From: a virus
Taxonomy: Duplodnaviria > Caudoviricetes
Strand: one strand, 5' to 3'
IMG/VR virus record: IMGVR_UViG_3300042997_002652
Coordinates: 64,001-128,000 of that record
DNA: 64,000 nucleotides
In this document: positions 1-64,000 of the stretch, piece by piece
How the letters are laid out: each line of letters starts with the position of its first letter
Position numbering within the stretch: position 1 is the stretch's first letter
Made by a program: the position numbers and the translations under genes
Notes under the pieces: model-generated
Told to the model about the DNA's origin: nothing
Seen by the model: the letters and a program-made list of their open reading frames with translations, nothing else
Database searches by the model: none

Positions 1-671
1 GCATTAGCTCCCAATGATGCTAATGCTAAAGCACCCCCTGCTACAACGTCTTTCCAGCCCTCCGCTACACCTTCTTCATTTACTTGATCACCAATAATAC
101 CGGCATCTAACATTTTTACTGCTACATCAGCCAGCTTTTTGTTTTGTTGTGTTCTAGGGTATAAACTCATTACCATTGCTAATTTTTGTCTTTCGTTTAA
201 GTTAGGCCAAGCGTTTCTTATTTCTGTCGCGCTTTTAATACCGGGTCCAAACTCAATAGTCGGTAAGTATTCCATGTAAGCATGTTTATTAAAAGATTCT
301 AAATTATCGGGATCATATGGTTGAAAGTATGAAGGTGATCCATCTTTTTTAGTACCACCGGGCTTAGGCTGTTCGTCTCTATCTTTTTCGCTTCTAACAA
401 ATATTAATACATCTTGTTCAGGATTATATTTTTGAGTAATTTCTTCAGCTTTGAAAGGACTTTTTACTTGAACAAATTGATCAGGATTAACTCCAGCTAA
501 TTGTGCTAGTTTCTTTTTAATTTCAAAAGGGAACGGACGAGTTTTGGTATCGTTAGTAGCTGCTAAGTATACATCAGCATCAGGAAACTTTTCTTCTGCT
601 GCTTTAAACAGCGAATAATGTCCTGCATGATACGGGTGATAGCCACCTGGAAGTACTACGATCTTTTTCAT
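1..671 (-). CDS. HxGH nucleotidyltransferase (cytidylyltransferase-like); 3' end runs off the window
   Basis: Not in the ORF track. Hand translation from ATG at 671: MKKIVVLPGGYHPYHAGHYSLFKAAEEKFPDADVYLAAT...KSATEIR...VNEEGVAEGWKDVVAGGALALASLG. Contains the PGGxHPxHxGH signature and an SATEIR (KMSKS-equivalent) motif; open to position 1. Confidence 0.8.
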   Translation of the reverse strand, partial: MKKIVVLPGGYHPYHAGHYSLFKAAEEKFPDADVYLAATNDTKTRPFPFEIKKKLAQLAGVNPDQFVQVKSPFKAEEITQKYNPEQDVLIFVRSEKDRDEQPKPGGTKKDGSPSYFQPYDPDNLESFNKHAYMEYLPTIEFGPGIKSATEIRNAWPNLNERQKLAMVMSLYPRTQQNKKLADVAVKMLDAGIIGDQVNEEGVAEGWKDVVAGGALALASLGAN

Positions 672-679
672 GTTAGTCC

Positions 680-1048
680 TTAATAAGAAATTTTAACATA
701 TTGTACAACGCCGTTAGCAAAGTCTTTTATCTTTGCTCTCATATACACAAAATTTCCAGTAATATTTTGATATGCGTTTATTGTACTGTTTGTGTTGGAA
801 TTGTTATCAGCTTCTACTTCATAAACCTTGAACCAATCACCTGATCCCGGTTCAGTAGCAAGAGTAGCTTCAATTTCTAAGTTACCAGTGACATTTGTAA
901 AACTATAAGTTATAGTTTGCAAGTCTTGATTACCCAAATAATAAGCAGCGGCGGGTTGAGCATTACCAGTAACAGTATACACATTAGCGGTTCCGCCACC
1001 GTCGTATGTAGTTTGCGGTAATAGAATGAGTGTAGAAGTTTGTGACAT
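680..1048 (-). CDS. Hypothetical beta-rich protein, probably virion-associated
   Basis: ORF track; resembles the C-terminal domain of 47635..48402 (xIEAT/xIQGS...W..GNFVYMR/GFHPFVR). Confidence 0.6.
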   Translation of the reverse strand: MSQTSTLILLPQTTYDGGGTANVYTVTGNAQPAAAYYLGNQDLQTITYSFTNVTGNLEIEATLATEPGSGDWFKVYEVEADNNSNTNSTINAYQNITGNFVYMRAKIKDFANGVVQYVKISY

Positions 1049-1209
1049 TAGGCTTTTTCAACCTCAACTATCACACTATCACCTACCAACTCTTGAGCAA
1101 CTTGTTCTAGCGCCGCTTGTAAATCATTAGTTACAATACCCTGAGTAACATCGTCTTTTACTAATTTGCTTAGCTTGATTACGATGATTTCTTCTACGAT
1201 TTTAGCCAT
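1048..1209 (-). CDS. Small hypothetical protein (53 aa)
   Basis: Hand translation MAKIVEEIIVIKLSKLVKDDVTQGIVTNDLQAALEQVAQELVGDSVIVEVEKA; TAATG overlap with the next gene; late promoter upstream. Confidence 0.75.
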   Translation of the reverse strand: MAKIVEEIIVIKLSKLVKDDVTQGIVTNDLQAALEQVAQELVGDSVIVEVEKA

Positions 1210-1244
1210 GTAAATACCCTATAAATATATAGAGTATTTATCTC

Positions 1245-1925
1245 TTAAGGACGTTTTTCTAACTTATAATTTTTACCCAAGCATTCGTTAAAAAGTAAGT
1301 GCATTAATGTTAGTGTACTAGGGTCATTGTAGTTAATAAAGTAATTGTTAGTCAAATATTTACGATACCTTATACCCCAACGATTACTATTAACATAATC
1401 TTTTAATGCGCCACATAATTGTATATCTAGTGAATACTCATATCTTTTGCTAAAGTCTCTTAAATCCGATATCAAAGTTTCATTTACTCTGATACCTTTT
1501 AAGTATACTCTAAACTTAAAAGAGGGGTCTTTTGCAAAATACATTATTGCAGGCGGAGCCGGTAATGCTTGAATTATTTCTATGTTGTTATCAATTTGAT
1601 ACAACTCTTTTAAAATATCTATATTAGAAGTATAAACAGATAATGCTAAATGATCATGTAAAAAAGTAACTTCTTTATTACATGAATAGTTATTATAAAA
1701 CCCTATTAGCTTTTCACATACATCTAAGTTGAGTTGAGTTAGCTTAGGTACTGGTACCTTATACCAAGCAGTTGAATTATTTTTTCGTGCCATGCTGATC
1801 TTTCGTTTAAAATGATCCAAGTCCCTAGTGTTAGAAACAAATCTAACACCAAGGTACTTTAAAATCACACGATAACAAAACTTATTATAAAAAAGCTTAT
1901 TACGCTCAGTCAGGGTTATGTTCAC
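1245..1925 (-). CDS. Hypothetical protein
   Basis: ORF track, overlaps the clpA stop. Confidence 0.6.
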   Translation of the reverse strand: MNITLTERNKLFYNKFCYRVILKYLGVRFVSNTRDLDHFKRKISMARKNNSTAWYKVPVPKLTQLNLDVCEKLIGFYNNYSCNKEVTFLHDHLALSVYTSNIDILKELYQIDNNIEIIQALPAPPAIMYFAKDPSFKFRVYLKGIRVNETLISDLRDFSKRYEYSLDIQLCGALKDYVNSNRWGIRYRKYLTNNYFINYNDPSTLTLMHLLFNECLGKNYKLEKRP

Positions 1926-4185
1926 TACTAACCTCTATAATACCTTGATCATTAAGTTTAGCTGTTACTTTGTTGGTCACATTAAACACAATTTCATCAT
2001 TTTCAATGATAGCCATGATGTTTGAATCTTTAATGCGTTCAAACAAAATCTTTTTACTCAAGGGTACTCTGATCATTTCATCAATCTTACGAGCCAGGGG
2101 TCTTGCTCCCATTTTGTTATCATAACCTTTATCAGCTAGATATTCAATAACCGGTTCGCTCAAGTTAAGAGTAATGTTGTGTTTTTCCAACAAGCTCTTT
2201 TTAACATCTTCAGTAAACTTAATAACAATCTTTTTAATAGAAAGCATATCAAGCTTTTTAAACTTGCAAACCATGTCTAATCTGTTTCTAAACTCTGGCT
2301 TAAAAAAGTCTTTAAGTGCTTTATCATCTTCACCAGTTTTTTCTTGTGTACCAAATCCAATGGCGTTCTTTTCGCTATCAGCCGAACCTAGGTTAGAAGT
2401 CAAGATAATAACAGTGTTCTTACAACTAACTTTCTTACCATTAGACCCAGTGATCGTACCTTCGTCAAGAATTTGCAAAAAGATATTAAAAATATCTGGA
2501 TGTGCTTTTTCAACTTCGTCAAACAACATGATAGCATGTGGATTCTTGCTTAGATCAGAGATAAGTCTTCCTCCCTGAACCTGACTATCACCGAAACCAA
2601 CATATCCCGGAGGAGGTCCGATCAATGATGATACTGAATGCTTTTCACTGTATTCGCTCATGTCGTATTTGAGCAATGGCATTTCTAGATTCTTACTTAA
2701 GAGTTTAGCCAATTCAGTTTTACCAGTACCTGTCGGGCCTAAGAACAAAAAGCTTGCAATGGGCTTAGTTTCATTACCAATGCCTGCAAATGATACATAC
2801 ACTCGCTCAAGAACCTTATCAACTGTGTCATCTTGACCGTATAGTTTTGATTTAATGCCCGCGTCCAAATTATTAATGCGTTCATAGTTGTTGTTTGAAA
2901 GCTTGTCAGCAGGAACCCCTGTATATTTTTCTACTTGTTCATGAATAAGCTCTTTAGTTATTTTAGCTTCTTTGTTGCCTAAGACTCGTTGCTTGGCACA
3001 CGCAGCATCTAGCAAGTCAATTGCTTTGTCGGGATTTTTGCGATCATGAATATAACGATCAGCACTTTCTACTGCTGCTTTAATAGCTTCTTCTGTAATA
3101 TCTACAGAGTGAAAATCGTTTAATCTTGCTGACAATCCATTTAAGATTCTAATAGTAGAATCATGTGATGGTTCATCAATTGAAATTTTGTAGAACCTGC
3201 GCATCAAAGCACGATCTTTCTCAAAAGATTCGTAAAACTCTTCCCAAGTTGTTGATGCTATAACTTTTAAGTTACCTTTAGTAATAGCTGGTTTAATCAT
3301 ATTAGCAAAGTCAACTGATCCGTTACTTGTGCCGCCTGCTTGCATGGTATGTGCTTCATCAATAAACAAGATAGCATTTTTCTTAGTTGCCAATGCTTCT
3401 AACACAGTTTTTACTTTTTCTTCAAAATCACCGCGATATCTAGAACCAGCAAGTAAACTACCTATTTCAAGAGAATACAATTCAAATCCTTCTAGAAACT
3501 CGGGAATATCCCCACTAATAATAGCGTTTGCTATACCTTCAGCAATTGCAGTTTTACCTACACCTGGATCACCTACCATAAGTACATTAGCTTTAAATCT
3601 TTTAGCTAACACATTTACAATGTCATCTATTTCTTTTGATCTACCGATAACTGGTTCTAGTTTATTTTCTCTTGCTAATTGAGTAAGATTAATAGTAAAC
3701 TCTTCCAAAATATCATCAGCTTGATTAGATGTTAAAGAAGTAGTGTAGTCGCCACCTTTATAATTCTTTTGCCAGTGCTGCGCAAACTCATTTCTAAATA
3801 CACCATACTTTAACAAAAAGTAATGGGCATGTGAGTTGTTTTCAGAAGTTAAACTAAGATACAAATCAATAGTAGTTACTTGTTTTCTATTAGTAAAAAG
3901 AACTTGGGTAACACTACGATTCATTGCTCGTTCTAATGTATTCGTTCTTTTGGGAGTAACATTAAGTTCAACAGATTCAATAGAATGTAATCCATCTAAG
4001 TAAGAACTTATCTCATCAGTCATCAATCCTGTGTCTATTCCAAAAGAGTTTAAACATTTTTTAAAGGGAGGATGAATAACTAATGCAAGCAATAAATGCT
4101 CTAGTGTTACATACTCGTGTTTGCGGGATTTTGCTTGTTCTATTGCCTGTTCAATGATACTTTCAATTTCGGGACTGGTGTTCAA
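1906..4185 (-). CDS. clpA: ClpA-type AAA+ unfoldase (two NBDs)
   Basis: Clp N-domain (HEYVTLEHLLLAL); Walker A GDPGVGKT and GPTGTGKT; Walker B LFIDE and LFDE; pore loop GYVG; IGF loop (NAIGFG); no ClpB middle domain; TTG start with AAGGAG SD. Confidence 0.93.
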   Translation of the reverse strand: MNTSPEIESIIEQAIEQAKSRKHEYVTLEHLLLALVIHPPFKKCLNSFGIDTGLMTDEISSYLDGLHSIESVELNVTPKRTNTLERAMNRSVTQVLFTNRKQVTTIDLYLSLTSENNSHAHYFLLKYGVFRNEFAQHWQKNYKGGDYTTSLTSNQADDILEEFTINLTQLARENKLEPVIGRSKEIDDIVNVLAKRFKANVLMVGDPGVGKTAIAEGIANAIISGDIPEFLEGFELYSLEIGSLLAGSRYRGDFEEKVKTVLEALATKKNAILFIDEAHTMQAGGTSNGSVDFANMIKPAITKGNLKVIASTTWEEFYESFEKDRALMRRFYKISIDEPSHDSTIRILNGLSARLNDFHSVDITEEAIKAAVESADRYIHDRKNPDKAIDLLDAACAKQRVLGNKEAKITKELIHEQVEKYTGVPADKLSNNNYERINNLDAGIKSKLYGQDDTVDKVLERVYVSFAGIGNETKPIASFLFLGPTGTGKTELAKLLSKNLEMPLLKYDMSEYSEKHSVSSLIGPPPGYVGFGDSQVQGGRLISDLSKNPHAIMLFDEVEKAHPDIFNIFLQILDEGTITGSNGKKVSCKNTVIILTSNLGSADSEKNAIGFGTQEKTGEDDKALKDFFKPEFRNRLDMVCKFKKLDMLSIKKIVIKFTEDVKKSLLEKHNITLNLSEPVIEYLADKGYDNKMGARPLARKIDEMIRVPLSKKILFERIKDSNIMAIIENDEIVFNVTNKVTAKLNDQGIIEVSSEHNPD

Positions 4186-4202
4186 CTTTTACTCCTTTTG
4201 AT

Positions 4203-4994
4203 TTATTTGGTTGTTCTTTCTAAATGATCGTTAATAGCTGTAGTTATTTCATGACTTATATTATCAGGCATATAAGGTTTTAGCAAGATAAATTGGTCTC
4301 CGTATCCATTTTTTTTATCGGGCATACCTGCTTTGGGTATTTTAAGTTGCATATAAGGTTGTGTTTTGGGATTTATTTTAACTTCTAGAATTCGTTGATC
4401 TATTGTTGTAAACTTAAACTTAGTACCAACTATTAAATCTAATATAGAAATGGAATAGTGAGAGTACAAATCATTTCCTTTTCTGTCAAATCTCAAATCA
4501 GGTAAAACAACAAATTGCACTAACAATATTGCATTTTCTATTACATCGTCATATCTAATAGAATCTCCGGTTTCAATTCCTGGAGGTACATTAATATTTA
4601 TTATTTTACTACCAGAATGAGTAGACAACTGCAAAACATGTGTAGATCCTTTAAAAGCATCTACTAATGACACACTAACTTGAGTTTTAAATGTTTGTTT
4701 TTGATTATGGGCATAGTTGTGTTGTCTACCTCCGAAAAACTGACTAAAGATAGTATCAAATTCAGCGGAATTCATATTAAACCCAAATTGCTGCTGATTT
4801 CTAGATGGGTTATCGTACTGTTGTCTTTTTATTGGGTCGCCCAATGTATCATATGCTTCTTGGATTTTTTTGAATTGAACATCATCTCCGTTATTTCGGT
4901 CAGGATGATATTTCATAGCTAATTTTTTATAGGCTTTTTTGATATCTTCTTGAGAAGATTTATTGTCTATGCCTAATATTGAATAATATTCCAT
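4203..4994 (-). CDS. dnaJ: DnaJ/CbpA-like J-domain co-chaperone (class B, no Zn finger)
   Basis: YYSILG...[18 protein letters not shown]-domain with HPD; C-terminal substrate-binding domain (G-GDQFI). Confidence 0.9.
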
Positions 4995-4999
4995 TGTTT

Positions 5000-5028
5000 A
5001 TTATACAACACGATTTAGATAATGTCAA
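5000..5028 (-). promoter_or_regulatory. sigma70-type promoter of dnaJ-clpA, apparently leaderless
   Basis: TTGACA-17-TATAAT; ATG 5 nt downstream of the -10. Confidence 0.85.
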
Positions 5029-5032
5029 TGGT

Positions 5033-5575
5033 TTAAAGCCCTGCGGACATAATAAAATCTTTTAATAGTGCGTCTTTTTCCCCAAAAAGTTTTTTAGGTT
5101 CTAATCCAGCTGCTACTCGCATTTCATTAAGTTCTGATTCATCTTCTTTTTCGGATTTGTACTCGTTTGGGTTTAGAATAACCTTTTCTCGTATTATTTC
5201 TTCACTAGCTGGGTATTCTTTGCTATCAATTTGTATTACCCAATCTTTCATTTGTATTCCAGTAAGTGTTTTTAAATCGTTTAATAATTCAATAACACGC
5301 TGAGGTACTCTTGATCTTCTGTCCAATTCTACGAACACTACATACTTTCCCGGAGCAAGCTCACCTTCACTAGTACTAGCATCAATAACAAAATCATAAC
5401 CCTTTTCAAACCAAGATACCAAATCTTCACCTGCCAATTCGGATTTTACAATAAATGACAGTGTTACTACCTCGTGATCTGGACCCATTTTAGCAGCATA
5501 TTCATCTATAGAAATCTTAGATTCTAATTGTCCTTCCATATCCAAATAATCTAAACTTTCTTTTATAATAGTCAT
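5033..5575 (-). CDS. Hypothetical protein, possibly head-packaged
   Basis: N-terminal IIKE|S and C-terminal ELNEMRVAAGL / FIMSAGL motifs. Confidence 0.6.
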   Translation of the reverse strand: MTIIKESLDYLDMEGQLESKISIDEYAAKMGPDHEVVTLSFIVKSELAGEDLVSWFEKGYDFVIDASTSEGELAPGKYVVFVELDRRSRVPQRVIELLNDLKTLTGIQMKDWVIQIDSKEYPASEEIIREKVILNPNEYKSEKEDESELNEMRVAAGLEPKKLFGEKDALLKDFIMSAGL

Positions 5576-6160
5576 TTATATCTGCTCTGATGGTAATGCT
5601 GGTTGATCCATATCTTCTTGTTCAGAATCTTCTATTTTTGACGCATCTTTGTCTAAATCTTCGTTATATGCATCTTCAATATCTGCTAAGTCAATAGTGC
5701 TATCTGCTAAGTCAATAGATCCCTCTTTAATAGAATCCATTAGTGCTAAAGGTATTTCTATTTTTACGAACCAAACTTTTCTTTCTTTCATCTTGGGATA
5801 ATTACCGCCCGGGACCAAGTCTTCATAGTCTCTTACTTCAACTGGAACTTTTATTTCAGATTTAGCAAATTCTACTTTGCATCCAATCTTTAATAATCTT
5901 ACAGCACCTCTGGGATCAGGCATCATTTTGTACGGCCACATGAAAATGCAAGTTGCTGTGTATCTTCCTACATCAGGACCTTGAACTAACTCACCGTTAA
6001 TCCAATTTTTAAATGCATAAACATCAGCATCATCTATAACTCTTTCATAGTCTAACAAAGTGGACATTGTGCCGTCACTAGTGTATATACCTTTTACAGT
6101 ATCTACGATACTAATAAAGTTAATGGTGTCAAAGAATTTATCTGCGGTTTTTGTTTTCAT
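5576..6160 (-). CDS. Hypothetical late protein
   Basis: ORF track starts at 6175; a likelier start is ATG 6160 (MKTKTADK), 5 nt after ATAAATA. Confidence 0.6.
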   Translation of the reverse strand: MKTKTADKFFDTINFISIVDTVKGIYTSDGTMSTLLDYERVIDDADVYAFKNWINGELVQGPDVGRYTATCIFMWPYKMMPDPRGAVRLLKIGCKVEFAKSEIKVPVEVRDYEDLVPGGNYPKMKERKVWFVKIEIPLALMDSIKEGSIDLADSTIDLADIEDAYNEDLDKDASKIEDSEQEDMDQPALPSEQI

Positions 6161-6165
6161 ATACT

Positions 6166-6172
6166 TATTTAT
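6166..6172 (-). promoter_or_regulatory. T4-gp55-type late promoter motif (A/C)TAAATA (representative site)
   Basis: Same heptamer upstream of late genes at 1235, 11791, 16864, 20587, 21098, 21930, 23978, 27654, 29547, 31863, 37142, 37708, 39450, 41571, 42507, 43008, 45192 and 48429 (minus) and 27716, 31921 and 48471 (plus). Confidence 0.85.
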
Positions 6173-6326
6173 CACTTATTATAAAACACAACGGTAAAAA
6201 TACTTAATCGGAACATTCATATATTTATCATAAGCTAACTACTTTTAATAGTACAGTCTTACGCGCATATTACCTACTTAAATATTAATGAAGCATAGCT
6301 TCATGTAAAACAAAAGGAGAACACAC

Positions 6327-7118
6327 TTGAGCAAAAGAAAAACCGGTGCATTACGAAAGAAAGATCCAAGATTCACTAGACAAGAAATGAACTCGTATGA
6401 TGATAGTAAAACATTCTATACTAAAGAATCTAAAACAGTGATAGATTTTAATCAAGCTCAGCAAAAACAAAAACCCCGCAGAAAAATTGAACTTATTCCA
6501 AAAAGCGTAAACCAAGAAAAATATATTTTATCACTTACTGATCCAGAAAAAGATGTAGTTATCTCTTCAGGACCAGCAGGTACAGGTAAAACTTATCTAG
6601 CGGTATTAGCTGCTATACAAGCATTACGAGACGGGGAATGCGAAAAGATAATATTGACGAGGCCGGCGGTATCAGTAGACGATGAAGATCATGGATTCTT
6701 ACCAGGAGACTTAAATCAGAAGATGGAACCATGGGTGCGTCCTTTATATGATGTTCTCAATGAATTTTATAGTGCAACAGAATTAAAGTATATGTTAGAC
6801 GAACATGTGATAGAAATTACACCACTTGGTTTTTGTCGAGGCAGAACTTTTAAAAATAGTTGGATTATTGTGGATGAAAGCCAGAATAGCACACCCGTTC
6901 AACTCAAGATGTTATTAACTAGAATAGGCGAAGGTAGTAAGATTATCATTACAGGCGACATTGAACAAACAGATCGCCAAACATCTCAAAACGGCCTACT
7001 AGATTTAGTAACACGAGTAGAAAAATGTGCAGTGCCTGGAATGACTGTCTGCAAATTTGACACTAAAGATATAAGGAGGCATAAGATTATAGAACATATA
7101 CTTAAGATGTACTCATAA
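6327..7118 (+). CDS. phoH: PhoH-family ATPase
   Basis: GPAGTGKTYLA, LTRPAV, GFLPGDLNQK, RGRTF, DESQN, GDIEQTD; TTG start after AAGGAG. Confidence 0.95.
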   Translation: MSKRKTGALRKKDPRFTRQEMNSYDDSKTFYTKESKTVIDFNQAQQKQKPRRKIELIPKSVNQEKYILSLTDPEKDVVISSGPAGTGKTYLAVLAAIQALRDGECEKIILTRPAVSVDDEDHGFLPGDLNQKMEPWVRPLYDVLNEFYSATELKYMLDEHVIEITPLGFCRGRTFKNSWIIVDESQNSTPVQLKMLLTRIGEGSKIIITGDIEQTDRQTSQNGLLDLVTRVEKCAVPGMTVCKFDTKDIRRHKIIEHILKMYS

Positions 7119-7121
7119 AAT

Positions 7122-7144
7122 AAAACGGGGCTTAGCCCCGTTTT
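7122..7144. terminator. Bidirectional intrinsic terminator
   Basis: aaaacggggc-tta-gccccgtttt between convergent genes. Confidence 0.85.
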
Positions 7145-7432
7145 TTATTTTGTTTTCTTAAGTTTGGATAGTTGATTTTTTGTTATTATCGCTTCTTTTT
7201 CTAACTGATCAATGATATTAGGGTATATTTTTTTATAATAAATATTCATTTTGTCAAAATCAGTATCAACCTTTTTACCTTCAATTACACACTTTTCTAC
7301 TTTTTTGTCCGCATAATCAATAATAACATTAGAAGTATTGATATCGGATTCTTGAAGTCGTTTGGATGTCTTAACCATTTCATCAATTTGACCACCCTTT
7401 CTTCTAAAAAATGATATTAACAAATAACGCAT
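7145..7432 (-). CDS. Hypothetical protein
   Basis: ORF track, operonic with the clamp loader. Confidence 0.65.
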   Translation of the reverse strand: MRYLLISFFRRKGGQIDEMVKTSKRLQESDINTSNVIIDYADKKVEKCVIEGKKVDTDFDKMNIYYKKIYPNIIDQLEKEAIITKNQLSKLKKTK

Positions 7433-7433
7433 T

Positions 7434-8363
7434 TTAACTCCCTGTTAGCTCAGCAAGTGTAGCTGCTAAACTTATTTCAGGTATACCCACAAGAGGAAGA
7501 CTAGCCAAGCCATTTCTAATAGTGATAATAGACTGATCTTTCTTATCGTTAGTCTTACCCCAAAGATCAAGATTGTTGTACATCCACCGATATGTATTTT
7601 CTACTCTTGTTGGATAAAGAGCAATGTACTGCATTAGTTGCTGTCTACCTTCAAGAATCTTACCTGTTTTAAATAACTGTGCAGCTTGAGTCAATAACTC
7701 TTCTTCACCATTACCTTCAGAATGAGGAGGTTGTAATTTTCCTGTACCTGAGTTAGCTTGTAGCTGATTCAAACACTTGCGCAAATCTGGATAACAGCCG
7801 CGAACATAGCTATCTAAGTCTTCTAGTGTAAAATCTATGTTTTCGGTAACAAGAACCGTTGCTGCTCTAGCAGTAAATTCAGTAATATCAGGTTTTGCAA
7901 TGTGAAACTTAGTACATCTGCTTTCTCTTAGTGCAGGAATAATCTTGTGCTCATAGTTACAAGTAAGAATAAATCTTACTGTATTAGCATAAGCTTCCAT
8001 ATCGTTTCTAAGTGCTGCTTGAAACTCAGGAGAAGTGTAATCAGCTTCGTCTAGCAAGATAACTTTGAATTTACCAAAAGGCATTGTTTCAGCAAAGTTA
8101 TTGATTTTAGTTCTAACAATACCTACGCCGTTATCTCTAGAAGCGTTAATCTCCATTACATCGTATTCTTCTACGCCAAGCTCTTTGATTAGAACTTTTG
8201 CCAGTGTAGTCTTACCGGTGCCTGGATCACCGGATAACAGTAAGTGAGGGATCATTCCATCTTTGATCCATTGATTAACGATTTGTTTTTGTCTTTCATC
8301 AACAAAAACATATTCATTTACAGATTTAGGCCTGTATGCCTCAACCCAAAGTCTATTCTTCAT
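7434..8363 (-). CDS. gp44: Sliding-clamp loader large subunit (T4 gp44/RFC-like)
   Basis: LWVEAYRPKS, GDPGTGKTT, EINAS, ILLDEAD, FILTCNY, SRC. Confidence 0.93.
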   Translation of the reverse strand: MKNRLWVEAYRPKSVNEYVFVDERQKQIVNQWIKDGMIPHLLLSGDPGTGKTTLAKVLIKELGVEEYDVMEINASRDNGVGIVRTKINNFAETMPFGKFKVILLDEADYTSPEFQAALRNDMEAYANTVRFILTCNYEHKIIPALRESRCTKFHIAKPDITEFTARAATVLVTENIDFTLEDLDSYVRGCYPDLRKCLNQLQANSGTGKLQPPHSEGNGEEELLTQAAQLFKTGKILEGRQQLMQYIALYPTRVENTYRWMYNNLDLWGKTNDKKDQSIITIRNGLASLPLVGIPEISLAATLAELTGS

Positions 8364-8366
8364 TAA

Positions 8367-8672
8367 TTATCTCTTGATTGCTTCGTATGTTACAATGTGT
8401 GCTAGTCTCTCACCCAAATCTTGTTCGGATGTAACTATGTATAAACTGGTTTGACTGTCGTGGTTTTTATCATAACTACGTGTTTCTACTACATGCCCGC
8501 CGTCAGCTTTGTACACAGTAAACCTAGTACCGTTAGAGTCAATAGAATCAACTGACTTAGGCGATAGTGAATTTGCTATTGAAGGTCTATCCCCTCTTGT
8601 TTTTTCGTATTCACGCGCATTTTCCCACGCTTCACGGCACATATTTGCAAACCATTTCTTAAAAAATTTCAT
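8367..8672 (-). CDS. Hypothetical protein
   Basis: ORF track, operonic. Confidence 0.6.
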   Translation of the reverse strand: MKFFKKWFANMCREAWENAREYEKTRGDRPSIANSLSPKSVDSIDSNGTRFTVYKADGGHVVETRSYDKNHDSQTSLYIVTSEQDLGERLAHIVTYEAIKR

Positions 8673-9070
8673 TAGATTCCCTTATCACTCATGTTATAGT
8701 CTTCAACTTTTTCATCGCTTACTAATAGTATATCTTTATTGTCTACTTTGCGAACAATTTGGACACCTTCAGCGTCTTCAATCTTTACACCTCTAGTCCA
8801 TCTTCCGTGTGCGATATAAATCCATTTCCCGACTTCTAAATCTTTTTGATCTGGACCGATCGCATAAACTCTAGCCCAACGAGGTCTGATACCAGAATTT
8901 TTCATATCATCATTTGGAAGAATAAGACCTGCATGACTCAATCTTTCACCAAATTCCATTTGATGAACAACTACAGAATCTTTAAGAGGTAAAAACTCTT
9001 CTACTTGAATAGCATTCGTATTTTTAGCTGTTAACATAATATCCTTACTTAATAATTGCCAAAATTTCAT
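8672..9070 (-). CDS. groES: Divergent GroES-like co-chaperonin
   Basis: FLPLKDSVVV...AGLILP...ARVYAIGPD...EVGKWI...DILLV; true start probably the second Met (~9037). Confidence 0.75.
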   Translation of the reverse strand: MKFWQLLSKDIMLTAKNTNAIQVEEFLPLKDSVVVHQMEFGERLSHAGLILPNDDMKNSGIRPRWARVYAIGPDQKDLEVGKWIYIAHGRWTRGVKIEDAEGVQIVRKVDNKDILLVSDEKVEDYNMSDKGI

Positions 9071-9332
9071 CTTCTTGTAGAATGCGGTACTCTTGATCTT
9101 CTACTTTTACTACTTGACCCGCGCCTTGAACGAAAAGAACTTTGTCACCCTCATTAACTCCGGGTACTACAAAAGTGCCATTTTCTAAATAAGTTCCAGG
9201 ACCTACAGCAATTACGATACCTTGATTAGGTTTATCTGCTGCCGCGCCTGCTAAGATAAGACCGCCTGCACTCTTTTTTATTGTTTCAACTTCTTTAACT
9301 ACTATTCTGCCTTGTATTGGTTTAATCTTCAT
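9045..9332 (-). CDS. groES: Canonical GroES co-chaperonin
   Basis: MKIKPIQGRIVV...KSAGGLIL...GIVIAVGPG...GDKVLF...EDEILAII. Confidence 0.93.
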   Translation of the reverse strand: MKIKPIQGRIVVKEVETIKKSAGGLILAGAAADKPNQGIVIAVGPGTYLENGTFVVPGVNEGDKVLFVQGAGQVVKVEDQEYRILQEDEILAIIK

Positions 9333-9667
9333 TTAGTACTTTTCCTTTCTTTTGCTTTAATTTGTTCTATTTCTATATCATCGTCAAGAGATTGTTCTAG
9401 TTCAATTTCATCTGGTGTTAGTTCAGGTGTAGGTTTATTAGCTTTTGGTTGGGGTTTTACTACGTTTGCTGACCTATTACCCACAGTTTTTTGATAATTA
9501 TTACTTACTTTTTTTGTAGCAGGTACTATTACGTTACCTTGAGCATCAATCGTGTCTCCACGAGCATTTACACTCATGTTACCTACGGCTCTTACCTTTT
9601 CATTTTTTGCGGTTAGTGAAGCCATGTCTATCGTCTTTCCCATTGCAGTTCTATACTTTGTCATCAT
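9329..9667 (-). CDS. Hypothetical protein
   Basis: ORF track; SD AGGAG. Confidence 0.6.
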   Translation of the reverse strand: MMTKYRTAMGKTIDMASLTAKNEKVRAVGNMSVNARGDTIDAQGNVIVPATKKVSNNYQKTVGNRSANVVKPQPKANKPTPELTPDEIELEQSLDDDIEIEQIKAKERKSTK

Positions 9668-9674
9668 TAGTCTC

Positions 9675-10181
9675 CTATTTTAAAAACTCATTAATTGATA
9701 TTTGATAGTATAAACTATTTATCCTATGTATCCCTATTAGATATAAAACAAAACTAGCAATACTACTACCTCTACCTACACCCCATACTATGTTATGTTT
9801 ACGCATAGTGTCTACTAAATATTTTAAGTATTGAAGAAGAATAAACATGTCTCGTTCTTGAAACATAATCAGTTCTTCTCCTGCGCGTTGTAATTCTTCA
9901 TCAGTTTTGCATTGCTCTAAAATCCATTTAGCAATATCAAAATTTTTATATTCTTCAGGCATGAACCATTCGGTTGATCTTATGTTGTCAAATTCTTCAA
10001 TAGTTTGGTCACTGGTTTGATATTCAAGAAGTTCTGGTAGTTTTTGTAAATCTAGTTCTGAATCAAAGTTAATTACTTCTTTTACAAGTAATGATTTTAA
10101 CTGCCGAGTAGGGTCAGTCATGTACAAATTACATATGTCTTTTTCGTTAAAGATGTGCTGACCGAAGTTATCAATAATCAT
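9675..10181 (-). CDS. dnaE: DNA polymerase III alpha (DnaE)-like N-terminal fragment
   Basis: EELQRAGEELIMF...LVDTMRKHNIVWGVGRGSSIASFVLYLIGIHRINSL...EFLK matches the DnaE segment RLxxEL...GPGRGSxAGSLVAYxLxITxxDP...FERFL. Confidence 0.85.
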   Translation of the reverse strand: MIIDNFGQHIFNEKDICNLYMTDPTRQLKSLLVKEVINFDSELDLQKLPELLEYQTSDQTIEEFDNIRSTEWFMPEEYKNFDIAKWILEQCKTDEELQRAGEELIMFQERDMFILLQYLKYLVDTMRKHNIVWGVGRGSSIASFVLYLIGIHRINSLYYQISINEFLK

Positions 10182-10187
10182 TGATTG

Positions 10188-10216
10188 ATGATATATTAAT
10201 TGTAAGTTTATGTCAA
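10188..10216 (-). promoter_or_regulatory. sigma70-type promoter, apparently leaderless
   Basis: TTGACA-17-TATCAT; ATG 6 nt downstream of the -10. Confidence 0.75.
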
Positions 10217-10225
10217 TGAAAAAGG

Positions 10226-10465
10226 TTAACTCTTACTACCTTTTTCAATGTTAATTTGAGCGTTAATGTTTTGCTTTTTGATCATTTCGTCCATTCTTTT
10301 ATTATATTCAGTCCGATAACTTTCTATAACCATATGTATTTGACTGATCAATGCTCCATTACCCGATCTGTATGCAAAATTTAATTTACCGTACAAATCG
10401 GATAACGTATTCTGGAGCTCTTCTAAATTTTTATCTGTAAGTGATACTATAAATGGATGTTCCAT
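10226..10465 (-). CDS. Hypothetical protein
   Basis: ORF track. Confidence 0.6.
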   Translation of the reverse strand: MEHPFIVSLTDKNLEELQNTLSDLYGKLNFAYRSGNGALISQIHMVIESYRTEYNKRMDEMIKKQNINAQINIEKGSKS

Positions 10466-10467
10466 AA

Positions 10468-11763
10468 TTAGAATGGATTCAACGTTGTTCTTCTAAAAAT
10501 ATCTGGTCCGTCGTATACCGTATAATCAATATCAACATTAGAACTAACTGTAGTAATATTAGTATATTCAGGTCCTGCTACACCGTTGTATCTAGTCTTA
10601 CTAATAGTTACATTACTACCTGACACTGAATTAATGTAATATACTGTATCTAGTTCTATGTTAGCAGTATTACCCGAAGCATTACCTGCGAAAATAATAG
10701 GATTATTTACTTCTAAGTTAGCTGTTGATCCACTTACAGTTATGATATTCGGAGAGGTGGTATTAGCTATATTTCTATTGAATGCATTTGCAGAGTAATT
10801 TGCTACAGCAACATACATATACTGTACGGCATTTAACAGCATTGCTGTTCCTGTAGCGTTAGCACCTATAGCAATATTTGATCCGCTTACGGTAGAAGAT
10901 ACAGTAAATCGTGTACTGTTTACTACGTTTCTAATATAATAAGTATTACCTACTACAACGTTTGCTTCTAAACTAGTTCCTGTAAAGGTTACTGATAATC
11001 CTGGATACAGAGTTGTTGTGCTTGACGTTGTAAAATAAGGATCAGTATTTGCACCAGTAACAACTAACTGACTTGTACCGGTATCAATACAAACAGTACC
11101 TACTTTGTCACCTTGTTGGCCGGTACTTGGAGGAGTTCTTTTTATAATTTGAGTAGACTGGTAGGGTCTATTCATAGGTTCTATAGTAATAGTATTACCG
11201 CAATCTAATGTTCTTAGTTTAAATTCTAACTGCTCAACATCGTACGGCGCTGTAATTGTAATTACGTTTGCTATGTTTGCATAGTTTTCTAAAATAGTTC
11301 CACCAAAATTATTATTTGATGCTACTACTTGACTAGGAAATGTTATAACTGCACTACTATTACTAATGCCTAAACGCAAAGTAATAGCACTTTCTGTGTT
11401 AGTGGGAGCCCAAGAACCAAACTGTAATGTTACATTTCCTGCTACATTACCATATTGTACATCTGCTTGTGCTACGTTAACTAAAACAGTGCCTGATAAC
11501 GCATTACCTAAATTATAAGTAGTAGCTCTAAACGATCTAGTAGAAGCATTGCTAATAAGAGTATTAGCCATGTCGTTGTTAATTGTAGAACCATTCAACG
11601 CAGCTTTAAGAACTACTTTATTCTGAAGATCAGTTATTTCTGTTCCGGCAGTATTTAAATTCGTTTTGATAGATGCAAAGTTATCTCTAAAACCTTGAGT
11701 AGAATTATTCTCTCCCGGTATAGGATAGTTTACATTTATTCCATTGGTATTAATTGTGCTCAT
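10468..11763 (-). CDS. Baseplate/tail-associated structural protein
   Basis: T/N/S-rich beta protein next to the wedge gene; two copies of a GxxxxFxG...GxTYYI...FTVS module; late promoter. Confidence 0.65.
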   Translation of the reverse strand: MSTINTNGINVNYPIPGENNSTQGFRDNFASIKTNLNTAGTEITDLQNKVVLKAALNGSTINNDMANTLISNASTRSFRATTYNLGNALSGTVLVNVAQADVQYGNVAGNVTLQFGSWAPTNTESAITLRLGISNSSAVITFPSQVVASNNNFGGTILENYANIANVITITAPYDVEQLEFKLRTLDCGNTITIEPMNRPYQSTQIIKRTPPSTGQQGDKVGTVCIDTGTSQLVVTGANTDPYFTTSSTTTLYPGLSVTFTGTSLEANVVVGNTYYIRNVVNSTRFTVSSTVSGSNIAIGANATGTAMLLNAVQYMYVAVANYSANAFNRNIANTTSPNIITVSGSTANLEVNNPIIFAGNASGNTANIELDTVYYINSVSGSNVTISKTRYNGVAGPEYTNITTVSSNVDIDYTVYDGPDIFRRTTLNPF

Positions 11764-11793
11764 TCTTAATTCCTAATTTCATTTATACAGTAT

Positions 11794-14412
11794 TTAGTAC
11801 TGAGTTTCATCGGGTAAAATAGTTTTTCTAGGAAATAGTGTATAAAAATCATTACTATTCACTGGATTTGGTACTGGAGTCGCACTTGGTAATCCAATCC
11901 ACGTAGCCGGACTTAAATTATTATCATAGTTATATGTCAAACTCTTATCTACAGTAAATCTATCTATCTTAAAGTTAATTTCGTTAAGTTGAAATTTATA
12001 ATTTGTTACAGGATCTTGCCAATTATTTTCTATTTGATACTTGATATACTCACCGTAAGTTACAGTTTGACCATTTAATGTTGTTGTTCCTGGCTTACAA
12101 TAAGCAATAACCCAAGCTGGTGTAAATCCTAATGTGCTACCATTCGCTTGTTGTGAAGTCATCCATCTTGGATACAGTCTAAAATTATATTCTTGCCCTA
12201 ATTCTTCCCCCACTTGTTCTCTCATATTAGGTAAACTGTTAGGATATAAAACGGTTGCATATCCGGGAGTTAAACTAGTATAAAAACCGGGCTGACCTGA
12301 TTCAGTTTCTAAAATGAACAAATCCTCAGAGGTAATATATTCATTATTTTGTGTTAGCCAAGACTGTCCCTCAACTGGTGCATTTATGTAACTAGTATAA
12401 ATATCAGTAACACTTGTATACCATGGACCTAAGTTTAAATCTATAAGTCTAGGCCAAACTATTTCTTTACTGACACTAACACCTTCAGGGTTTATCAAGT
12501 TATCAATTACTGAACTATATACAACTTCATATATAACTTCGCCTGCATCATTCTTTGCTACTGCGGTATTTAATTCACCTAATGTAATATTTCTCCAATA
12601 ATGATTTTTAGTAACCGCAGCTACATATGCGTCTAAATCATTAGCATATATTCCATAAGCATGAGCATATATAACACTAGTTGCTTTACCAAAATTTAAA
12701 TCTGTTGGTCTATATAAATAACTGTCAGGTATTAGTGTAGTATCATTCAATAAAGTTCTTAGTAAATTTCTATCTTGTATACTTGGTGTACACTTAATGT
12801 ATAGTGTGTCAGTTGGCTGTGTATATTGCTGCACCACTGATAAAGTAAAAGTTCGTGTAGAGTTAACAACCGTTGAATATAGAGGAGAAAACGCTTCTAT
12901 CTCAAATGTAAAGTCAGTAATAGCGCCTGCTGGTAATAATGTATCTGTAGGTTGATATGCTACTGTACCAGTAATTTCTCCGTTAGACAACAAAACCAAA
13001 TTAGGTGGAAGAGTTCCGCTTACTAATCTGTATTCTAAGTTTACATCTGATTCTGCCACTACACTTAAAACACTAACTGTACTATTTTCTATTTGCCCTA
13101 AATCAGAAGGAGTTATCCAGAATATATCACCTATCAAATTGTTAACTAGTCTATATGAAAAGTTATAAGAAGGAGTAGTGATAGCTGGGTTACCAGCTTT
13201 AGCTACCGCTACACTAAATGAAAATTCACTTATAGAATTATTAGCTATTACGGGATTGCCTGTGATCCAGCCAGTAGCACTATTTGCTGTTAGTCCTGAT
13301 GGTAAGTCTGCAAATGTATAAGTTAATACATTGCTATCAAAGTCATGACCTATTACCTTAAACGAAAATATATTATCACTGGTAATACTACCTATATAAG
13401 CATCTTCTGTAGGAAGATAGGTATTACCTTGTTCGTTTGGTGGTAATACATAGTAACCATAGTAAGGGGTAGATTCATTTATATTAAATGTAGGGGGTCT
13501 AGTGTTGTATATAGTAGGCTCTCTGGAATTCGCAGGTTTAGGTCCACCTTCTGCTTCGGGAGCATTTTGATTCACTACGGTAATGTTATAGGATTCTATG
13601 TCACTGCCTAATAAGCTTTCTAGTTTTACAGTAAATGAATATGTGCGTGTAGTAGGTTGTCCTATTGATATGTTAGGTAGGCTAGCAGTCATGTATCCTA
13701 CGTCATTACTTAATACAACGGTTGATCCTCCAACAATATTTGATATAGTAAAAGAAGATTCATCAAAAGTTTTAATGTAATAAGTTTGCGATGCTACTAT
13801 ACCGCCAAACGGTGTACCTGAAAATATTATAGGTCTTCCTATTCTAAACCCAGTAGTACTTAAACAAGTTATAATATTTGAATTTGTAGAAGTTATAGAT
13901 GTATTTACCGCACCCAAGTTAACATTATTAATTGGTGGCTCAGCATAACCTCGTATCAGTCCGTTAGTGTTTATTTCTAAACCTGGCGGTAGTTGTCCTT
14001 GTATTATTCTGATAGCAACTAAATTGTTACTTAATGGATTACTATATTCAATAGGTAATTGTACCCATGTACTGTCTGGAGTATTTAATATACTACCAGT
14101 AGGGGTAGTAAATTCAGGAGATGCTACTCCTGAAATTATCATAGAAAATGTTCTGTCTCTTATGTTTCCTAAATTGTCTGTAACTCTAACCACAAATGTA
14201 TAAGTCGTATCGCTAATAACTATTATAGGAGTTCCTGATATTAAACCAATATTGGATAAACTCAAACCCTCAGGTAATGATCCGCTTATCAATGTATAAG
14301 TTACGGTTGCAGCAGGTGCTACCGGCTGAGCCAGTAACTGCACAGATAATAATACTAGTGCTGGATATGATCCTATACTGCCTGCAGGTGTAGTCCAATT
14401 TGGTTGAGACAT
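11794..14412 (-). CDS. Baseplate wedge protein (gp7-like) with Ig-like repeats
   Basis: Repeated YxLxSGxLPxGLxLxxxGxIxG Ig-type units; C-terminal GFTPAWVIAYCKPG...FxIDRF. Confidence 0.7.
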   Translation of the reverse strand: MSQPNWTTPAGSIGSYPALVLLSVQLLAQPVAPAATVTYTLISGSLPEGLSLSNIGLISGTPIIVISDTTYTFVVRVTDNLGNIRDRTFSMIISGVASPEFTTPTGSILNTPDSTWVQLPIEYSNPLSNNLVAIRIIQGQLPPGLEINTNGLIRGYAEPPINNVNLGAVNTSITSTNSNIITCLSTTGFRIGRPIIFSGTPFGGIVASQTYYIKTFDESSFTISNIVGGSTVVLSNDVGYMTASLPNISIGQPTTRTYSFTVKLESLLGSDIESYNITVVNQNAPEAEGGPKPANSREPTIYNTRPPTFNINESTPYYGYYVLPPNEQGNTYLPTEDAYIGSITSDNIFSFKVIGHDFDSNVLTYTFADLPSGLTANSATGWITGNPVIANNSISEFSFSVAVAKAGNPAITTPSYNFSYRLVNNLIGDIFWITPSDLGQIENSTVSVLSVVAESDVNLEYRLVSGTLPPNLVLLSNGEITGTVAYQPTDTLLPAGAITDFTFEIEAFSPLYSTVVNSTRTFTLSVVQQYTQPTDTLYIKCTPSIQDRNLLRTLLNDTTLIPDSYLYRPTDLNFGKATSVIYAHAYGIYANDLDAYVAAVTKNHYWRNITLGELNTAVAKNDAGEVIYEVVYSSVIDNLINPEGVSVSKEIVWPRLIDLNLGPWYTSVTDIYTSYINAPVEGQSWLTQNNEYITSEDLFILETESGQPGFYTSLTPGYATVLYPNSLPNMREQVGEELGQEYNFRLYPRWMTSQQANGSTLGFTPAWVIAYCKPGTTTLNGQTVTYGEYIKYQIENNWQDPVTNYKFQLNEINFKIDRFTVDKSLTYNYDNNLSPATWIGLPSATPVPNPVNSNDFYTLFPRKTILPDETQY

Positions 14413-14413
14413 A

Positions 14414-15034
14414 TTATCCTTTTAATGCTTTTAATGCTAACTCGTAGTGATGCTTTCTATCTTCTAACCCGTTTGTTCCACCATTGATTCTTTTTGTTAG
14501 TGTAACAAAATCGTCTTTATCACATAAATCATTTAATTTATTCTTATCCCAAAACCAAGCAGCACTAGCTACAGCACCTTCTGCGGTTTCTAGATAACTA
14601 ACTGCTTCTGTTATTGGCTTTTTTATAGATTCAGCAAACTTAGTATAATTTTCTTTACCAGTTAACTGAATTAAACCGCGACCTCTGTAAGTCCAACCGT
14701 CTCCTGATTTTTCATCACCATTTCCCATTCTGCTTGCGTATACTTTGTTAGCGATTTGTTCTGGCTTTCTTTCATGTACTAATGCGTCTTTTTCTGTTGA
14801 ATAATACTTTTTAAATACTGATTGTAATGCTTTAGCATTATAATTTAAGTTTTCTTTAGTAAAATTAAAACCACCTGACTCGTGTGCAACTTGCGCTAAA
14901 AATGCGGCTGTTCTTTTATGGTTATCTAAAATACCATATTTTTTACACACAGCATTGAGTGGGGCAACGTATGTTTCTAAAACTTCTTTTTTAGTTTTAG
15001 GAGCTATTTGTTGTAGTAAAGATAATGTAATCAT
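14414..15034 (-). CDS. GH19 (chitinase-like) lysozyme/endolysin
   Basis: AAFLAQVAHESGGF, ENLNY, YRGRGLIQLTGKENY, SAAWFW, TKRINGG. Confidence 0.92.
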   Translation of the reverse strand: MITLSLLQQIAPKTKKEVLETYVAPLNAVCKKYGILDNHKRTAAFLAQVAHESGGFNFTKENLNYNAKALQSVFKKYYSTEKDALVHERKPEQIANKVYASRMGNGDEKSGDGWTYRGRGLIQLTGKENYTKFAESIKKPITEAVSYLETAEGAVASAAWFWDKNKLNDLCDKDDFVTLTKRINGGTNGLEDRKHHYELALKALKG

Positions 15035-15045
15035 TTATATTTCCT

Positions 15046-16836
<1,791 letters not shown>

Positions 16837-16888
16837 AAGTATATCCTCTATAATATATTACTGTATTTATCATTGTTACAAACAAAAA

Positions 16889-16910
16889 AATACCCGGCGA
16901 ACCGGGTATT
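16889..16910 (-). terminator. Intrinsic terminator
   Basis: aatacccgg-cgaa-ccgggtatt followed by a U-run on the minus strand. Confidence 0.85.
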
Positions 16911-16943
16911 AAAGAAACGTTCAGTTGAGCATTATTATTATTA

Positions 16944-19900
16944 TTATCTTATTCCGCTTAGTTTCTTCCAATCATCAAGCAAACTAGACTCTGCTACTTT
17001 AACTTTAGTATGCGGTAAAGTAGTTTGATCTTGTTTTTGTCCGTTCAATCCACCTGAAATAACTCTAGTCATAAACTCAATGTCTTGTTCAAACGTATTG
17101 TCTTTTATGTTTTCAGAACCTTGATATCCAGCGTCATTAGCCCACTCAGTTAATTCTTCTTCGCTTTCGTCAATTTCTTCTTCGTTGTCAGACATTGCAC
17201 CAGCTAGTGCTTGATCTTCTTTAGCTTCTGCGTTTTCGTCAGCAGTAGTTTCAGCTTCACCGGAATCAGGAGCATTTGCTTCGGATACTTCAAACTCCAT
17301 TTGATCTTCAGTTTCATCTTCGTCTGTTCTTTTTCCAAATTTTCCATAAGAATCATCTCTACGATCTTTCATAGATTGTTCTTTACCAGATTCTTTACCT
17401 GTACGCATTCCCAATGATTCATCTTCTTTGTCATCGTAGCCTTGTTCTTCACCAACTACCAATGCTTTACTGTCTGAATCATTGCATCCACAATCACCTG
17501 ATCCACATACGTCACATGATGCATCTTGAGATTCTTCATCCTCGTAATCATTGCCTGCTACTTTCTGCATCAGTGCCATCATGCCATCATGATCTCCAGT
17601 ATCTACATTTGAGTCAGGATATACACTTTGCGATCCTGCATCAGATTGTACCGGAGCACCATATGCGCTAGTTCGCGCAGTGTCTTCACCGCCGAACAAT
17701 CCTAAGCCAGCTTGCTTAATCAGACTTAGTAACTGATCGGCTTCACTATCTTGTGCTGAAATAGTAACAGAGTCAGGTGATCCTTGTTGTCCTTTAGAAA
17801 CGGAAACAGTCATACCTTCTTTTACTGGTTTTTTGTCAGTAGAACCAGACAAGTCTTTTTTCATGTCAGCTTTTGATTTACCATACTTTTCTTTAAACTT
17901 AGTATCAGTCATGTGTGTCATGTCAATATCAATGTCTTTAATTTTGCCTTCATTAACTTCTTTGCTCGTACTAGTTTCAATACTAATATCTTCTGCCCTA
18001 TCTCGTAGATTTTCTCCCTTTATCCAATCCTGAGCTTCTTTTTTACTCGCGAATCCTTTCTCTATTTTATACGTGTCTCGGTTGTTAGGTAAATAACGAA
18101 CTTGGAATTTAGGTGTTACTGCTTCATTCAATAAAGCATTTAGTTCACGATCCCATGACTCAAACGCCATCATATCGTCATCACTCACATCATCAAATCC
18201 ACCAAACGCAAACTCACTACCGCCTCTTGGTGAAGGAGTATCCATCATAGAATCTTGTGATACCATACCAGGCATCATACCGATATCTTGTTGCATTCCC
18301 ATGCCGCCTGATCCATAGCATTCGTCTAAACCAGATTTGTATCCATCAAGATAAGCTTGTGCTTCTTGTGAACCTTCTTCATACTTACAACTGAAAGTAT
18401 CATTTGCCATAGCATGTGCTTTACCAAGTAATCTTGCTGACTCGGTTGGATTTGTGCCTTCTTTAACTGTTTTCTTTTTCGCAACAGCTTTTTGTAAACC
18501 AGCCGGTAACTTTTTCTGCGCGGCGGTTAACCCTGCACTGCTCTTTTTATCAGTAGAACCTGTTTTCTTGTCCGCCGCAGCTTTTTTCATTGGTTCTTTT
18601 TTGTCACCATCTTTATCTAAGTCTAAAAAGTCTGGCTTAGCTTTAGCTTCATTTGTCTTTTTCATTGTTGATACCTTTTGTTTGTCGGCTGCTGCCTTTT
18701 TCATTGATTCTTTCTTGTTGCCATCTTTGTCTAAGTCTAGAAAATCTGGCTTGGCTTTTTTAGCTTCTAAAGTCTTGCTGTTTCTTCCAGCGCCTAATCC
18801 TGCACCAAAGTCGCTGTCATTGGTTGGCATAGCTGCTTCATCAGTTTTATTCTTTTCAGGTTTAGGACAATCTGCACAAGCATACTTAGCATTCGCACCT
18901 TCCCCTTTCTTGAATAAGGGTTTGTTGTGTTGAGTACATAATGCAGGAGTTGTTTTTTTTGTCTTTATATCTTTCCACATTAAAGGAGAACCCTTTTCTT
19001 CGTTAGTTTTTTCTTTTTTGTCAGGTAAGCCTTTGTGTTTAGTTTTCGCAAACTTTTCTAACTCTTTAGCGGGCATTTTTGCCATTTCTTTTGATGCACC
19101 TTTTAGTGTGCTTTTTGGAGCATCACCGCGCTTAGCTGCTAATGCTGCACCAGCTGCTTGTTGCTGTGACTTACTTTTTGCTTTTTCGGTTAGCTTGGCT
19201 TCATTAAGATTATCTACATATTCAGTTTCTCTAACATCAACTATAACTGTTTTACCAGCATTTCTTCCAGTTAATTCTAATTCCACTTCAAGATAAGTTG
19301 GGTGTAATTCACTAATTTTACCTATTACAGTTTTACCGTTATAGTTAGCTTTTACTACATCACCAAGATGAAGACCGTGTAATTCTGTAGCATATTGATC
19401 ACTGCCGTCATCATGATCGTAATCATCACCGTCATAATCATCATCAACTTCATTTAATTCATCACCAGCTAAACTCATTTCACCTTTACCAATGCTTTGC
19501 TTAATTTGATTAGCTAGATTAGGATTAGTAACTGTACCAAGAGTTTTATTACCTTGCTTGATTACTTGAGTGTTTTGTTGAGCTGGTTGAATAGTAACTT
19601 GTTCAGCTTCAGCAAGTAAAGCGTTAAACATACTTTTTAAAGATGGCTTCGTGTTTTCTTCTAAACTTGCAGCAGAAATGGGTTTATCAGCCACATAAGC
19701 ATCAATACCAGCAGTTGATTTCAACTTCCATTTATCAGCAGCTTTTTTAACAGCTTCATAACTAGAGTTAGCCTTAACTTCATACTTGCCTTTTTTAGCA
19801 TGAACACATACATACGGGCGTTCAGCACTTTCGTTTAGAACTCTTTTACCAGTAGTAGTAACTTTCTCTTCTTTAGTAGTGCCTTGAAGTTCAGTCATTT

Positions 19901-19952
19901 TGTTTAATAAATCTTTCATACTCATAATAGATTCCTTATCTTCCGGCGCCAA
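16944..19952 (-). CDS. Large modular prohead-core/internal head polyprotein
   Basis: Charged, low-complexity protein with many (L/T/V)xE|(A/G/S) motifs; embedded DUF3008-like, SH3-like, Zn-ribbon and DxDxDG repeat modules; ends LLDDWKKLSGIR. Confidence 0.65.
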   Translation of the reverse strand: MAPEDKESIMSMKDLLNKMTELQGTTKEEKVTTTGKRVLNESAERPYVCVHAKKGKYEVKANSSYEAVKKAADKWKLKSTAGIDAYVADKPISAASLEENTKPSLKSMFNALLAEAEQVTIQPAQQNTQVIKQGNKTLGTVTNPNLANQIKQSIGKGEMSLAGDELNEVDDDYDGDDYDHDDGSDQYATELHGLHLGDVVKANYNGKTVIGKISELHPTYLEVELELTGRNAGKTVIVDVRETEYVDNLNEAKLTEKAKSKSQQQAAGAALAAKRGDAPKSTLKGASKEMAKMPAKELEKFAKTKHKGLPDKKEKTNEEKGSPLMWKDIKTKKTTPALCTQHNKPLFKKGEGANAKYACADCPKPEKNKTDEAAMPTNDSDFGAGLGAGRNSKTLEAKKAKPDFLDLDKDGNKKESMKKAAADKQKVSTMKKTNEAKAKPDFLDLDKDGDKKEPMKKAAADKKTGSTDKKSSAGLTAAQKKLPAGLQKAVAKKKTVKEGTNPTESARLLGKAHAMANDTFSCKYEEGSQEAQAYLDGYKSGLDECYGSGGMGMQQDIGMMPGMVSQDSMMDTPSPRGGSEFAFGGFDDVSDDDMMAFESWDRELNALLNEAVTPKFQVRYLPNNRDTYKIEKGFASKKEAQDWIKGENLRDRAEDISIETSTSKEVNEGKIKDIDIDMTHMTDTKFKEKYGKSKADMKKDLSGSTDKKPVKEGMTVSVSKGQQGSPDSVTISAQDSEADQLLSLIKQAGLGLFGGEDTARTSAYGAPVQSDAGSQSVYPDSNVDTGDHDGMMALMQKVAGNDYEDEESQDASCDVCGSGDCGCNDSDSKALVVGEEQGYDDKEDESLGMRTGKESGKEQSMKDRRDDSYGKFGKRTDEDETEDQMEFEVSEANAPDSGEAETTADENAEAKEDQALAGAMSDNEEEIDESEEELTEWANDAGYQGSENIKDNTFEQDIEFMTRVISGGLNGQKQDQTTLPHTKVKVAESSLLDDWKKLSGIR

Positions 19953-20556
19953 TCTTGGGCTTAGCTGGTCTGTTGATAGTACTCATTGGACTTTTATCGC
20001 CCATTGATTTCATATACTCTTCTGGCTTAAATGGATCAAACGCTTGTTTAGTTTTTTCACCAGCATACGGGCTTTCAATTTTATGATCTTTCATAGACTT
20101 TTCAATTTCATCTAAGTAAGAATTACCATATGCTTTTGCTGCTGCTTTAGCAGACTTATCATCGGGATAATCGTTAGTTAATACTGGTGACTTTTCCATT
20201 TGATTTTCATACTGTTCTGCTTCATGATCAATGCTGTCATCAAACGCAGTAGAAACTAATCGCACTCTGTTTTCATCTATGTTTATTAATCTAGCCATTT
20301 GTCTAACCATTGGCTCAGTTGCAGGATATCTAAACTTTGCTTTAATGATATTTACAGACTGATTTGTAACACCAGGAAATCCATATGGTGATTTTTGAAT
20401 AGGTGTAGAAGTTGGTCCAGTAATTTCTATTGGATCAAATTTATTCAAGTTGTACTTGAACAGGTCCATCTGTTTAGCATCTATATCGCCTACAATTTTA
20501 ATAGTGTAGTCGTAACTGTGTACAGATTCTACCAAATAATGTTTGAAGCTTCGCAT
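19936..20556 (-). CDS. Hypothetical late protein, probably head-associated
   Basis: MRSFKHYLVE|S N-terminus typical of T4-like internal proteins; late promoter at 20587-20593. Confidence 0.6.
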   Translation of the reverse strand: MRSFKHYLVESVHSYDYTIKIVGDIDAKQMDLFKYNLNKFDPIEITGPTSTPIQKSPYGFPGVTNQSVNIIKAKFRYPATEPMVRQMARLINIDENRVRLVSTAFDDSIDHEAEQYENQMEKSPVLTNDYPDDKSAKAAAKAYGNSYLDEIEKSMKDHKIESPYAGEKTKQAFDPFKPEEYMKSMGDKSPMSTINRPAKPKIGAGR

Positions 20557-20609
20557 GGTTAATCCTTAAATATGTATAATATCTATTATTTATCTTTATC
20601 TTTTAAAAT

Positions 20610-21092
20610 CTACTTGTCTTTTGTATAAAGTTTTAAAAGTTCGTTTCTGTCTAATGCTTTACCTTCACCGATAGGTGTGTTTTCTACTTCTTCGTGTTTG
20701 TTTTGTAGTTTTTGATCCAAAGCGGCTTTTTTTAATTGAAGATCAAGTTGTTTTAGCTTTTTATTAATTTTTGCAGTCTTTGCCGTAATCGCATGTCCCA
20801 ACATACTACTAGCACTGTTAAATATTTCACTTGAAAATCTAGACTCTACTTGCATACCCAAATCCATTAAGTCTTTGTAACTACTAGCTGCTAATTCTGC
20901 AAGTTCATCTAATTCGCTATCTGCCGCTTCCAATCCTCTTACTTGAGGTAATGCAGCTTCTATTTTTTCTAAGTTAGTTAAAGCAGTTTGAGTGATTTCT
21001 TGCGCGTGGTCAAAAATAGGTTCTGATAAATCAGTATCTGAAATATCAGAGTCTTCGGGTAATTCAAAAAGTTCGCTTAATTTTTTAGTCAT
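20610..21092 (-). CDS. Helical late protein, possible terminase small subunit
   Basis: Helical core ELAELAASSYKDLMDLG...FNSASSMLGHAITAK plus coiled coil; next to the gp4-like gene. The terminase assignment is a guess. Confidence 0.4.
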   Translation of the reverse strand: MTKKLSELFELPEDSDISDTDLSEPIFDHAQEITQTALTNLEKIEAALPQVRGLEAADSELDELAELAASSYKDLMDLGMQVESRFSSEIFNSASSMLGHAITAKTAKINKKLKQLDLQLKKAALDQKLQNKHEEVENTPIGEGKALDRNELLKLYTKDK

Positions 21093-21114
21093 GTAACTAT
21101 TTATTAAAAAATAA

Positions 21115-21561
21115 TTATCTTTTTCCTTTTTTGCTAGTAGTATTCATGAATATTGAGTCTTCGCTTACTACTCTAAATACAAAACCGTTTTGTTTACAAT
21201 ATGCCATAGCAGCAGTAAACTTAGCTTGATTGACTATAGCATGTACTTTATCATGTCTAGTTTTAGCTTCTTGTAATGAAGTTTGACTTTTTGGTTTTAC
21301 TTCAATTATTTCTGCACTGGTTTTGTGATGTTTGTTTTCATACATTACGAAAAAATCAGGAATATACATTGAAGGTTTTCCCGTAAGAGGGTTTTTATAA
21401 GGAATTGCAATAGCTTCACTAGCCCATTTTAATATATGTTTGTTCTCATCTAAAAACATCATTACTCGTAATTCCCAACCAGAACGATATCTTGGTGTGT
21501 GTTTACCTATATATTTGTCAGGATTTTTTGGAGTGTATTGACCTTGCGCCCATTTAGCCAT
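21115..21561 (-). CDS. gp4: Head completion nuclease (T4 gp4-like, TnsA-type PD-(D/E)xK)
   Basis: GQYTPKNPDKYIG...YRSGWE...WASE...IPY...YIPDF...EVKP. Confidence 0.88.
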   Translation of the reverse strand: MAKWAQGQYTPKNPDKYIGKHTPRYRSGWELRVMMFLDENKHILKWASEAIAIPYKNPLTGKPSMYIPDFFVMYENKHHKTSAEIIEVKPKSQTSLQEAKTRHDKVHAIVNQAKFTAAMAYCKQNGFVFRVVSEDSIFMNTTSKKGKR

Positions 21562-21924
21562 TTATTGGACTACATTTCTAGCAGCAAGTTGATTTGGTCT
21601 AGCAATAACTCCTACACCGTAAAGTGAAGTATTAGATTTAAAGCTATTCAAAAAGTAACAAATAACTTTATTCATTTCAAGTTTGTTAGGTAACCCCTTT
21701 AACTGATCTAATAATTCTAATACAGGTATATCTGCTTCTTGTGATATTCTAAAAAGATTTGAAGTAAAGTTTCCAGCAATCGTATCATTATCTGATATTG
21801 ATTTAAAATAAGAAAAAACAATGTCAAATTCATTGGCGTTTATACCAAGCTTGGTATTATAGAAATTATCGTATATTAATATAGTTCTGTCTGTGTTTTG
21901 AAGGTTATTAATTATTGTAGGCAT
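21562..21924 (-). CDS. Hypothetical late protein
   Basis: ORF track; CTAAATA 5 nt before the ATG. Confidence 0.6.
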   Translation of the reverse strand: MPTIINNLQNTDRTILIYDNFYNTKLGINANEFDIVFSYFKSISDNDTIAGNFTSNLFRISQEADIPVLELLDQLKGLPNKLEMNKVICYFLNSFKSNTSLYGVGVIARPNQLAARNVVQ

Positions 21925-21949
21925 AATATTATTTAGTCATTATGTGTTA

Positions 21950-23266
21950 TTACAAACTTCTTCTAGTAATCGGCTGACCTAAGTTAGCTGGATATGATGT
22001 TGCACCACTTGAATTAACTTGACCGCCGGCAGGAAGAGGTGCTCTAGTTATACCTGCTCTAGTGTCAAATGCCGCGAAACTTTGAGCACCGGCAGGAAGA
22101 GGTGCTCTAGTTATACCTGCTCTAGTGTCAACTGCCGCATGGCTGATGGCGCCAGTAGTAGGTGCACTTGCTGTTGCTACAGGTGACGGAGTAGAACCAA
22201 CTTGCTGGAAAAACGCACCTATATTTCTAGTTACGTTGGGATTAGTTAAAGCAGATGTTACTCCATTTAACAACTCTTGTTTTATATTTTGTTTAAGATC
22301 AGTATTTTTAAAAGTGTTGTACGAGGTGCCTGCGAGTTTGATAGCACCTAAAATATTTCCTTGACTTAACGCTTCTATAGTTCCACCTACACCATCTACT
22401 AAACCTCCCTGCCCTAATATTGTTCTATTTGAGCCGGGGATAGAAATAGGACTTAATCTTCTATCATAAGTTTCTTCTGAACCAAAACCTGTTATAATAT
22501 TATCCGGTCTAGTACCATCAATTGAGCCATAATCATATACTACAGTTTCATAATCAATAGTCATTTGATTTTGCATAATGCCGCTACCTTGATCATAGTT
22601 ATAAGTATCATGAGAAAACTGTGTTATGACGGGGTTTACTAATGTATAAGATACGAAATTATGTCGGTTTAGTCCATACACTGTAATATTTTTAAAGAAT
22701 TGAACTTTTACGTTGTTGTTATTGTATGCGTCACCGGTGAATCCCCAGTTTTCACCTATTATACTAGGTTGGTAAATGTTTCTCGTTGTTAAGTCATCAC
22801 CTGCTACCGTTCCGTCAGCACTGAAATCAGAAAACGCCGAACCTTGAATACGTCTGTTGAAACTCTTGTCCATGTCACGATAGTTGTATCTATAATAAGC
22901 TTCCCAAAGTTTCGTAGCTTTGTTAGCATTATCATCGTGAAATGTTATAGTAACAGGTTCATACTTTATTTTAGTTTGTATAATTCTTTTTCTATTGTAT
23001 TGGTTCATCTGAAAAGTATCAAATGTATAGCTAGGTAATTTAATTTCTTTTACTAATAAACCTAAGTTTTGAGTTTTGTCTATTCCTGCATTATAAATTT
23101 CTTGATTTATTTCAAAATATGTATGAAATAAAAATTTATACTTAGGAGTATTTTCATAGAAATTAGGTCTAAATGTTTTAGATGCATGGGTAAAGTCTCT
23201 AAGATAGTCGCTGCCGAAGAATCCTCCAGCAGCGCCTCTTAGTAAGTCTTGAAAAAATCCAGACAT
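21950..23266 (-). CDS. Tail-tube-fold baseplate/tube initiator (gp48/gp54-like) with low-complexity C-terminus
   Basis: LVKEIKLPSYTFDTFQMNQYNRKR...YEPVTITFHDD; directly downstream of the tube gene. Confidence 0.7.
   Translation of the reverse strand: MSGFFQDLLRGAAGGFFGSDYLRDFTHASKTFRPNFYENTPKYKFLFHTYFEINQEIYNAGIDKTQNLGLLVKEIKLPSYTFDTFQMNQYNRKRIIQTKIKYEPVTITFHDDNANKATKLWEAYYRYNYRDMDKSFNRRIQGSAFSDFSADGTVAGDDLTTRNIYQPSIIGENWGFTGDAYNNNNVKVQFFKNITVYGLNRHNFVSYTLVNPVITQFSHDTYNYDQGSGIMQNQMTIDYETVVYDYGSIDGTRPDNIITGFGSEETYDRRLSPISIPGSNRTILGQGGLVDGVGGTIEALSQGNILGAIKLAGTSYNTFKNTDLKQNIKQELLNGVTSALTNPNVTRNIGAFFQQVGSTPSPVATASAPTTGAISHAAVDTRAGITRAPLPAGAQSFAAFDTRAGITRAPLPAGGQVNSSGATSYPANLGQPITRRSL
22026..22131. 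repeat. 63-bp-period tandem duplication (43 bp identical)
   Basis: ccggcaggaagaggtgctctagttatacctgctctagtgtcaa at 22026 and 22089, encoding DTRAGITRAPLPAG twice. Confidence 0.95.
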
Positions 23267-23285
23267 TTATAAACTACCTAAAGTA

Positions 23286-23957
23286 TTATGCACTAGGTGT
23301 ATTTGAACCTATACCAGTAGCAATACCTTGAGCAGCAGCATCAGCAACAATTCTACCAATACGCTGACCAACACCAGCAGTACCAAGAGTATCACCCTGA
23401 GTTTGAACTGCGTTGTCGTAACGAATAGTAAGTGCTATAGTAGCTGCTTCACTTGTTGCATAGTTTAACTGGTTATAGTTTGCTTGTTGTAAGTAGCATC
23501 CGTATAATTCCCAATTTTCTAATACAACCGGTACAGCAGTTCCGTTACCACCATCTAGAACTTGAACGTTAACTTGGAATTTAAAATCTTGACCAGATGC
23601 AGCAGACGCTTGTTCTACAAAGTCTAATTGCTTTTGCAATTGCTGGCCTACTGCTTTAGAGACTGATCCTGATGCATCGTCCCTGATGTTAACAGTAACT
23701 GGTTGCCAAGTGTGTTTACCCGGTAAGTAAATTCTTGAGTTGTATACGTTTAGTGTAATCTCGTCAAACTGTACTTGTGGTCTGGTTACATCCATTACTT
23801 GTTTTGTTAAGCTTAATCCGCCATCAACATCAACACCAAAGTTTAAGAAGTTAACTCTAAAACGGTATTGTAGTTTAGGCATCAGCAAGCCTTGGTTGCC
23901 ACCTGCGTTATCAGATGCTACTGTCATGTTGAACAACGAATTTGAGGCTGTCGCCAT
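23286..23957 (-). CDS. gp19: Tail tube protein (gp19-like)
   Basis: LMPKLQYRFRV...RIYLPGKHTWQPVTVNIRDD...WELYGCYLQQANY...ALTIRYDNA; follows the sheath gene. Confidence 0.85.
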   Translation of the reverse strand: MATASNSLFNMTVASDNAGGNQGLLMPKLQYRFRVNFLNFGVDVDGGLSLTKQVMDVTRPQVQFDEITLNVYNSRIYLPGKHTWQPVTVNIRDDASGSVSKAVGQQLQKQLDFVEQASAASGQDFKFQVNVQVLDGGNGTAVPVVLENWELYGCYLQQANYNQLNYATSEAATIALTIRYDNAVQTQGDTLGTAGVGQRIGRIVADAAAQGIATGIGSNTPSA

Positions 23958-23990
23958 GTTATTTCTCCTGTTTTATATATTTATCTTTTT

Positions 23991-24019
23991 AAATGAGAGG
24001 GGCTTAACCCCTCTCATTT
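23991..24019 (-). terminator. Intrinsic terminator after the sheath gene
   Basis: aaatgagagggg-cttaa-cccctctcattt. Confidence 0.85.
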
Positions 24020-24025
24020 ATTTTA

Positions 24026-27000
24026 TTATCTCAAACTAGTTGGTGCTGCACCGTCTAATGATGATGATAACTCACCTGTATTCAAGATACGAACTGGGAT
24101 GTAGATAAATTCAGCAGCTTTCACTGGCTCAATCGCTACATCTACGTAAAGTTCGTTTCTATCTATTCTAGCAGGTGTGTTGTTTGAATCGTCACACACT
24201 ACTAAGTAGTCGTACAACCCTCGTTTAGCCACTAAATCAACTAATAGAGTTTGTACTACACCTGTTATTTGCTGTCTAGTTAACGCATCATTAGGCTCAA
24301 ATACAAACGGTCTAGCAGCTATTGTTAACTGACGACGGATATATGCTACTAATCTTGCTACGTTAATTCTGTCAAGTGCGCTTTGTGAATTAAAGCTTGA
24401 CTTGTTGCCATAGTTTAACAATCCGTTTCCAGTAAAGAATACTAGAGGGTTGATAAAGTTTGTATACAACACATCTCTAATTCCAACTCTAGTTCGTGTA
24501 GATTGGAATTCACCTGTTTGTGCATCTAAGTAACCAATGCTTAATGCATTATCAATAACACCTCTTCTAGTACCTGCAGGAGCAAACCAAGGATAAGCGA
24601 TAGAGTCATTACGTAAAATAGTTCTTAACATCATATGTGATGCTGGAACTACTACTTCATTTCCTGCTAAATCATTAGTCAAACCACTTGGATAAAATAG
24701 ACCCATGTAAGTACTTCTAGTTACTAACCCGTCATCGCCTGTAGAAGTTGCGCCAGCAGCATTAGTTGCCCATGCTTGAATTGCTGTAGCTGTTTCTGGC
24801 AATCTCATTGGAGTATCACCAATGATAAACCCAGTTTCTCCTCTATCTGCGTTTAGTACAATCATGTTTGCTTGAAGTTCTGGATAGTTCGGAGTAGCAA
24901 TCAAGTTAAAGAAGTTGTCTTCATCTCTAATAGCAGTATTAGTGTCAATAGATGCTCTTAACGCCTGAACTACCATTGCTCTTTGAGCTTTACGACCCAT
25001 GTACGGAGCACCATTAGATTGTAATCCAGACACAGATACCCAAGCATCTTTTTCTGTTGGTAACGCAACATCTGGGAAACTAGTAGAGTTAAAGTAATTA
25101 GTTATAAACTCTTTAACGTTATAGCCTGATCGTCTAGTGTTGAATAACAACATACCTGTTGGATATAAGCTATCATCAGGAGCATCTAAATCTAAGTAGT
25201 TGCTTGTTAACAAGCTAACAATTGTTGGAACTGCATCTGTTGCTGGATTTGTTGTTGCGTTGGTCGCCCAACGTGCATCAGCAAAGACAACACCTGTTGG
25301 ATTTGTTTGATCAGTGTTATCAATTCTTACCCACTGATCAGTACCGCTAACACTTTGCCAACGATTGATAATAGGATAATTTTCTAAATCACTTATATCA
25401 ATCCAAAGATCACCGTATGCTAATGCAGTACCATCGGATTGAAGAGTTGGTGCGCTTGCGCTTACAATAGGACCGTTAGGATCAGTAGCGTTCACACCGC
25501 TTGGTAGTGGAAAACCTGAACTGCTAAAGTTGATGTTTCTGTATCCTCTCCAGCCTGCTGAAGTATTTACCATAATGTCTACTTGATCTACAACGCTATA
25601 GAACCAATTAGTTCCTGTAACCGGAGCTTCAGTTAATGCAGTTGCGCTTGCTGTAGGATCAGCTTCGATCCAGTCAGATAGTAATGAAGTATAAACAACA
25701 TTAGGAGTTCCTGATACAAAAGTTATGCCTTCTAACGCGCCTGCACCACTTACTTGTGTTACTTCAACTACTAAATTGTTAGCTGGAGCAGTACCACCTA
25801 AATTTGCTCCAGAAACGGTAAGTTGATCTCCTACTACATAACCTGTACCTGCGTTAGAAAAAGTGGTTGAATTTACTGCATATGTAGAAGCAAGAGAAAC
25901 TGATAGTACTGCGGATGAGCCAGCACCACCGGTAACAACAGGTGTGTATGTAGGTGTTAGAATAGCACCCTGTTTAACATAGTCGGTTGTACCTGCGATA
26001 AATCCAGCTTCGGTTAAAAATCCGTTATTATCAGTAATTTGTATCACACCACCGGCAGTATGAGTAATTACTAATGCACCTGCAGAATTTAGTTCTATAC
26101 TAGTATAAGGTATTGCAGCATTAGTCCAATCAACGATAAAGTCGGCGGCGGTGGCGTTGTCAGCTACAATTACTGTATAAGCACTAGACAGTGGGGCAAT
26201 TCCCGGTTGCGATACTTGTACAGAAAGAGTATAGGGGCCGCTAGGAAACGTTGGATTTTCTACAGTTCCCGTTACTACAGTTGCCCCTGCATTTGCTTTT
26301 TTCCAATAATAAATAGGACTATCTGATGGATACAAATTGTTGAAGTTATATTGCGCATAAAGAGTGTTTGCATCAATATTTAAACCTCCTTCTGCATCTA
26401 AGGATGCTATGGCTGCGTTATCAGATACCGCAAGGGTTACTGTTTTAGCATTCCAAGCAGCTAAATCACTAGACCATTCTTCTATCACAGGAGTTAATCC
26501 GTTACCGACAGATCCTACTTTGATCCAAATAGAACCAGTAGGTCTAGAAACGGTTTGACCAGTTTGCCATAGAGGTTGTTGTGAGGAAGTAGCGTATGTA
26601 ATTACAGGTTGAAAGTAATTCCCAGCAGTAATACCTAAGTCAGTTAATACAGTGCCTGTTCCTGCTACAATAGTAATAAATTTAGGTGCTATATCATCAA
26701 GATTTTGAGAAGAATATATATTTAATTTTCCACCGATTACAGAAGCACTTACACCGCCCCAACCTAAGTTATTAATTGCAGCAGCTACGCCTGATACTGT
26801 GTTGTTAGTAGCTGCTGGAACTGTAATAGTAGCACTTACTTGAGTAGTACCGGATAATCTGATTATAAAAGTATTTGCTGCGGTAAGTGACGTAGGTGCG
26901 TTAGAACCTTGGATAGCAGGAACATTTTGTAACCAAGCATTACTACCAATACTAACCCAAGTATTTGTAGTTGCTTTGTAGAAAAACTGTTTACCAGTAG

Positions 27001-27595
27001 CACTAGTAGGAGTACTATAAGTTGGTATAGCGATTACCGCGTAATCACCGATATTACCTACAGTATTAACAGGTGAACCAGCTGATACTTGCGTACTATC
27101 AGTTATTACGATTGGAGTTTGTAACGTAAACTGACCAGTAGTTTGGTTGAATACATAAATACCCCAAGTTGTTTCAGAAGTATTTAACCATAGAGTTCCA
27201 TCTGATGGTTCACCTGAAGGTCTTCCAGTTTGACCAACTAATGCAGCCAAGTCAATGTCTGCTCTCATGCAATATACTGTATTAGTAGCACCTAAAGCAG
27301 AGTATGCGGCTAATAATCCATATTCGTTTAATTCATACCCTTGAATAGGTGTACCATTAGTAGACGTATAAAAGAATGGATTACCGTATAAGTTAACAAG
27401 ATCACGCTGACTTGTTACTCTAAACAATTTGTTTGCGTTAGCAGCAGTTGTTCCTGATGCTATCCCTGTACCGCTAGGGTTAACTTTATTTTGTGCAGTT
27501 GCTAATAGCACAAATGGTATTGAATTTGTTGGCGCTGGTAAGTACTGAGATTCATCAGTAATACTAACTTGTACGCCGGGTGATGTTAATGCCAT
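24026..27595 (-). CDS. gp18: Contractile tail sheath protein (gp18-like), enlarged
   Basis: MALTSPGVQVSITDES; WFAPAGTRRG; INPLV; DRINVARL; FVFEPND; CDDSNNTPARIDRNEL; IEPVKAAEFIYI. Confidence 0.95.
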   Translation of the reverse strand: MALTSPGVQVSITDESQYLPAPTNSIPFVLLATAQNKVNPSGTGIASGTTAANANKLFRVTSQRDLVNLYGNPFFYTSTNGTPIQGYELNEYGLLAAYSALGATNTVYCMRADIDLAALVGQTGRPSGEPSDGTLWLNTSETTWGIYVFNQTTGQFTLQTPIVITDSTQVSAGSPVNTVGNIGDYAVIAIPTYSTPTSATGKQFFYKATTNTWVSIGSNAWLQNVPAIQGSNAPTSLTAANTFIIRLSGTTQVSATITVPAATNNTVSGVAAAINNLGWGGVSASVIGGKLNIYSSQNLDDIAPKFITIVAGTGTVLTDLGITAGNYFQPVITYATSSQQPLWQTGQTVSRPTGSIWIKVGSVGNGLTPVIEEWSSDLAAWNAKTVTLAVSDNAAIASLDAEGGLNIDANTLYAQYNFNNLYPSDSPIYYWKKANAGATVVTGTVENPTFPSGPYTLSVQVSQPGIAPLSSAYTVIVADNATAADFIVDWTNAAIPYTSIELNSAGALVITHTAGGVIQITDNNGFLTEAGFIAGTTDYVKQGAILTPTYTPVVTGGAGSSAVLSVSLASTYAVNSTTFSNAGTGYVVGDQLTVSGANLGGTAPANNLVVEVTQVSGAGALEGITFVSGTPNVVYTSLLSDWIEADPTASATALTEAPVTGTNWFYSVVDQVDIMVNTSAGWRGYRNINFSSSGFPLPSGVNATDPNGPIVSASAPTLQSDGTALAYGDLWIDISDLENYPIINRWQSVSGTDQWVRIDNTDQTNPTGVVFADARWATNATTNPATDAVPTIVSLLTSNYLDLDAPDDSLYPTGMLLFNTRRSGYNVKEFITNYFNSTSFPDVALPTEKDAWVSVSGLQSNGAPYMGRKAQRAMVVQALRASIDTNTAIRDEDNFFNLIATPNYPELQANMIVLNADRGETGFIIGDTPMRLPETATAIQAWATNAAGATSTGDDGLVTRSTYMGLFYPSGLTNDLAGNEVVVPASHMMLRTILRNDSIAYPWFAPAGTRRGVIDNALSIGYLDAQTGEFQSTRTRVGIRDVLYTNFINPLVFFTGNGLLNYGNKSSFNSQSALDRINVARLVAYIRRQLTIAARPFVFEPNDALTRQQITGVVQTLLVDLVAKRGLYDYLVVCDDSNNTPARIDRNELYVDVAIEPVKAAEFIYIPVRILNTGELSSSLDGAAPTSLR

Positions 27596-27727
27596 AATAA
27601 TTTTCCTTTAGTTGTAATATTTTGAGGTTTACTAACCTATACTGCGTTTCTTTTATTTATCAAATACTAAAGAAAATTAACACCTACATCAATTCTGGAT
27701 GCCTTTGAAGGTAGAATAAATATTTAT

Positions 27728-28078
27728 ATGAATATAAGACCTATATGTCCAAAATGTAATACATGTGTTTGTGCTATCAATTATAAGAAAAATAATGTGT
27801 ATCATTATAGAAGCACATGTAATAGCTGCGGTAGGAAAAAGCCCAGAAAAAAACCCAGAACTTTTCTTTGGCAAAAAAGCGGTTATAAGAAAAAAACAAT
27901 GTGTGACTTATGTGGATTTAGAAGTGTATACGCTACTCAAATAGTAGTGTACCATATCAACGGGGATTTAACTGATATTAAGTTAAACAATCTACGCAGT
28001 ATATGTTTATGCTGCGTAGAAGTTGTCAAAAGAAAAGAAGTGACTTGGAAGAGGGGAGATTTACAAGTTGACTATTAA
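27728..28078 (+). CDS. Zn-binding HNH-like protein, possibly degenerate
   Basis: CxxC pairs; YHINGDLTDIKLNNLRSICLCC resembles HHIDGNxxNNxxxNLxxLCxNCH. Confidence 0.65.
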   Translation: MNIRPICPKCNTCVCAINYKKNNVYHYRSTCNSCGRKKPRKKPRTFLWQKSGYKKKTMCDLCGFRSVYATQIVVYHINGDLTDIKLNNLRSICLCCVEVVKRKEVTWKRGDLQVDY

Positions 28079-28678
28079 GTTTAATGATGCAAACAAATCT
28101 TCTTTAGTGCCGTTATTAGCTAGGTAACAATCATACTCTAATCCTACAGAACTGTATTCGCTAGCATGAACGCCTCGAGGCGGTAAGCAACCTTCAGTAC
28201 CTTGATTGAATCTAACAGCATCATCATACCAGTTCGGAAGTTCACCGCGTTCAATACGAATCAATTTTCCATTTAGTTTTTTTACTACACTTAGTTCGTT
28301 AGCAAATCTAGCATCAGTTATTACGATATTACCTTCGCATTTAAGAATTTTGTTTTCTAACGATGCTACCCAAATATCTTTATGAAAACCATGTCTACAA
28401 ACTTCAGTACCCCAGTATTGTAATATCCATCTAGGAGTAAGATGGGGCATGTTTAATCTAGCAGCCCACCATGGATCAATTTGTTCTCTCCATTGTCTAC
28501 TCTCTAAAGTTTCACCTTCAAGTAAAACACGATCCCACCCAAATACTACTGCGATAGCATCTTTTAACGATCCTGCAAAGCTTAGTTTAGTAAAATTATG
28601 ATTGTTGATTAAGTATTCTGCTGCTGTATCTTTACCCGAGCCTATGAAACCCGAGATAGATATAATTTTGTTGGGCAT
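28061..28678 (-). CDS. gp1: Deoxynucleoside monophosphate kinase (T4 gp1-like)
   Basis: GFIGSGKDT, SFAGSLKD, TPRWILQYWGTEVCR, VITDARFANE, HASE. Confidence 0.92.
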   Translation of the reverse strand: MPNKIISISGFIGSGKDTAAEYLINNHNFTKLSFAGSLKDAIAVVFGWDRVLLEGETLESRQWREQIDPWWAARLNMPHLTPRWILQYWGTEVCRHGFHKDIWVASLENKILKCEGNIVITDARFANELSVVKKLNGKLIRIERGELPNWYDDAVRFNQGTEGCLPPRGVHASEYSSVGLEYDCYLANNGTKEDLFASLNLIVNL

Positions 28679-28743
28679 GTTATTCTCCTATGATTCTAAT
28701 AGAATAACAGAATGAACAGTCAATTGTCAAGTAAATTGGTTAA

Positions 28744-29520
28744 TTAGCCTTGCACCCATGTCAGAGGTTGTGAATTATCAACATATCGTTTGAGTTCATC
28801 AATCAATTTCTCTATCATAGCATAGCCTTCACTTTTCATTGCTGCGCCGTTAAGTGATGTACCACCACTGGGTCCAGCAATAGTAGCAAACTTTTCTCTG
28901 GCTTCACCAATGATAGTTTTTAAAACCGCAAGTGTATAATCTTGAATCCAAGTACCAGTAGAAGGGTCTTGTAACAATGTAGCTTCAGGTCGCAGGATAT
29001 CCGCCCAAATAAGGATCTTTTCACCTGAACCCTTAAAATCACGAACTATTCTAAGTGTCTTAGATACAGGATCAAATGTATAAGTCAAGTAACCACCAAA
29101 CATTCTAGCAGCTAACTCAACATAACCAGCATAAAAATCGTAAGTAGCCAAGCCACCGGCAGAGTTATAATTAAGCAAGTAAGTATTTAATATCGCACTT
29201 GAAAATGGATCAAATGAGCTGGCGCCGGGGCCAGTTTCTAATCCAACTGTTCTACGGTATAAGCATCTTACATTAATAAATTCACTGGGAAGTGTATAAG
29301 TATCTACATTTTTTTCTATAGTAAAAAGTGTGTAAGTTTCCTGTGTGGAATTCTGCGCACGTTGTCTATATGTAGATATAGCATAATTATATGCTACTTC
29401 CAAGTGCTCAGGATCAACTTCAAGATCAATTATATTTTGACCTAATCTTAATAAACATGAATTAAATAATTGCTCTTTTAATTGAGTAAGATTAAGATTA
29501 GTTGGAATTGTTTGGATCAT
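28744..29520 (-). CDS. gp13: Neck/head adaptor protein (gp13-like)
   Basis: LRLG..IIDLEVDPEHLE...WIQDYTLA..K...GEAREKFATIAGPSGGTSLNG. Confidence 0.8.
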   Translation of the reverse strand: MIQTIPTNLNLTQLKEQLFNSCLLRLGQNIIDLEVDPEHLEVAYNYAISTYRQRAQNSTQETYTLFTIEKNVDTYTLPSEFINVRCLYRRTVGLETGPGASSFDPFSSAILNTYLLNYNSAGGLATYDFYAGYVELAARMFGGYLTYTFDPVSKTLRIVRDFKGSGEKILIWADILRPEATLLQDPSTGTWIQDYTLAVLKTIIGEAREKFATIAGPSGGTSLNGAAMKSEGYAMIEKLIDELKRYVDNSQPLTWVQG

Positions 29521-29590
29521 TTTTCATGGTTCCTTTATGTTATAACTATTTATCTGGTTACATTTAGTTTACATGAAATAATTATTCTAA

Positions 29591-29990
29591 GGGCATGGCG
29601 AGTAGATATAAAATCTACAAGCCACGGGTTATTCTTGAGGTACTTAGGCAACGATGAATTCAAACATTACAGTGGAGGATTGTCTATGTCTCACTAACCC
29701 ATAAAGGGAGTTTGCCGTATTCGCTGTTAACGTTCAAACGCTATTCACCGAGGAGTTTGAACCAGCCCAAGAGTATCTATCGCAATTACCATCTCTTGGC
29801 AACAACAACCATTTAGACACAAGAAACGTTTCTAACAAGGGTTAGACGTTTATGGCATCCCTATTCGGGGTAGTCTTGTGAATGGAGTCACTGATTTTAC
29901 TCAGTTCAAGCTTAGACTCGCTTCTATACCCACACAACACGGATTGAGGTGGGACTTGGATGTTATTGTGGCTAACACTTACCTTGCTTG
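29591..29990 (+). ncRNA. Candidate large structured non-coding RNA (class unknown)
   Basis: No convincing ORF; 43% GC (173/400) against 21% in the adjacent spacer 29521-29590; about 12 nested helices found by eye. Strand inferred from G.U pairs. Confidence 0.65.
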
Positions 29991-29998
29991 ATAAACAA

Positions 29999-30217
29999 TT
30001 ATTCTATAAGTTTAAATATCAAAAACAAATCTTTAAGGGGATGATTCCATGGATCTTTTACACCATATGCTGTACAGCCAAATCTAGTATCATCGTCTAA
30101 GTGATCTTTTCCTTTGGTATAGTTTTCCATGTCAATACAAGTAAGTACTGTACCTTCAGGAATCTTTGCTAATTCTTCTGGTGTAAAAAGATAAAGATCA
30201 TCCTCCCATTTTTGCAT
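29999..30217 (-). CDS. Small hypothetical protein
   Basis: ORF track, coupled to mazG. Confidence 0.65.
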   Translation of the reverse strand: MQKWEDDLYLFTPEELAKIPEGTVLTCIDMENYTKGKDHLDDDTRFGCTAYGVKDPWNHPLKDLFLIFKLIE

Positions 30218-30645
30218 TATAAATCATTCTCTTTTCTATTTTCAGAATAGAATGGATCAAACGTGCCGCCAGGATATCTTGCTTCAAGCTTTTTAACGTT
30301 TTCAGCAATCACATCGTTTGGATCTAAACCTAATGCTCTGCAAGCATTGATCCAATACCAAATAATATCGCCTAGTTCACGTTTCATGTGGTAAACGTTT
30401 TCATCACTCAATTCTTTACCTTGAAAAATGATTTTTTTGTTTACCTCGATAAACTCTCCGCTTTCTGCTGCTAAACCCAAACATGCAGTAATCAGCAACG
30501 GAACATTTACTGCAGGCCCAGTTACATCTTCTTTATTTTGCGAATTTAGCTCTTCACACCTTTGCTGAAAAATGTGAAAATGATTGCTTGGGTTACTAGT
30601 TACAACCTCTACAAAATCTTTGTACTTGTTTAAATCAATATTCAT
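30217..30645 (-). CDS. mazG: MazG-like NTP pyrophosphohydrolase
   Basis: LGLAAESGEFIEVNKK...RELGDIIWY...NVKKLEARY. Confidence 0.9.
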   Translation of the reverse strand: MNIDLNKYKDFVEVVTSNPSNHFHIFQQRCEELNSQNKEDVTGPAVNVPLLITACLGLAAESGEFIEVNKKIIFQGKELSDENVYHMKRELGDIIWYWINACRALGLDPNDVIAENVKKLEARYPGGTFDPFYSENRKENDL

Positions 30646-30654
30646 GTGTTCTCC

Positions 30655-31839
30655 TCAAAATGCTTTTAGTATGATCATAGCATCGTTAAATCTGCCATTT
30701 GGTGTAGTAGCAACAGCTTTGATATCTTTAAAAAACTTTCTGGCTGCTGGCTTACTACCCGTAATTTGTTTTAACTGTTCTTCTGGCTTCCGCAATATCT
30801 TTGCTTCACTTTCTTTAGTGTCAAAGCCTAAAAGTGTATTTCCCTTGACAATTAAACATTTGCTCATTTCATCAGCAACAAAGTGGTAAAGTTTGCGCTT
30901 AGCAGTATCGTATACCCAACATTCACTTGAGTTATGGAGCTTAGTAGGATCAATACTAACCAAATTCAGTTTTGTTTTTTCATCAATAAACTTACGCAAA
31001 TATTTCAGTTTAGAAACTTGCTTTTCTACAGAAACAGGTTTTTTAGCTCGTTTTACTTTATTAGTTTGTTTTAGCGCAACATACGAGTTAACCGCACTAG
31101 TAATAATGTCAATGTATTTGATTATATTTTTAATCTGCATTTTTGAAAGGTGTGAATAACCTTCTACTAATTGTTCATCAGTACCTTGCTGAACTTCAAT
31201 AAGTTCGTCTTTAATGGGAGTAAATGGTTGAGTTACAATAGAAGTGTGTTGCGGCAAAATACTTTTTTCAGACAAATAATTAATTACTTTTGTAGTAGGG
31301 TCAATACCTGTTTTACACCCATCACTAATGTATTCGTCTAGCATTCCTTGAAGTTCACCTGAAACATCACTTGCTCTTTCACGCATTATAATTTGAATGT
31401 TTCTTTTGTTAGTTTCTTCTACTACAACCGCAGCAGCTATAGTTTCTTCAGTTTCAGGATTTTCATCATCCATATGAACAAGCCTAGCTACTTCTTTAGC
31501 TAATCGCTTTTTTTCTTCTTCTGTTAGCTCAAATCCGCGTAAAGACATTCTAGCTAACCAGCCAAATGTGGGTGCCACTTTGTTATCGGGAGTTCGGAAT
31601 ACTTTTTTAGCAGTAGCAGTATCGCCAGTTGAATTAAGATAATCACATATAAACTGTTTTGCTTCTTTATTGGAGCAAAAGTAGTTATACCAGTTAAACG
31701 CACTACCCATAAAAGACAGTCGTTTTTGTTCAGTAGAGTAGTCAACTGATTTAGGTTCGTTTCCGTGCCCTTTAAGCCCAAACAAGTCTTTTGGGCGAAG
31801 ATCACGAACTTCAGCAGTGTTTTTTTGTCTAATAGCCAT
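30655..31839 (-). CDS. Hypothetical protein
   Basis: ORF track starts at 31911 on a TTG that is the -35 box; likelier start is ATG 31839 (MAIRQKN). Confidence 0.7.
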   Translation of the reverse strand: MAIRQKNTAEVRDLRPKDLFGLKGHGNEPKSVDYSTEQKRLSFMGSAFNWYNYFCSNKEAKQFICDYLNSTGDTATAKKVFRTPDNKVAPTFGWLARMSLRGFELTEEEKKRLAKEVARLVHMDDENPETEETIAAAVVVEETNKRNIQIIMRERASDVSGELQGMLDEYISDGCKTGIDPTTKVINYLSEKSILPQHTSIVTQPFTPIKDELIEVQQGTDEQLVEGYSHLSKMQIKNIIKYIDIITSAVNSYVALKQTNKVKRAKKPVSVEKQVSKLKYLRKFIDEKTKLNLVSIDPTKLHNSSECWVYDTAKRKLYHFVADEMSKCLIVKGNTLLGFDTKESEAKILRKPEEQLKQITGSKPAARKFFKDIKAVATTPNGRFNDAMIILKAF

Positions 31840-31882
31840 ACAATATGTTCTCTTTGTTGGGGTATTTATATCATGAATACAT

Positions 31883-31911
31883 ATGATAACAAATCTTTGA
31901 GCATTAGTCAA
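31883..31911 (-). promoter_or_regulatory. sigma70-type promoter
   Basis: TTGACT-17-TATCAT. Confidence 0.7.
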
Positions 31912-31959
31912 TACCCGAAGATAAATATAATGATACGATAAAGTGTAAGGAGATCCAAA

Positions 31960-33675
31960 ATTCCAAGATTAAGCCTATATAGGCCCAATAAACAAAACGA
32001 CTACAGATTTATGGATCGTACCATTTCGGAACAACTAACTGTAGGTGGGACAGACCTTTACATCCACAAGTATTTGGGTCCTACTAATCAAGGTCCGTCT
32101 ATTGATTATACTCAGCCTGAATATGATAAGTTAGACCCAACTAACATTCAAGATTTGCTGTTCCTTGAAAACAGAGACAGAACATATGATCCTGATATTT
32201 ATAGACTGCGAGGACACTATAACGTACAAAATTTAGATTTTGATTTGTCTCAGTTTGGTTTGTTTTTAAACAATGATATTATATTCATAGTAATACATTA
32301 CAATGATATGATTGATATCATTGGTAGAAAATTAATGGTTGGTGATGTTTTAGAATTACCTCACTTATTAGATTATAATCCATTGAAAGAAACTATACCA
32401 GTGGCATTAAAAAGATTTTATCAAGTAACCGATTCTAATTATGCTAGCGAAGGATTTTCACAAACTTGGTATCCTCACTTATGGCGTATAAAGTGCGAGC
32501 CGCTAGTTGACAGTCAAGAGTTTTCACAAATACTTAATGAACCAATTAATAAAGACAATTATCTTGGGCTATGGGAACCTGATCGTGTATATCCTGAAGG
32601 ATATGTAATTTCATATGGTGATAAAAATTATATTGCAAAACAAGAAGTACCTATAGGAAAACTTCCACCTGATCCAGTATACTGGGAACTAGATACAGCA
32701 CAAGATTTGAAAGATATTTTAAGTACCTATAATACAAATATTAGTATCAACAACGCTGCGTTAGAAGAAGCTAAACGATTAGTACCAAAAGCTGGTTATG
32801 ATACTAGTAAACTTTATATTGTTCCAACATATGGACCGTTTCAACAAAACGGCGCTTTATCATCTAACTATAGACAGCCTGCTCCACCTTATAGCGTTAT
32901 CGCTAACTTGAATGGTTCACCTAATTCAGTAACTGCGTCAGTAGTATCAATGCGTAATCCTAAGTACAAAACACCGAGTATTGGTATCAAGATATCTAAA
33001 GACTCATTAAAAAGTATTTGGGATATGACAGCAGACATGGATTTTAGTGAAAAACTAGACAAGTTTGTACAAGCTAGTTTACAAGTAGTTGTTGAAGCAC
33101 CTGAACTAACTGATACAGGATCAGGTTCAGTTGAAGGAACAAAAGTATTATCAGTACAGTCTTTGGGGGTAATAACTGGTCCTTATGGTACCACAGACAA
33201 CACTTATGCAACAGCAGATCAAGATCCTACTCAACCGGGCTTTACTGATGAAATAACTTCTGTAATGGACTTTAGAGCAGATTGTGATCCTAGATTTCAA
33301 TTTATTGTACGTGCTACTCCTCAAACTTTTGGCTATACAAGTGGTTACTTAACCGGTGATGGTAGTGCCCCTAACGGATTCCCTACAGGCGCAGGTATAT
33401 CATTTCCGCAAAATCCGCAAGTGGGAGATTACTTCTTGCGTATAGATTATTTGCCTCAGATACTTTATCGCTGGGACGGAAGAATATGGGTACGAATTTC
33501 TGAAAACGTAAGAACTGAAACCGGATTTACATATGATGACAAATCGTTACTATCAGGATTTATTAATGATCAAGCAGAAATCTATCTAAATAACACACAA
33601 GGAGCAGTTCCTGAATCGCAGGCGCTTTCTACTATATTACAACCAACACCTGATGTGTTACCTCCAGAGGAATAA
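31960..33675 (+). CDS. gp14: Neck/head-closure protein (gp14-like) with C-terminal extension; probable ATT start
   Basis: In-frame upstream extension IPRLSLYRPNKQNDYRF before the track ATG at 32011; SD AAGGAG 7 nt before ATT at 31960; QFGLFL..D...VGDVLELP..YQV core. Confidence 0.75.
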   Translation: MPRLSLYRPNKQNDYRFMDRTISEQLTVGGTDLYIHKYLGPTNQGPSIDYTQPEYDKLDPTNIQDLLFLENRDRTYDPDIYRLRGHYNVQNLDFDLSQFGLFLNNDIIFIVIHYNDMIDIIGRKLMVGDVLELPHLLDYNPLKETIPVALKRFYQVTDSNYASEGFSQTWYPHLWRIKCEPLVDSQEFSQILNEPINKDNYLGLWEPDRVYPEGYVISYGDKNYIAKQEVPIGKLPPDPVYWELDTAQDLKDILSTYNTNISINNAALEEAKRLVPKAGYDTSKLYIVPTYGPFQQNGALSSNYRQPAPPYSVIANLNGSPNSVTASVVSMRNPKYKTPSIGIKISKDSLKSIWDMTADMDFSEKLDKFVQASLQVVVEAPELTDTGSGSVEGTKVLSVQSLGVITGPYGTTDNTYATADQDPTQPGFTDEITSVMDFRADCDPRFQFIVRATPQTFGYTSGYLTGDGSAPNGFPTGAGISFPQNPQVGDYFLRIDYLPQILYRWDGRIWVRISENVRTETGFTYDDKSLLSGFINDQAEIYLNNTQGAVPESQALSTILQPTPDVLPPEE

Positions 33676-33678
33676 AAA

Positions 33679-35049
33679 TTGGCAGATTTTCATTATGATA
33701 ACCAGATTAGAAGATTTTTAATTCAATTTGGAAAAATTTTCTCCAATTGGCAAGTTACTAAAGGTAAAGACCCGGCAGGCAATGTTATATTATCACGAGT
33801 TCCGGTAATGTACGGAGATTCAAGTAGGCAAGCAGCTACAATCATTGCTAACAACAGTGCTAGTAATTTACCATCTACTCCTCTGTTTACTTACTATATC
33901 AATGGCTTGGAATATGATCAGAAAAGAACACAAGTACCTACGTTTGTAGATAAAATTAATGTAAGACAAAGAGCATATGATCAAGAAACACTATCATATG
34001 AAACTACTCAGGGACAAGCTTTTACTGTAGAAAGATTAATGCCGGTGCCGTATACTCTTAGATTAACGGTAGACTTATGGACTTCTAATACTCAACAAAA
34101 ATTAGAAATCATGGAACAGTTAGGAGTATTATTTAATCCGTCTTTAGAAATTCAAAGCACTGACAATTACATTGATTGGACTTCATTAACTGTAGTATAT
34201 CAAGACGGGATAACGTTTTCTAGCAGAAGTATACCTCAAGGAACAGGAAATCCTATAGATGTATTAAGTTGGAAGTTTTATATGCCCATTTGGATTAGTG
34301 CTCCGGCAAAACTTAAAAAGATGGGAGTTATTCAAAAGATTATTGCATCTATTCATGAAGGTAGTGCAATTGATGATATACAAAATGACGATATATTATT
34401 AGGAACTAGACAAAAAATTACTGCTTATGGATATAAAGTATTATTAATAGGTAATTCGTTGCAACTTCTTCCCGCTAATCAACCATTTAATCCTCCTAAT
34501 GTTGACTTAAATTTACCACCGTCACCTGATACTTCACTTTATTGGTCAAGTGTATTAAACGTATACGGTGCTATCCAACCAGGTATATCACAAATATGGT
34601 TACAAAATCCATATATGGAAACTGATATCGTTGGTACTATTGTGTCTGATCCGTTAGATGATAGACTATTAATTTATAACATAGATCCAGATACACTACC
34701 ACAAAATACACTAAATCCAGTAGACAGTGTGATCAATCCGCTATCAACTGGTCCTAATGCAGGGTTGCCAGGCCCAATAAACGGAAAAAGATATTTAATA
34801 GTAGAGTCTATAGGATCAGAAGATGCTACCACAGTTGCATGGGGAAATTTAGTAGCTAACGCTAATGACATAATTCAATATAACTCAAGCGCAGGAGAAT
34901 GGCAAGTATCATTTGATAGTGAAAACTCAGAAGATATTGAGTTTGTTACTAACATAACAACCAATGTTCAGTATAGATTTGTAGACGGTACTTGGATGAA
35001 GTCAGTAGAAGGTTGGTATGATCAGGGAGACTGGTCCGTAGTAATCTAA
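33679..35049 (+). CDS. gp15: Tail terminator/sheath stabiliser (gp15-like) with C-terminal extension
   Basis: FHYDNQIRRFLIQFGKIFSN...RVPVMYG...MPVPYTL...EQLGVLFNP; TTG start. Confidence 0.8.
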   Translation: MADFHYDNQIRRFLIQFGKIFSNWQVTKGKDPAGNVILSRVPVMYGDSSRQAATIIANNSASNLPSTPLFTYYINGLEYDQKRTQVPTFVDKINVRQRAYDQETLSYETTQGQAFTVERLMPVPYTLRLTVDLWTSNTQQKLEIMEQLGVLFNPSLEIQSTDNYIDWTSLTVVYQDGITFSSRSIPQGTGNPIDVLSWKFYMPIWISAPAKLKKMGVIQKIIASIHEGSAIDDIQNDDILLGTRQKITAYGYKVLLIGNSLQLLPANQPFNPPNVDLNLPPSPDTSLYWSSVLNVYGAIQPGISQIWLQNPYMETDIVGTIVSDPLDDRLLIYNIDPDTLPQNTLNPVDSVINPLSTGPNAGLPGPINGKRYLIVESIGSEDATTVAWGNLVANANDIIQYNSSAGEWQVSFDSENSEDIEFVTNITTNVQYRFVDGTWMKSVEGWYDQGDWSVVI

Positions 35050-35051
35050 CA

Positions 35052-35462
35052 ATGAAACAAGCAGCTGGAATTTTCTTTTATAGTACATCAACTGATAGAT
35101 ATCTTTACTTACTTAGATCAGACGCTAAAAATCCAAGTTGGAGTATTCCTGGTGGGGGTATTGAAAAAGAAGAAACTCTTTTAACAGGTTTAACTCGTGA
35201 GTGTTTAGAAGAAATGAATGTAGATATTAATGGTTTCAAACTTATACCTATTCAAAAATTTGTAAATAATGATTTTATATACCATACTTTTTATAGTGAA
35301 GTTGAAAAAGAATTTATACCTGAGCTAAACTATGAGCATATAGGTTATGCTTGGGTAGGCAATGATCAGTATCCAAAACCTTTACATCCTGGATTGTTTT
35401 CTACGATAAATTTTGATTTAGTACAAGATAAATTAAAAGCGTTAAAAGAAAAACGGCTCTAA
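35052..35462 (+). CDS. Nudix hydrolase
   Basis: WSIPGGGIEKEETLLTGLTRECLEE Nudix box. Confidence 0.9.
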   Translation: MKQAAGIFFYSTSTDRYLYLLRSDAKNPSWSIPGGGIEKEETLLTGLTRECLEEMNVDINGFKLIPIQKFVNNDFIYHTFYSEVEKEFIPELNYEHIGYAWVGNDQYPKPLHPGLFSTINFDLVQDKLKALKEKRL

Positions 35463-35472
35463 GAGCCGTTTT
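35451..35472. terminator. Bidirectional terminator
   Basis: aaaacggctct/agagccgtttt inverted repeat between convergent genes. Confidence 0.85.
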
Positions 35473-35477
35473 CTAAT

Positions 35478-35786
35478 TCAACTGAATATAATACTTAAAA
35501 CAAATGAACCCAAAGAGCCGATAACTAATCCGGCTCCCATGATCATCCATTTCCACTTTTCTAACTCAGATATTTTTCCAGACATTTCTTTATGTGAAGC
35601 AATATTGTCAGCTTGAAAATCTTTTATTAACTTGGTAGCTGTTTCAGAACTTTCTTTTATGTCTTCACGAATACTGTTTACATCTGTTTTAAGATCATCT
35701 ATTTTTTCATCTAGGTTGGTAAATCTAACCTGAAGTATGGCAATTTCTGTTTCTGCTTGTTTTAATTGCTGCGTAGATGAACTCAT
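35478..35786 (-). CDS. Coiled-coil protein with C-terminal membrane anchor (holin/XhlA-like candidate)
   Basis: Heptad region followed by KWKWMIMGAGLVIGSLGSFVLSIIFS. Confidence 0.55.
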   Translation of the reverse strand: MSSSTQQLKQAETEIAILQVRFTNLDEKIDDLKTDVNSIREDIKESSETATKLIKDFQADNIASHKEMSGKISELEKWKWMIMGAGLVIGSLGSFVLSIIFS

Positions 35787-35792
35787 GATTTA

Positions 35793-37061
35793 TTACGCAT
35801 TACCGATAGTTACGATAGGGTAAGGCTGTCCGTCTGTAGCATTTGCAGCAGCAGCAGTATTAAACGTACCAAACGCTGGATCAGCATTTGCAAGAACAAT
35901 ATTACCTGTAGCTACCGGACCAGATGTTGAACTAAACAATTCAGCAGTGTGATCGCTCAAGCTTTGAACTTTAACTGTACTTGAGTTAGCGTATGTAGCA
36001 GTAATAGTCATAGTGTTTGGTAACATAGCAGTGTTAGCAACGTTAGCAGTAAAACATTGTCCTATTAATCCGCTTGAAGTACCTTGTACTAAGTACTTTT
36101 GCTTGCCTTTTTGACGAACAATGTAGCCTGCTTCTGGAGTTGCATAAATGTATGAAGCTCCTGTTGATGCGACGGCAGCGTTTGCAACTAGTTCAACTAC
36201 ATCCTGTTGAGCGTCAGGAGTACCAGTAGCATTGGACAAATCAACTTCTGATCCAGCCAATGTTGTTGAAACAGTAAATGCGGATGCGTTAGCAATTGCT
36301 TTAACAAAATAAATTTCACCAGATACTAGACCACCTAAGTTAGCAGTAAATCTTACTGTACCATTAGCAATCAATGTCTGAGCATTACCTGAAGTACCAA
36401 TGATGTTACCTGTGTTTTGTGTGTTAGCAACAGCAACGGTTGTTAAACCAGGAACTGTGTTTGCAAAACCTATTGTAGTGTAATCAGTAGTTGTACTATT
36501 AATGTTTGCGCTTGCAACTTGAATTACAGAACCTACACTTAGTGTGTTTGCCAAGTCAGTACCAATACCAGTTACATACGCGGTATCAGTAGCAGAATAC
36601 AATGTACCAGTACCGTTAACGCCAAGAGCAACGTTAGCTAATACTTGCTTTCCAAATATTGCAGTGTTACCACCTACTACTGAGTAAGTATTTGCGTTAG
36701 TAGCTGGATATCCAGTACCACCAGTTGGGTTGTTAAAGTATCCGTCAACTACTGCAAATGATGCTTTAACTGTTCCACCTGATGAATTAGTCAGCGTAGC
36801 CATCACACGTGGTTGAACGCTTAGGTCTGTTTCTGAAACACTGAGAGTAGTGTTTGACAGAATGGTATCAACATAATATATCACACCGGCGACCAAACCA
36901 CTGATGTTTGATGCAACTACGAATGGCATACCTGCTGTTATACCTACTGTAGGTGATGTAGTTAAATTTCCACCTGATACTGTGACGATACTGCCTGTTG
37001 TTGCTGTATCAGTAATTGTTAAGACTGCTTGTGCTTTAGCGATTTTTAGGGGTCTGCCCAT
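35793..37061 (-). CDS. Virion structural protein (beta-rich)
   Basis: A/T/G/N-rich; MGRPLK N-terminus; YIVRQKGKQKYLV; late promoter at 37142-37148. Confidence 0.65.
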   Translation of the reverse strand: MGRPLKIAKAQAVLTITDTATTGSIVTVSGGNLTTSPTVGITAGMPFVVASNISGLVAGVIYYVDTILSNTTLSVSETDLSVQPRVMATLTNSSGGTVKASFAVVDGYFNNPTGGTGYPATNANTYSVVGGNTAIFGKQVLANVALGVNGTGTLYSATDTAYVTGIGTDLANTLSVGSVIQVASANINSTTTDYTTIGFANTVPGLTTVAVANTQNTGNIIGTSGNAQTLIANGTVRFTANLGGLVSGEIYFVKAIANASAFTVSTTLAGSEVDLSNATGTPDAQQDVVELVANAAVASTGASYIYATPEAGYIVRQKGKQKYLVQGTSSGLIGQCFTANVANTAMLPNTMTITATYANSSTVKVQSLSDHTAELFSSTSGPVATGNIVLANADPAFGTFNTAAAANATDGQPYPIVTIGNA

Positions 37062-37163
37062 GATTTTTCTCCATTGTGATCCGGGTTTTAGCCGGTACGT
37101 ATTAAAATCTACGTAAATTCTCCTTATGAGAATATTAAAACTATTTATCTAGAAGTTCTAAAA

Positions 37164-37688
37164 TCAGTATCCAGTAGTACCAGTGTTAGCATGTGGCATA
37201 CCTAATTCAGTAATACTGAATTCTGCTCCAGCGCCGCCACCTGTTGTAAGAAATGCTACTACATTGCCTTGACCACAATAAACACTATTGAAGCTATCGT
37301 TAGCAGAATAAATCTCTGAGTTTTGTGTAGCAATTGCAAACGGGACGCCTGCATTATTGAAAGTGTATACTGTATTTGATAATGCTACTACCGCATTTCC
37401 AGTTAATGTCAAACTAGTAGCGTTAGCAATGTTTGCTACAATACCAACAGTACTTCCTGTTGTGTTGCCTATCCAAGCACCAACGGTAAGTTGCGTACTA
37501 AACGCAGTTCCTACACCAGTAACTGCTGTGGTGTTGGTTGCTGCCGTTGCTGTTCCGGTGCCGGTAACTCTGGGATACCCAGTAACGGCGTGAATACCAA
37601 CGGTGGTAGTTGCTATTCTAATCTTATCCGTAGCAATGTTTGCTGATTGCTGTGATACTAAATTACCTGTATATACATATGATGCCAT
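37164..37688 (-). CDS. Virion structural protein (beta-rich)
   Basis: T/A/G-rich; late promoter at 37708-37714. Confidence 0.6.
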   Translation of the reverse strand: MASYVYTGNLVSQQSANIATDKIRIATTTVGIHAVTGYPRVTGTGTATAATNTTAVTGVGTAFSTQLTVGAWIGNTTGSTVGIVANIANATSLTLTGNAVVALSNTVYTFNNAGVPFAIATQNSEIYSANDSFNSVYCGQGNVVAFLTTGGGAGAEFSITELGMPHANTGTTGY

Positions 37689-37710
37689 TTTTATTTTCCT
37701 ATTATTTTAT

Positions 37711-39417
37711 TTATGAGTAAGTTGCGCCTACAGTATACCACTGAGTGGCACTTATAGCATAGTACTGTAAACTAGCTGTTGCTATGTGTGTATATGCTGC
37801 ATTTGTTGCTAAAGAGTTAATCGCGGCGCTAGTAGATGGATAAACGTTCAAACTTGTAGCACTTGTATTATTTACAATAATAACCATACCTGCGACCGCT
37901 GTTGGTAATCTAACACCCTGTCCTGCACTAACTGTAGAAACTACATTAATATCTTTTGCTAATGCTGTTGCATCACCCTGTACTGTACCAGCAGCACTAA
38001 TTGCCGTTGCAACACTTCTAATTACATGAGTAGAAGTAGTAATGTTAGCACTAGTAATGTTACCAGTAACAGCAAGTGATGTTAATGTACCAACTGATGT
38101 AACGTTTGGTTGTGCTGCTGTTGTTAAAGTACCGGTTAATAACTGGGCACCAATAGTGCCTGAGTTAGCATAAACGTTACCTGATGTGATATTACCAGTA
38201 ACCGCAAGTGATGTTAAAGTGCCTACTGATGTAACGTTTGGTTGTGCTGCTGTTGTTAATGTACCGGTTAGTAACGAAGCACCTAAGTTACCAACGTTAG
38301 CATTACCAGTTACGGTTAGTGTGCCAGTAATGTTGGCGCCAGTTCCAGTGACGACCAGTATGTTCGCATTACCAACAGCACTAATATTAACATTACCATT
38401 TGCTGCAGGAATATTTACATTTGAATTACCGTTTACTACTGATCCAGAAGTAGCAACATTAAGATTAGCTACTTGGGTAATTGATGTCACTTGTAGCGGG
38501 GGAGTTCCGTTAGCTACGTTTGATAAAAATCTTGAAGCAGTTGCTACGCCGGTAGCATTTAAGTTACCTACATTAGCATTACCGTTAACATATAATAAAC
38601 TACCGTTCCAAGTAAGATCGGTGTCACCATCAAAAGATACACCATCATTATATTGAATAGAATTAGTAGTTCCTCCTACTAATCCTCCACCGCCAGCGGC
38701 ACCTAATGCGGTAGTTGCAATAGCAAGAGAATTAGGAAGATTATCATACTCTAAGCTTCCGTCTATAAATGCATTGGCTAAATCTAACGCATCAGTTAAG
38801 AATAATATTACGTTACCCGAAGTTGGGTAGTCTGTAGCAAGTCTTACGTAGAAAACTTCTGAGTTAACGTTTGCGTTACTGTTTCCTTCTACGCCCGAAA
38901 TAGTTATTTCTAAACCGTTGGAATACGGAGTAGTGGGATCAACTTCCATGATTACAGTATTAGCACCGTAACCGAACGCATTAGCACCATCAGGTGTTAA
39001 ATCTATGATATCAGTAGCAAGTGTACCCTTAGGAGTCCAACTTAAATTTCCCGATCCATCAGTTTGTAGAACATATCCAATAGCACCACCGGTAATTCTA
39101 ACATTAGATACATCACCCAACGTAATTAAACCGCCTGCTGATCCGCCGCGATTGACCCAGTTATTACCATCATATGCTAATACTTGACCGTTGACTACAG
39201 TATTGCTTATATTTAAATTACCAATGGAACCTTCTATCTGACTAAAGTCTATTTCAGAATAAGAAGTTAAAACTTCAATATTTTCGTTGGGGGTTTCTTT
39301 ACCTATGAACAGACGTTTTTCGTCTGATGCCCAGCCGAACTCTGCTTCAGAGAGTTGAGGAAGATCAACTAGGTTGCCTGATCTTTGCTGTTGTTTTGAG
39401 ATTTGTATAATGGCCAT
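37711..39417 (-). CDS. Tail fibre/adhesin-like protein
   Basis: MAIIQISKQQQRSG...LPQLSEAEFGWASDEKRLFIG anchor; GTLTTAAQPNVTSVGTLTSLAVTG repeats; tip domain paralogous to 15046..16836. Confidence 0.8.
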   Translation of the reverse strand: MAIIQISKQQQRSGNLVDLPQLSEAEFGWASDEKRLFIGKETPNENIEVLTSYSEIDFSQIEGSIGNLNISNTVVNGQVLAYDGNNWVNRGGSAGGLITLGDVSNVRITGGAIGYVLQTDGSGNLSWTPKGTLATDIIDLTPDGANAFGYGANTVIMEVDPTTPYSNGLEITISGVEGNSNANVNSEVFYVRLATDYPTSGNVILFLTDALDLANAFIDGSLEYDNLPNSLAIATTALGAAGGGGLVGGTTNSIQYNDGVSFDGDTDLTWNGSLLYVNGNANVGNLNATGVATASRFLSNVANGTPPLQVTSITQVANLNVATSGSVVNGNSNVNIPAANGNVNISAVGNANILVVTGTGANITGTLTVTGNANVGNLGASLLTGTLTTAAQPNVTSVGTLTSLAVTGNITSGNVYANSGTIGAQLLTGTLTTAAQPNVTSVGTLTSLAVTGNITSANITTSTHVIRSVATAISAAGTVQGDATALAKDINVVSTVSAGQGVRLPTAVAGMVIIVNNTSATSLNVYPSTSAAINSLATNAAYTHIATASLQYYAISATQWYTVGATYS

Positions 39418-39468
39418 AAGATATAACTTTCCATAATAGTGTTATATCTTATTTATCTTTAATACATA

Positions 39469-40167
39469 CTAAACGAACTGAGTGTAGTACTGCTCTAAAC
39501 GTTTGAACCATTCGTTAACATAGTGGTCATACTCTATACCTTCTATAATAAATTCTTGATACTCGTTGTCTTTAGTACACATAAGGATAACTCCCTTGCG
39601 TATGTTAGTGTTAAACATTTCATTATGTGCTGATCCGTATGCAGCTAATTGGATAAAATAATCTTCAATCCATTCACGTTTCTTGGCTTTATTAGCTTGT
39701 TTAAAGTCCATGATAGCTTCTTGATTATCATGAACTCCTGCTAAGTCAGTAGTACCTGCATACATTTCTGGAAAATAAAGACTGGCTTCAGTAGCCCAAA
39801 ATTCATTACATTTAGACAAACCTTGTTCAATAATAGACTGAGCCATTAAATGACTTTGTTGACTATAGGGGTTGGAGCCAGGATCACCGGTAGCACCAAG
39901 CTTTACATAATTCTCTAACCACTTGTGCATACGAGTACCGCGACCAGCAGCTTCGGTAGTTATAGCTTGTGCTTGTTTATGACCTACACGGTTACGCCAG
40001 TTTTGTAATGCTTTTTTTGCTTCTTCAGGTTTAGTAGCGTCTAAAATAGTTGTTACAGAGGGGACAGCGAATCCGTCGGGAGTTATATACTTTCTAGCTC
40101 CGTTTAGCGTTTCTCTTTTTAGTTCTTTATAGTTAAATTTGTTAGGATTGTACATTGGGTTCATCAA
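39469..40167 (-). CDS. PD-(D/E)xK exonuclease
   Basis: PSVTTIL, GTRMH, YAGTTD, IMDFKQ, QLAAY. Confidence 0.88.
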   Translation of the reverse strand: MMNPMYNPNKFNYKELKRETLNGARKYITPDGFAVPSVTTILDATKPEEAKKALQNWRNRVGHKQAQAITTEAAGRGTRMHKWLENYVKLGATGDPGSNPYSQQSHLMAQSIIEQGLSKCNEFWATEASLYFPEMYAGTTDLAGVHDNQEAIMDFKQANKAKKREWIEDYFIQLAAYGSAHNEMFNTNIRKGVILMCTKDNEYQEFIIEGIEYDHYVNEWFKRLEQYYTQFV

Positions 40168-40484
40168 ATTGTAAAACTCTCACCACAGCCGCATCGGGCT
40201 TTTTCATTCGGGTTTGTAAATTCAAATCCTTCGTTAAAATCTAATTTCTTATAATCTATTGCTAGACCAGAAACATAGACAAGTGATTTTTCAGTTATAA
40301 AAACAGAAAAGGTTTCAAACTTAAATTCATGATCAGTTGAATCAGCTACATCAACGAATTCTAAGACATAAGAAAATCCACTACATCCTGTGGATTTTAC
40401 ACCTATTCTTATACCGAGGCCTGAACCTCTTTTCTCTAGTTGTGATTTTACTCTGTCTGTCGCAGTATCGGATAATTTAATCAT
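40164..40484 (-). CDS. iscA: IscA/HesB A-type Fe-S carrier
   Basis: GVKSTGCSGFSY; C-terminal FTNPNEKARCGCGESF. Confidence 0.93.
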   Translation of the reverse strand: MIKLSDTATDRVKSQLEKRGSGLGIRIGVKSTGCSGFSYVLEFVDVADSTDHEFKFETFSVFITEKSLVYVSGLAIDYKKLDFNEGFEFTNPNEKARCGCGESFTI

Positions 40485-40527
40485 AGTGTATTATACAAAA
40501 GAAATAAGAAAGACACAACAAAATAGG

Positions 40528-40857
40528 CTATTTCATTGCGCTTTTAGCCATTTGAGCTACAGTTTTTTCTTGTTCGGATTCTTGATTGGGGTTTTCTGAA
40601 TCATCAGATTGTCCTTTGAAAACAACTTTATCGCCTTGTATATTGGTAATAACTTGTTTTAAAGGAGGAACTTGTATCATGTTGTACAAGTCAGTTACAT
40701 CTAGGATTATATCATATTCTTGAAAATAATCTAATAACTGATCTGTAGTCATACCAAAATTTAATTTGTTATTTTCCAAATCAGTTTTTAGTTGGTCGGT
40801 TACCGCAACAAGTTTTGCGCTAAGACCTGGGTCTGTTTCAAGTTCAAAAAGACGCAT
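40528..40857 (-). CDS. Hypothetical late protein
   Basis: MRLFE|L N-terminus. Confidence 0.6.
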   Translation of the reverse strand: MRLFELETDPGLSAKLVAVTDQLKTDLENNKLNFGMTTDQLLDYFQEYDIILDVTDLYNMIQVPPLKQVITNIQGDKVVFKGQSDDSENPNQESEQEKTVAQMAKSAMK

Positions 40858-41546
40858 TATCTTTTTGCTCTACCTACTCCGCCTACAGCAGCTTGTTCAG
40901 GTTCTTCAATGTCCAAATCCATGTCAATATCAGCACCGTCATCCATACCAAGATCATCTGCTGGCGCTAATTCATCCATACTTTGATCAGGTGCAGCAAA
41001 TGAATCCATTCCACCTTGACCAGTGATTGTACCTAATGCTCCTTGTAAAGAAGTTTTAGTTGTTAACAAAGCATCATTTAAGGTTTGTAAAGAACTGCTA
41101 GCTTGATCATTGAACTGAGTGCTTTCATTTGCACCAATTTCAGATTGAATGCTGCTTACTAATGCAGGAAGTTCTTTAACCAACATATCGTTAACATCTT
41201 CGTACATCTTTTGTACAGTATCAATCATGTCTTGCGCAGCTAAGATTACTTGTGACTTTTCAACTTCTTCATTTTCAAAAACAATACGAGGACTAGGTCT
41301 GTTAAGTAAATCAATGTAATGAGAATTCAATGCTTGTTCCATGAAAACAAGTTTCATGTAGCTTGGGGAAGTTTGATTTTTATAGAAATCAGCAGCTTGC
41401 TTAGATTCTTTAATAAGTGAAGATACTTTAGTCAACATAGTTTTTGTTTTTATCTTATCCAAAGAGGATACATCAAAGTTGACACTAAAGCTTTCTTTTA
41501 GTGCTGTTTTAGCATAATTCTTGTTTTCTAAGTCATTTAGTTTCAT
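40857..41546 (-). CDS. Hypothetical late protein, possibly prohead core
   Basis: Helical with acidic tail; late promoter at 41571-41577. Confidence 0.6.
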   Translation of the reverse strand: MKLNDLENKNYAKTALKESFSVNFDVSSLDKIKTKTMLTKVSSLIKESKQAADFYKNQTSPSYMKLVFMEQALNSHYIDLLNRPSPRIVFENEEVEKSQVILAAQDMIDTVQKMYEDVNDMLVKELPALVSSIQSEIGANESTQFNDQASSSLQTLNDALLTTKTSLQGALGTITGQGGMDSFAAPDQSMDELAPADDLGMDDGADIDMDLDIEEPEQAAVGGVGRAKR

Positions 41547-41566
41547 AATATTGTTCCAATGTTGAT

Positions 41567-42067
41567 TTAGTATTTATCTTTTCTCGCTAGATTAGCAGTG
41601 TTAAACTTTTTAGTTTGCCACTCTTTAGAAATATTTATATATCTATTTAGTTGTTTAAGCAGTATTTTTTTCTTTAAGTTATCTTCTTCTATCTTAGTAA
41701 CATAGATATCGCGGAATTTATCATCTTTAGTACTGTTAAGAATCTTGCTTTTTTGTAATAAGTCTATTTCTAAACTACTTAACTTAAAGTCCAATTGTTC
41801 AATATTCTTACATTCCATTGCTTTTTTCAATTCTTTGAACACGCACCAAGTAACTGCGGTTTTTAAGGTACTGAATATTTTTTCTTGGTCATTATCATCT
41901 ATTAATAATCTATAATGGTTGTCTTTTTTAAGTGCTGCGTATTTTCCAAATAATATATAACTGTTACTATCTATGGGTAATACTATCATGTTCATAGTTT
42001 TATTGTTTTTATCAAGTATTTGGTTTTCTAAAAACTTTTCAACTTTAATCTGTTTGTTTTTCTTCAT
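41567..42067 (-). CDS. Hypothetical protein
   Basis: ORF track. Confidence 0.6.
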   Translation of the reverse strand: MKKNKQIKVEKFLENQILDKNNKTMNMIVLPIDSNSYILFGKYAALKKDNHYRLLIDDNDQEKIFSTLKTAVTWCVFKELKKAMECKNIEQLDFKLSSLEIDLLQKSKILNSTKDDKFRDIYVTKIEEDNLKKKILLKQLNRYINISKEWQTKKFNTANLARKDKY

Positions 42068-42501
42068 ATAATCTCAAAATGTATATTCTTTAATTCGGGA
42101 CTAATGTTTAAAAATGTAGGTAAGTTACTTATTTCTAAACTGTCTTTTATCATAGGAACATTATCACAATCTGTGTATAACGAACCCAATTCATCTATGC
42201 CATTATCAAAAACGCTTGAATGATGTACTTCAAATTCAAAAGACCAGCAATATACCTTTTCTTTAGACAAGTATAATAATCCAAACTTATTAAATTCACT
42301 TAAGTTTATTTCTAACTTTTGAGGATCTTTTAACAGTTCAGGTTGTGATCGCAATGATATAATCTGTAGTATTGTATCAAAATTACATTGTGTATTTCTA
42401 GATTGCAACCAAGCTGCTACATCATCACTTGGCTTAGTGCGATTAGTCGTGCCGGTTCGTGTGATATTGAATAATGTATAACATCTAATTCTATGTGACA
42501 T
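42064..42501 (-). CDS. Hypothetical late protein
   Basis: Track start 42519; likelier ATG 42501 (MSHRIRCY), 5 nt after ATAAATA. Confidence 0.6.
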   Translation of the reverse strand: MSHRIRCYTLFNITRTGTTNRTKPSDDVAAWLQSRNTQCNFDTILQIISLRSQPELLKDPQKLEINLSEFNKFGLLYLSKEKVYCWSFEFEVHHSSVFDNGIDELGSLYTDCDNVPMIKDSLEISNLPTFLNISPELKNIHFEII

Positions 42502-42525
42502 AGATATATTTATTGGCATAAAAAA

Positions 42526-42546
42526 ACCCTGAGAAAAACTCAGGGT
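42526..42546 (-). terminator. Intrinsic terminator
   Basis: accctgag-aaaaa-ctcagggt with a U-run on the minus strand. Confidence 0.85.
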
Positions 42547-42572
42547 CTTTTGTGTTGCGATTAACTAATAAA

Positions 42573-42962
42573 TTAGTTTGTGAATGTTGCAGTCGCAGCA
42601 ATAGATACAGCTTCACCGCATGCAGCAGTCAATTCAGCATCAAGTGAACCAGCAGCAGTAGCAGTTACATCGCCCCATGCACCAATTGGGTACATAGCTA
42701 CTGCTAAAGTGTCGTTAGTATCAGTAGTGAACTCATACATGTAAATTGTTGCTAATTGCTGAATAGTATTCACAGCAGCAAGAATCTGTGCACCAGTAGT
42801 ACCGGTACCGGTAAAGGTAATAGTTGCAAACTCAAGCTTTGGGCCCTGTGGCTGAACAGAAGCTGCTGAAGTTACAGTGTTAACACCAGTGTTAGTGTAT
42901 GCTGCGCTGTCTAAGTGTAGAACTGGTTTAAAGTCACCATTGACTCTTGTAAATTGTGCCAT
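42573..42962 (-). CDS. Probable virion (capsid decoration-like) protein
   Basis: Own late promoter (43008-43014), SD and terminator; A/T/G-rich. Confidence 0.55.
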   Translation of the reverse strand: MAQFTRVNGDFKPVLHLDSAAYTNTGVNTVTSAASVQPQGPKLEFATITFTGTGTTGAQILAAVNTIQQLATIYMYEFTTDTNDTLAVAMYPIGAWGDVTATAAGSLDAELTAACGEAVSIAATATFTN

Positions 42963-43047
42963 TTTAAATATCCTTTAAATGTTTTGAAGCCTACTGCTCC
43001 ATACAAATATTTATGCCAAATAGAAAAAAATGCTGGTTTAGGATATA

Positions 43048-44901
43048 TTATTTGTTAAAATGGGCAGCTCCAAAACGCTGTCTGTCTACTATTTTAACTA
43101 AACCTGAATCAGTAGGAAATACGAATCCTTCTCCGCCTTTTTGCCCACCTGACGACTGTTCAAAGCCTTGAACTTGGTTTTCAAGTTGATTGGATACATT
43201 AACTTTTAGTTTGTATATTGCATTCCACACTTTGACAAGAGCATTCAATCCTTCTGCGTTTTGCTGTAAATAACCAGTACCGTCAGTTCCTACTAAGAAG
43301 TTATACTGTGATTTACTGATATTTTGAGATAACCATGGTACTAACTTATCGTTAGTTTGCTTGGTTATTTTATGATTCATGTATTTCTTTAATGCTTCAC
43401 GCGCAACGCTACTAAGTCCGCTTAAAAAGTCGTCTATAACTTTACTGTTTGTTGATAACACGCTTTCAGCATCATTAATTAGTTTAGCAGGAGGCTTAAT
43501 ATTGAATGTAACTCCGGCAGAAGCAGGTATCAAAGCTACATTAGATTTATTCATTGCTGGCTCACCGCGCCATGGTTTGTTATCAAACTCGTGAACGATT
43601 AAGAAGCCTACTTTTCCTTGAAGTTGTTTACCAAGATCAGACTCAACTGGTATGCGATACTCTACAGTAACCGGTTTAAACACAAAGTATCCGTTTTGTG
43701 GTTTGGGATTAATAGCCATTAAATCACTTTTAAATAAACCAGTAGTTCCAGATACAGCTTGCTTTAGTCCGGGCCATAATAAATCAATCTTTTCGTATAA
43801 GTCGTTTCTATTTGCGCCGCGCTGTTGATCATATTCAACCCATTCTTCGGGGCTAGTAGGATACACACCTTTGTTTGGCATGTACTTGTCAGTAACAACA
43901 AATCTACCGTCAGGTAAGTTACCAAAGTATAATGCTATCCCGCCGTCCCATTTAATACTACCAGATTCTGGACTACTAATAGCTTGTTTGAGTGCATTTA
44001 AATATTGTTTTGCACTGTCGCCACCGTCAAAAATAGCATCTTCAGGATGAGGTATTCTAGGTCCTTTAGCTTCTTCAGTAATAAAAGAATTTTCTACAAC
44101 TAAATTTCTAAACTTTGTTATGATATCGTATGCGCTTTCGTTAGCAGTATCGTTAAACTTGGGAGGTGTTATGCCACTTCTTGCTGCATATTCTTCAAAG
44201 TCTTTTAATTTTTGTTGTTTGTTGGGATCATTTTTTAGTTTCTTATAGATGTTTTCTACTGAACTCATATCATCAAGTGTACCATCTTTACCAAACAACA
44301 GTTTAGTAGCTACTTCTGGATCTAGTGTTACTAGTTCTCCGGTAGCTCTGTCAACTACGCCTTTGCCACTCAAACGCAATCCTTGAGGATGTTCACTAGT
44401 GATCGTGCCTTTAGCTACGCTGTTTAATGCTACTTCTCTAAATACACCTTTGTATTCGCTAGGGCTTCTCATACCTCCGCTAAGCAACCATGTTTCCCAT
44501 TCAAGATTGTTTAAAAACATAAAATCTGTTTGAACAAACCCTTTTTCAAAATTGCCTTCTATTGGTGTTGCAAAGTGTACAGATATACCAGACTTTTTTA
44601 CAAAGTCTTTTGGATCAAGATTATTTTGCGTAGCCCATGATTTTAGTTTGCTTTCTAGCTCTGCTTTACTTACTTCATTCGCATTTACTGCTAAGTCTAG
44701 ATCACCGCTAGTAGATTTTCTACCAGTAGAACCCAACCATTTAGCGGGTAAACCATCTTTAGCTTTTTCTTTAGTTAAATCTAATCCAGTAATACTTTCT
44801 AACCAATTAATAGTAGGCGCAACTTCATTCTGATTTATACGTCTAGTTAGCTCAGTACCGTCTTGTTGTTTAAAGATGTTTCCGCCTTCAGATATAAACA
44901 C
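43048..44901 (-). CDS. Fusion of Pol-beta-superfamily nucleotidyltransferase and ATP-dependent ligase-like (KxDG) domain
   Basis: N-domain LGSTGRKSTSGDLDLAV...VQTDF; C-domain SIKWDG...GGEGFVF...LVKIVDR; GTG start. Confidence 0.7.
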   Translation of the reverse strand: MFISEGGNIFKQQDGTELTRRINQNEVAPTINWLESITGLDLTKEKAKDGLPAKWLGSTGRKSTSGDLDLAVNANEVSKAELESKLKSWATQNNLDPKDFVKKSGISVHFATPIEGNFEKGFVQTDFMFLNNLEWETWLLSGGMRSPSEYKGVFREVALNSVAKGTITSEHPQGLRLSGKGVVDRATGELVTLDPEVATKLLFGKDGTLDDMSSVENIYKKLKNDPNKQQKLKDFEEYAARSGITPPKFNDTANESAYDIITKFRNLVVENSFITEEAKGPRIPHPEDAIFDGGDSAKQYLNALKQAISSPESGSIKWDGGIALYFGNLPDGRFVVTDKYMPNKGVYPTSPEEWVEYDQQRGANRNDLYEKIDLLWPGLKQAVSGTTGLFKSDLMAINPKPQNGYFVFKPVTVEYRIPVESDLGKQLQGKVGFLIVHEFDNKPWRGEPAMNKSNVALIPASAGVTFNIKPPAKLINDAESVLSTNSKVIDDFLSGLSSVAREALKKYMNHKITKQTNDKLVPWLSQNISKSQYNFLVGTDGTGYLQQNAEGLNALVKVWNAIYKLKVNVSNQLENQVQGFEQSSGGQKGGEGFVFPTDSGLVKIVDRQRFGAAHFNK

Positions 44902-44925
44902 TATTATCTACTTCCTTATTAAATT

Positions 44926-45174
44926 TTAATTGTCTTCATCTTTTTTTCTTAAAGACTTAGAAAATCTTTCTTGGTCTCGACCCTTAATAGCACTTAGCAG
45001 TTTTCTTTCTAGTAGCTCAGCTTTTTCAGAGGAATAATGCTTTTTCATCAATTCTAACAGATTGATAGCACTTGAAATAACGTTGTTAGCACGGTTTTCA
45101 ATAAGAAGATTAACATCCTTATTGTTGCCTATACTTTCTAGTTCTTCTAAGAGACTGCGCGTTTTTTTCTGCAT
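44926..45174 (-). CDS. Hypothetical late protein
   Basis: ORF track; late promoter at 45192-45198. Confidence 0.65.
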   Translation of the reverse strand: MQKKTRSLLEELESIGNNKDVNLLIENRANNVISSAINLLELMKKHYSSEKAELLERKLLSAIKGRDQERFSKSLRKKDEDN

Positions 45175-45204
45175 AGCAATAACCTTTATTATATTTATCT
45201 TAGA

Positions 45205-46623
45205 TTAATTATTCTTTAAGGAGTTTAGCATGTTTCTTAGCTTAGAACCTTGAACATCTGCTACTACTTTTTTCTCAGATTGTTGAATTTCACCAGTGTT
45301 AGCATCAATAGTTTCATTTTGAGATACTGTACTTACAGTTTTAATTTTGTTCATAATATCTGTAGCGGATTGACGATACCCAGCATTTTCATCACCGCCT
45401 TCATCTGTAATTCTCATAGTATCAATGTTATATTCTAAGTCAATCTTTTGACCAACACCAGTAGAACTACGTGATTTCATACACTGAATTTGATACTTGC
45501 CTCGCTCTTTCATTGATCTGCTAGTAAAGATACCAAACACATAGTCAGCAGTGTTAATCTTAGAAATACCACCTGCAATATGACTATGATCAAATTCAAT
45601 TTCTTCTACAGCCGATCTGTTTAGCTGTGATGCTGTAACCATTAAAACACCTAACTCTTTAGACAAGTTTCTTAATTCTTCACTAACATACTTGTCTTTG
45701 ATAAACTGATCATTAGGATTTACTTTAACACTAACAGGCATTACTAGATCCAAGTAATCAATCATTACAAAGTCTATTAGCATACCTGTTTGTATTTGTA
45801 CTTCTTTAATATAACTTCTGATTACGTTTACGTTGCTTTGTGCAGGAAGACCTTTAACACGATACTTACCTGACTTTTTAGCAGCCATTTTTACTTTTAA
45901 TTCTACTGTGTCTAAGTCTTTACGAATATCTTTAGTGCTCATGCTAGTTAACATAGCATCAGTTCTTAAAGCCGTTAGCTCTTCAGACAATTCAAGTGTA
46001 ATATAAACACCGCTTAATCCTTGTGCTAAAAAGTTCACAGCCAAGTTCATCATTACAAGTGACTTACCTGATCCTGAACCACCTGCAAAGATGTTTAGTT
46101 CGCCCCTAGACATACCACCATACATAACTTTGTCTAGTTGAGGCCACCCTGTGCTTACTTGACCGCCTTGATTAAAGTATCTGTTTAATCGTTCTTTAGG
46201 ATCAGCAAAGTAATCTGTACCATAATCACGCATTAAAGAAATTTGTACCGCATCTTTGATCAGTTTTTCAACTGGATCATATTCACCCTTTTCTAATAAC
46301 TCTGCTGCTTTTAAGATTGCTCGTTCTAGTTCTTGTCTTTTTGTAAAGTGTTCAAACTCAGTTAAGAAAAACTCGGTATGCCCTGCTGAGTCAAGTTCAG
46401 GGATTAGTTCAATTTCTATACCAGTAGTAGCTTTGATTTGCGTAGGATCAGGCAACACATTGTATTTTTGTGAATGTTCTACTATAAACTCTGCTGCCGC
46501 CCTAACTGATCTGTCAAAGTTTAGTGGGTTCATGATGTTCATTACCCTAGTATATAACTCAGGGTTAGTGATCATCATACGCAAAAATAGCGTTTGTACT
46601 TCGGGGTTAAATTCTTTTAACAA
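45205..46623 (-). CDS. gp41: Replicative DnaB-family helicase (T4 gp41-like)
   Basis: GELNIFAGGSGSGKSL, MIDYLDL, VTASQLNR, IAGGISKINTAD, KSR; TTG start. Confidence 0.93.
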   Translation of the reverse strand: MLKEFNPEVQTLFLRMMITNPELYTRVMNIMNPLNFDRSVRAAAEFIVEHSQKYNVLPDPTQIKATTGIEIELIPELDSAGHTEFFLTEFEHFTKRQELERAILKAAELLEKGEYDPVEKLIKDAVQISLMRDYGTDYFADPKERLNRYFNQGGQVSTGWPQLDKVMYGGMSRGELNIFAGGSGSGKSLVMMNLAVNFLAQGLSGVYITLELSEELTALRTDAMLTSMSTKDIRKDLDTVELKVKMAAKKSGKYRVKGLPAQSNVNVIRSYIKEVQIQTGMLIDFVMIDYLDLVMPVSVKVNPNDQFIKDKYVSEELRNLSKELGVLMVTASQLNRSAVEEIEFDHSHIAGGISKINTADYVFGIFTSRSMKERGKYQIQCMKSRSSTGVGQKIDLEYNIDTMRITDEGGDENAGYRQSATDIMNKIKTVSTVSQNETIDANTGEIQQSEKKVVADVQGSKLRNMLNSLKNN

Positions 46624-47596
46624 GTTTTCGTTTCCTCATTTCTATTTTAATTTTGCTCATAGTTGCTGATTGTATAATACTTAGCAACACAGGTAATTTA
46701 CCATATTTTACTACAGCTTCGTTTACATCTTTAATTGGTTTACCTTCATTGTTCAGTCCCCATTCAGGTAAGCTTATTTGATATCCTAGCTCCATAGCTA
46801 GATCACATAACTCTAATCCTGTTTTGTCTTGATCAGGAACTACTATAATAGTTCTGTTTAACCTTCTTAACAATTCTTGTTGTTCTAAACTGATTGTACT
46901 GGTACCCAAAGCACAACCATCTATACTTAGTGCATCAAATATACCTTCAACAACGATGCAAATAGACCATTCAGGTTTTTGAAAGTCATAACCAAACAAA
47001 TATCCTGTTGGTTGATCATTAAGATACTTTGGTTTTCTATCGTCTAAAAATCTACTTGTATTACCAACAATCGTTCCTTTGTATGTAAAAGGAACAATGA
47101 TTCTGTTTGAGTTTCGTCCGATATCTTCCGTAGTAACTAAAAAAGGATATTCATCGTGTTTTATTTTTCTATTATTTAAGTAGTCTATAAATCTAGTGTG
47201 TTTTGAATTGTTAATATCTAACACTTCACTATTATCGGGAAGTTCTTTTTCTTTAAAGTTGATAGCTACATTTCTTACTGCGGGTGTAATATAGTCTAAT
47301 ATATCTTTATTTTGTAAACTTTCTAAACCGATCTTTGTGATCAAGCTTTCATCAGCGCCGCACCATTTTAGAAATAATTTAGTGTTTGTAGATAACGGTT
47401 TACCCAACTCAAATCTACATTTGAAATGGCAGTTAAAGCAACTGTATGTAAAGTTGTAGTTGTCTTTGATTAAACCGCCACGCATTCTTTTATCGGGCTT
47501 ATGTCCACGATAATGACAACAGGGTGAATTAAATGAAACCCAGCCCTTTGCTGTTGTTTTTCTTTTGCCGGGAATAATTGTTAATATATCAAACAT
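46607..47596 (-). CDS. gp61: DNA primase (gp61-like, Zn-binding + TOPRIM)
   Basis: PCCH...YSCFNC Zn domain; IVVEGIFDA; VVPDQD; KDVNE. Confidence 0.85.
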   Translation of the reverse strand: MFDILTIIPGKRKTTAKGWVSFNSPCCHYRGHKPDKRMRGGLIKDNYNFTYSCFNCHFKCRFELGKPLSTNTKLFLKWCGADESLITKIGLESLQNKDILDYITPAVRNVAINFKEKELPDNSEVLDINNSKHTRFIDYLNNRKIKHDEYPFLVTTEDIGRNSNRIIVPFTYKGTIVGNTSRFLDDRKPKYLNDQPTGYLFGYDFQKPEWSICIVVEGIFDALSIDGCALGTSTISLEQQELLRRLNRTIIVVPDQDKTGLELCDLAMELGYQISLPEWGLNNEGKPIKDVNEAVVKYGKLPVLLSIIQSATMSKIKIEMRKRKLVKRI

Positions 47597-47634
47597 TCAT
47601 TGATTATAGCAGATTTCTATAATAAATCAAGACA

Positions 47635-48402
47635 TTACCTTGCCAAGATGTTGTCTACTTCGCCCTGATCACTGTTAAATTGTAATCTTACAAATGGATG
47701 AAATCCAATGATTGTATATCCTTTTGTATCAGTGATATTGGAATAATTATCACTTTCAATGATAGTATACCATTCACCATCTGGTATTGTAGAACCCTGG
47801 ATGACTACATTACCTTCGTATTCATTATATTGTGCTTGAACAGTAAGGATAGGATTATCTTGGGTGTTAACTACACTAGTATAATATGTGTAGTTAGACG
47901 TAGTATTTGGATATGTGTTCGGGAAGTCTTGACCACTTGGAATAGTAACTATTTCTGAAGGAACAAAGGAAGGTAATATAGAATTTACAATATTTAGATC
48001 ACCCCTTGCTCCTGCATTTTGATCTATAAAAACAGGAAAATCAAATTGACCAGTGGGAATTTCTAAGCTATAATAAGCTTTTTGTGCTGAAATGTTTTCA
48101 ATTTCTGCCGCATTTAAGTCTAATGTTGCTATTCCGGTCACGGGTAATTGTAGTGTTAATGCTTTACTAACAAGCACTTTTGTACCGTCACCGTTTATAA
48201 TACGACAAGTAATAGACTTGCCCGTGATATTAACAGGTTTTTGTTCTTGATTTAAGAACTGAAAACGTAATTGATTATCAACCCCTTTGTGTAAACTTAA
48301 TGGCTTTGAATATTGTGGCATATATATCCTACTTGAGTATCCGGTATCAATGATAACAATCTGTGACTGTATGTATGTAAAAACTTGTGTTGCATAGGAC
48401 AT
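47635..48402 (-). CDS. Hypothetical structural protein (baseplate-upper/Ig-like)
   Basis: LHKGVDNQLRFQFLNQEQKPVNITG; late promoter at 48429-48435. Confidence 0.55.
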   Translation of the reverse strand: MSYATQVFTYIQSQIVIIDTGYSSRIYMPQYSKPLSLHKGVDNQLRFQFLNQEQKPVNITGKSITCRIINGDGTKVLVSKALTLQLPVTGIATLDLNAAEIENISAQKAYYSLEIPTGQFDFPVFIDQNAGARGDLNIVNSILPSFVPSEIVTIPSGQDFPNTYPNTTSNYTYYTSVVNTQDNPILTVQAQYNEYEGNVVIQGSTIPDGEWYTIIESDNYSNITDTKGYTIIGFHPFVRLQFNSDQGEVDNILAR

Positions 48403-48485
48403 GTTATCATTAATACCTTTGTTTTATATATTTAGTCTTAATAAATTATTTGATTTGATTTCAAACGGGAATAAATATTAACAAT

Positions 48486-48866
48486 ATGAGTGCAGAAGAT
48501 TTTTTCAAAAAATTAAGTGATAATCACCCGTTTATAACTGTGTGTCATTATGCCAGCCAAGATTATGTAGGTATAGTACAAAATCGGGACGATATAGTTA
48601 CCTCTATTTACGATTATGGATCAATAGTAGAGATAGGACTAAAAGAAAAGTTTTTAGAACTAGGTGACATTTGGTGGTGGGAATCAAATAGACTTATACC
48701 AATCAATATATTTTTGAAAGAAGATTGGGCCGTGTTCAAGCCATACTTACGAACATTTAATAACAAAAGTTTAGCAATATTACACGGACCTACTGTCAGC
48801 ATGACTGATTTAGGTAAGCGTAGATCAAAAAGAAGATCAATTACTTTAGTTAAACGCCTTTTCTAG
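48486..48866 (+). CDS. Hypothetical late protein
   Basis: ATAAATA at 48471-48477; protein-like composition. Confidence 0.7.
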   Translation: MSAEDFFKKLSDNHPFITVCHYASQDYVGIVQNRDDIVTSIYDYGSIVEIGLKEKFLELGDIWWWESNRLIPINIFLKEDWAVFKPYLRTFNNKSLAILHGPTVSMTDLGKRRSKRRSITLVKRLF

Positions 48867-48869
48867 CTC

Positions 48870-49361
48870 TTATCTTTTTTCTCTTATCTTTTTTCTCTTT
48901 TCTTTTGCTCGTTCTAGTACAAGCTTGCCTACTCTATCATCAAAGCATATAGAATTTAAATGATCCAGCTCATGCTGATAGACCCTAGCCATTAAACCAT
49001 TAAATTCTTGTTGTACTTTCTCACCAGCAACATTGTAATACTCTACTGAGATATCTTTGTATCGTTCTACATACATCCAAAGATCAGGAAAGCTCAAGCA
49101 TCCTTCTTGCTCTCTCACTCTTTCGCTACCTGAGATAATTTCTGGATTGATACATGCTACTAAATGATCAGAATTACCCATAACAAATATGCGTTTAGCA
49201 ATACCGCACTGAGGCGCAGCTAAACCTATGCCGTTATGTAAAACCATTAGCTTGGACATAGCCTTAACTAATTCACTGGGATCACCGTCTTTTTCCCAGT
49301 CCCACGATTCAGCTACTTCTCTTAGTACTTCGCTATCTTCAGGTATAAGTTTAAGATCCAT
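48870..49361 (-). CDS. def: Peptide deformylase
   Basis: GIGLAAPQ, EGCLS, QHELDHL motifs intact. Confidence 0.96.
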   Translation of the reverse strand: MDLKLIPEDSEVLREVAESWDWEKDGDPSELVKAMSKLMVLHNGIGLAAPQCGIAKRIFVMGNSDHLVACINPEIISGSERVREQEGCLSFPDLWMYVERYKDISVEYYNVAGEKVQQEFNGLMARVYQHELDHLNSICFDDRVGKLVLERAKEKRKKIREKR

Positions 49362-49932
49362 GTTGTTCCTCTTTTATTAAATTCATATGTACGGCAACCA
49401 ACCATGCATAACCCAAACTATGTGACTTTTTAAAGCTATAGCCATCACTGCCTTTGTCCCACACTGTTTTGTTTACTTCTTGCCAAGTTTTTCCTATCAA
49501 ATGACGTTTCGCTGGTCTTATTACTGCTAAGAACATAGCTAACCGTGGTATACTATCTATTGGTTCAGGCATCTTTCTAATCGTATCATACTGACCATTC
49601 AAGTGTATAAGTTGTTCTACTATATCTCGCTTAGTTAGCATAGTCCAATCAGGTTCACGCATCAAACTAATCAAGTGTTCTTCACTTTTTACTTTTTCGT
49701 AAACGTGAACATTTAAGATATCTAACTTAAAGTATCCCCTTTCTTCTGCCTCTTCATAAGAAATAGCTGCAATTTCATTTATAGGATCATATGGTATGTT
49801 GCATGGATATATACCAGAAGCGTGTTTTCTAATAGGTGTAATATTACGCATAGAAGCAGGTATATGTTTGATCTTTTCCAAGATCAAATCTCTATTACCT
49901 ACGTCAATGTCTACGTCAAAGTTTAATTTCAC
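49351..49932 (-). CDS. dnaE: Miniaturised DnaE-like catalytic core (palm + partial fingers)
   Basis: FDVDID, RKHASG, AEERGYFKLDIL, LAVIRP, YSFKKSHSLGYA; GTG start overlapping the upstream stop. Confidence 0.85.
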   Translation of the reverse strand: MKLNFDVDIDVGNRDLILEKIKHIPASMRNITPIRKHASGIYPCNIPYDPINEIAAISYEEAEERGYFKLDILNVHVYEKVKSEEHLISLMREPDWTMLTKRDIVEQLIHLNGQYDTIRKMPEPIDSIPRLAMFLAVIRPAKRHLIGKTWQEVNKTVWDKGSDGYSFKKSHSLGYAWLVAVHMNLIKEEQHGS

Positions 49933-50495
49933 GGTTTCATTAATCCAGCGGCTATTAACTTTTGATAAGCATCTTGTACTACAATCGCTTGATGTTCGGC
50001 GTCTTCTACTGCATTGTGCGTAGTTTTAGTACCATACTTTTTATCTTTTAGTTTCACACCGGCTATTTCAAATAGTGTTCTAGTGTCTCTTACTGTATAG
50101 AAAGGCCATGGTATTGGATTTGGTTTATCAGTTAAAGTTTGTCTAAACGCTGTTTCCATAACTACTACGTCAAAAGGGGCACCGTTTGACCACACAGCAT
50201 CTTGATTCCAACAATAATGATATAACACTTCCATGCATTCTTTTAATGACATTCTACCCTGTTCATTAAACGCTGCGTTTAGTGCTTCAGGAGATTGTTG
50301 CGACCACCATCTGAGAGTATCTTCATTAATGATTCTGTTATATACTTCAGTTTGATCTTCAATAGTAGGTTTTAGTTCTAATCTATCAAGCACACCAGTT
50401 CCTTTTGGGTTAAACTTTACTACACCAATAGTAAGAATAACACAATTGGGTGATGTGTCTAAAGATTCTATATCTATCATCAAATGAGAGGGCAT
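49929..50495 (-). CDS. DEDDh 3'-5' exonuclease
   Basis: LMIDIES (ExoI), WSNGAPFD (ExoII), HNAVEDA (ExoIII). Confidence 0.9.
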   Translation of the reverse strand: MPSHLMIDIESLDTSPNCVILTIGVVKFNPKGTGVLDRLELKPTIEDQTEVYNRIINEDTLRWWSQQSPEALNAAFNEQGRMSLKECMEVLYHYCWNQDAVWSNGAPFDVVVMETAFRQTLTDKPNPIPWPFYTVRDTRTLFEIAGVKLKDKKYGTKTTHNAVEDAEHQAIVVQDAYQKLIAAGLMKP

Positions 50496-50496
50496 A

Positions 50497-50796
50497 TCAT
50501 TCCCATCTTAGTTTAGCTAACATATATTCTTTATCGGTCTTTAAGTAAATAGCGCGTTTGCTGTCCTTGCTATCGTTAGCCCAAGCCCATATTGGCCAGT
50601 CTTCGTCATGTGCCCAAGCATCGTGTAACTCATAACTACGTCCCCAAATTACTTCACACCATTGTCTAATTTCATTAAACGTCTTGATTTGGTCCCGAGA
50701 ATTCATACCATGAGTCTCTATCATATATTGATAAATATTACCGCCGTTGTATCTTCTGTCTATCTTTTTAAATGTTATTATTCGCATAGTTTCCAA
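50497..50796 (-). CDS. Small hypothetical protein, xLRWE-terminal family
   Basis: Ends KEYMLAKLRWE; true start probably MRIITF. Confidence 0.65.
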   Translation of the reverse strand: METMRIITFKKIDRRYNGGNIYQYMIETHGMNSRDQIKTFNEIRQWCEVIWGRSYELHDAWAHDEDWPIWAWANDSKDSKRAIYLKTDKEYMLAKLRWE

Positions 50797-51029
50797 TGGA
50801 CATATATTTTATCGTTTATTGTAACACGTTTACTAGTCAACCACCAATCTTTTAGGTAACCTTTGTTAGGATATTTTTCCCATAACCAATCTTCTAAAGC
50901 TCTAGTCCAGTCACACTGAATAAAGATTTGTTCTTGCCATTCATTATTAATGAAAATCTTTTTCCTGATTTTTCGGTTGGTAGGAACATAATCAATTATG
51001 TCTACATGATCGTAATAATTGAAACCCAT
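50778..51029 (-). CDS. Small hypothetical protein
   Basis: Ends KIYVHWKLCE. Confidence 0.65.
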   Translation of the reverse strand: MGFNYYDHVDIIDYVPTNRKIRKKIFINNEWQEQIFIQCDWTRALEDWLWEKYPNKGYLKDWWLTSKRVTINDKIYVHWKLCE

Positions 51030-51293
51030 TTATTCCCACCTCAATAAAAACCATTCATAATCTTTAGACTGTTCAAACGCTATACGATTATCAAACCAAC
51101 GATGTTCACCTATAGTGTTTTGTTTTACCCATTCTATCACTTCATCAAGTTGCTGATAAGAAATTATTGCACCATGCCACCCACTTGTGATACACAAATT
51201 GTATAATAACTCTTGATCTAAACGATTACGAATATTATTCGCCATCTCAGTTAGAATCTCATCATGCTCGTTTTGTGACAAGCTCATTCCCAC
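51030..51293 (-). CDS. Small hypothetical protein, xLRWE-terminal family
   Basis: Ends KDYEWFLLRWE. Confidence 0.65.
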   Translation of the reverse strand: MGMSLSQNEHDEILTEMANNIRNRLDQELLYNLCITSGWHGAIISYQQLDEVIEWVKQNTIGEHRWFDNRIAFEQSKDYEWFLLRWE

Positions 51294-51508
51294 CTCAGTT
51301 TAAACCAAATTCTATGTTCTTCTATTGGTACATACCAAATATCAGATATACTAAACAATTCGGAACCTTGGTATTCTATCTTTATATCACAATCTTCAGC
51401 CCACTTCCAAACTTGTTTTCGCATGGTCCAATGTGAACATACTAAACAACTTTTGGGTATGTTTAGTTGCTTTGATACATCATCTAATGAATATATCTGT
51501 TCGCTCAA
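51284..51508 (-). CDS. Small hypothetical protein, xLRWE-terminal family
   Basis: Ends EHRIWFKLRWE. Confidence 0.65.
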   Translation of the reverse strand: MSEQIYSLDDVSKQLNIPKSCLVCSHWTMRKQVWKWAEDCDIKIEYQGSELFSISDIWYVPIEEHRIWFKLRWE

Positions 51509-51510
51509 CT

Positions 51511-52221
51511 TTAATACCCAGCTTCTTTCAATAGTTCTTTAACTTGCTTTACTTGTTCTTTGTTTCGCAAAAACTTTAATGCCCATTGTTCAGGATTGAT
51601 ATAATCAAAGATCAATCGTTGTAAACCTTCATCTAAACTTTCAATAAATTCAATACCCGATTGACTTTGATATAACATCCATGCACTGATCTTGCCGTTA
51701 GTAATCTTATAACAAATTTTATTCTTACTACCATATCGTAAATAGTCACCAGCTTTAATATTATCTGGTTCTGCTAATTTAATAGTAGTTTCAATGCTTC
51801 TAGCAATAGCATCAAGTGGATCTTCTTCGCGCAAGTAATAAATCAAGTAACGATTGTATACTTGATCACTAGTCCAACTATCAATAGAAATTTTATTGTC
51901 TAGCAACCAATCTAAGTATCTAGTAATATTGATAGCATTAATATCAACACAATAGTTACCAAATTTAACAAAGGCTATGTAATATGCGCTTTTTACAAAG
52001 TCCAAATAAGTTTTTGGTTTTCTTGAGTTTGTATTCTTTTTGTAAAAAGCAAGCCAGCACTGAAACGCTATTCTGTTTCCAGCGTTATCTTTTTCATGCA
52101 CTCTACGCTTAGTTTCGCACATGTGTTTAAACATTGACTGTTCGCGTTGGAATTGCTTATTACAAAAGTCGCAAACAAATTCAGTTACCTGAGTCTCTTT
52201 CATACTGATTAAGTTCATCAT
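51511..52221 (-). CDS. Hypothetical protein with N-terminal Zn finger
   Basis: CDFCNKQFQREQSMFKHMC (C-x2-C-x12-H-x-C). Confidence 0.65.
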   Translation of the reverse strand: MMNLISMKETQVTEFVCDFCNKQFQREQSMFKHMCETKRRVHEKDNAGNRIAFQCWLAFYKKNTNSRKPKTYLDFVKSAYYIAFVKFGNYCVDINAINITRYLDWLLDNKISIDSWTSDQVYNRYLIYYLREEDPLDAIARSIETTIKLAEPDNIKAGDYLRYGSKNKICYKITNGKISAWMLYQSQSGIEFIESLDEGLQRLIFDYINPEQWALKFLRNKEQVKQVKELLKEAGY

Positions 52222-52780
52222 CGGTTACAATAGTGCTCAACAATTCTATTTCGTCTAATTTTAGTGTTGGGAATTTTTTAGCTAGTACTACTTTCTTTTT
52301 GTGTTCAGTAACAAATACTTCTGCTACTTCTGCTATGTCTCGTTCACTGGCTGTTGGGTATATCTTTTTATAGTAGTCTTGAATCTCTTTAGTTTTAGCT
52401 GCTTCTTTAAGTAAGCTTACTTTTTCACCTATCTTGGGTATCCATTGATGAAACTGTTTCCCCTTGCCTGGGCTAGCAGCACACAACATTAACCATTGTA
52501 GTTTTGGATGAGAATGTTCTTTACTAGCAATCATATGATCTAGCAAATATTTGTTAGCATAATATTCTGTGCTTTGCAAATAATATCGTTGTAAATCTTT
52601 ATTGCCTTTAATAGCACTCATCCATTGTACTAACAAAAATGGTACAAACTTTTTCTGCTGTTCGGGAGTTAACCTGTCAAAAAAGTCATAGTCTTTTTTG
52701 TCCAACGCTTCTAAAGTTTTGAACAGATCCAAATCTTGATTTTCAAAAGTTTCGTCTTTTGGTACAGATTTTTTAGCCAT
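52181..52780 (-). CDS. Probable clamp-loader small subunit (gp62-like)
   Basis: FVPFLLVQWMS...ANKY...HPKLQWLMLC...KQFHQWIP pattern. Confidence 0.55.
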   Translation of the reverse strand: MAKKSVPKDETFENQDLDLFKTLEALDKKDYDFFDRLTPEQQKKFVPFLLVQWMSAIKGNKDLQRYYLQSTEYYANKYLLDHMIASKEHSHPKLQWLMLCAASPGKGKQFHQWIPKIGEKVSLLKEAAKTKEIQDYYKKIYPTASERDIAEVAEVFVTEHKKKVVLAKKFPTLKLDEIELLSTIVTDDELNQYERDSGN

Positions 52781-53283
52781 TAAAAGACTTTCCCGTAATC
52801 AACTACTTCACAGTTTCTGCTAATCTCTTTAACAAAATATAAGCATCGGGGCTTTTCGCTATCATCAATGGGTACACATAAAAACTGACCATTTCTAAGT
52901 CTAGGCGAAAACCAAGTTACATCTTGATAAATGTCTACAATCTCTATAGGAAGAAAATCGGGCGCATAAGAAGTAAGAGGATTAAATTGAAACGCATTAA
53001 ATCCTCTGTCGTTTACACTAGACAAGGGAAGAGTTTCTAAATCACCGTGTTCAGATTCTCCAATTAAGATTTGCCAATCTACTGGCATTTTAATTTTTCT
53101 ATTACCCACTTGTAAAACTACAGCAGGCGAGTTAAAAGACTCTAAAAATATCAGAGGTATAAAATAAAAGTCTGGATTATTTGGATTAGAGTTATCTAAT
53201 ATTGCAAACTGAAGATCGTCTATTTCTTCAGGTAATGATTCTAAATTGTAACAACTGTTTACATCTAAGTTTAATATTCTCAT
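52780..53283 (-). CDS. Hypothetical beta-protein, possible Hint-like fold
   Basis: AVVLQVGNRKIKMPVDWQILI and IEIVDIYQDVTWFSPRLRNGQFLCV strand pattern. Confidence 0.5.
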   Translation of the reverse strand: MRILNLDVNSCYNLESLPEEIDDLQFAILDNSNPNNPDFYFIPLIFLESFNSPAVVLQVGNRKIKMPVDWQILIGESEHGDLETLPLSSVNDRGFNAFQFNPLTSYAPDFLPIEIVDIYQDVTWFSPRLRNGQFLCVPIDDSEKPRCLYFVKEISRNCEVVDYGKVF

Positions 53284-53298
53284 ATTGATATTATATCT

Positions 53299-54753
53299 CT
53301 AATAGTCTAATTTTTCAATACTAAACGGATAAGAAGCTTCTTTGTAAAAAGCTTTTCTTTGGGTAAGGTGCCTTTTAGAAAACTTACAATCGCTAGTTAT
53401 ATCCCAGACGGCAACATGATCTTTATCCTCTGCCATGCGCAGACCCCTGCCTATGCTTTGTATTACTCTTACAAACGACTTACCAGGTTCAAGCATAACA
53501 ATGTTAAACAGTCTAGGTACATTAATACCCACGGCTGCAACACCGTATGTGCAAACCAATATTCGGCCCTCACTCGTTCTAATTTCATCATACTCTTCTT
53601 TCCTCTCTGTTAATTTCATTTCTCCAGATACAAATACTGAGTTAGGTAACCTTTCTACTAACTCTTTACCTGCACTGATTCTGTCAACTAGCACTAATGT
53701 ATTGCCGGTATCTTTGATTTTATCAATCAGTTTAGCAATAGTATCTAGTCTAAGTTGATCGGTGGTTAAAAATTTCAATTCACTTTGATAGTCTTTGTAT
53801 TCTTTGCCGTCTTTTAGCTGAACAATGTTTACATGACACTGTGCAAGAACGCCTTGTTCTTGTAATTCACTGGCTGAAAGCTTACCAACAACCGGACCTA
53901 GTGACACTAACAATGATAGTTTGTCAAAGTCAGCTTTTGGAATAGTACCAGTTAAGCCCCAACGAATTGGCACTCGTGATAGCACACCAGTAAGTAAGTC
54001 TTTTAAAACTTCTGCTTTTGCTTGGTGCACTTCGTCAACGATCACGCATACTACGCCTTCAATAAAATCGTTGATAGTAAAATCAGCGTCACCTGATTGT
54101 GTTGCTTTTAACAGATTGTTCAATGATTGCCAAGTACAAATAGTATGAGTTTTGTTTAGTTCTTTTCTATCTCCAAAATAAACACCAACATCAAGACCTA
54201 AGTTAACATAGTCTTCTTCTGTTTGTACTACTAATGATTTGTTTGGAACGATAACGATTGATCTACCATATTGTTCTACTGACAAAGATAGTGCAGCCGT
54301 TACTAAAGTTTTACCTGCGCCTGTTGCTGCTTCTTGCAATGATTGCGGATTAGCTAAAAAGGTATTTACAATCTCTACTTGATAATCTCTAAACATAATA
54401 GACTCACCTTCTTTAACATGACCTTTAGGCCAAGTTTTATTAGCAAAGGTATCTTCTTTTATTTGTTCAAATTGAAATGTAGTTTTGTAAGTGCGTAAGT
54501 CTTCTAGTTCAATATCGTAATTAAAGTTATCAATGATAGGGATAATTTGATCTAGTAAATTAATATGAGTGGCGCCACCTAATGAAAAGTAGCTGATCTT
54601 ACCATTCCATCTACCCAGACGAACACTAGGCAAGTACCTAGCACCGGGTTTTTCCACTTCAAATTTTTTCATCAACGCTTTACGAGCATCAAGTTCTAAT
54701 CCTTGAATTTTAACATTTACTTCATCGGTTATAATTATTTTAGCTGTTTTCAT
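53299..54753 (-). CDS. uvsW: SF2 DNA helicase (UvsW-like)
   Basis: FRDYQ, AATGAGKT, VDEVH, GLTGT, VGINVP, QSIGRGLR. Confidence 0.92.
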   Translation of the reverse strand: MKTAKIIITDEVNVKIQGLELDARKALMKKFEVEKPGARYLPSVRLGRWNGKISYFSLGGATHINLLDQIIPIIDNFNYDIELEDLRTYKTTFQFEQIKEDTFANKTWPKGHVKEGESIMFRDYQVEIVNTFLANPQSLQEAATGAGKTLVTAALSLSVEQYGRSIVIVPNKSLVVQTEEDYVNLGLDVGVYFGDRKELNKTHTICTWQSLNNLLKATQSGDADFTINDFIEGVVCVIVDEVHQAKAEVLKDLLTGVLSRVPIRWGLTGTIPKADFDKLSLLVSLGPVVGKLSASELQEQGVLAQCHVNIVQLKDGKEYKDYQSELKFLTTDQLRLDTIAKLIDKIKDTGNTLVLVDRISAGKELVERLPNSVFVSGEMKLTERKEEYDEIRTSEGRILVCTYGVAAVGINVPRLFNIVMLEPGKSFVRVIQSIGRGLRMAEDKDHVAVWDITSDCKFSKRHLTQRKAFYKEASYPFSIEKLDY

Positions 54754-55769
54754 TTTACCTCAATTGGATTTGAATTCTTTATAAACACACATTTAGCAAC
54801 AGCACCAGCTCCGCAGAATTTTCTACTTTCATCGCCGTGATATTGTAATAATACAGGTGTTTTGATAGTGCTGTCTACTGCAAAATCAGATTTAACGGGT
54901 ATAACTTCAATATTGTTCTTTTCTAAGTTTTTAATTAAGGGCACGAACAGTTGTTTAGTTTTAAGAAAAGCGGTATGAACACCTTTACCTAATAATACTT
55001 GTTTAACATCTAGCTCTGTTAACCACGTTACTATTTCAGTTTCATCAATTTCTGTTTCAGTTACAAACTCACTAGCAAACTTTTTGATCTTGCTATCAAT
55101 TAAATCTTTGTGAGTTTTTATACCCAACTTAGATAATTTAAAAAGAGTTTTGGGATCAGTGTTAAGTTCTATGTTGCTTATACGATTGCCTATTGGTTCG
55201 TTTACAGCAATGATATAGTAGTTATTATTTATGTTGACTAAAGTTGGTTCCCAGATTATATTGGGATCAGTTAAAGTGGACACTTCCGATAATATTCTTT
55301 TAATGTGATTACAATAATAAACTTCTGGAAAGTATTTGGGAAGAATAGTATATGCAATTTTTAAAGCATAGGTACTCATAGAAGATATGTACGCTTTTTT
55401 AGTCTTATCCCAATTAAACGTATTGTCTTTTATATCATCAAACCTTTTAATAAACTTGTTGTTCATTGGAACTCGGATAACAAGTTTGTCATTGAGCAAT
55501 GATACTCTAGCCGCCGTATATTCTTTAGATGTTTCTATTACCTGCGCTTTCCATGGTAACTCTAGTAACTGATCTTTAGTAAGGTTAGTTTGTTTTAACT
55601 GAAGGAGATATTTTTCTACTAGTTTTGAGAATAGCTTATCCTGACCCGTAGTGATCGTGTTAGTATCTTTGATAATTATGGTTAGATTATTAAAGAATTT
55701 TCTATCACTATAATGAAGTCTAATAGATTTGGATAGAAAGAAATAAAGTAAATGTTCTTTTGTCTGCAT
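54750..55769 (-). CDS. Hypothetical protein coupled to uvsW
   Basis: ORF track; ATGA overlap. Confidence 0.65.
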   Translation of the reverse strand: MQTKEHLLYFFLSKSIRLHYSDRKFFNNLTIIIKDTNTITTGQDKLFSKLVEKYLLQLKQTNLTKDQLLELPWKAQVIETSKEYTAARVSLLNDKLVIRVPMNNKFIKRFDDIKDNTFNWDKTKKAYISSMSTYALKIAYTILPKYFPEVYYCNHIKRILSEVSTLTDPNIIWEPTLVNINNNYYIIAVNEPIGNRISNIELNTDPKTLFKLSKLGIKTHKDLIDSKIKKFASEFVTETEIDETEIVTWLTELDVKQVLLGKGVHTAFLKTKQLFVPLIKNLEKNNIEVIPVKSDFAVDSTIKTPVLLQYHGDESRKFCGAGAVAKCVFIKNSNPIEVK

Positions 55770-55822
55770 AGTAGTATATATTACTATAGAGTCAAAATAG
55801 AGTCAAACTTAAAGGCAAAAAA

Positions 55823-55840
55823 AGGGACATCAATGTCCCT
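55823..55840 (-). terminator. Intrinsic terminator
   Basis: agggacat-ca-atgtccct followed by a U-run on the minus strand. Confidence 0.75.
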
Positions 55841-55871
55841 AAAACAAAACACCATCATGGTGTCGGAAAAC

Positions 55872-56102
55872 TTAAATATCAAAATATTTTTTGACAAGAT
55901 TTTTTATCTCTACAAAATCAGTAACACCGTTATCAATTGCATTTCTTGTTACCAATAAGGTTCTGTTGATTAGCTGTTTGGTTAACACTTCAACAAAAGG
56001 ATCAGGTATATACATCTTGTTTATTTCTTCGTTGTCTTCAGGAAACAGATCAAATACTTCAGTAATCGCTTGTCTAAAAATATCTCGTGTTTTATCGTTC
56101 AT
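55872..56102 (-). CDS. Small hypothetical protein
   Basis: ORF track; SD GGGAG. Confidence 0.6.
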   Translation of the reverse strand: MNDKTRDIFRQAITEVFDLFPEDNEEINKMYIPDPFVEVLTKQLINRTLLVTRNAIDNGVTDFVEIKNLVKKYFDI

Positions 56103-56118
56103 GATATTACTCCCTTAC

Positions 56119-57144
56119 TTAACCACGCTTTACACAAGTTGCTTCAGCCAGCATTTTCCAGTTCTTTGACACTTTAACAAGATCAGCAATCTTTACAGCC
56201 ATACGCAGTGAAATTTCACGCAGATTAGTCAGATTGGTTTCCATGAAGTCTAAGATTTCAGTAGACTGAGCATCATTAAAACCATAATCCTCAAACAAAC
56301 CGTTGTTGGTGTCACGGTGAACTTGACGCACACGCAACATTTTGTCACGCTCGGTGTCAATAGTCAGATCCAAGTAATGTGCTCGTGATTGCAGCGCATC
56401 AATGTGTGCCTTGACAGTAGAACGCTTGTTGTTGTTAGCAACATCAACGTTAGTGATAAAAATGATTGAACCGTGAAAGTCAAACGAGTTAGGTACACCT
56501 TCGTCTCTGAGCAAACGTGAATCTTTGTTCCAAGAAATTCTACGCTTCTTGCCTGAATCCAAAGCACCTTTCAATACGTTTAACGCATCAGGGTCTGACC
56601 AAACATCACAATCGTCAAACACTAGTACATTGCGTGGGTCAGAAAACTTGTACAGTGTAGCAAACAAACCTATACCAGAGATCGCACCTTTGACAATTTC
56701 AAAACGTGGATTACGTTGAGCAATTTTGTCAAACAAGCTTGCTTTTTCCATTTCTTGAATAACAGTGTGTGACTTGCCTACACCGGGAGGACCAGTTACG
56801 ATCAAAGCACGAATGTCACCTGCGATACACGCTTTTGTCATTTCATCCATAATTTGAAAGCGGGTGCTAATACGATTCATTGCTTCTTCGTCTGTTTCTT
56901 GCGGGAGGGATACTTGCGATTCAACTACTGCTTCAGTCATGGGTTCACCTGTTAGGTATTCAATAGAACTGATATTATCTACTTTGATCTTGATGTTGTC
57001 AATATCAATAGGGAAGTGACCTTCGTTCTTTACAGTAACGTAGCCGCCTTTAACACCTACTTGATAGCCCCGTACCAACTTGAAAGTAGTGTTGATAATG
57101 GGAGCATTACGATAAGTACCGCGCTTGATTCTGATTACTGACAT
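56119..57144 (-). CDS. AAA+ ATPase with N-terminal beta domain (early)
   Basis: GPPGVGKS, LVFDD, IIFITN, ALQSR. Confidence 0.85.
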   Translation of the reverse strand: MSVIRIKRGTYRNAPIINTTFKLVRGYQVGVKGGYVTVKNEGHFPIDIDNIKIKVDNISSIEYLTGEPMTEAVVESQVSLPQETDEEAMNRISTRFQIMDEMTKACIAGDIRALIVTGPPGVGKSHTVIQEMEKASLFDKIAQRNPRFEIVKGAISGIGLFATLYKFSDPRNVLVFDDCDVWSDPDALNVLKGALDSGKKRRISWNKDSRLLRDEGVPNSFDFHGSIIFITNVDVANNNKRSTVKAHIDALQSRAHYLDLTIDTERDKMLRVRQVHRDTNNGLFEDYGFNDAQSTEILDFMETNLTNLREISLRMAVKIADLVKVSKNWKMLAEATCVKRG

Positions 57145-57180
57145 AGTATTTTCTCTCTTGTTTGTTTACTGTATGATGTT

Positions 57181-57210
57181 ATTATAGCAGATTTGGGTAA
57201 GAAGTCAAGC
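57181..57210 (-). promoter_or_regulatory. Strong early sigma70 promoter
   Basis: GC-TTGACT-16-TATAAT with extended -10 (TGC). Confidence 0.9.
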
Positions 57211-57222
57211 CTTATTTGAAAT

Positions 57223-57369
57223 TTATTCTGTTGCAGGTACGATCAACTCAACACGGCGAACTCGGCGGTCGCGACTAATGCGGTTGAAGAAACCCTTAGC
57301 AGCAATATATGTGTCAAAAGACTTGCTCAGGCTATCATAGTTGTAGTATTTGTAGGTTACAGTATACAT
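57223..57369 (-). CDS. Small early protein (48 aa)
   Basis: Hand translation MYTVTYKYYNYDSLSKSFDTYIAAKGFFNRISRDRRVRRVELIVPATE; own promoter; not in the ORF track. Confidence 0.75.
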   Translation of the reverse strand: MYTVTYKYYNYDSLSKSFDTYIAAKGFFNRISRDRRVRRVELIVPATE

Positions 57370-57402
57370 TATACTTTCTCGCTCTTTGTTGACTATAGAA
57401 CT

Positions 57403-57432
57403 ATTATAGCAGAAATGGGTAAGAAGTCAAGC
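57403..57432 (-). promoter_or_regulatory. Strong early sigma70 promoter
   Basis: GCTTGACTTCTTACCCATTTCTGCTATAAT, 28/30 identical to the 57181 promoter. Confidence 0.9.
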
Positions 57433-57437
57433 CTTTT

Positions 57438-57716
57438 TTAACTAAATTCGTAAATTTTAACAGAAGGATCCAGCTTAACTAGCTCTTTAGCAGCAGCAGT
57501 CAATGCACGATACCGGGCTTGAACCTGACTACGGGGCAGTTCACCGTCACAGGTAAGATTCTCAGGGCTAAGATCGGAATCAATCATACTGGCTACACGT
57601 TGTCTACCTTTAGCAGTTTTAATCTCAAATTGCTCACCGTTGAAAATCGCGTTCCACTGATTCTTTTGATTGATAAGTGCTTGAAGTGCTGACATTTTGT
57701 GCTCCTGTTTATTCAC
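57438..57716 (-). CDS. Small early protein
   Basis: DLSPENLTCDGE; true start probably MSALQ after ACAGGAG. Confidence 0.75.
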   Translation of the reverse strand: MNKQEHKMSALQALINQKNQWNAIFNGEQFEIKTAKGRQRVASMIDSDLSPENLTCDGELPRSQVQARYRALTAAAKELVKLDPSVKIYEFS

Positions 57717-57727
57717 TGTATAATACT

Positions 57728-57757
57728 ATTATAGCAGGTTTTACCCGAAAGTCAAGC
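57728..57757 (-). promoter_or_regulatory. Strong early sigma70 promoter
   Basis: GCTTGACT-16-TATAAT with TGC extension. Confidence 0.88.
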
Positions 57758-57783
57758 CTTTGGCTAAAAATAAATCTCTTTAG

Positions 57784-57797
57784 AAATCAATAACTTA
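57784..57797 (+). promoter_or_regulatory. IHF-consensus site
   Basis: AAATCAATAACTTA matches WATCAANNNNTTR. Confidence 0.65.
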
Positions 57798-58022
57798 GCT
57801 TCCAACTGAAGTAAAATCCAATTCTTTGTTGGTTTTTATGTCGGTTAAACTGATTATTGTATAGTTGGTACGAGTACTGTTACTTACTGCCCAAGCCCAA
57901 GCTTTAGCATCGTTATAAGTCATAAAACCCATACGATCTGTATGGGTTATGCCTTCAAGTGTACCTGAAGTAAACTTGCGTACAATCTCAACTTGAACAG
58001 GGTAGTTTTCGTATATATTCAT
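57795..58022 (-). CDS. Small early protein
   Basis: ORF track; promoter TTGACA-16-TACACT at 58031-58058. Confidence 0.7.
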   Translation of the reverse strand: MNIYENYPVQVEIVRKFTSGTLEGITHTDRMGFMTYNDAKAWAWAVSNSTRTNYTIISLTDIKTNKELDFTSVGS

Positions 58023-58097
58023 ATTATATTAGTGTATCAGAATTAGAAAGAATGTCAAGCCTTCTATCAAAAATAAAAGGCTTGACCTATCAGTTAC

Positions 58098-58571
58098 TTA
58101 CACCGATTCTAGGTACTTATTTTGATCAGAACAAATGTCAATGATACTAAACATAGGTTTAGACGTAAAGGGTCCGTAGGGCATGTGCTCTTTTTTCACG
58201 CGATATACGGGAAGACCGAATTTTCTGATTCTATTCTCGAACCAATTCTGTAGATCGTTATACGTCTGACCGCTGTTAGGATCTATCCACTCCCATACCC
58301 ATTGGTCAAGTTTGATACTAACATGCGCTTGTAGCAATCTACGAGACTCTTCTAAATCTGTTACTACATCTGTGGGCCCATAGTACAGATCATTAAATTG
58401 TTGAGCACATCCAGTATGACCTATATAAGCTTTGATTCGTTTCTCTTCATGGGTTGTTCTACCCCAACCGTCGGTGTGAACAAATATATCTGATCCGACA
58501 GTTAGCGGTATTTTATGACCTGTTTTTATGAGATAAAGACCGGTCGTAGAATCATCCTTTAGTGCAATCAT
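58098..58571 (-). CDS. Putative GIY-YIG/T5orf172-like nuclease
   Basis: TGLYLIK...GWGRTT..EKRIKAY...FNDLYY...VTDLEE pattern; ATGA-coupled to the upstream gene. Confidence 0.5.
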   Translation of the reverse strand: MIALKDDSTTGLYLIKTGHKIPLTVGSDIFVHTDGWGRTTHEEKRIKAYIGHTGCAQQFNDLYYGPTDVVTDLEESRRLLQAHVSIKLDQWVWEWIDPNSGQTYNDLQNWFENRIRKFGLPVYRVKKEHMPYGPFTSKPMFSIIDICSDQNKYLESV

Positions 58572-59845
58572 TTTACAAACCTCTCAGTAACACAAGTGTC
58601 TAAAAAGTCGTAAATATCAGTTTGAGAAAATATACCAGTGTCTGCGATTTCCAATACACGATGACTTCCACCGTTTCTGACATAAGCTCTGCACACGACA
58701 CCGGAAGCAGCATTGAACGGGGCAGTGGGCACATCAACCAGCGCACCGTGCTTGTGTTTATAATGCTCTTCCCATGCTCTTTTAGTTTGGGTAGCCAAGT
58801 TATTTTGCGTATAAAACCCTTTACGTAATGTACCCATGATCTCATCCATAAAACTACGGAAGTTTTTATCGTTTCGGGTTTTGTAAATCTTTGTTTCAAT
58901 AAACTCTTTGTAGAAGCTTTCAAAGAAACCGAATTCGGAGTTATGAAGTGGTTCTCCCGGGTAATACAAATCATGTTCAGCCGTGATATGATCTAGTACC
59001 TTACTAGACCTGGAAACTACTGCTTGAATGTGTGTAATAGAGCCAGCTAATCCACTATTATCTTTATCTTCTTTCTTGATAAGTGTGCAGTTGTTTTTCT
59101 CAATACTTTCTACTTTAACATGATTTTCCCATGCGTCTGCATCATCTTCTTTGGTTTTACCATCAATACGAATTTTATACACATCATTACGTATCATAGT
59201 ATATTCGTCAACGTTTCTTCTACCTTTTCCGTTAACGAATGTGAAAAGATCACGCGCAAAGCTACGATCAGAAGTTTCTACATACCACACAGGAACCATA
59301 AACTCTTTGTTACCAGTAATGTCTGACCATATCTTAGCAACAAAAAGAATCATTTGAGCAGTAGTATTATGTTGACCATCACATGCATGGTACCTTTCTA
59401 CTCCCGGATCTTTTACTGCAAAAACCGGACTGATTCGCCATGGATGAAAGTTTTCCAAGATTTCAAACAAGTGATTTATAATGATATCCCGCTGAATATC
59501 TAAGTCAATCACAATTTTACTGATAGGTACTAGTTTGAAGTCAGGACGATCAGACATTTTCAATTTACCTTCAAACTTCTTTTTAATTCTGCGAATAAGA
59601 GAATCGAACCTAGGATCCTTTTCTATTTCTTTCACCCGATCTGCAAAAGATATTTCATTGTGTGAACCAACAGACCGTTTCATTTCATTTTCAGGATAAA
59701 GAATATCAGGATCCTTAGGTTGGTGATTCCATTTAAACTTATAAGGGTCTACCTTTGCTTGTTTTGCTACTTTCTTAGCGAGAACCCGCTCTTGGTTACG
59801 GGTGATGTTGTTAGAATCTTTTTCAAGCATTTTGTTAGCTTTCAT
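58568..59845 (-). CDS. ParB/Srx-like (DGQH-motif) protein
   Basis: LVPISKIVIDLDIQRD...NFHPWRISPV...YHACDGQHN...VPVWYVE...LFTFVNG. Confidence 0.7.
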   Translation of the reverse strand: MKANKMLEKDSNNITRNQERVLAKKVAKQAKVDPYKFKWNHQPKDPDILYPENEMKRSVGSHNEISFADRVKEIEKDPRFDSLIRRIKKKFEGKLKMSDRPDFKLVPISKIVIDLDIQRDIIINHLFEILENFHPWRISPVFAVKDPGVERYHACDGQHNTTAQMILFVAKIWSDITGNKEFMVPVWYVETSDRSFARDLFTFVNGKGRRNVDEYTMIRNDVYKIRIDGKTKEDDADAWENHVKVESIEKNNCTLIKKEDKDNSGLAGSITHIQAVVSRSSKVLDHITAEHDLYYPGEPLHNSEFGFFESFYKEFIETKIYKTRNDKNFRSFMDEIMGTLRKGFYTQNNLATQTKRAWEEHYKHKHGALVDVPTAPFNAASGVVCRAYVRNGGSHRVLEIADTGIFSQTDIYDFLDTCVTERFVK

Positions 59846-59880
59846 GACATTCCTTATTGAAGTAAAGTTATAGTTTCTAT

Positions 59881-59909
59881 ATAGTATTAGATAAATTGAG
59901 TATTGTCAA
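59881..59909 (-). promoter_or_regulatory. sigma70-type promoter
   Basis: TTGACA-17-TACTAT. Confidence 0.7.
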
Positions 59910-59943
59910 GCTTTTTTAAAAATATTTTATAAAACCACTGAGC

Positions 59944-59991
59944 TAAGTTACTGATTTACAAACATAATTTTAACAAAGAATCAATAACTTA
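59944..59991. repeat. Inverted pair of IHF-consensus sites
   Basis: taagttactgatt...aatcaataactta (12/13 complementary). Confidence 0.7.
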
Positions 59992-60057
59992 CGTTACCTG
60001 CGTGAAATCTTAACCAGAGATCATAGTCAACATGCTCAAGCAATAACAGCCAAAAAG

Positions 60058-60126
60058 AAACCCCATTGAAATCAACAACTTACTAAAAACATCTGATTCT
60101 GTAAGTTGCTGATTTCTTTGGGGTTT
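60058..60126. repeat. 26-bp-arm inverted repeat, each arm with an IHF-consensus site; may also terminate rIIB
   Basis: aaaccccattgaaatcaacaacttac-17 nt-gtaagttgctgatttctttggggttt (3 mismatches). Confidence 0.85.
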
Positions 60127-60131
60127 GTTAA

Positions 60132-60983
60132 TTACTCAGTAGTAGCTAGAGCCTGTGCTTTACGCTGATTCAACACTTCCTGAATCAAGCGGGCTACTTC
60201 TACTCGCTCGGCATCAGTCAGTACACTTGCTTCACGTACAGCAGCTTCCTGAACCGACTTAGCAAAAGCTTCGTCAGCCTTGTCCTTGTCAATCTCGTCC
60301 ACTACTTCGTAACAACATGCACGACCTTTTGAATCGTTGTAGTCGTTAGGAATTGACACAACATCACGGGGGTTGATCTTAACGATCACGATACGCGCAC
60401 CACCAAAGTGGTTCAAGTAATCGCGTGAGCAAAAGTGCAAGCCAGTAGAACAAGTTTGGTTCTGATCGTCATCCACTCGGTTGCGTTCCATTTCTACTAC
60501 CTGACCCACTGAGTTATTCATTTTGCCAGTGTGACAGTCAGTATAGTCCTGACGAATTTTCTTGTAAGCCAAGAATGAGCCGTCGGGAGTAATCGGCAAA
60601 CTGTTCTTTTCCAAGAAGCCATAAAGTTCAGTCACAGCCCGCTTGCTAGGGTTCTGCATCAAGTTCTCCATGAACGCTACCATGGGCTTGACATCAAAAC
60701 CGTCTTGCAGCATACGGATCATGCGAGTAGCTAATGAGTTATGGAACTCTTCGCCTTTCCAGTACATAGTATCACCTTGAACAGCAATGTTGCCATTACC
60801 GTATTCCAAGATTACCTGTTTGGGATCAATAATGCTGTCTACAGTTTCCCAATCGTTTGCTTTGATAGCATCAACCACACGCTGATACATGGGGTGCGCC
60901 CTGCTTACCACGTGCGGCTTAGAGCCAATTACTACTGTTACTTGCGACCCTTGTACGATATAGGGGTATGCCATTTTATTCAC
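60132..60983 (-). CDS. rIIB: rIIB protector protein
   Basis: LPITPDGSFLAYKKIR...CSTGLHFCS..Y...VKINPRDVVSIP.DY...KGR. Confidence 0.92.
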   Translation of the reverse strand: MNKMAYPYIVQGSQVTVVIGSKPHVVSRAHPMYQRVVDAIKANDWETVDSIIDPKQVILEYGNGNIAVQGDTMYWKGEEFHNSLATRMIRMLQDGFDVKPMVAFMENLMQNPSKRAVTELYGFLEKNSLPITPDGSFLAYKKIRQDYTDCHTGKMNNSVGQVVEMERNRVDDDQNQTCSTGLHFCSRDYLNHFGGARIVIVKINPRDVVSIPNDYNDSKGRACCYEVVDEIDKDKADEAFAKSVQEAAVREASVLTDAERVEVARLIQEVLNQRKAQALATTE

Positions 60984-63108
60984 CTTTCTGGTTGTTAATA
61001 ATATTGTCGATCATGTTAATGTAATTCGCTACTTCCTGATCAGGGGCATAACGAATGTATTGCGCAAGAGGATAACGATTGTTAAGCTCGGTCACTTCTT
61101 GTTTGTACTTAGCAACGGTTGCTGTAACGTCAATATTTGTGTTTGTTTGAACCTTGTATTGATTACATAACCATTGGACTGCATATTGAACTTTACTATC
61201 TACTTTCTTAACATCTTTGAATTCTGTGTGCAGCTTGAGATACGGGCTGTCAGCATTCACTTTACTAAACACATTGTACTTGTAAACTTCACCAAAGTCA
61301 ATAGCTGATTTGATCAAACCCATTATCTGTTCATTACCGAATTTCTTCAGTTCCTGTTCAACATACGTGTCCAGATGAACCCAGTTTGTCATGGATTCTA
61401 CTTCTGCTAAGTCTGCTTTACGCACACCAAAAACCTCAACCCTGATGTTTGCATCGTTCATATATTGACGCAATGCTTTTACGTTATCAACTTTACCCAA
61501 AGATCCAAAGCCTTTGATGGGCAAGTAGTAGTGAGTTTCAGTTTTGCTAAAATCGTTTAGCTTGCCATTGGCGCGCCAAACCATGTCCTCACTGTTACTT
61601 CTGCCGCCCCTACGCTCCAAGTGCATAATGCTAACGTTCTTAGCCATACCTGCTTTGCGCGGCTTTTCATCAAGTGTACTTGCAAGACAAATTTGTGCTT
61701 GGGGTGGATTCCTGATTGCTGTAAAAAACGCAGCAGTATCCATTGCTTTAGTCTTGTCAGTAGGAGAAAGTACATACACTCTTTGATGAGTAATATTCTT
61801 GTTTTTCCAATGATACTTTGCACGTTCATAAGCACCTGTTTTGGTATCCTGAATTACAAAGTTGAGTTTTTCGTAAGGAGTAAAACTCCAAACAGCTTCG
61901 TATTCCCGCGTTTCTGTATTGTAAACACTATCTGAATTCTCAGTAGAACACCTGCTTCTATAGTCAGAATCAAACGCTTTAACAGTAATGTTGTACCGTG
62001 ATGCCAAATCACTTACTTTGATCTTAAAGGCTTGCGGATACAAGGAATACCCACCATTATTTTGAAACATGTCAAAATTTGTGTTCTGAATATACTGATA
62101 TACTGCATCACGCCACATATTAGACTGAGACTTGTTGACCAAGAAATAAGTACGTTCCCACAAGTTTTTAATCTTGTCAGCTTCAGTAGCTATATGTACT
62201 GTAAGTTGGTCACGCAACTGTTCAAGCTTTCGCTTGATTGCTTCTACTGTCATAGGAATGTAGCTCAAACCTTCACGCGATGCCTGAAAGTCCAGTTCGC
62301 CGATTGCAAATTCCATTACCAATCCGCAGTTGAGCAGACTACGCAAATCACCTAGTGTTTGGTTACTGTCAGGGATGCGAATCGGATAACCAATGTTACC
62401 CATGATAGCAACACTGTTGTTCAAGCCTTTTACTAGATGCACACCTGGAACAACATCACGAGTTTCATACTCAAAGTTATCAAACTTGAACCTGCTGTTA
62501 CCAGAAACAACAGGCTTGTGCTTGAAGGTGCGATACACAAAAATAGCTTCTTGGCAGAAGTCATTAAAGTCATACTGATTTTCTACAGCAAACCTAATTT
62601 CTACACCAGCGGGGTCAGTAGTTTCTTCTTGTGCCATGAGTGCAATACTGGGTACACCATGCTCGTTAATAAACGCGGTGTAAACGCCTTTGATGCCATC
62701 TTTGATTGCGGTTACCGTAAAGTTATCGGTATAGCTGAAGGGAGACTTTGAACCCAGACCCAGTGCACCAACAAAGTCATTGCTGCCAGTCTTGGTACTT
62801 TCAAAGAAAGTAGTAAAGATGTTGGTTACTTCATTATCACTCAAACCCACGCCATAGTCGCGGATTGAAAAGTAAGATTCAAGTGAGTTGGGCAGATGTA
62901 CGTCAAACGGAGTTTCGGTTTTACCTGCAGCAACGTGACTGTCGTATGCGTTACAAGAAAGCTCACGCACGATTGCGCGAATCTTGTTGGCGTACAAGCC
63001 GTCAGCTAGAATGCGGAAAGATTTTGCAGTAGCTTTGATCTTGAAGTCGGTAGTAGCACCAACATTGCTCAAAATCGCTTCGTTTTCAACTTGCTTAGTG
63101 AGGATCAT
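60976..63108 (-). CDS. rIIA: rIIA protector protein (GHKL ATPase)
   Basis: LYANKIRAIVRELSCNAYDSH...IRDYGVGL...STK...GALGLGSKSPFSY; adjacent to rIIB. Confidence 0.92.
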   Translation of the reverse strand: MILTKQVENEAILSNVGATTDFKIKATAKSFRILADGLYANKIRAIVRELSCNAYDSHVAAGKTETPFDVHLPNSLESYFSIRDYGVGLSDNEVTNIFTTFFESTKTGSNDFVGALGLGSKSPFSYTDNFTVTAIKDGIKGVYTAFINEHGVPSIALMAQEETTDPAGVEIRFAVENQYDFNDFCQEAIFVYRTFKHKPVVSGNSRFKFDNFEYETRDVVPGVHLVKGLNNSVAIMGNIGYPIRIPDSNQTLGDLRSLLNCGLVMEFAIGELDFQASREGLSYIPMTVEAIKRKLEQLRDQLTVHIATEADKIKNLWERTYFLVNKSQSNMWRDAVYQYIQNTNFDMFQNNGGYSLYPQAFKIKVSDLASRYNITVKAFDSDYRSRCSTENSDSVYNTETREYEAVWSFTPYEKLNFVIQDTKTGAYERAKYHWKNKNITHQRVYVLSPTDKTKAMDTAAFFTAIRNPPQAQICLASTLDEKPRKAGMAKNVSIMHLERRGGRSNSEDMVWRANGKLNDFSKTETHYYLPIKGFGSLGKVDNVKALRQYMNDANIRVEVFGVRKADLAEVESMTNWVHLDTYVEQELKKFGNEQIMGLIKSAIDFGEVYKYNVFSKVNADSPYLKLHTEFKDVKKVDSKVQYAVQWLCNQYKVQTNTNIDVTATVAKYKQEVTELNNRYPLAQYIRYAPDQEVANYINMIDNIINNQKGE

Positions 63109-63140
63109 TTAAGATTCCTTTGTTCAGTGAATATGTGATT

Positions 63141-63170
63141 ATTATAACAGATTTGGAACTAAAGTCAAGC
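63141..63170 (-). promoter_or_regulatory. Strong early sigma70 promoter
   Basis: GCTTGACT-16-TATAAT. Confidence 0.88.
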
Positions 63171-63171
63171 C

Positions 63172-63390
63172 TTATTCACAAGTTTCTACGGTTGAGTCAG
63201 GCTTGAATTTTGGTGCGAAGCCCCAACCATGGTAGTCTACCCCGTGTCCATGATAGTAGTAAACTACTCCATTTAAACAAACTTCCGGGAGAGATGTCTC
63301 TATTCTACCAGCACTGTCTCTGACCCGATCATCAGCAGGTGAACAAGCAACCATTAAGCTCAGTGATAATAGGATAAATGCGGTTTTCAT
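63172..63390 (-). CDS. Small early lipoprotein
   Basis: Signal peptide MKTAFILLSLSLMVA-C with lipobox; two further Cys. Confidence 0.75.
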   Translation of the reverse strand: MKTAFILLSLSLMVACSPADDRVRDSAGRIETSLPEVCLNGVVYYYHGHGVDYHGWGFAPKFKPDSTVETCE

Positions 63391-63422
63391 GTTATTGCTC
63401 CTTATTCGTTGACTATAAAGCT

Positions 63423-63452
63423 ATTATACACTATTTGGGCGAGAAGTCAAGT
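63423..63452 (-). promoter_or_regulatory. Strong early sigma70 promoter
   Basis: CTTGACT-16-TATAAT. Confidence 0.88.
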
Positions 63453-63582
63453 CTTTTTAGAAGTCGGGATAACCGTCACCTGCCATAGCAATCTTAGAGT
63501 AGGCTTCTTGTTCAGTAAGCGGTACACAGTTGTGTTGTGCTAAGATTTCAGGACCTACTACATGTATACAGCTAAATACTGT

Positions 63583-63834
63583 ATGCAATGGACACACATC
63601 AATGATCAGCTACAGTATGCTCAACAAGCACTGGGTCTGTCTGATCACGGAATGGTATCAAACTTGTATATACAAGGTCCACATGGTACAGTACGGGCAT
63701 ATGACATAGGTTGGATTGATGCAGGATACTATGAGCAATATCCGGATAGATTATGGGATCTCTATCTAGATATACTAGCAGTACTAGACGGACACTATCA
63801 CTGCTGTTTATCAGGGCGTGTTTGGAATCTTTGA
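63583..63834 (+). CDS. Possible small late protein
   Basis: CTAAATA at 63572-63578 then ATG at 63583, in frame with track ORF 63562..63834. Confidence 0.4.
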   Translation: MQWTHINDQLQYAQQALGLSDHGMVSNLYIQGPHGTVRAYDIGWIDAGYYEQYPDRLWDLYLDILAVLDGHYHCCLSGRVWNL

Positions 63835-64000
63835 AAGCGTCTCTGTTGCCACCACATGAGCCAAGGACTTACATGTGCGATAGCCATAACCAACCACATC
63901 GTGGGCATCTCTAGTGTAAATCCGCCACACATACTGTGATGTGTGAGTGCATAGCTGAGTATTGCCCCCAATAAGAACATGGGTGCTGGTGCTAGACTAA
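63798..64000 (-). CDS. Small two-helix membrane protein; 5' end beyond the window
   Basis: Frame is open upstream of the track Met: SLAPAPMFLLGAILSY...MCGG...MPTMWLVMAIAHVSPWL. Confidence 0.6.
   Translation of the reverse strand, partial: SLAPAPMFLLGAILSYALTHHSMCGGFTLEMPTMWLVMAIAHVSPWLMWWQQRRFQRFQTRPDKQQ

Follow-up and report, generated by a model that had tools for sequence, protein, structure and literature searches.

Two distant genes of an uncultured jumbo phage probably encode the halves of a minimal Pol III alpha-like catalytic core

Introduction

Previously, Iyer, Anantharaman, Krishnan, Burroughs and Aravind (2021, Viruses 13:63; PMC7824862) reported that group 2.2 jumbo phages possess a 'minimal, split DNA Pol III alpha' alongside a family B polymerase, and they suggested that the two proteins reconstitute a complete enzyme and may cooperate with the family B polymerase. 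The two genes that we analysed belong to the same families (phrog_11127 and phrog_11778), show the same division into an NTP-binding N-unit and a Mg- and template-binding C-unit encoded by distant genes, occur in the same phage group (the relatives are Rak2/GAP32/121Q-like phages, PA5oct and Atu_ph07) and are likewise accompanied by a family B polymerase, an RFC-type clamp loader and DnaB. Nothing essential separates the two systems, and the phage studied here is another, uncultured member. Since the same architecture was described in that work, the split Pol III alpha is already known, and the original prediction made for this locus rightly cautioned that surveys of jumbo phages may already report such modules (Iyer et al., 2021; PMC7824862). 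In PHROGs, JGI and some GenBank/RefSeq records, at least one of the halves already carries the name DNA polymerase or Pol III alpha. What was not found in Iyer et al., 2021 (PMC7824862) and is added here are natural fusions of the two halves, a quantitative structural match, a conserved leaderless promoter of the N-terminal half and a conserved convergent neighbour. In the papers searched we found no experiment or biochemical data on any member, and no mention of fused forms.

The bacterial C-family polymerases DnaE and PolC (E. coli 2HNH, Taq 3E0D, M. tuberculosis 5LEW and G. kaustophilus PolC 3F2B) have the same palm and GS loop, the same three catalytic aspartates, the same lysine before the third aspartate and the same RP and KSH finger motifs as the phage proteins. 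However, they consist of one chain of 1100-1400 residues, whereas the two phage chains have 168 and 193 residues.

Two further systems are relevant to a polymerase that is encoded in pieces. In cyanobacteria such as Synechocystis and Nostoc, DnaE is encoded by two distant genes, dnaE-n and dnaE-c, that carry split-intein segments, and full-length alpha is produced by protein trans-splicing; the ligation site is located far downstream, in the fingers. In contrast, the phage halves have no intein and are cut in the palm, and their chains must remain non-covalent; the position of the split is unlike that of the cyanobacterial DnaE, as had been predicted. In phiKZ-like jumbo phages, the catalytic core of a biochemically characterised multisubunit RNA polymerase is made of several polypeptides from dispersed genes. 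This is a precedent for a split polymerase core, but the fold (double-psi beta-barrel) is unrelated and the phage group is a different one.

Results

The stretch of DNA that was analysed (the window, 64 kb) comprises bases 64001-128000 of a 267-kb IMG/VR virus record with 36% G+C and a completeness estimate of 76%. The two genes under study are 39 kb apart in the window, each with its own start and stop codon:

9675..10181, minus strand: N-half of the split minimal Pol III alpha, 168 aa (PF07733, phrog_11127)
49351..49932, minus strand: C-half of the split minimal Pol III alpha, 193 aa, GTG start (phrog_11778)

The N-half ends in ...GVGRGSSIASFVLYLIGIHRINSLYYQISINEFLK* and the C-half begins with (M/V)KLNFDVDIDV, in which five residues precede DVDID. 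The ends given in the original prediction (GVGRGSSIASFVLYLIGIHRINSLYYQISINEFLK for the N-half and MKLNFDVDIDV for the C-half) were literally correct, and both ORFs are on the minus strand. A second in-frame stop codon is present seven codons past the stop of the N-half, and TAA, TGA and TAG each end long ORFs, which makes read-through or recoding of the N-half stop unlikely. A megablast search of the N-half region against isolate phages gave no match, indicating a phage without a close cultured relative.

Single-sequence searches of the PDB were uninformative for both halves (best E 0.14 for the N-half and only chance lectin matches for the C-half), and profiles were therefore needed. The N-half matched positions 16-94 of the 260 positions of PF07733 (DNA_pol3_alpha, Pol III alpha NTPase domain) with an E of 1.2e-8, above the curated cut-off, and it matched phrog_11127, annotated as 'DNA polymerase', with an E of 1.2e-39. 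A profile built from 29 N-halves aligned to residues 320-392 of E. coli alpha and 383-454 of Taq alpha, and the loop GVGRGSS (G134, V135, G136, R137, G138, S139, S140) was invariant across all 29. Residues ~62-168 correspond to the first part of the palm with this loop. They are preceded by residues 1-61 (window 9996-10181, minus strand), a small, clade-variable and confidently predicted alpha/beta unit that is kept in the subclade of the window and in SCTP-2 and is replaced in PA5oct and the Rak2-like phages.

The C-half matched phrog_11778, also annotated as 'DNA polymerase' (E 6.8e-56), and gave no match when searched alone against Pfam. A profile of 88 C-half relatives, with identities down to 28%, aligned to E. 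coli alpha with an E of 2.9e-5 in three colinear pieces:

Piece 1: E. coli alpha 399-418, MPDFDVDF
Piece 2: E. coli alpha 538-641, ..LVKFDFLGL.. to ..ALFRPG
Piece 3: E. coli alpha 739-767, ..GYGFNKSHSAAYALV

The C-half thus holds the remainder of the palm and the core of the fingers. Its motifs are DVDID (D6, D8, D10), FKLD (K69, D71), IRP (R139, P140) and FKKSHS..Y. Residues D6, D8, K69, D71 and P140 were invariant in the 88 relatives, and D10, R139, K142, H171 and A176 were kept in at least 90% of them. In the profile alignment D6, D8, K69 and D71 fall on D401, D403, K553 and D555 of E. coli alpha, where D401, D403 and D555 are the known catalytic triad, and the finger motifs IRP and FKKSHS align to residues 636-641 and 756-765. 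As predicted, the GRGS phosphate loop and the metal-binding aspartates are on separate chains, with GVGRGSS invariant in the N-half and D6, D8 and D71 invariant in the C-half.

Profile and fold comparison placed the end of the N-half at E. coli alpha ~392-393 and the start of the C-half at 399. The two halves therefore abut within about 5 residues, and the expectation that they would abut almost exactly was borne out by both kinds of alignment. The cut had been described as lying at the palm boundary; it is located inside the palm, between the helices of the GS loop and the strand with the DxD motif. Neither end at the junction has extra sequence, and natural fusions bridge it with only ~10 residues, which agrees with the predicted lack of an intein.

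The two proteins are also much shorter than their bacterial counterparts within the aligned range. About 33 residues of the C-half replace residues 418-538 of E. coli alpha, which comprise the thumb and the remaining part of the palm insert; for 641-739 there are only about 10 residues, and everything past the equivalent of residue ~773 is absent. No PF02811 match, which would indicate a PHP domain, was found; the structural match begins only at E. coli alpha 274-275, and residues 1-61 are too short to be a PHP domain. PF17657 (fingers) had no match in the genome. Compared with DnaE and PolC, the parts missing in the phage enzyme are the PHP domain, the thumb, ~100 residues of the fingers, the distal fingers, the clamp-binding module with the beta-clamp motif, the HhH and OB modules and the tau-binding tail. 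What had been called a DnaE-type polymerase split into two genes is rather a drastically reduced module of palm and core fingers than a full DnaE cut in two.

An exhaustive representative search with the C-half revealed one protein of 375 aa, P0272, in which both halves are joined in a single chain. Its residues 191-372 correspond to the C-half (44% identity between the C-half of the window and this part), and residues 64-180 to about the last 115 residues of the N-half (39% identity, E 2e-17). The junction reads ..NIKEFIK-DNKEGIYNIA-DFDIDT.., a linker of 10 residues exactly where the proteins of the window end and begin. PF07733 matches P0272 continuously over residues 97-207, across the junction (E 4.8e-16). 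Two more fusions of 376 aa, P0392 and P0393, were found in the ENA and Logan collections, and the three are 78-81% identical to each other. Loci of the fused forms are:

L008:1066-2193 and L009:519-1649: single-chain forms of 375-376 aa

As the contigs of P0272 and P0393 stem from different samples, the fusion cannot be an artefact of assembly. The three fusions formed one clade with a support of 100 in a maximum-likelihood phylogeny of 88 C-half sequences, and this clade was nested, with a support of 96, among split forms whose upstream gene is not an N-half. Midpoint rooting of this tree, in which the root is not established, suggests a secondary fusion of the halves. The closest split C-half (L010, 200 aa) was considered as an intermediate with adjacent halves and was rejected, as the gene upstream of it is not an N-half. 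The fusions are rare, and we found no mention of them in Iyer et al., 2021 (PMC7824862).

The natural fused form, a homologue of the chains of the window and not their complex, was modelled with AF2. The model had a mean pLDDT of 84 and a pTM of 0.77, with residues 81-375 mostly above 85; only three sequences covered the N-part, and residues 1-80, which were of low confidence, were left uninterpreted. Foldseek gave 19 matches at E <= 0.001 with this model, all of them C-family polymerases. With VIA-align, residues 77-375 superposed as a single body on structures of DnaE, Pol III alpha and PolC:

M. tuberculosis DnaE1 (5LEW): Z 22.0, rmsd 3.1 Å, 288 residues, chain 303-800
Taq Pol III alpha ternary complex (3E0D): Z 21.9, rmsd 3.1 Å, 290 residues, chain 292-830
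PolC (3F2B): Z 20.7, rmsd 3.3 Å, 286 residues, chain 635-1288
E. coli alpha (several entries): Z 14-16, rmsd 3.3-3.7 Å, 289-293 residues, mostly 270-773
CCA-adding enzyme, the best match outside the C family: Z 3.8, rmsd 4.4 Å, 103 residues, chain 1-124

Across the DnaE1, Taq alpha and PolC matches the Z was 20.6-22.0 and the rmsd 3.1-3.3 Å for 284-290 residues, so that ~290 residues of the bacterial enzymes superpose at 3.1 Å on the fused-form model, a likeness to solved DnaE structures that is partly built into the training of the predictor. In the model of the fused homologue, palm and fingers are held in one rigid arrangement, and palm strands are formed by residues 145-149 (just before GRGS), 192-196 (DFDID) and 255-260 (KIDLL). 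If these strands form one sheet, as they do in solved Pol III alpha, the split version would build this sheet from both chains. The N-half of the window was modelled separately with a pLDDT of 85, and its residues 62-168 superposed on E. coli alpha 275-393 with a Z of 9.8 and an rmsd of 2.8 over 97 residues.

We determined whether the two halves occur together in other phages, which had been named as a check on the original prediction. In the genome of the window exactly one match to the profile of each half was found, and no further paralogue at E <= 1. All five large IMG/VR records with an N-half (5/5) carry exactly one C-half, and exactly one of each is present in the complete isolate genomes of SCTP-2, PA5oct, Atu_ph07 and GAP32 (4/4). 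The halves are thus co-conserved, with one copy of each in all nine related records and, including that of the window, in 10 of 10 genomes. In these four isolates the halves are on the same strand, 34 to 182 kb apart. In all genomes checked except one the halves share a strand, with a gap of 34-51 kb in six genomes including the window (for one of them if the map is taken as circular) and a larger one, 116-182 kb, in SCTP-2 and Atu_ph07. In the IMG/VR record behind locus L035 (G003, a 181-kb fragment) the N-half at ~128,960 (plus strand) and the C-half at 357-920 (minus strand) are 128 kb apart and on opposite strands, which means that the genomic arrangement of the halves is not fixed. A tblastn search of isolate phage records detected the N-half in 101 and the C-half in 96 records, with near-identical counts per host genus; four Clostridium-phage records matched the N-half only. 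Both halves are present in ~100 isolate jumbo phages, namely Rak2/GAP32/121Q-like phages, PA5oct, Atu_ph07 and SCTP-2. In metagenomes each half forms more than 7000 clusters at 90% identity, with very uniform lengths.

Both genes are surrounded by replication genes, and this synteny recurs in PA5oct, GAP32, Atu_ph07 and SCTP-2. The order on the side of the C-half is UvsW-like helicase, small genes, exonuclease, C-half, deformylase, small convergent gene, phrog_1084 protein, primase and DnaB-like helicase, and on the side of the N-half it is N-half, a 112-aa protein, GroES, a gp31-like protein and a gp44-like clamp loader. The main neighbours are:

7434..8363: gp44-like clamp loader
45205..46623: DnaB-like helicase
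46607..47596: Toprim primase
48486..48866, plus strand: small convergent gene, 126 aa, phrog_11637, with the basic C-terminal tail KRRSKRRSITLVKRL
48870..49361, minus strand: peptide deformylase (PF01327, E 6.6e-40), between the C-half and the small convergent gene
49929..50495, minus strand: Rv2179c-like DEDDh 3'-5' exonuclease (PF16473, E 1.2e-34)
53299..54753: UvsW-like helicase

A PF00136 match identified a family B polymerase, encoded by a 912-aa frame that lies ~10 kb ahead of the window. The TGA stop codon of the exonuclease overlaps the GTG start of the C-half (GTGA), and in three relatives with 65-72% identity the exonuclease adjoins the C-half or is located 1-2 small ORFs away. In the annotations of PA5oct, Atu_ph07 and GAP32 the C-half has no exonuclease next to it; among these, the upstream gene was compared by sequence in PA5oct, where this candidate was rejected as it had no similarity to the exonuclease. 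The association of exonuclease and C-half is therefore at most specific to the subclade. Likewise, the deformylase was found at the same place in relatives with 65-72% identity and is absent there in PA5oct, GAP32 and Atu_ph07. The small convergent gene was positioned tail-to-tail with the C-half in every clade examined (PA5oct, Atu_ph07 and GAP32), and also with the fused gene in L009. A search of atlas features with its protein returned no named family; it is possible that this protein is a partner of the mini-polymerase.

Two further observations were made among the neighbouring genes. Between the N-half and the clamp loader there are two consecutive GroES-type genes (8672-9332, minus strand), a phrog_3188 co-chaperonin and a gp31-like 'head morphogenesis' protein. 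Upstream of the exonuclease, four short overlapping genes of 74-99 aa are present at 50497-51508 (minus strand), three of which end in ..LRWE; their sequences, for which no family match was obtained, suggest a tandem family of small paralogues.

The N-half had been predicted to have a sigma70 promoter of its own, and a TTGACA-17-TATCAT sequence was indeed found upstream of it, which is conserved in homologues. A second site was found ahead of the gene string that contains the C-half:

10188..10216, minus strand: sigma70-type promoter of the N-half, TTGACA-17-TATCAT (11/12), with the -10 hexamer ending 6 nt before the ATG
53290..53318, minus strand: candidate promoter of the C-half transcript, TTGAAA-17-TATAAT (11/12, consensus match), 6 nt before the ATG of 52780..53283

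Promoter-like sites in the region overall were not above chance (15 vs 13 ± 4). Despite this, the N-half promoter was accepted because of its positional conservation in 73 distinct upstream regions of N-half homologues, taken from viral contigs at 50-67% protein identity. A promoter score of at least 10/12 was obtained in 47 of these 73 regions compared to 6 of 400 control ATG sites. The -10 hexamer was exactly 6 nt from the ATG in 56/73 and 5-7 nt from it in 64/73, and an extended TG was present in 38/73. As the hexamer ends only 6 nt before the ATG and no Shine-Dalgarno sequence was found upstream of this ATG, a leaderless mRNA is predicted for the N-half, made by the host sigma70 RNA polymerase. 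This promoter is consistent with the TTGAC/TATAATA promoters that were mapped at transcription start sites of PA5oct (PMC7318152). For the C-half, the site at 53318 is the nearest strong sigma70-like site upstream, and the minus-strand genes between 53283 and 48870, among them those for the exonuclease, the C-half and the deformylase, adjoin or overlap one another. The motif TATAAATA of T4 late promoters was not enriched, and none was found near either half.

Discussion

The adjacent homology of the two ORFs, their co-conservation and the rare natural fusions that are joined at this very point argue that they are halves of one C-family core, as was originally proposed. We consider it very probable that the two genes encode one minimal, non-covalent two-chain catalytic core of the Pol III alpha type. 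The heterodimer, its polymerase activity and its biological role are what we infer from the observed homology, motif conservation, co-occurrence and natural fusions and from the predicted fold of the fusion. The halves would be translated separately and then assemble non-covalently. The N-half would contribute the first palm strand and helices together with the GRGS loop, by which the incoming nucleotide is held at its triphosphate. The C-half would contribute the strands on which the three metal-binding aspartates are located, as well as the conserved lysine and the RP and KSH motifs, with which the fingers touch nucleotide and template. As the cut runs through the Pol-beta-like fold, neither half is expected to be active alone.

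The lack of a PHP domain, thumb, clamp-binding, HhH and OB modules, together with a T4-type replisome in the same phage (family B polymerase, clamp loader, primase, and DnaB- and UvsW-type helicases), indicates that an accessory polymerase is most likely, and not the main replicase. Its role would likely be short-patch synthesis, for example in primer extension or repair. With the thumb and all modules that bind the duplex or the clamp missing, template-directed and processive synthesis is not assured. That the split enzyme is active as a DNA-templated DNA polymerase is plausible, and we consider it slightly more likely than not.

The same reduction raises the question whether the heterodimer forms but is a nucleotidyltransferase of another kind, for example one that works as a terminal transferase without a template, tails RNA or primers, or makes nucleotide signals. 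This would fit the loss of the thumb, HhH, OB and clamp-binding parts, an aligned range that ends at E. coli alpha 773, the absence of a PF17657 match for the fingers in the genome, and a common core of only 284-293 residues compared to spans of ~500 residues in DnaE and 470-650 in PolC; moreover, the Pol-beta-like NTase palm is also found in many enzymes that are not polymerases (weak matches at Z 2-3.8). However, the retained RP and KSHxxxY motifs are specific to C-family polymerases and invariant or nearly so, the only strong structural relatives are replicative polymerases, and the genes keep a conserved place among those for primase, helicase and clamp loader. We therefore regard a different nucleotidyltransferase as rather unlikely. 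It is most improbable that the ORFs are what is left of a decaying full-length dnaE, or that they encode independent proteins with no joint function, although they are small, are separated by 39 kb and the C-half alone has no Pfam match; thousands of clusters of uniform length with invariant catalytic residues, a one-plus-one copy number in 10/10 genomes, the existence of natural fusions and the conserved dedicated promoter of the N-half all speak against decay.

More than two subunits may be involved, with the product of the convergent gene and, in this subclade, the exonuclease adding DNA binding and proofreading in a multi-subunit mini-replicase. The small gene with the basic tail is kept tail-to-tail with the C-half from Atu_ph07 to GAP32 and also with the fused gene, and the stop codon of the exonuclease overlaps the start of the C-half, with the exonuclease near the C-half in relatives at 65-72% identity. 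Yet synteny in phages is weak evidence by itself, the small gene is encoded on the other strand and belongs to no recognised family, the annotations of PA5oct, GAP32 and Atu_ph07 show no exonuclease adjoining the C-half, and Rv2179c-like enzymes are named as exoribonucleases, all of which makes additional subunits unlikely in our view. Taken further, the mini-Pol III could be the catalytic centre of an unrecognised multi-subunit accessory replicase, with the convergent-gene product as DNA-binding subunit and the exonuclease as proofreader of the subclade, and it would extend primers made by the adjacent primase-helicase and then hand over to the family B polymerase; the fusions would then be a secondary re-fusion. 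Such primer extension would resemble that by DnaE ahead of PolC in Bacillus subtilis, and the fused forms would offer a ready single-chain version for biochemistry. This proposal is speculative, and we hold it decidedly unlikely.

The two-chain core that we favour is the smallest known natural version of the core of a bacterial replicative polymerase, and it is common in metagenomes. If active, it would define the minimal requirements for C-family catalysis, would show that two chains can together form a Pol-beta-like fold and would be a model for an ancestral enzyme, as proposed by Iyer et al. (PMC7824862). The natural fusions and the cultured members (PA5oct, GAP32, 121Q and Atu_ph07) make a biochemical test straightforward.

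It had also been suggested that assembly of the enzyme could be timed by separate promoters. The two halves belong to separate transcription units, but we obtained no support for differential timing: both appear to depend on the same sigma70 class of promoter, and no late motif of the T4 type is near either gene. The conserved leaderless promoter of the N-half is a clean and testable regulatory feature. A similar layout, with sigma70-like -35 and -10 hexamers, a spacing of 5-6 nt to the ATG and no Shine-Dalgarno sequence, was observed before the primase gene (47603-47630, minus strand), before the gene at 4203..4994 (5000-5028, minus strand) and before that at 52780..53283 (53290-53318, minus strand). 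Judged by these upstream sequences, leaderless early transcripts may be general for the replication genes of this phage.

Follow-up and report, generated by a model that had tools for sequence, protein, structure and literature searches.

Large RNAs of complex fold are rare, and the few known classes include most natural ribozymes; GOLLD, ROOL and OLE are large RNAs whose roles are still open. Here we describe a conserved element at 29582-29992 (~410 nt, 386-471 nt in its relatives) in a 64,000-nucleotide stretch of viral DNA, hereafter the window, which comprises bases 64001-128000 of a 266,967-base IMG/VR virus record. Like GOLLD, ROOL and OLE, the element appears as a large conserved multi-domain fold with invariant unpaired blocks that is carried as optional cargo, and it shares with GOLLD and ROOL the property of being phage-borne. 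It differs from the three in its size, ~400 nt against their 580-800 nt, in an architecture of its own that is rich in pseudoknots, and in not lying beside tRNA genes, none of which were found in this genome.

The tmRNAs are of comparable length (350-420 nt), contain several pseudoknots and are encoded by some phages, and the plus-strand reading of the element holds a Shine-Dalgarno-like GGAGGA followed 7 nt later by an AUG. However, the element has no tRNA-like ends, ARAGORN found neither a tRNA nor a tmRNA in the window, and the Rfam tmRNA models were negative as well. A tag frame after the invariant AUG was also considered and rejected, as it runs for 3 codons in the window copy and for ~48 in the L103 locus, and the helix surrounding it covaries as RNA. 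The phage encodes a genuine, circularly permuted tmRNA elsewhere (168,987-169,409 of the phage genome, G000; tag ANDEFALEDIRLAA), recognized both by ARAGORN and, with 78.9 bits, by RF04321. Such permuted forms are characteristic of alpha-proteobacteria, some beta-proteobacteria and cyanobacteria, and the one found here hints at the host.

The group I introns of T4-like phages, which are common and mobile, resemble the element in length (250-500 nt) and in their pseudoknotted core, whereas the element is intergenic. RF00028 gave no match at E<=10 on the window copy or on 12 homologues, and a P7-like pairing considered as a candidate did not hold in the subclade of the window. Relatives without the RNA have a plain spacer of 36-69 nt between intact mazG and neck genes; therefore, no host gene is split, and a group I intron was rejected. 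The phi29 pRNA is likewise a phage-encoded structured RNA and, together with the neighboring neck gene, provides a precedent for the role in assembly or packaging that a sequence-only reading of this locus had put forward. However, pRNA is ~174 nt long and belongs to small podoviruses, the present RNA has no Rfam match, and its neck-gene neighbor is not retained in the other lineages that carry it.

None of the 4227 models of Rfam 15 matched the whole window at the gathering score or the segment 29400-30200 at E<=10, and the 12 homologues likewise gave no match at E<=10; when 12 homologue-bearing loci were searched whole, five scattered weak matches were returned, none of them consistent across homologues. 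Among the models without a match on the window and the 12 homologues are those of GOLLD, ROOL and OLE and that of RNase P RNA, and the closing stem of 5′ and 3′ ends that had been proposed fails in the family. The literature search found no description of the RNA, which is possibly among the unnamed candidates of PMC10690425. The sequence-only reading had suspected a large multi-domain structured RNA outside the known classes, and with the lack of an Rfam match and the abundant covariation among relatives this suspicion holds. As far as sequence comparison can tell, the element is a new family of ~400-nt non-coding RNA outside the catalogued families.

The mazG/neck junction and the distribution of the RNA

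The gap at 29521-29998 is bordered by a minus-strand gene on either side, namely the gene of a head-tail adaptor Ad2 (neck) protein (28744-29520, minus strand; phrog_211, E = 1.9e-25) and a small ORF of 72 aa, p72 (29999-30217, minus strand), behind which lies the gene of a MazG-like pyrophosphatase (30217-30645, minus strand; PF03819, 2.5e-09; phrog_229, 3.7e-42). ORFs that overlap the gap do not exceed 71 aa, in agreement with the ORF-free block between mazG and neck genes noted before. The gap has a GC content of 0.42 against 0.275-0.34 in overlapping 200-nt windows on both sides, in agreement with the GC-richer block noted before.

More than 588 relatives of the neck protein were found in viral contigs, and among the best 80 of these loci both mazG and the neck gene were visible in 68. 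The RNA occupies the junction in 12 of these 68 relatives, a short spacer of 36-69 nt (~63 nt) in 43, and unrelated ORFs of 67-325 aa in 13. Therefore, the slot holds changeable cargo, being filled with the RNA, with other ORFs or with nothing but spacer, and the RNA is an accessory, optional cargo in it. A homing-endonuclease origin of the slot was considered and rejected, as the other cargo ORFs are not homing endonuclease genes; one is sialyltransferase-like.

Between the RNA and the neck gene, and outside the RNA, lies a T4-type late-promoter-like motif, GATAAATA (29547-29554, minus strand), which is kept in all loci, with or without the RNA. An inverted repeat at the neck-gene side, also present in loci of both kinds, pairs with the ribosome-binding site of the neck gene and, judged from this pairing, would sequester it on long read-through transcripts. 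The RNA could accordingly be read as a cis element on minus-strand read-through transcripts, that is, a processing, insulator or processive-antitermination module that controls early/middle transcripts running on from mazG to the late genes of neck and tail. Its constant position directly upstream of the late-promoter-like motif and the inverted repeat is consistent with such a role, and so are the match to the T4 arrangement for silencing early read-through transcripts and the L102-type loci, in which the RNA again precedes a motif, AAATAAATA, and a gene block leading to the terminase. We nevertheless consider a cis role unlikely. The 43 of 68 close relatives with the empty spacer do without the RNA at the same junction; the late promoter stands between the RNA and the neck gene, and therefore late transcripts would not contain the RNA; the known cis elements of this kind are much smaller and less complex; and the neighbors of the RNA are wholly different between its contexts.

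Altogether, 69 distinct homologues were gathered from viral and metagenome contigs. A 17-mer that was invariant in the first alignment (29674-29690; GGAGGAUUGUCUAUGUC on the plus strand, GACAUAGACAAUCCUCC on the minus strand) occurs in 79 viral contigs, with 71 full-length homologues by nhmmer, and in 110 metagenome contigs, with 35 homologues, 17 of these new. Recruitment via the 17-mer inflates the apparent invariance of this block; it is intact in all 12 homologues that were recovered independently of it, via the neighboring protein. Among 185,579 species genomes the exact 17-mer had 59 matches, about the chance number by our estimate, and none of these was homologous by nhmmer. BLAST of the window copy and one distant member against 50,697 phage records returned no match, and thus no cultured phage with the RNA among these records; the nearest cultured phages (Atu_ph07, PA5oct group) have only ~39% identity in the neck protein.

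On the phage genome, the nhmmer profile of the family finds a single site, G000 93580-93984. The RNA occurs in a clade of uncultured T4-like giant phages and in at least two other phage lineages, the distant phages carrying it in other contexts, the L146 type and the L102/L095/L312 type, in the latter of which the terminase lies ~2 kb from the RNA. No protein neighbor common to the different contexts was found, and most relatives lack the RNA; therefore, it behaves like a self-contained accessory module and not like a regulator coupled to the neck gene.

Covariation and fold of the RNA

The structure was derived from an alignment (A1) of 51 sequences and 499 columns, which also sets the conservation limits of the RNA, through a scan of all column pairs and through mutual information (MI). 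Covariation was scored on 88 curated pairs, from which hairpin Pa was excluded because its partner arm shifts register in the alignment. In these 88 pairs 94.5% of the cells are canonical, and compensatory double changes occur in 45 pairs and 429 cells. Shuffling the 3′ partners within columns gave means of 85.7% canonical cells, 29 pairs and 123 cells, with none of 500 shuffles reaching the observed values, and sliding the partners by 1-3 columns lowered the canonical fraction to 31-42%, with 38-86 cells. The compensatory pairs are thus beyond chance, which is the generic mark of a structured non-coding RNA. RNAalifold on the same alignment independently predicted six of the helices described below (Pe1, Pf, Pi, Ph, Ph1 and Pk), with double changes in 25 of its 55 predicted pairs.

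The single-sequence minimum free energy, -109.2 kcal/mol on the plus strand (z = -1.8) and -107.8 on the minus strand (z = -2.3), is unremarkable; therefore, the evidence for structure is comparative and not thermodynamic. The sequence-only reading had let its proposal depend on conservation and covariation among relatives, which the double changes in half of the curated pairs bear out, and on a folding energy better than that of shuffled sequence, for which the z-scores were uninformative.

The comparison also bears on the reading that no RNA exists here, the element being instead a decayed protein gene or a DNA-level site, for instance a pac site, an origin or a site of recombination. The recombination-prone cargo slot and a pair of co-evolving direct repeats, described below, would suit such a site. 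However, the 45 compensated pairs include long-range and pseudoknot pairs, the loops are invariant while the stems vary, no ORF is conserved across the homologues, and double-stranded DNA is under no selection for pseudoknots, so that we regard this reading as effectively refuted. Judged by its covariation, 29582-29992 is a real, conserved and intricately folded RNA, predicted to form three linked domains, with several invariant loops, that are joined by at least four pseudoknots.

Hairpin Pa (29597-29623) is built of GGC/GCC and GUAGAU/AUCUAC; its arm GGCGAGUAGAU, in the plus reading, is invariant, and the register of the other arm differs from lineage to lineage. In pseudoknot PK2, U-GGCGA in the plus reading (29596-29601) is the first strand and pairs with UCGCA (29780-29784), which lies in the loop of hairpin Pi. 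Two of the PK2 column pairs switch between canonical pairs with almost no exceptions, 23/240 being C-G in 46 sequences and U-A in 5, and 20/242 being U-A in 34 and A-U in 16 (MI 0.79).

The central domain is enclosed by the long-range helix Pb (29633-29640 with 29809-29817), which is 95.6% canonical with zero double changes and holds G.U pairs that favor the plus strand, one pair being G.U in 27 sequences and G-C in 24. Pseudoknot PK1 joins CGAUGAAU (29652-29659) to AUUCACCG (29743-29750) inside the loop of Pf through 8 pairs, 98.8% canonical, with double changes in 3 pairs and 27 cells. Helix Pd (29661-64/29711-14; double changes in 3 of 4 pairs, 32 cells) encloses two hairpins: Pe1 (29671-29695), which contains the 17-mer and combines an invariant 12-nt loop with a covarying stem of 3 double-change pairs, and Pe2 (29698-29708), in which CCC and GGG, 95% canonical, flank a variable loop. 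The segment 29723-29766 consists of Pg (GCUG/CAGC; 100% canonical, 2 double-change pairs) and Pf (GUUCAAAC/GUUUGAAC; double changes in 7 of 8 pairs, 127 cells), whose loop carries the second strand of PK1. Hairpin Pi (29767-29799), of 7 bp in the window copy, shows double changes in 4 of 5 pairs and 50 cells, and its conserved loop carries the second strand of PK2.

A three-way junction follows at 29818-29880, made of Ph (29818-23/29875-80; double changes in 4 of 6 pairs, 52 cells), Ph1 (29824-29/29846-51; 3 of 6 pairs) and Ph2 (29855-59/29869-74), the last invariant as GCAUC...GGUAGU. Helix Px (GAGUC/GACUC, 29885-29919) carries an extra hairpin (29890-29905) that is subclade-specific, and its loop provides the first strand of PK4, in which CAAGC (29907-29911) pairs with GCUUG (29986-29990); most relatives have UUGGUC/GACCAA instead, and double changes affect 5 of 6 pairs and 33 cells. 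Beyond hairpin Pk (CCCAC/GUGGG, 29929-29953; 94.5% canonical, 2 double-change pairs) lies PK3, a compact H-type pseudoknot (29961-29984) with stems S1 (29961-65/29973-77) and S2 (29970-73/29981-84). S2 counts only 2 bp in the window copy against 4 bp in most relatives, and double changes were found in 2 pairs of S1 and 3 of S2, with AGGU/ACCU replaced by GAGU/ACUC, AAGU/ACUU or GGGC/GCCC.

A conserved end segment, AUUCUAAGGG in the plus reading (29584-29593), and the Pb strand (29631-29640) are direct repeats, both reading AUUCUU(G)AGG on the plus strand. The two repeats change in parallel in at least five lineages (column pair 11/71, MI 0.58), with no compensating change in the Pb partner. 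Either may pair with 29809-29817 in place of the other, or the two may be sites of the same ligand. The motif was not supported as a general phage promoter, as it does not recur in the genome.

Eight of the 11 helices proposed from the single sequence are borne out by the family: the core of Pa (GUAGAU/AUCUAC, 29602-18), Pe1 (AGUG-AG/CU-CACU) with Pe2, Pg with Pf, Pi (CCAAGAG/CUCUUGG), the junction closed by CACAAGA/UCUUGUG with its two hairpins, Px with its inner hairpin, and Pk. The other three failed. The closing stem GGGCAUGG/CCUUGCUU (29591-98/29982-89) has C.A, A.G, A.A or U.U at 4 of 8 positions in most sequences, GGCAA/UUGCC clashes with the covarying Pd, and AGCCACGG/UUGUGGCU is confined to the window's own small subclade. 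All four pseudoknots had been missed.

Among large RNAs such as OLE, GOLLD and ROOL, size, several pseudoknots and invariant unpaired blocks are hallmarks of ribozyme candidates (bioRxiv 10.1101/2024.12.08.627333), and the present RNA has them all. It could be a new large ribozyme, whether self-cleaving, self-processing or otherwise catalytic, or an RNA-only multimer with some of the pseudoknots formed between molecules, as covariation cannot separate intramolecular from intermolecular pairing. However, the Rfam search of the window and 12 homologues matched no known ribozyme motif, and 400 nt is below the size of the RNAs known to multimerize; we hold either possibility to be very unlikely.

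Strand of the RNA

Both the hairpin tips and the genomic setting suggest that the RNA is probably encoded on the minus strand, co-directional with its neighbors. The variable hairpin tips are canonical tetraloops (GUAA, GAGA, GCAA, GAAA or UUCG) only on the minus strand. At tips defined by RNAfold, GNRA accounts for 7 of 18 distinct tetraloop types on the minus strand against 1 of 18 on the plus strand, while it makes up ~3% of all possible tetraloops by our arithmetic (8/256). GUAA caps four different stem variants of the optional hairpin that lies between Pi and Pb, and GAGA caps a fifth; the variable hairpin following Pb ends in GCAA, GUAA, GAAA or UUCG, the tip of Ph2 is UUCG, UCCG, CUCG, CUUG or GCAA, and one variant of Pe2 has GAAA. 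Moreover, when read on the minus strand, the RNA runs in the direction of its flanking genes in the giant-phage clade, in the L146 type and in the L102/L095/L312 type; Pi is more stable on the minus strand in 50 of 51 sequences and Pa in 48 of 51; and a second orphan RNA of the same genome is co-directional with its own upstream gene.

The same RNA may instead be made from the plus strand, as the sequence-only reading had supposed, in which case it would form a self-contained, moron-like unit antisense to its neighbors, with the end segment 29582-29595 as promoter or 5′ leader and a hairpin shared with mazG, in many relatives, as terminator. Pb and Ph2 contain three invariant pairs that are G.U on the plus strand and would be A.C on the minus strand, and in the plus reading the column pair 75-292 alternates between G.U (27) and G-C (24), and 312-331 between U-A (25) and U.G (20). 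All five stem variants of the optional hairpin keep a basal G.U on the plus strand. The consensus-structure energy is better there in 45 of 51 sequences, a mild preference, Ph and Pd-Pe are more stable, and unpaired positions show a slight excess of A (36% against 29% U in the plus reading). A hairpin lies directly against the plus-strand 3′ end in ~16 of 51 loci; in the L103 type this is a strong mazG terminator directly beside the RNA, and therefore a minus promoter would have no room, which fits a plus-strand unit ending there.

However, the capping loops of a plus-strand RNA (UUAC, UCUC, UUGC, UUUC, CGAA) belong to no stable tetraloop class and are the complements of GNRA and UNCG loops, and the RNA would have to be antisense to both neighbors in three unrelated contexts. 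The argument that G.U pairs favor the plus strand is true of the window copy and not of the family, in which, with the three invariant G.U pairs set aside, variable sites are balanced at ~134 G.U cells against ~115 A.C cells; this count leaves out the sixth pair of Pi, which is U.G on the minus strand and C.A on the plus strand in most sequences. Nor is a sigma-70-like plus promoter conserved: scans for sigma-70 sites found no conserved promoter on either strand, the promoter-like TG-n-TATTCT of the plus strand is present in only ~7 sequences, and the -10 element once proposed at 29574-82 is not conserved. With the minus-only tetraloops and the co-orientation in three contexts against it, a plus-strand origin seems to us possible but doubtful.

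Several measures are neutral between the strands. The mean energies of non-overlapping domains add up, by our own summation, to ~-72.7 against -74.0 kcal/mol, and the raw count of all tetraloop-like hairpins is 34 against 36, becoming informative once limited to real hairpin tips. Reading UUAC/GUAA as a repeated binding motif, with ~3 occurrences per sequence against ~1.6 expected by our estimate, was not compelling.

Proposed role and meaning for the phage lineage

Based on these findings, the explanation that we favor overall, with modest confidence, is a new family of ~400-nt non-coding RNA, carried as optional cargo on the minus strand and acting in trans. The RNA sits as such cargo where the early/middle mazG cluster meets the late neck genes, at a junction that early/middle transcripts probably cross, and a minus-strand RNA would therefore be carried as the tail of the mazG operon, probably being transcribed on its read-through transcripts. 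Stably folded, it may then act, by analogy, by binding a phage or host factor, for which it would be a scaffold or decoy, or by forming an RNA-only assembly, and would be grouped with the large orphan phage RNAs rather than with regulators of adjacent genes.

The second orphan RNA of this genome (G000 ~227,238-227,718) likewise occupies a gene-free stretch directly after a protein gene, in this case one of 177 aa. It differs from the present RNA in being unrelated in sequence, since the family's nhmmer profile finds only one site in the genome, and in ending in its own GUAA-capped, U-tailed terminator, which the window copy does not have.

A bolder proposal is that this RNA founds a new class of large functional RNAs in giant phages, as a ribozyme or as a self-assembling RNA-only particle with the pseudoknots formed between molecules, and is one of at least two orphan RNAs that serve as swappable cargo for host takeover or counter-defense; we think this distinctly unlikely.

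In conclusion, this work describes a new and well-populated RNA family, with 69 distinct sequences, 45 covarying pairs and four pseudoknots, that is confined to uncultured phages, and whose alignment and structure allow a covariance model to be built, both strands to be synthesized and probed, and cryo-EM to be undertaken. A further orphan RNA, unrelated to this one, and a permuted tmRNA are encoded in the same genome, so that the phage lineage may be investing in structured RNA to an unusual degree.

Cargo and a T4-like device at the mazG/neck junction

The junction between mazG, which encodes a MazG-like pyrophosphatase, and the neck gene, which encodes the head-tail adaptor Ad2, is a cargo hot spot, at which different relatives (loci L009, L019, L025, L038, L053, L016 and others) carry unrelated ORFs of 67-325 aa. 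The junction ORF L053:2384-2956 is sialyltransferase-like, with a match to Glyco_transf_29 (3.2e-14), and no Pfam family was found for the other junction ORFs.

Upstream of the neck gene, a T4 late promoter-like GATAAATA occurs both in the window (29521-29560) and in the 36-69-nt mazG/neck spacers of L004-L081. This motif sits within an inverted repeat, for example TTTCCTGAT...ATCAGGAAA, the 3′ arm of which contains the ribosome-binding site of the neck gene. In T4, a hairpin silences early read-through transcripts by sequestering the ribosome-binding site, and late transcripts begin inside that hairpin. The layout before the neck gene is the same, with the late-promoter-like motif lying within the inverted repeat, and the two elements together would act as the T4 read-through-silencing device.

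Direct repeats of the RNA and the small ORFs beside it

Within the conserved RNA, direct repeats are present at window 29584-29593 and 29631-29640, about 47 nt apart, reading AUUCU(A/U)AGG and AUUCUUGAGG on the plus strand. The two copies have mutated in parallel across the lineages L110, L090, L084, L102 and L095, and the segment proposed as pairing partner has not changed to compensate.

On the other side, mazG is separated from the RNA in different lineages by small ORFs of 62-72 aa that belong to two unrelated families. One of them, p72 (window 29999-30217), matches only phrog_34791 and phrog_6726, both families of unknown function, and the equivalent position is occupied in L042, L058 and L011. 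A good sigma-70-like match (CTGAAA, an 18-nt spacer and TATAAT; 10/12) was observed on the minus strand at the mazG/p72 junction (window 30245-30216), and its -10 hexamer overlaps the start codon of p72. Separately, in L086, L116, L132 and L153 the stretch between mazG and the RNA contains an additional nested hairpin (CCCGCATTG...CAATGCGGG, about 70 nt), with TATAAAT in front of it.

A second gene-free stretch and the permuted tmRNA

Elsewhere in the phage record, a gene-free stretch of about 480 nt lies on the plus strand at about G000:C1 227,238-227,718 (locus L331, about 639-1118), directly preceded by a 177-aa gene; its 3′ end is formed by a hairpin that is capped by GUAA and followed by a U tail. 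It is unrelated to the conserved RNA, and the nhmmer profile of that family gave no match there.

The phage genome, which has no tRNA genes, also encodes a circularly permuted, two-piece tmRNA outside the window, on the minus strand at G000:C1:168987-169409 (L330 588-1010), which was detected by ARAGORN and by Rfam RF04321 (78.9 bits, where the gathering score is 47) and whose tag is ANDEFALEDIRLAA. The permuted form is a hint that the phage infects an alpha- or beta-proteobacterium or a cyanobacterium.

Follow-up and report, generated by a model that had tools for sequence, protein, structure and literature searches.

A phage gene that joins a mini family X polymerase-like domain to a DUF6267 ligase-like domain, with putative prohead-protease sites at both domain starts

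A PolX–ligase fusion has been described in Phaeocystis globosa virus 16T, a giant virus infecting a eukaryotic alga: the viral protein PgVPolX performs base excision repair in vitro (PMC5537341). The protein carries a Pol beta-like polymerase core and a ligase domain on one polypeptide and both fills and seals repair intermediates; its core is full and has lyase activity, its ligase is recognizably NAD+-dependent, and protease sites or packaging are undescribed for it. A minimal family X enzyme without the 8-kDa and fingers domains, the 174-aa ASFV Pol X, partners the viral ligase AsfvLIG in viral DNA repair; in this virus, which likewise infects eukaryotes, polymerase and ligase are separate polypeptides, and AsfvLIG, with its OB domain, belongs to the classical ATP-dependent DNA ligases. 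Both ASFV enzymes are virion-borne.

The T4 CTS cargo, the internal proteins IPI–IPIII and Alt, consists of single proteins that are expressed late, bear short propeptides and L/I-x-E sites and, in the case of the enzymes, are injected with the DNA; the gp21 protease cleaves after L/I-x-E, and the propeptides measure from 7 to 65 aa, with 7 aa in Alt and 10 aa in the internal proteins (PMC9026906). The polyvalent proteins of phages and conjugative elements are variable multidomain effectors predicted to travel with the DNA. In the accessible part of the survey describing them, their Pol beta nucleotidyltransferases are minimal four-strand forms from Firmicute elements, processing is assigned to embedded metallopeptidases, and neither a PolX-like nor a DUF6267 domain was found (PMC5512222). 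Finally, the RNA ligases Rnl2/REL1 and Rnl5 (NgrRnl) combine motifs I–V with an accessory duplex-binding domain and lack an OB domain.

We analyzed a gene on a 64,000-nucleotide stretch, here called the window, that covers positions 64,001 to 128,000 of IMG/VR record IMGVR_UViG_3300042997_002652. The source is a giant uncultured T4-like phage, and the record is 76% complete. A first-pass annotation made from the letters had described the gene as a Pol-beta nucleotidyltransferase fused to a KxDG ligase-like domain with glutamate cleavage motifs; the ORF proved real, and every motif quoted for it was recovered in place. The gene and its expression signals, numbered within the window, are the following:

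45192..45198, minus strand: T4-type late-promoter-like core (G)ATAAATA (GATAAATA), 18 nt upstream of the 82-aa gene
44926..45174, minus strand: 82-aa gene directly preceding the target, phrog_11854 "virion structural protein"
44911..44917, minus strand: ribosome-binding site AAGGAAG, 9 nt upstream of the GTG
43048..44901, minus strand: whole ORF (P0001), 617 aa, GTG start, with DUF6267 (residues 284–616) as its sole Pfam match

In comparison with PgVPolX, the target has palm and thumb only, a ligase-like domain without a sequence match to known ligases and a prohead-protease motif between the halves. Our preferred reading, to which we assign a probability of roughly 0.45, is that the gene encodes a late two-enzyme polyprotein whose products are loaded into the head, cut by the gp21-type protease and injected as fill-and-seal repair enzymes. 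The protease would cut after E5 and E276, both enzymes would travel in the head and reach the cell together with the DNA, and they would then fill short gaps and seal nicks in duplex nucleic acid, the incoming phage DNA being the most likely substrate, ahead of phage gene expression.

The gene had been said to follow a late promoter. A late-promoter core does exist, but it precedes the 82-aa gene and not the target: the exact TATAAATA is absent upstream of the target, and the looser ATAAATA core was found before the preceding gene. Genome-wide, 56 of the 110 copies of ATAAATA sit 5–60 nt ahead of an ORF start on the same strand, where ∼3.7 are expected. The gap between the 82-aa gene and the target is 24 nt, the former precedes the module in 62 of the 80 related loci, and the two are probably cotranscribed; late expression of the target is plausible. 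A primase and a DnaB-like helicase lie directly upstream of the module and a Cas4-like exonuclease downstream, an order kept in most of the 80 loci and also in Melnitz, Syn9, and S-PM2. This neighborhood is what one would expect if the same two enzymes acted in the cytoplasm, filling and sealing lagging-strand gaps, recombination intermediates or damage during replication and repair, and were never packaged, the L-x-E sequences being structural or interaction motifs. Against such a role, which we consider unlikely, the late-promoter-like motif stands between the helicase gene and the module, and the genome already owns a canonical PF01068 ATP-dependent DNA ligase.

The N-terminal half contains three features:

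44152..44886, minus strand: mini family X polymerase-like domain, residues 6–250, palm and thumb without 8-kDa or fingers domain
44695..44733, minus strand: catalytic loop GS-x8-D-x-D (G57...D67, D69), GSTGRKSTSGDLD, residues 57–69
44521..44535, minus strand: VQTDF, residues 123–127, with the third catalytic aspartate D126

The structure model of this half is confident (pLDDT 93.4), and the nine best matches in the VIA fold search were all family X polymerases. Residues 11–216 of the model aligned with residues 139–335 of Pol beta (Z 10.1, 164 aa, rmsd 3.1), and 152 of the 176 aa of ASFV Pol X were aligned with Z 8.9. Nucleotidyltransferases outside PolX reached Z of at most 7.1 in the same search, matching the palm only over ∼85–100 aa; the CCA-adding enzymes scored ∼4.4–4.5, and the poly(A)/TUTase enzymes were also much lower and confined to the palm. 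Foldseek gave a probability of ∼1.0 to PolX, beta, lambda, mu, and TdT, and the Atlas neighbors include Pol beta palm/thumb clusters. The alignment thus covers a Pol beta palm with G57-S58...D67-x-D69 and D126, followed by a thumb subdomain, and G60, D67, D69, Q124, and D126 are invariant among 80 sequences. The 8-kDa lyase domain and the helix-hairpin-helix fingers are absent, the model leaving ∼20 residues ahead of the palm, as in ASFV Pol X. Sequence profiles see little of this: the Pfam DNA_pol_B_palm and thumb families did not match the protein at E up to 1, and PF14792 is carried by only 13% of one Atlas cluster structurally close to the domain. Judged on the modeled fold, the N domain resembles family X DNA polymerases specifically, in its thumb as well as its palm.

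The C-terminal half comprises the following:

43051..44073, minus strand: DUF6267 domain, residues 277–617, ligase-superfamily nucleotidyltransferase fold in a model of pLDDT 93.6
44038..44061, minus strand: PRIPHPED, a family-specific N-terminal motif of the domain, with R282, H285, P286, E287, and D288 invariant in alignment A1
43942..43953, minus strand: motif I KWDG, residues 317–320, K317 being the predicted nucleotidyl-accepting lysine; K, D, and G invariant in 74 sequences
43717..43731, minus strand: motif III-like strand with D393, G-D-L at least 90% conserved, placed by motif order and secondary structure
43657..43665, minus strand: motif IIIa-like strand with the aromatic Y415, invariant
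43180..43488, minus strand: ∼100-aa six-helix insert, residues ∼472–574, between the IIIa-side strands and motif IV in the model
43120..43134, minus strand: motif IV GEGFV, residues 590–594, E591 and G592 invariant
43081..43101, minus strand: motif V-like LVKIVDR, residues 601–607, K603 invariant and R607 at least 90% conserved

Foldseek, proposed as a check on each domain, was clear for the N half and weak for the C half, with nothing at E ≤ 0.001 and ligase-enriched matches at E 0.13 or worse. The ligase fold was instead seen in the VIA-wide search against 48,161 chains, in which the best 20 matches and 25 of the best 27 were RNA or DNA ligases (Z 5.0–7.2, 142–192 aa aligned); helical bundles also appear among the matches. 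The best scores belong to RNA ligases (REL1 7.2, NgrRnl 7.2, T4 Rnl1 6.6, with Rnl2, in the 6.3–7.2 range of the Rnl2/REL1/Rnl5 group, and tRNA ligase also among the best), and the DNA ligases lie only 1–2 Z units away (T4 DNA ligase 5.8, ASFV ligase 5.6). The closest named Atlas family is PF09414 RNA_ligase (cluster TM 0.51). A KxDG with a predicted lysine nucleophile sits within a nucleotidyltransferase fold, as in covalent nucleotidyltransferases. D393, Y415, E591-G592, and K603 fall on beta strands in the correct order, but motif V reads K-x-x-x-R and not K-x-K. The OB domain and motif VI are absent, the protein stopping 10 residues past motif V.

At the level of sequence, the domain stands apart. 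No Pfam ligase family matches the protein, hhalign of the C-domain alignment gave a probability of 0.2% to the phage's own PF01068 ligase and 0.1% to T4 Rnl2, and neither domain gave a meaningful match when PDB sequences were searched with phmmer and with profiles; with hhalign below 1% to known ligases, what ties the domain to ligases is therefore its structure and its motifs. Membership in the classical ATP-dependent DNA ligases (PF01068 with OB) was ruled out on the lack of an OB domain, motif VI and a sequence match, and an Rnl2-type RNA ligase (PF09414) on the lack of a Pfam match and the hhalign result, the likeness to the latter being structural. The differences from Rnl2, REL1, and Rnl5 extend to the altered motif V, the extra invariant PRIPHPED and the helical module, which is inserted rather than appended and possibly binds duplexes. 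The middling Z scores and the motifs suggest that DUF6267 is an unrecognized branch of the lysine-nucleotidylating ligase superfamily; no mention of DUF6267 or of Syn9 gp183 was found in the literature searched. A role as the "missing replicative ligase of marine T4-like phages" was rejected for this phage on its PF01068 ligase, and an NAD+ ligase and Rnl2 were sought in the 76%-complete record and not found. The conserved downstream 151-aa protein was considered as an OB partner in trans and set aside, as its Atlas model was of low confidence (pLDDT 0.36) and had no usable neighbors.

Confident models and fold searches support the first-pass annotation in its two-domain assignment, a Pol-beta-superfamily nucleotidyltransferase and a KxDG domain of the ligase superfamily. 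The analogy it drew with tRNA repair (T4 Pnk/Rnl1 against PrrC, and the CCA-adding enzymes) is not supported, as the N domain is PolX-like and a scan of the target and 28 long relatives showed no polynucleotide kinase domain. An injected RNA repair or tailing kit, with RNA 3′ ends restored by the nucleotidyltransferase and tRNAs resealed by the ligase after cleavage by anticodon nucleases, is the least probable of the readings weighed here. It would account for the RNA-ligase bias of the structural matches and for the lack of an OB domain, usual in RNA ligases, and the HAD (NT5C-type) phosphatases fused to some relatives could heal 3′ ends. It sits poorly with the thumb-bearing PolX-like fold of the N domain and with the closeness of the DNA-ligase scores, and polynucleotide kinase, 2H, and cyclic phosphodiesterase domains were not seen in the target or in the 28 long relatives scanned. 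A fill-and-seal role on DNA, or on duplexes, fits better, and the enzymes more likely act on DNA than on RNA.

Two putative cut sites frame the N domain:

44887..44901, minus strand: 5-aa leader M/V-F-I-S-E, with a putative gp21-type cut after E5 (FISE|GG, residues 2–7)
44074..44103, minus strand: linker LVVENSFITE, predicted disordered (pLDDT 35–40), with a putative gp21-type cut after E276 and possibly also after E271

The linker site (LVVENSFITE|EA, residues 267–278) ends like the CTS leaders of the genome itself (..EFITE, ..DFITE), and the F-I-S/T-E of both target sites is identical to those leader ends; E276 is at least 90% conserved within its predicted disordered segment, which speaks against a purely cytoplasmic enzyme pair. 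Only 14 copies of the pattern F[ILV][ST]E are present in the proteome (85,542 aa). Two belong to the target, exactly at both domain starts, and four form the ends of N-terminal CTS-like leaders of other proteins, the target's own leader being the fifth N-terminal case. Those T4-CTS-like leaders include MRAKEFLTE, MRATDFITE, and MRAGEFITE, with Fe/Mn SOD and an NT5C nucleotidase among their carriers. Across the family, [LIVMF]-x-E stands directly before GG in 150 of 156 N domains and at the domain start in all 129 of 129 C domains. As D67, D69, D126, K317, D319, G320, E591, G592, and K603 are invariant across 74–80 relatives with identity down to ∼25%, and as F[ILV][ST]E is rare in the proteome, the motifs are not due to chance. 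A gp21-type prohead protease gene is present in the genome as well (Peptidase_S77, PF03420, E 2.2e-28, G000:C1:235205-235675). The glutamate cut motifs of the first reading are supported, being strongly conserved and matched by leaders and a protease of the same genome.

The resemblance to T4 cargo has limits. The target has a putative internal cut site between two enzymes, and its leader is only 5 aa, shorter than the 8–10 aa of the genome's other leaders, so that a targeting leader of ∼10 aa is not present. The short leader favors the cytoplasmic alternative, as does Syn9 gp183, which has no L-x-E leader; T4-GC71, the cluster of the S-PM2 DUF6267 gene, is likewise absent from the cyanophage virion protein table. 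Pointing the other way, stand-alone C domains open with MKTYIDFLVE|A or MKLDFLDYIFE|A, leaders of 10–11 aa that resemble the T4 CTS. PA5oct encodes an N-domain homolog (hhalign probability 99.2) whose annotation as a virion protein comes from ESI-MS/MS, and this record, together with the ART-PolyVal, Tad3, and SOD fusions of relatives, points to delivered cargo. The cytidylyltransferase adjoining the Syn9 DUF6267 gene has the leader MKKFSAFLSE, and its family, T4-GC190, accounts for 25 peptide counts in S-SM1 virions. From these patterns, we infer cleavage and virion packaging of the target protein; processing would then fall to the prohead protease, unlike that of polyvalent proteins.

The architectures of relatives bear on whether the two halves work together. 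Among 267 proteins, 117 have the N domain followed by the C domain and 13 the reverse order, and split genes also occur. The two domains are by far the commonest partners of each other, adjacent when split, and the N domain is near the C domain in 45 of 75 informative loci; the remaining 30 have a C domain with no N domain nearby, and the pair is therefore not obligate. Relatives also fuse either domain to a Cu/Zn SOD, NT5C, an amidoligase, the Thoeris inhibitor Tad3, ART-PolyVal with sigma70 r4 (in one relative, a link to the polyvalent proteins) or, very frequently, an HxGH CTP_transf_like domain. Such partnerships with unrelated cargo make clear that domains can be fused for codelivery and not for a shared pathway. 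The domains may accordingly share a delivery route only and, after cleavage, go to separate targets, for example, nucleotidylation of host proteins or small molecules, or NAD+ or nucleotide-signal chemistry with the NMNAT-like partner. The linker is compatible with this, as a putative cut site there means that function needs no covalent linkage. We regard such mere concatenation as quite improbable, given the mutual preference of the two domains in both orders and the standing of PolX plus ligase as a recognized functional pair (PMC5537341).

A bolder form of the fill-and-seal reading seems doubtful to us. It would make the module part of a capsid-loaded, protease-separable kit of T4-like aquatic phages (mini-PolX and DUF6267, often with the NMNAT-like transferase, HAD phosphatase and SOD) that mends nicks and gaps within seconds of the genome's entry. 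This would be the first bacteriophage system for DNA repair carried in the virion, with DUF6267 as a new polynucleotide ligase family whose internal helical duplex clamp replaces the OB domain. Within this kit, the ligase-like branch may already be charged with its nucleotide in the capsid. A complete base-excision-repair set was rejected, a point against the preferred reading: DenV, Xth, a glycosylase, and a clear AP endonuclease were not found in the 76%-complete record, at which completeness absence is weak evidence, and only a subthreshold AP_endonuc_2-like match was seen. The preferred reading, if right, would give enzymologists and tool builders a new family of ligases and a minimal PolX from a bacteriophage, and widen the T4 capsid-targeting concept to multienzyme polyproteins. 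It would also suggest that phages mend their own genome on arrival, which is relevant to the decay of viruses in sunlit water and to their resistance to DNA-nicking host defenses.

A word-indexed search for DUF6267/PolX-like relatives gave 2,098 matches and an exhaustive search 820 clusters at 50% identity, with relatives encoded on 571 IMG/VR stretches. Aquatic T4-like and jumbo phages carry them, including the cultured cyanophages Syn9, S-PM2, Syn19, and P-RSM4 and the Methylophilales phage Melnitz, and these cultured relatives allow direct testing of the reading. In Syn9, gp184 shows weak BLAST similarity to the third domain of the long relatives, confined to the surroundings of the HxGH motif.

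The protein is encoded by a single reading frame:

Window 43048-44901, minus strand: 617-aa ORF with a GTG start; its ribosome-binding site, AAGGAAG, lies 9 nt upstream of the GTG.

All the motifs that the first-pass annotation had named in this protein were found, each at the residue claimed for it. DUF6267 is its sole Pfam match (residues 284–616, E = 4e-22) and phrog_455, of unknown function, its sole PHROGs match; the N-terminal 270 residues matched no Pfam family. The gene had also been said to follow a late promoter. A T4-type late-promoter core is present, but the gene that it precedes, by 18 nt, is the 82-aa one immediately upstream of the target and not the target itself. In the whole virus record, 56 of the 110 copies of the ATAAATA core lie 5–60 nt upstream of ORF starts, compared with ~3.7 expected (15-fold enrichment), making the core usable for mapping the late genes of this phage.

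The proposed Pol-beta-type nucleotidyltransferase in the N half (residues 6–250) was borne out and found to be specific to family X. A model built from 80 sequences (mean pLDDT 93.4) was searched against the PDB with Foldseek, and only family X polymerases (Thermus PolX, Pol beta, lambda, mu, and TdT) appeared at a probability of ~1.0; the VIA-wide structure search, independent of Foldseek, placed family X polymerases at ranks 1–9. Pol beta aligned over 164 aa (Z 10.1, rmsd 3.1), model residues 11–216 corresponding to its palm and thumb (139–335), and ASFV Pol X aligned over 152 of its 176 residues (Z 8.9). TUTases, CD-NTases, OAS, and CCA-adding enzymes reached a Z of at most 7.1, with only ~85–100 palm residues aligned. 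The ESM Atlas agreed; in one close cluster, 13% of the proteins carry Pfam DNA_pol_B_palm. With the 8-kDa and fingers domains absent, the N domain is, as modeled, a predicted mini-PolX of the ASFV type.

The KxDG ligase-like character of the C half (DUF6267, residues 277–617) held at the superfamily level. For a model from 74 sequences (mean pLDDT 93.6), Foldseek matches were enriched in ligases, none of them significant, while in the VIA-wide search of 48,161 chains polynucleotide ligases filled the first 20 rows and all but two of the first 27, with 142–192 residues aligned. The Z scores are middling (REL1 and NgrRnl 7.2, T4 Rnl1 6.6, Sulfolobus DNA ligase and Rnl2 6.3, T4 DNA ligase 5.8, ASFV ligase 5.6), and the assignment is made because the match list is exclusive to ligases and the invariant motifs I, III, IIIa, IV, and V are colinear. 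Among the named Atlas families, PF09414 RNA_ligase is the nearest. Unlike known ligases, the domain has a six-helix insert of ~100 aa that separates the IIIa side from motif IV, a motif V of the form K-x-x-x-R, and an extra invariant PRIPHPED ahead of the fold, and it lacks an OB domain; profile comparison with the phage's own ligase and T4 Rnl2 gave no sequence-profile similarity. From the structural matches, the motifs, these differences, and the profile nulls, we file DUF6267 as a probable divergent member of the covalent nucleotidyltransferase superfamily, in no named ligase family. It is not the replicative ligase of this phage, since the genome encodes a separate canonical one outside the window:

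G000:C1:27713-28258 of the whole record, L003:1165-2496 in a stretch of it, minus strand: canonical ATP-dependent DNA ligase, PF01068, 443 aa.

The first-pass annotation had proposed that the two halves form a virion-packaged cassette for tRNA/RNA repair or nucleotidylation. A nucleotidyltransferase and a ligase-like domain are both there, but the N-domain fold is specific to PolX and no kinase or cyclic phosphodiesterase partner was found in this protein or in the 28 long relatives scanned, and we consider tRNA repair improbable.

A word-indexed search returned 2,098 relatives, and an exhaustive HMMER search 820 clusters at 50% identity. The family is modular, with the N domain alone (~240 aa), the C domain alone (~355 aa), fusions in N–C (615–670 aa) and C–N order, and longer proteins of 800–1,300 aa. 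In relatives down to ~25% identity, the expected catalytic residues are invariant; for the N domain these are D67, D69, and D126, and for the C domain K317-x-D319-G320, D393, Y415, E591-G592, and K603. Pairing of the domains is frequent yet not obligate, as 30 of 75 informative loci lack the N domain. We found no paper on DUF6267, and the Aravind-laboratory surveys consulted describe neither a phage PolX nor a DUF6267-like ligase domain. We regard the protein as a variant on known kinds, namely PolX–ligase repair pairs and T4 capsid-targeting sequence (CTS) cargo.

The 267-kb record, of which the window covers 64001-128000, encodes a T4 gp21-type prohead protease, and at least seven of its proteins have leaders much like the T4 CTS (e.g., MRAKEFLTE, MRATDFITE, and MRAGEFITE). 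The putative gp21-like cut sites suggested at the N terminus and in the linker are present at both domain starts and conserved across the family. In the target, the N domain begins at a conserved GGN with F-I-S-E immediately ahead of it, and F-I-T-E lies in a linker predicted to be disordered (pLDDT 35–40) and stands five residues ahead of the C domain; the proteome as a whole contains just 14 instances of F[ILV][ST]E. Family-wide, [LIVMF]-x-E stands immediately before GG in 150 of 156 N domains and 1–14 residues (mode 5) before R-x-x-HPED in 129 of 129 C domains, and the further domains of longer relatives are likewise separated by an L-x-E-type motif. Stand-alone C domains open with leaders of 10–11 aa, such as MKTYIDFLVE|A. 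If the T4 CTS leader is taken as MKTYQEFIAE, it shares positions 4, 7, 8, and 10 with them. In T4, positions 4 and 7 matter for targeting and 8 and 10 for processing, cleavage by gp21 falls after L/I-x-E, and propeptides are 7–65 residues long (PMC9026906). The N-terminal leader of the target, just 5 aa, counts against CTS packaging.

Several neighboring genes also stand out:

Window 40528-40857, 40857-41546, 41567-42067, and 44926-45174, all minus strand: small proteins whose N termini bear a CTS-like leader or an L-x-E site (MRLFELE, MKLNDLE, ..VEKFLE, and ..SLLEE).
Window 39469-40484, minus strand: IscA/HesB-type Fe-S biosynthesis protein overlapping a Cas4-like exonuclease (phrog_298).

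Two of the small proteins match PHROGs annotated as virion structural protein, and together with a conserved downstream 151-aa protein (p151) they form a module kept in 60–70 of 80 related IMG/VR loci. In these 80 loci the order primase, helicase, 82-aa gene, optional N, C, p151, p229, exonuclease is strongly conserved; in many related loci the IscA/HesB–exonuclease pair is found again on the downstream side of the module. The target module directly follows the primase and a DnaB-like helicase, which counts against packaging and would fit a cytoplasmic role of the same two enzymes at the replication fork, an alternative we regard as unlikely.

Fusions, virion records, and the late-promoter core also speak for delivery with the DNA:

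G000:C1:4159-4713 and 6103-6684 (stretch L008): CTS-like-tagged Fe/Mn superoxide dismutase (MRDIINLLE) and NT5C-type HAD nucleotidase (MKIKELFE).
L005 (Syn9 locus) 5902-7050: gp184, cytidylyltransferase-like, family T4-GC190, leader MKKFSAFLSE.

Relatives fuse either domain to, among others, CTP_transf_like (very frequent), NT5C, DUF5661, Cu/Zn SOD, amidoligase, the Thoeris inhibitor Tad3, and ART-PolyVal with sigma70 region 4. Because of the NT5C and Cu/Zn SOD fusions, these two types recur as tagged or fused cargo. One relative (P0231, 1,089 aa) carries CTP_transf_like, DUF6267, ART-PolyVal, and sigma-70 region 4 together; another (P0217) joins DUF5661, Tad3, and a PolX-like domain. Such a set of partners is characteristic of the injected cargo called "polyvalent" (PMC5512222, PMC9503650). 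Fusion to unrelated cargo may reflect a common route and not a common pathway, and that the two domains are themselves unrelated and joined for delivery alone seems rather improbable. In PA5oct, the N-domain homolog (hhalign probability 99.2) bears the annotation "structural protein, ESI-MS/MS" and sits among a run of virion proteins. The Syn9 gene for DUF6267, gp183, is followed by gp184, whose leader is, judged by sequence, a near-perfect candidate T4-type capsid-targeting leader; no mention of it was seen in the source paper. The gp184 family has 25 peptide counts in S-SM1 virions. Counting against packaging, gp183 has no L-x-E leader, and T4-GC71, the cluster of the S-PM2 DUF6267 gene, is missing from the cyanophage virion protein table.

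The best-supported reading, to which we give a probability of about 0.45, is a late polyprotein that the prohead protease would cleave after E5 and E276, the head carrying both enzymes and injecting them with the DNA. The mini-PolX would then fill short gaps and the ligase-like enzyme seal the nick, most likely on incoming phage DNA. Its nearest precedents are the pair of Pol X and ligase in ASFV and the fusion protein PgVPolX, for which in vitro repair of base-excision intermediates has been shown (PMC5537341). Neither a glycosylase nor a clear AP endonuclease turned up in the record, which is 76% complete. Cultured relatives exist, which makes bench work worthwhile.

The frequent CTP_transf_like partner has a separate counterpart here:

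Window 3-671, on to G000:C1:63403 (L013:511-1779), minus strand: CTP_transf_like protein, 422 aa, motif PGGYHPYHAGH.

This gene, ~43 kb from the target and without a CTS-like leader, closely resembles the third domain after the C–N pair in relatives of ~900 aa (P0029, P0034, and P0040). Its motif presumably resembles that of NadM-type NMN adenylyltransferases.

Follow-up and report, generated by a model that had tools for sequence, protein, structure and literature searches.

The window, a 64,000-nucleotide stretch of the 267-kb IMG/VR record IMGVR_UViG_3300042997_002652 (Duplodnaviria; Caudoviricetes), carries the gene of a 193-aa protein (hereafter the C-unit) between the genes of a DEDDh exonuclease and a peptide deformylase (def). 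The features discussed here are listed in Table 1. The overlaps recorded in the first-pass annotation were found again: the GTG start of the C-unit overlaps the stop of the intact 188-aa exonuclease gene by 4 nt (CCGTGAAA), a junction seen in the 99%-identical locus L008, and an ORF scan showed that def overlaps the 3' end of the C-unit by 11 nt. In translation, the C-unit has the motifs DVDID at residues 6-10, RKHASG at 35-40, FKLDIL at 68-73, AVIRP at 136-140 and FKKSHSLGYA at 167-176.

Table 1 Features of the window discussed in the text, in order of position
Feature	Position	Strand	Evidence
RFC-like clamp-loader ATPase	7434-8363	-	Pfam AAA, Rad17, DNA_pol3_delta2
N-unit of split Pol III alpha, 168 aa, first palm half	9675-10181	-	PF07733, phrog_11127, Taq alignment, GVGRGSS
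DnaB-like helicase	45205-46623	-	Pfam and PHROG; module downstream of C-unit
DnaG-like primase	46607-47596	-	Pfam and PHROG; module downstream of C-unit
Convergent C-unit neighbour, 126 aa, phrog_11637	48486-48866	+	Adjoins C-unit in every relative examined, including the fusion
Peptide deformylase (def), 163 aa	48870-49361	-	PF01327, E 6.6e-40
C-unit of split minimal Pol III alpha, 193 aa, GTG start	49351-49932	-	phrog_11778, 80-homologue profile, AF2, VIA
Stand-alone DEDDh 3'-5' exonuclease, Rv2179c-like, 188 aa	49929-50495	-	PF16473, E 1.2e-34

To identify the 193-aa protein, we compared it with profile, sequence and structure collections. A Pfam search of the C-unit gave no match, and single-sequence phmmer against the PDB returned weak lectin matches only (E 0.027) and no polymerase, so a profile search was needed. 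Among the PHROGs, the C-unit belonged to phrog_11778, annotated 'DNA polymerase' (E 6.5e-56), with a faint match also to the full-length DnaE family phrog_405. A profile built from an alignment of 80 homologues matched E. coli Pol III alpha with an E value of 1.2e-5 in three colinear pieces. C-unit residues 5-21 corresponded to E. coli 400-418 (with D401 and D403), residues 54-140 to 538-641 (with K553, D555 and RPG), and residues 152-180 to 740-769 (with FNKSHSAAYA). D6, D8 and D71 of the C-unit thus align with E. coli D401, D403 and D555, and the finger motifs AVIRP and FKKSHSLGYA were also matched by the profile, so that both the catalytic aspartates and the finger motifs read from the single sequence in the first-pass annotation are kept. 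The full residue set comprises D6/D8 and K69/D71, together with R139-P140 and K168/H171/A176 in reduced fingers.

The family of the C-unit is large, with 7268 proteins at E <= 0.001 in a word-indexed search and 356 clusters at 50% identity in an exhaustive search, and its lengths are uniform. D6, D8, K69, D71, R139 and P140 were invariant in 80 of 80 full-length homologues with identity down to 28%, and D10, H37, G40, W96, K142, K168, H171 and A176 were near-invariant in the same alignment. Relaxed selection on the aspartates, named earlier as a finding that would speak against the proposal, was therefore not seen. Structure prediction, also suggested earlier, gave an AF2 model of the C-unit with a pLDDT of 95.5 and a pTM of 0.89 that superposes on Pol III alpha and PolC-type chains. 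The best 11 Foldseek matches of this model were all Pol III alpha. With VIA-align, the model fitted Taq Pol III alpha 458-839 (3e0d_A) with Z 9.3 and an rmsd of 3.7 A over 190 aligned residues, E. coli Pol III alpha 397-782 with Z 8.5, and residues 967-1304 of the PolC-type chain 9qrn_A with Z 7.4; the 13 best chains were all C-family, and the best unrelated chain reached Z 3.2. These results show that the 193-aa ORF is homologous to the C-family polymerase core, with the carboxylates retained.

We then compared what the C-unit keeps with what it has lost. Its description as miniature and thumbless held: in the profile alignment, residues 22-53 (32 aa) replace E. coli 419-537 (119 aa), a stretch that by the published domain limits includes the thumb, and the AF2 model has a short hairpin only in the thumb's place. 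Within the fingers, 11 C-unit residues replace the 98 residues of E. coli 642-739, a shortening by about 87. The chain ends 17 residues past the KSHS..YA motif, at the equivalent of about residue 782 of the 1160 in E. coli, and lacks full fingers, a beta-clamp-binding region and an OB fold. PHP (PF02811) gave no match at E <= 10 in the whole 267-kb record, with controls matched in 14 of 14 genomes, and the PF17657 finger domain likewise had no match in the whole record. The earlier statement that PHP, beta-binding and OB domains are missing is in line with these results. The term 'Pol-C catalytic core' needs one qualification, as the GRGS phosphate-binding loop is not in the 193-aa chain and is supplied only in trans. 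The C-unit alone is an incomplete catalytic core, and the GRGS/NTP-binding half of the palm sits in ORF 9675-10181(-).

This second ORF was found by a PF07733 search of the phage's own record, which gave a match at window positions 9669-9917(-), within an ORF of 168 aa (hereafter the N-unit). The ORF matches PF07733 positions 16-94 (E 1.2e-8) and belongs to phrog_11127 (E 1.2e-39). N-unit and C-unit match successive stretches of phrog_405, the family of full-length DnaE, at positions 356-428 and 774-809, respectively, and add up to the 361 aa (168 + 193) given for 'both halves' in the first-pass annotation. The GVGRGSS loop (G134-S140) was invariant in 26 N-unit sequences. Residues 93-167 of the N-unit profile correspond to Taq Pol III alpha 380-454, with 'ERFL' as the last motif covered, and the C-unit model takes over at Taq 458. 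Projected onto Pol III alpha, the two chains abut within about three residues, and the split point is in the loop that connects 'ERFL' with 'PDxDxD'. Within the window, 39 kb separate the two genes. The N-unit was also present in all five other C-unit-bearing genomes, 31-224 kb from the C-unit, and metagenomic matches to the two units lay on contigs of equal size (326220, 223777, 110862, 78489 and 72139 bp), which points to the same contigs.

Cyanobacteria, too, encode a C-family polymerase in two genes that lie far apart, and there the halves of DnaE are spliced into one chain by a split intein. The phage pair differs from cyanobacterial DnaE in that it has no intein fragments and is split within the palm, not the fingers. 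Intein-mediated joining was considered and rejected, as the alignment with Pol III alpha extends to the termini of both chains and leaves no residue over. Since neither chain has residues for intein fragments, N-unit and C-unit must associate non-covalently if they work together.

A word-indexed search for longer, fused relatives of the C-unit gave none, and an exhaustive search of representatives revealed one natural fusion of N- and C-units, P0271, of 375 aa. In its N part, P0271 shares 39% identity with the N-unit of the window, the linker to its C-unit is about ten residues long, and its gene occupies the syntenic position of the C-unit. The AF2 model of P0271 had a mean pLDDT of 77 with a weak N half (pLDDT 39-50 around the GS loop), and was used for overall superposition only. 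It superposed on Taq Pol III alpha 292-830 with Z 15.8 and an rmsd of 3.9 A over 284 aligned residues, and on PolC with Z 14.5. Other Pol-beta-fold transferases (CCA-adding enzymes, MenT toxins, Pol beta and Rel/SpoT) gave Z scores of 3-4, at most 4.3.

The genome also encodes replication proteins of the kind expected from the first-pass annotation. A family B polymerase, for which a search had been advised, was found about 8 kb upstream of the window as a 912-aa frame with PF00136 and the exonuclease domain PF03104, and the T4-type set said to work alongside is represented by a DnaB-like helicase, a DnaG-like primase and an RFC-like clamp loader. The primase-helicase module near the C-unit was syntenic in at least 25 loci. 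Gene order around the C-unit was the same in all relatives, namely p167, p199, a Zn-finger protein, a variable slot, the C-unit, the 126-aa gene, a structural protein, primase and helicase. The N-unit lies in another module, in the order N-unit, a 112-aa protein, a GroES-like 132-aa protein and the clamp loader, which is kept in PA5oct, 121Q and one IMG/VR contig and only partly matched in Atu_ph07 and Phosso. Each half therefore sits in its own conserved replication module, the C-unit with primase and helicase and the N-unit with the clamp loader. The convergent 126-aa protein gave no lead in ESM Atlas or Pfam searches; its constant position makes it a candidate accessory protein.

A minimal split DNA polymerase III alpha has been described in group 2.2 jumbo phages, alongside PolB, and was proposed as a model of the replicase's ancestral form (Iyer, Anantharaman, Krishnan, Burroughs & Aravind; Iyer et al. 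2021, Viruses, PMC7824862, section 3.4.1 and Fig 3b). As in those phages, distant genes encode here one unit for NTP binding (N-terminal) and one for Mg and template binding (C-terminal), the two halves fall into the same PHROG families and lie in the same syntenic surroundings, and PolB, a DnaB-like helicase, a DnaG-like primase and an RFC-like clamp loader accompany the pair. All 96 of the 96 phage records matching the C-unit were Rak2, 121Q, GAP32, PA5oct, Atu_ph07, Phosso or XaC1-type jumbo phages, at no more than 47% identity. Family examples are 121Q gp16, Atu_ph07 gp074 and PA5oct EST35_0220, and the C-unit here is 37-47% identical to the cultured members. We identify the 193-aa ORF as the C-terminal subunit of the two-chain, minimal C-family nucleotidyl transferase that is typical for 'group 2.2' jumbo phages, those of the Rak2/121Q/PA5oct/Atu_ph07 type, and the pair in the window is a new, diverged member of the already published split Pol III alpha family and no new kind of system. 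Unlike the cultured group 2.2 members, the uncultured clade to which it belongs has a DEDDh exonuclease and a peptide deformylase inserted beside the C-unit gene. Our literature search found no experimental study, purification or assay of any member of the split minimal Pol III alpha family, and the PA5oct omics paper does not mention the split polymerase.

Compared with bacterial replicases, the pair shares with DnaE (E. coli 2HNH/5FKU, T. aquaticus 2HPI/3E0D) and PolC (3F2B) a Pol-beta-like palm with equivalents of D401, D403, D555 and K553. The GRGS loop and the RPG and KSHS..YA motifs of bacterial Pol III alpha are kept, and the superposition extends over E. coli 270-773. Unlike bacterial Pol III alpha, the phage enzyme has 361 residues in two chains instead of about 1160 in one, is without PHP, thumb, beta-binding, OB or tau-binding regions, and has its fingers cut after the KSHS..YA helix.

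Taken together, the homology, fold, conservation, synteny and abutting termini of the two chains make it very probable that they constitute a two-chain minimal C-family (Pol III alpha-like) enzyme whose halves come together non-covalently in one composite active site. The N-unit would give the first half of the Pol-beta-like palm, with its GRGS loop holding the triphosphate of the incoming nucleotide, and the C-unit would give the metal-binding carboxylates D6, D8 and D71, plus K69 and the cut-down fingers. We infer that the two form a heterodimer, and the N-unit alone and the C-unit alone should both be inactive. Lacking both a thumb and a region for clamp binding, the pair is expected to be distributive. 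The first-pass annotation had considered a processive replicase improbable, and the 912-aa PolB with its own exonuclease domain speaks in the same direction: since a complete PolB replicase is already in the genome, the pair would be a non-processive accessory enzyme beside it, with a role in short templated DNA synthesis, e.g., primer extension, gap filling or repair.

We lean slightly towards templated DNA synthesis as the activity of the pair. It is not assured, since the stretch of fingers corresponding to E. coli 642-739, which in E. coli carries an arginine contacting the incoming nucleotide, is cut to 11 residues. Another transferase activity appears rather unlikely. The two-chain enzyme might in that case be active without being a templated DNA polymerase: it could add untemplated tails, start strands like a primase or make a nucleotide signal, in the manner of other Pol-beta-fold transferases. 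Such an activity would suit the loss of the thumb and most of the fingers, the parts that grip the primer-template duplex in Pol III alpha, as well as the presence of a full PolB replicase, and after the C-family chains the next structural neighbours of the fusion model are indeed CCA-adding enzymes, MenT toxins, Pol beta and Rel/SpoT. However, these neighbours score far below the fit of the same model to Pol III alpha, the finger motifs RP and KSHS..YA are invariant or nearly so, and both genes lie within DNA-replication modules. We regard such an activity as clearly less probable than templated synthesis.

The exonuclease next to the C-unit had been proposed as an epsilon-like partner, so that the mini-polymerase and the translationally coupled DEDDh exonuclease would form an alpha-epsilon-like pair in which the exonuclease proofreads or processes the 3' end. 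The 188-aa protein is a full-length Rv2179c-like (PF16473) member with intact DEDDh residues, and D8, E10, D109, H160 and D165 were invariant in 8 relatives. The mini-polymerase itself lacks an editing domain. To examine the linkage, we compared 14 clade loci with at least 66% C-unit identity, comprising 11 viral-contig loci and 3 large metagenomic contigs. The exonuclease was upstream in the C-unit operon in all 14; the 4-nt NTGA overlap was kept in 8 of the 11 viral-contig loci, where the codon at this position is ATG, GTG or TTG, and one further clade contig had an 11-nt overlap. This constant presence in the operon would be compatible with a clade-specific functional link.

Several observations speak against the partnership. 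In 5 of the 14 clade loci, 1-3 genes (repeat proteins, an NAD-dependent sugar dehydratase and small ORFs) lie between the exonuclease and the C-unit. An exonuclease gene in the slot upstream of the C-unit was confined to relatives whose C-unit is at least 66% identical, and all relatives at 51% or less had none there. The complete genomes of PA5oct and Atu_ph07, both with the split polymerase, have no PF16473 match, and 121Q and Phosso have weak matches only (31-33 bits), 38-108 kb from the C-unit. Neither linkage nor co-occurrence of exonuclease and polymerase was thus seen across the family. The closest cultured-phage homologues of the exonuclease are in small Vibrio, Rhodobacter and lambdoid phages, and its Rv2179c-like relatives are dispersed among phages of many kinds, in about 550 records. 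The docking site of epsilon in E. coli is the PHP domain of Pol III alpha, which is missing here; Rv2179c-like DEDDh exonucleases are not known as polymerase subunits. The adjacent def gene shows a similar distribution: it lies between the C-unit and the conserved convergent 126-aa gene only at C-unit identities of at least 66%, and even there it is missing in loci L016-L018.

These comparisons lead us to conclude that exonuclease and def genes were inserted next to the C-unit, into variable slots, in a single lake-phage lineage, and that the start/stop overlap of exonuclease and C-unit is ordinary operon packing, not a family-wide partnership. The epsilon-like role is left unsupported, because the adjacency is clade-limited and often interrupted and because PA5oct and Atu_ph07 have the polymerase without a PF16473 exonuclease. 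An alpha-epsilon-like pair is accordingly improbable, and even a partnership specific to this clade seems quite doubtful to us. Equally doubtful is a bolder version, in which the lake-phage clade recruited the exonuclease as an editing subunit without PHP, giving a three-chain mini Pol III core of roughly 550 residues, or in which the enzyme is no conventional polymerase and instead a composite-site transferase that would switch on only when the halves, expressed from the clamp-loader and the primase-helicase modules, meet. If the exonuclease had been so recruited, it would be an independent re-invention of alpha-epsilon pairing. That the C-unit is a decayed, catalytically dead DnaE remnant, a scaffold at most, is suggested by the split gene and by the retention of about a third of a normal alpha subunit, but is hardly credible given the invariance of catalytic and nucleotide-binding residues in 80 C-unit and 26 N-unit sequences, the size and uniform lengths of the family, and the very confident AF2 model.

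Among the known relatives of the bacterial replicase, the split minimal Pol III alpha is the smallest. The comparative data favour co-expression of the N-unit with the C-unit, not of the C-unit with the exonuclease, and the natural fusion P0271 could act as a single-chain construct. The universally linked 126-aa protein emerges as a candidate accessory factor. As its catalytic residues are invariant and the family is large, the split polymerase almost certainly does something important in the replication of jumbo phages.

The gene for the phrog_11058 zinc-finger protein is conserved in all relatives, where it lies upstream of a variable slot that ends at the C-unit, the metal-binding half of the split mini-polymerase. 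In the window, this slot holds four tandem small ORFs with no Pfam or PHROG match, most of which close with a common C-terminal motif (..LRWE / ..KLCE). Higher copy numbers were observed at related loci, the endings there being KLRWQ, KLKWQ or RLRWS (L010). The ORFs look like a tandemly expanding small-protein family that occupies the slot between the zinc-finger gene and the exonuclease gene. In sister phages the slot is an insertion hot spot, with the inserted genes listed below; L018 carries the same type of dehydratase as L017.

Features near the mini-polymerase genes and at loci of C-unit relatives
Feature	Coordinates	Strand	Setting
Zinc-finger protein (phrog_11058), 236 aa, C2H2-type finger at N-terminus	window 51511-52221	-	
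Small ORFs, n = 4 in tandem (99, 83, 87, 74 aa)	window 50497-51508	-	between zinc-finger and exonuclease genes
phrog_11637 protein, 126 aa	window 48486-48866	+	convergent to C-unit
Two GroES-type genes, side by side	window 8672-9332	-	
HNH/NUMOD3 homing-endonuclease-like gene	L013:2595-3392	-	slot upstream of C-unit
GDP-mannose/dTDP-glucose-type 4,6-dehydratase	L017:1533-2558	+	slot upstream of C-unit
Paralogous repeat proteins, n = 3, HRTDGPA repeats	L012:2992-4001	+	slot upstream of C-unit
Natural N-unit/C-unit fusion, 375 aa	L033:1066-2193	+	2.4-kb ENA metagenome contig

Near the N-unit, the NTP-binding half, one GroES-type gene encodes a clear Cpn10 (95 aa, Pfam PF00166), and the other encodes a 132-aa relative without a Pfam match. 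The latter gene adjoins the N-unit and the clamp loader in PA5oct, Atu_ph07, 121Q and Phosso, a conserved arrangement.

Downstream of the C-unit, the convergent phrog_11637 gene keeps its orientation in all relatives examined (37-100% C-unit identity), and the 3' ends of the two genes touch or overlap. It also adjoins the natural fusion, the sole fused form among 356 representative clusters. Pfam and Atlas gave no lead on the phrog_11637 protein, a candidate that could serve as an accessory factor of the mini-polymerase.
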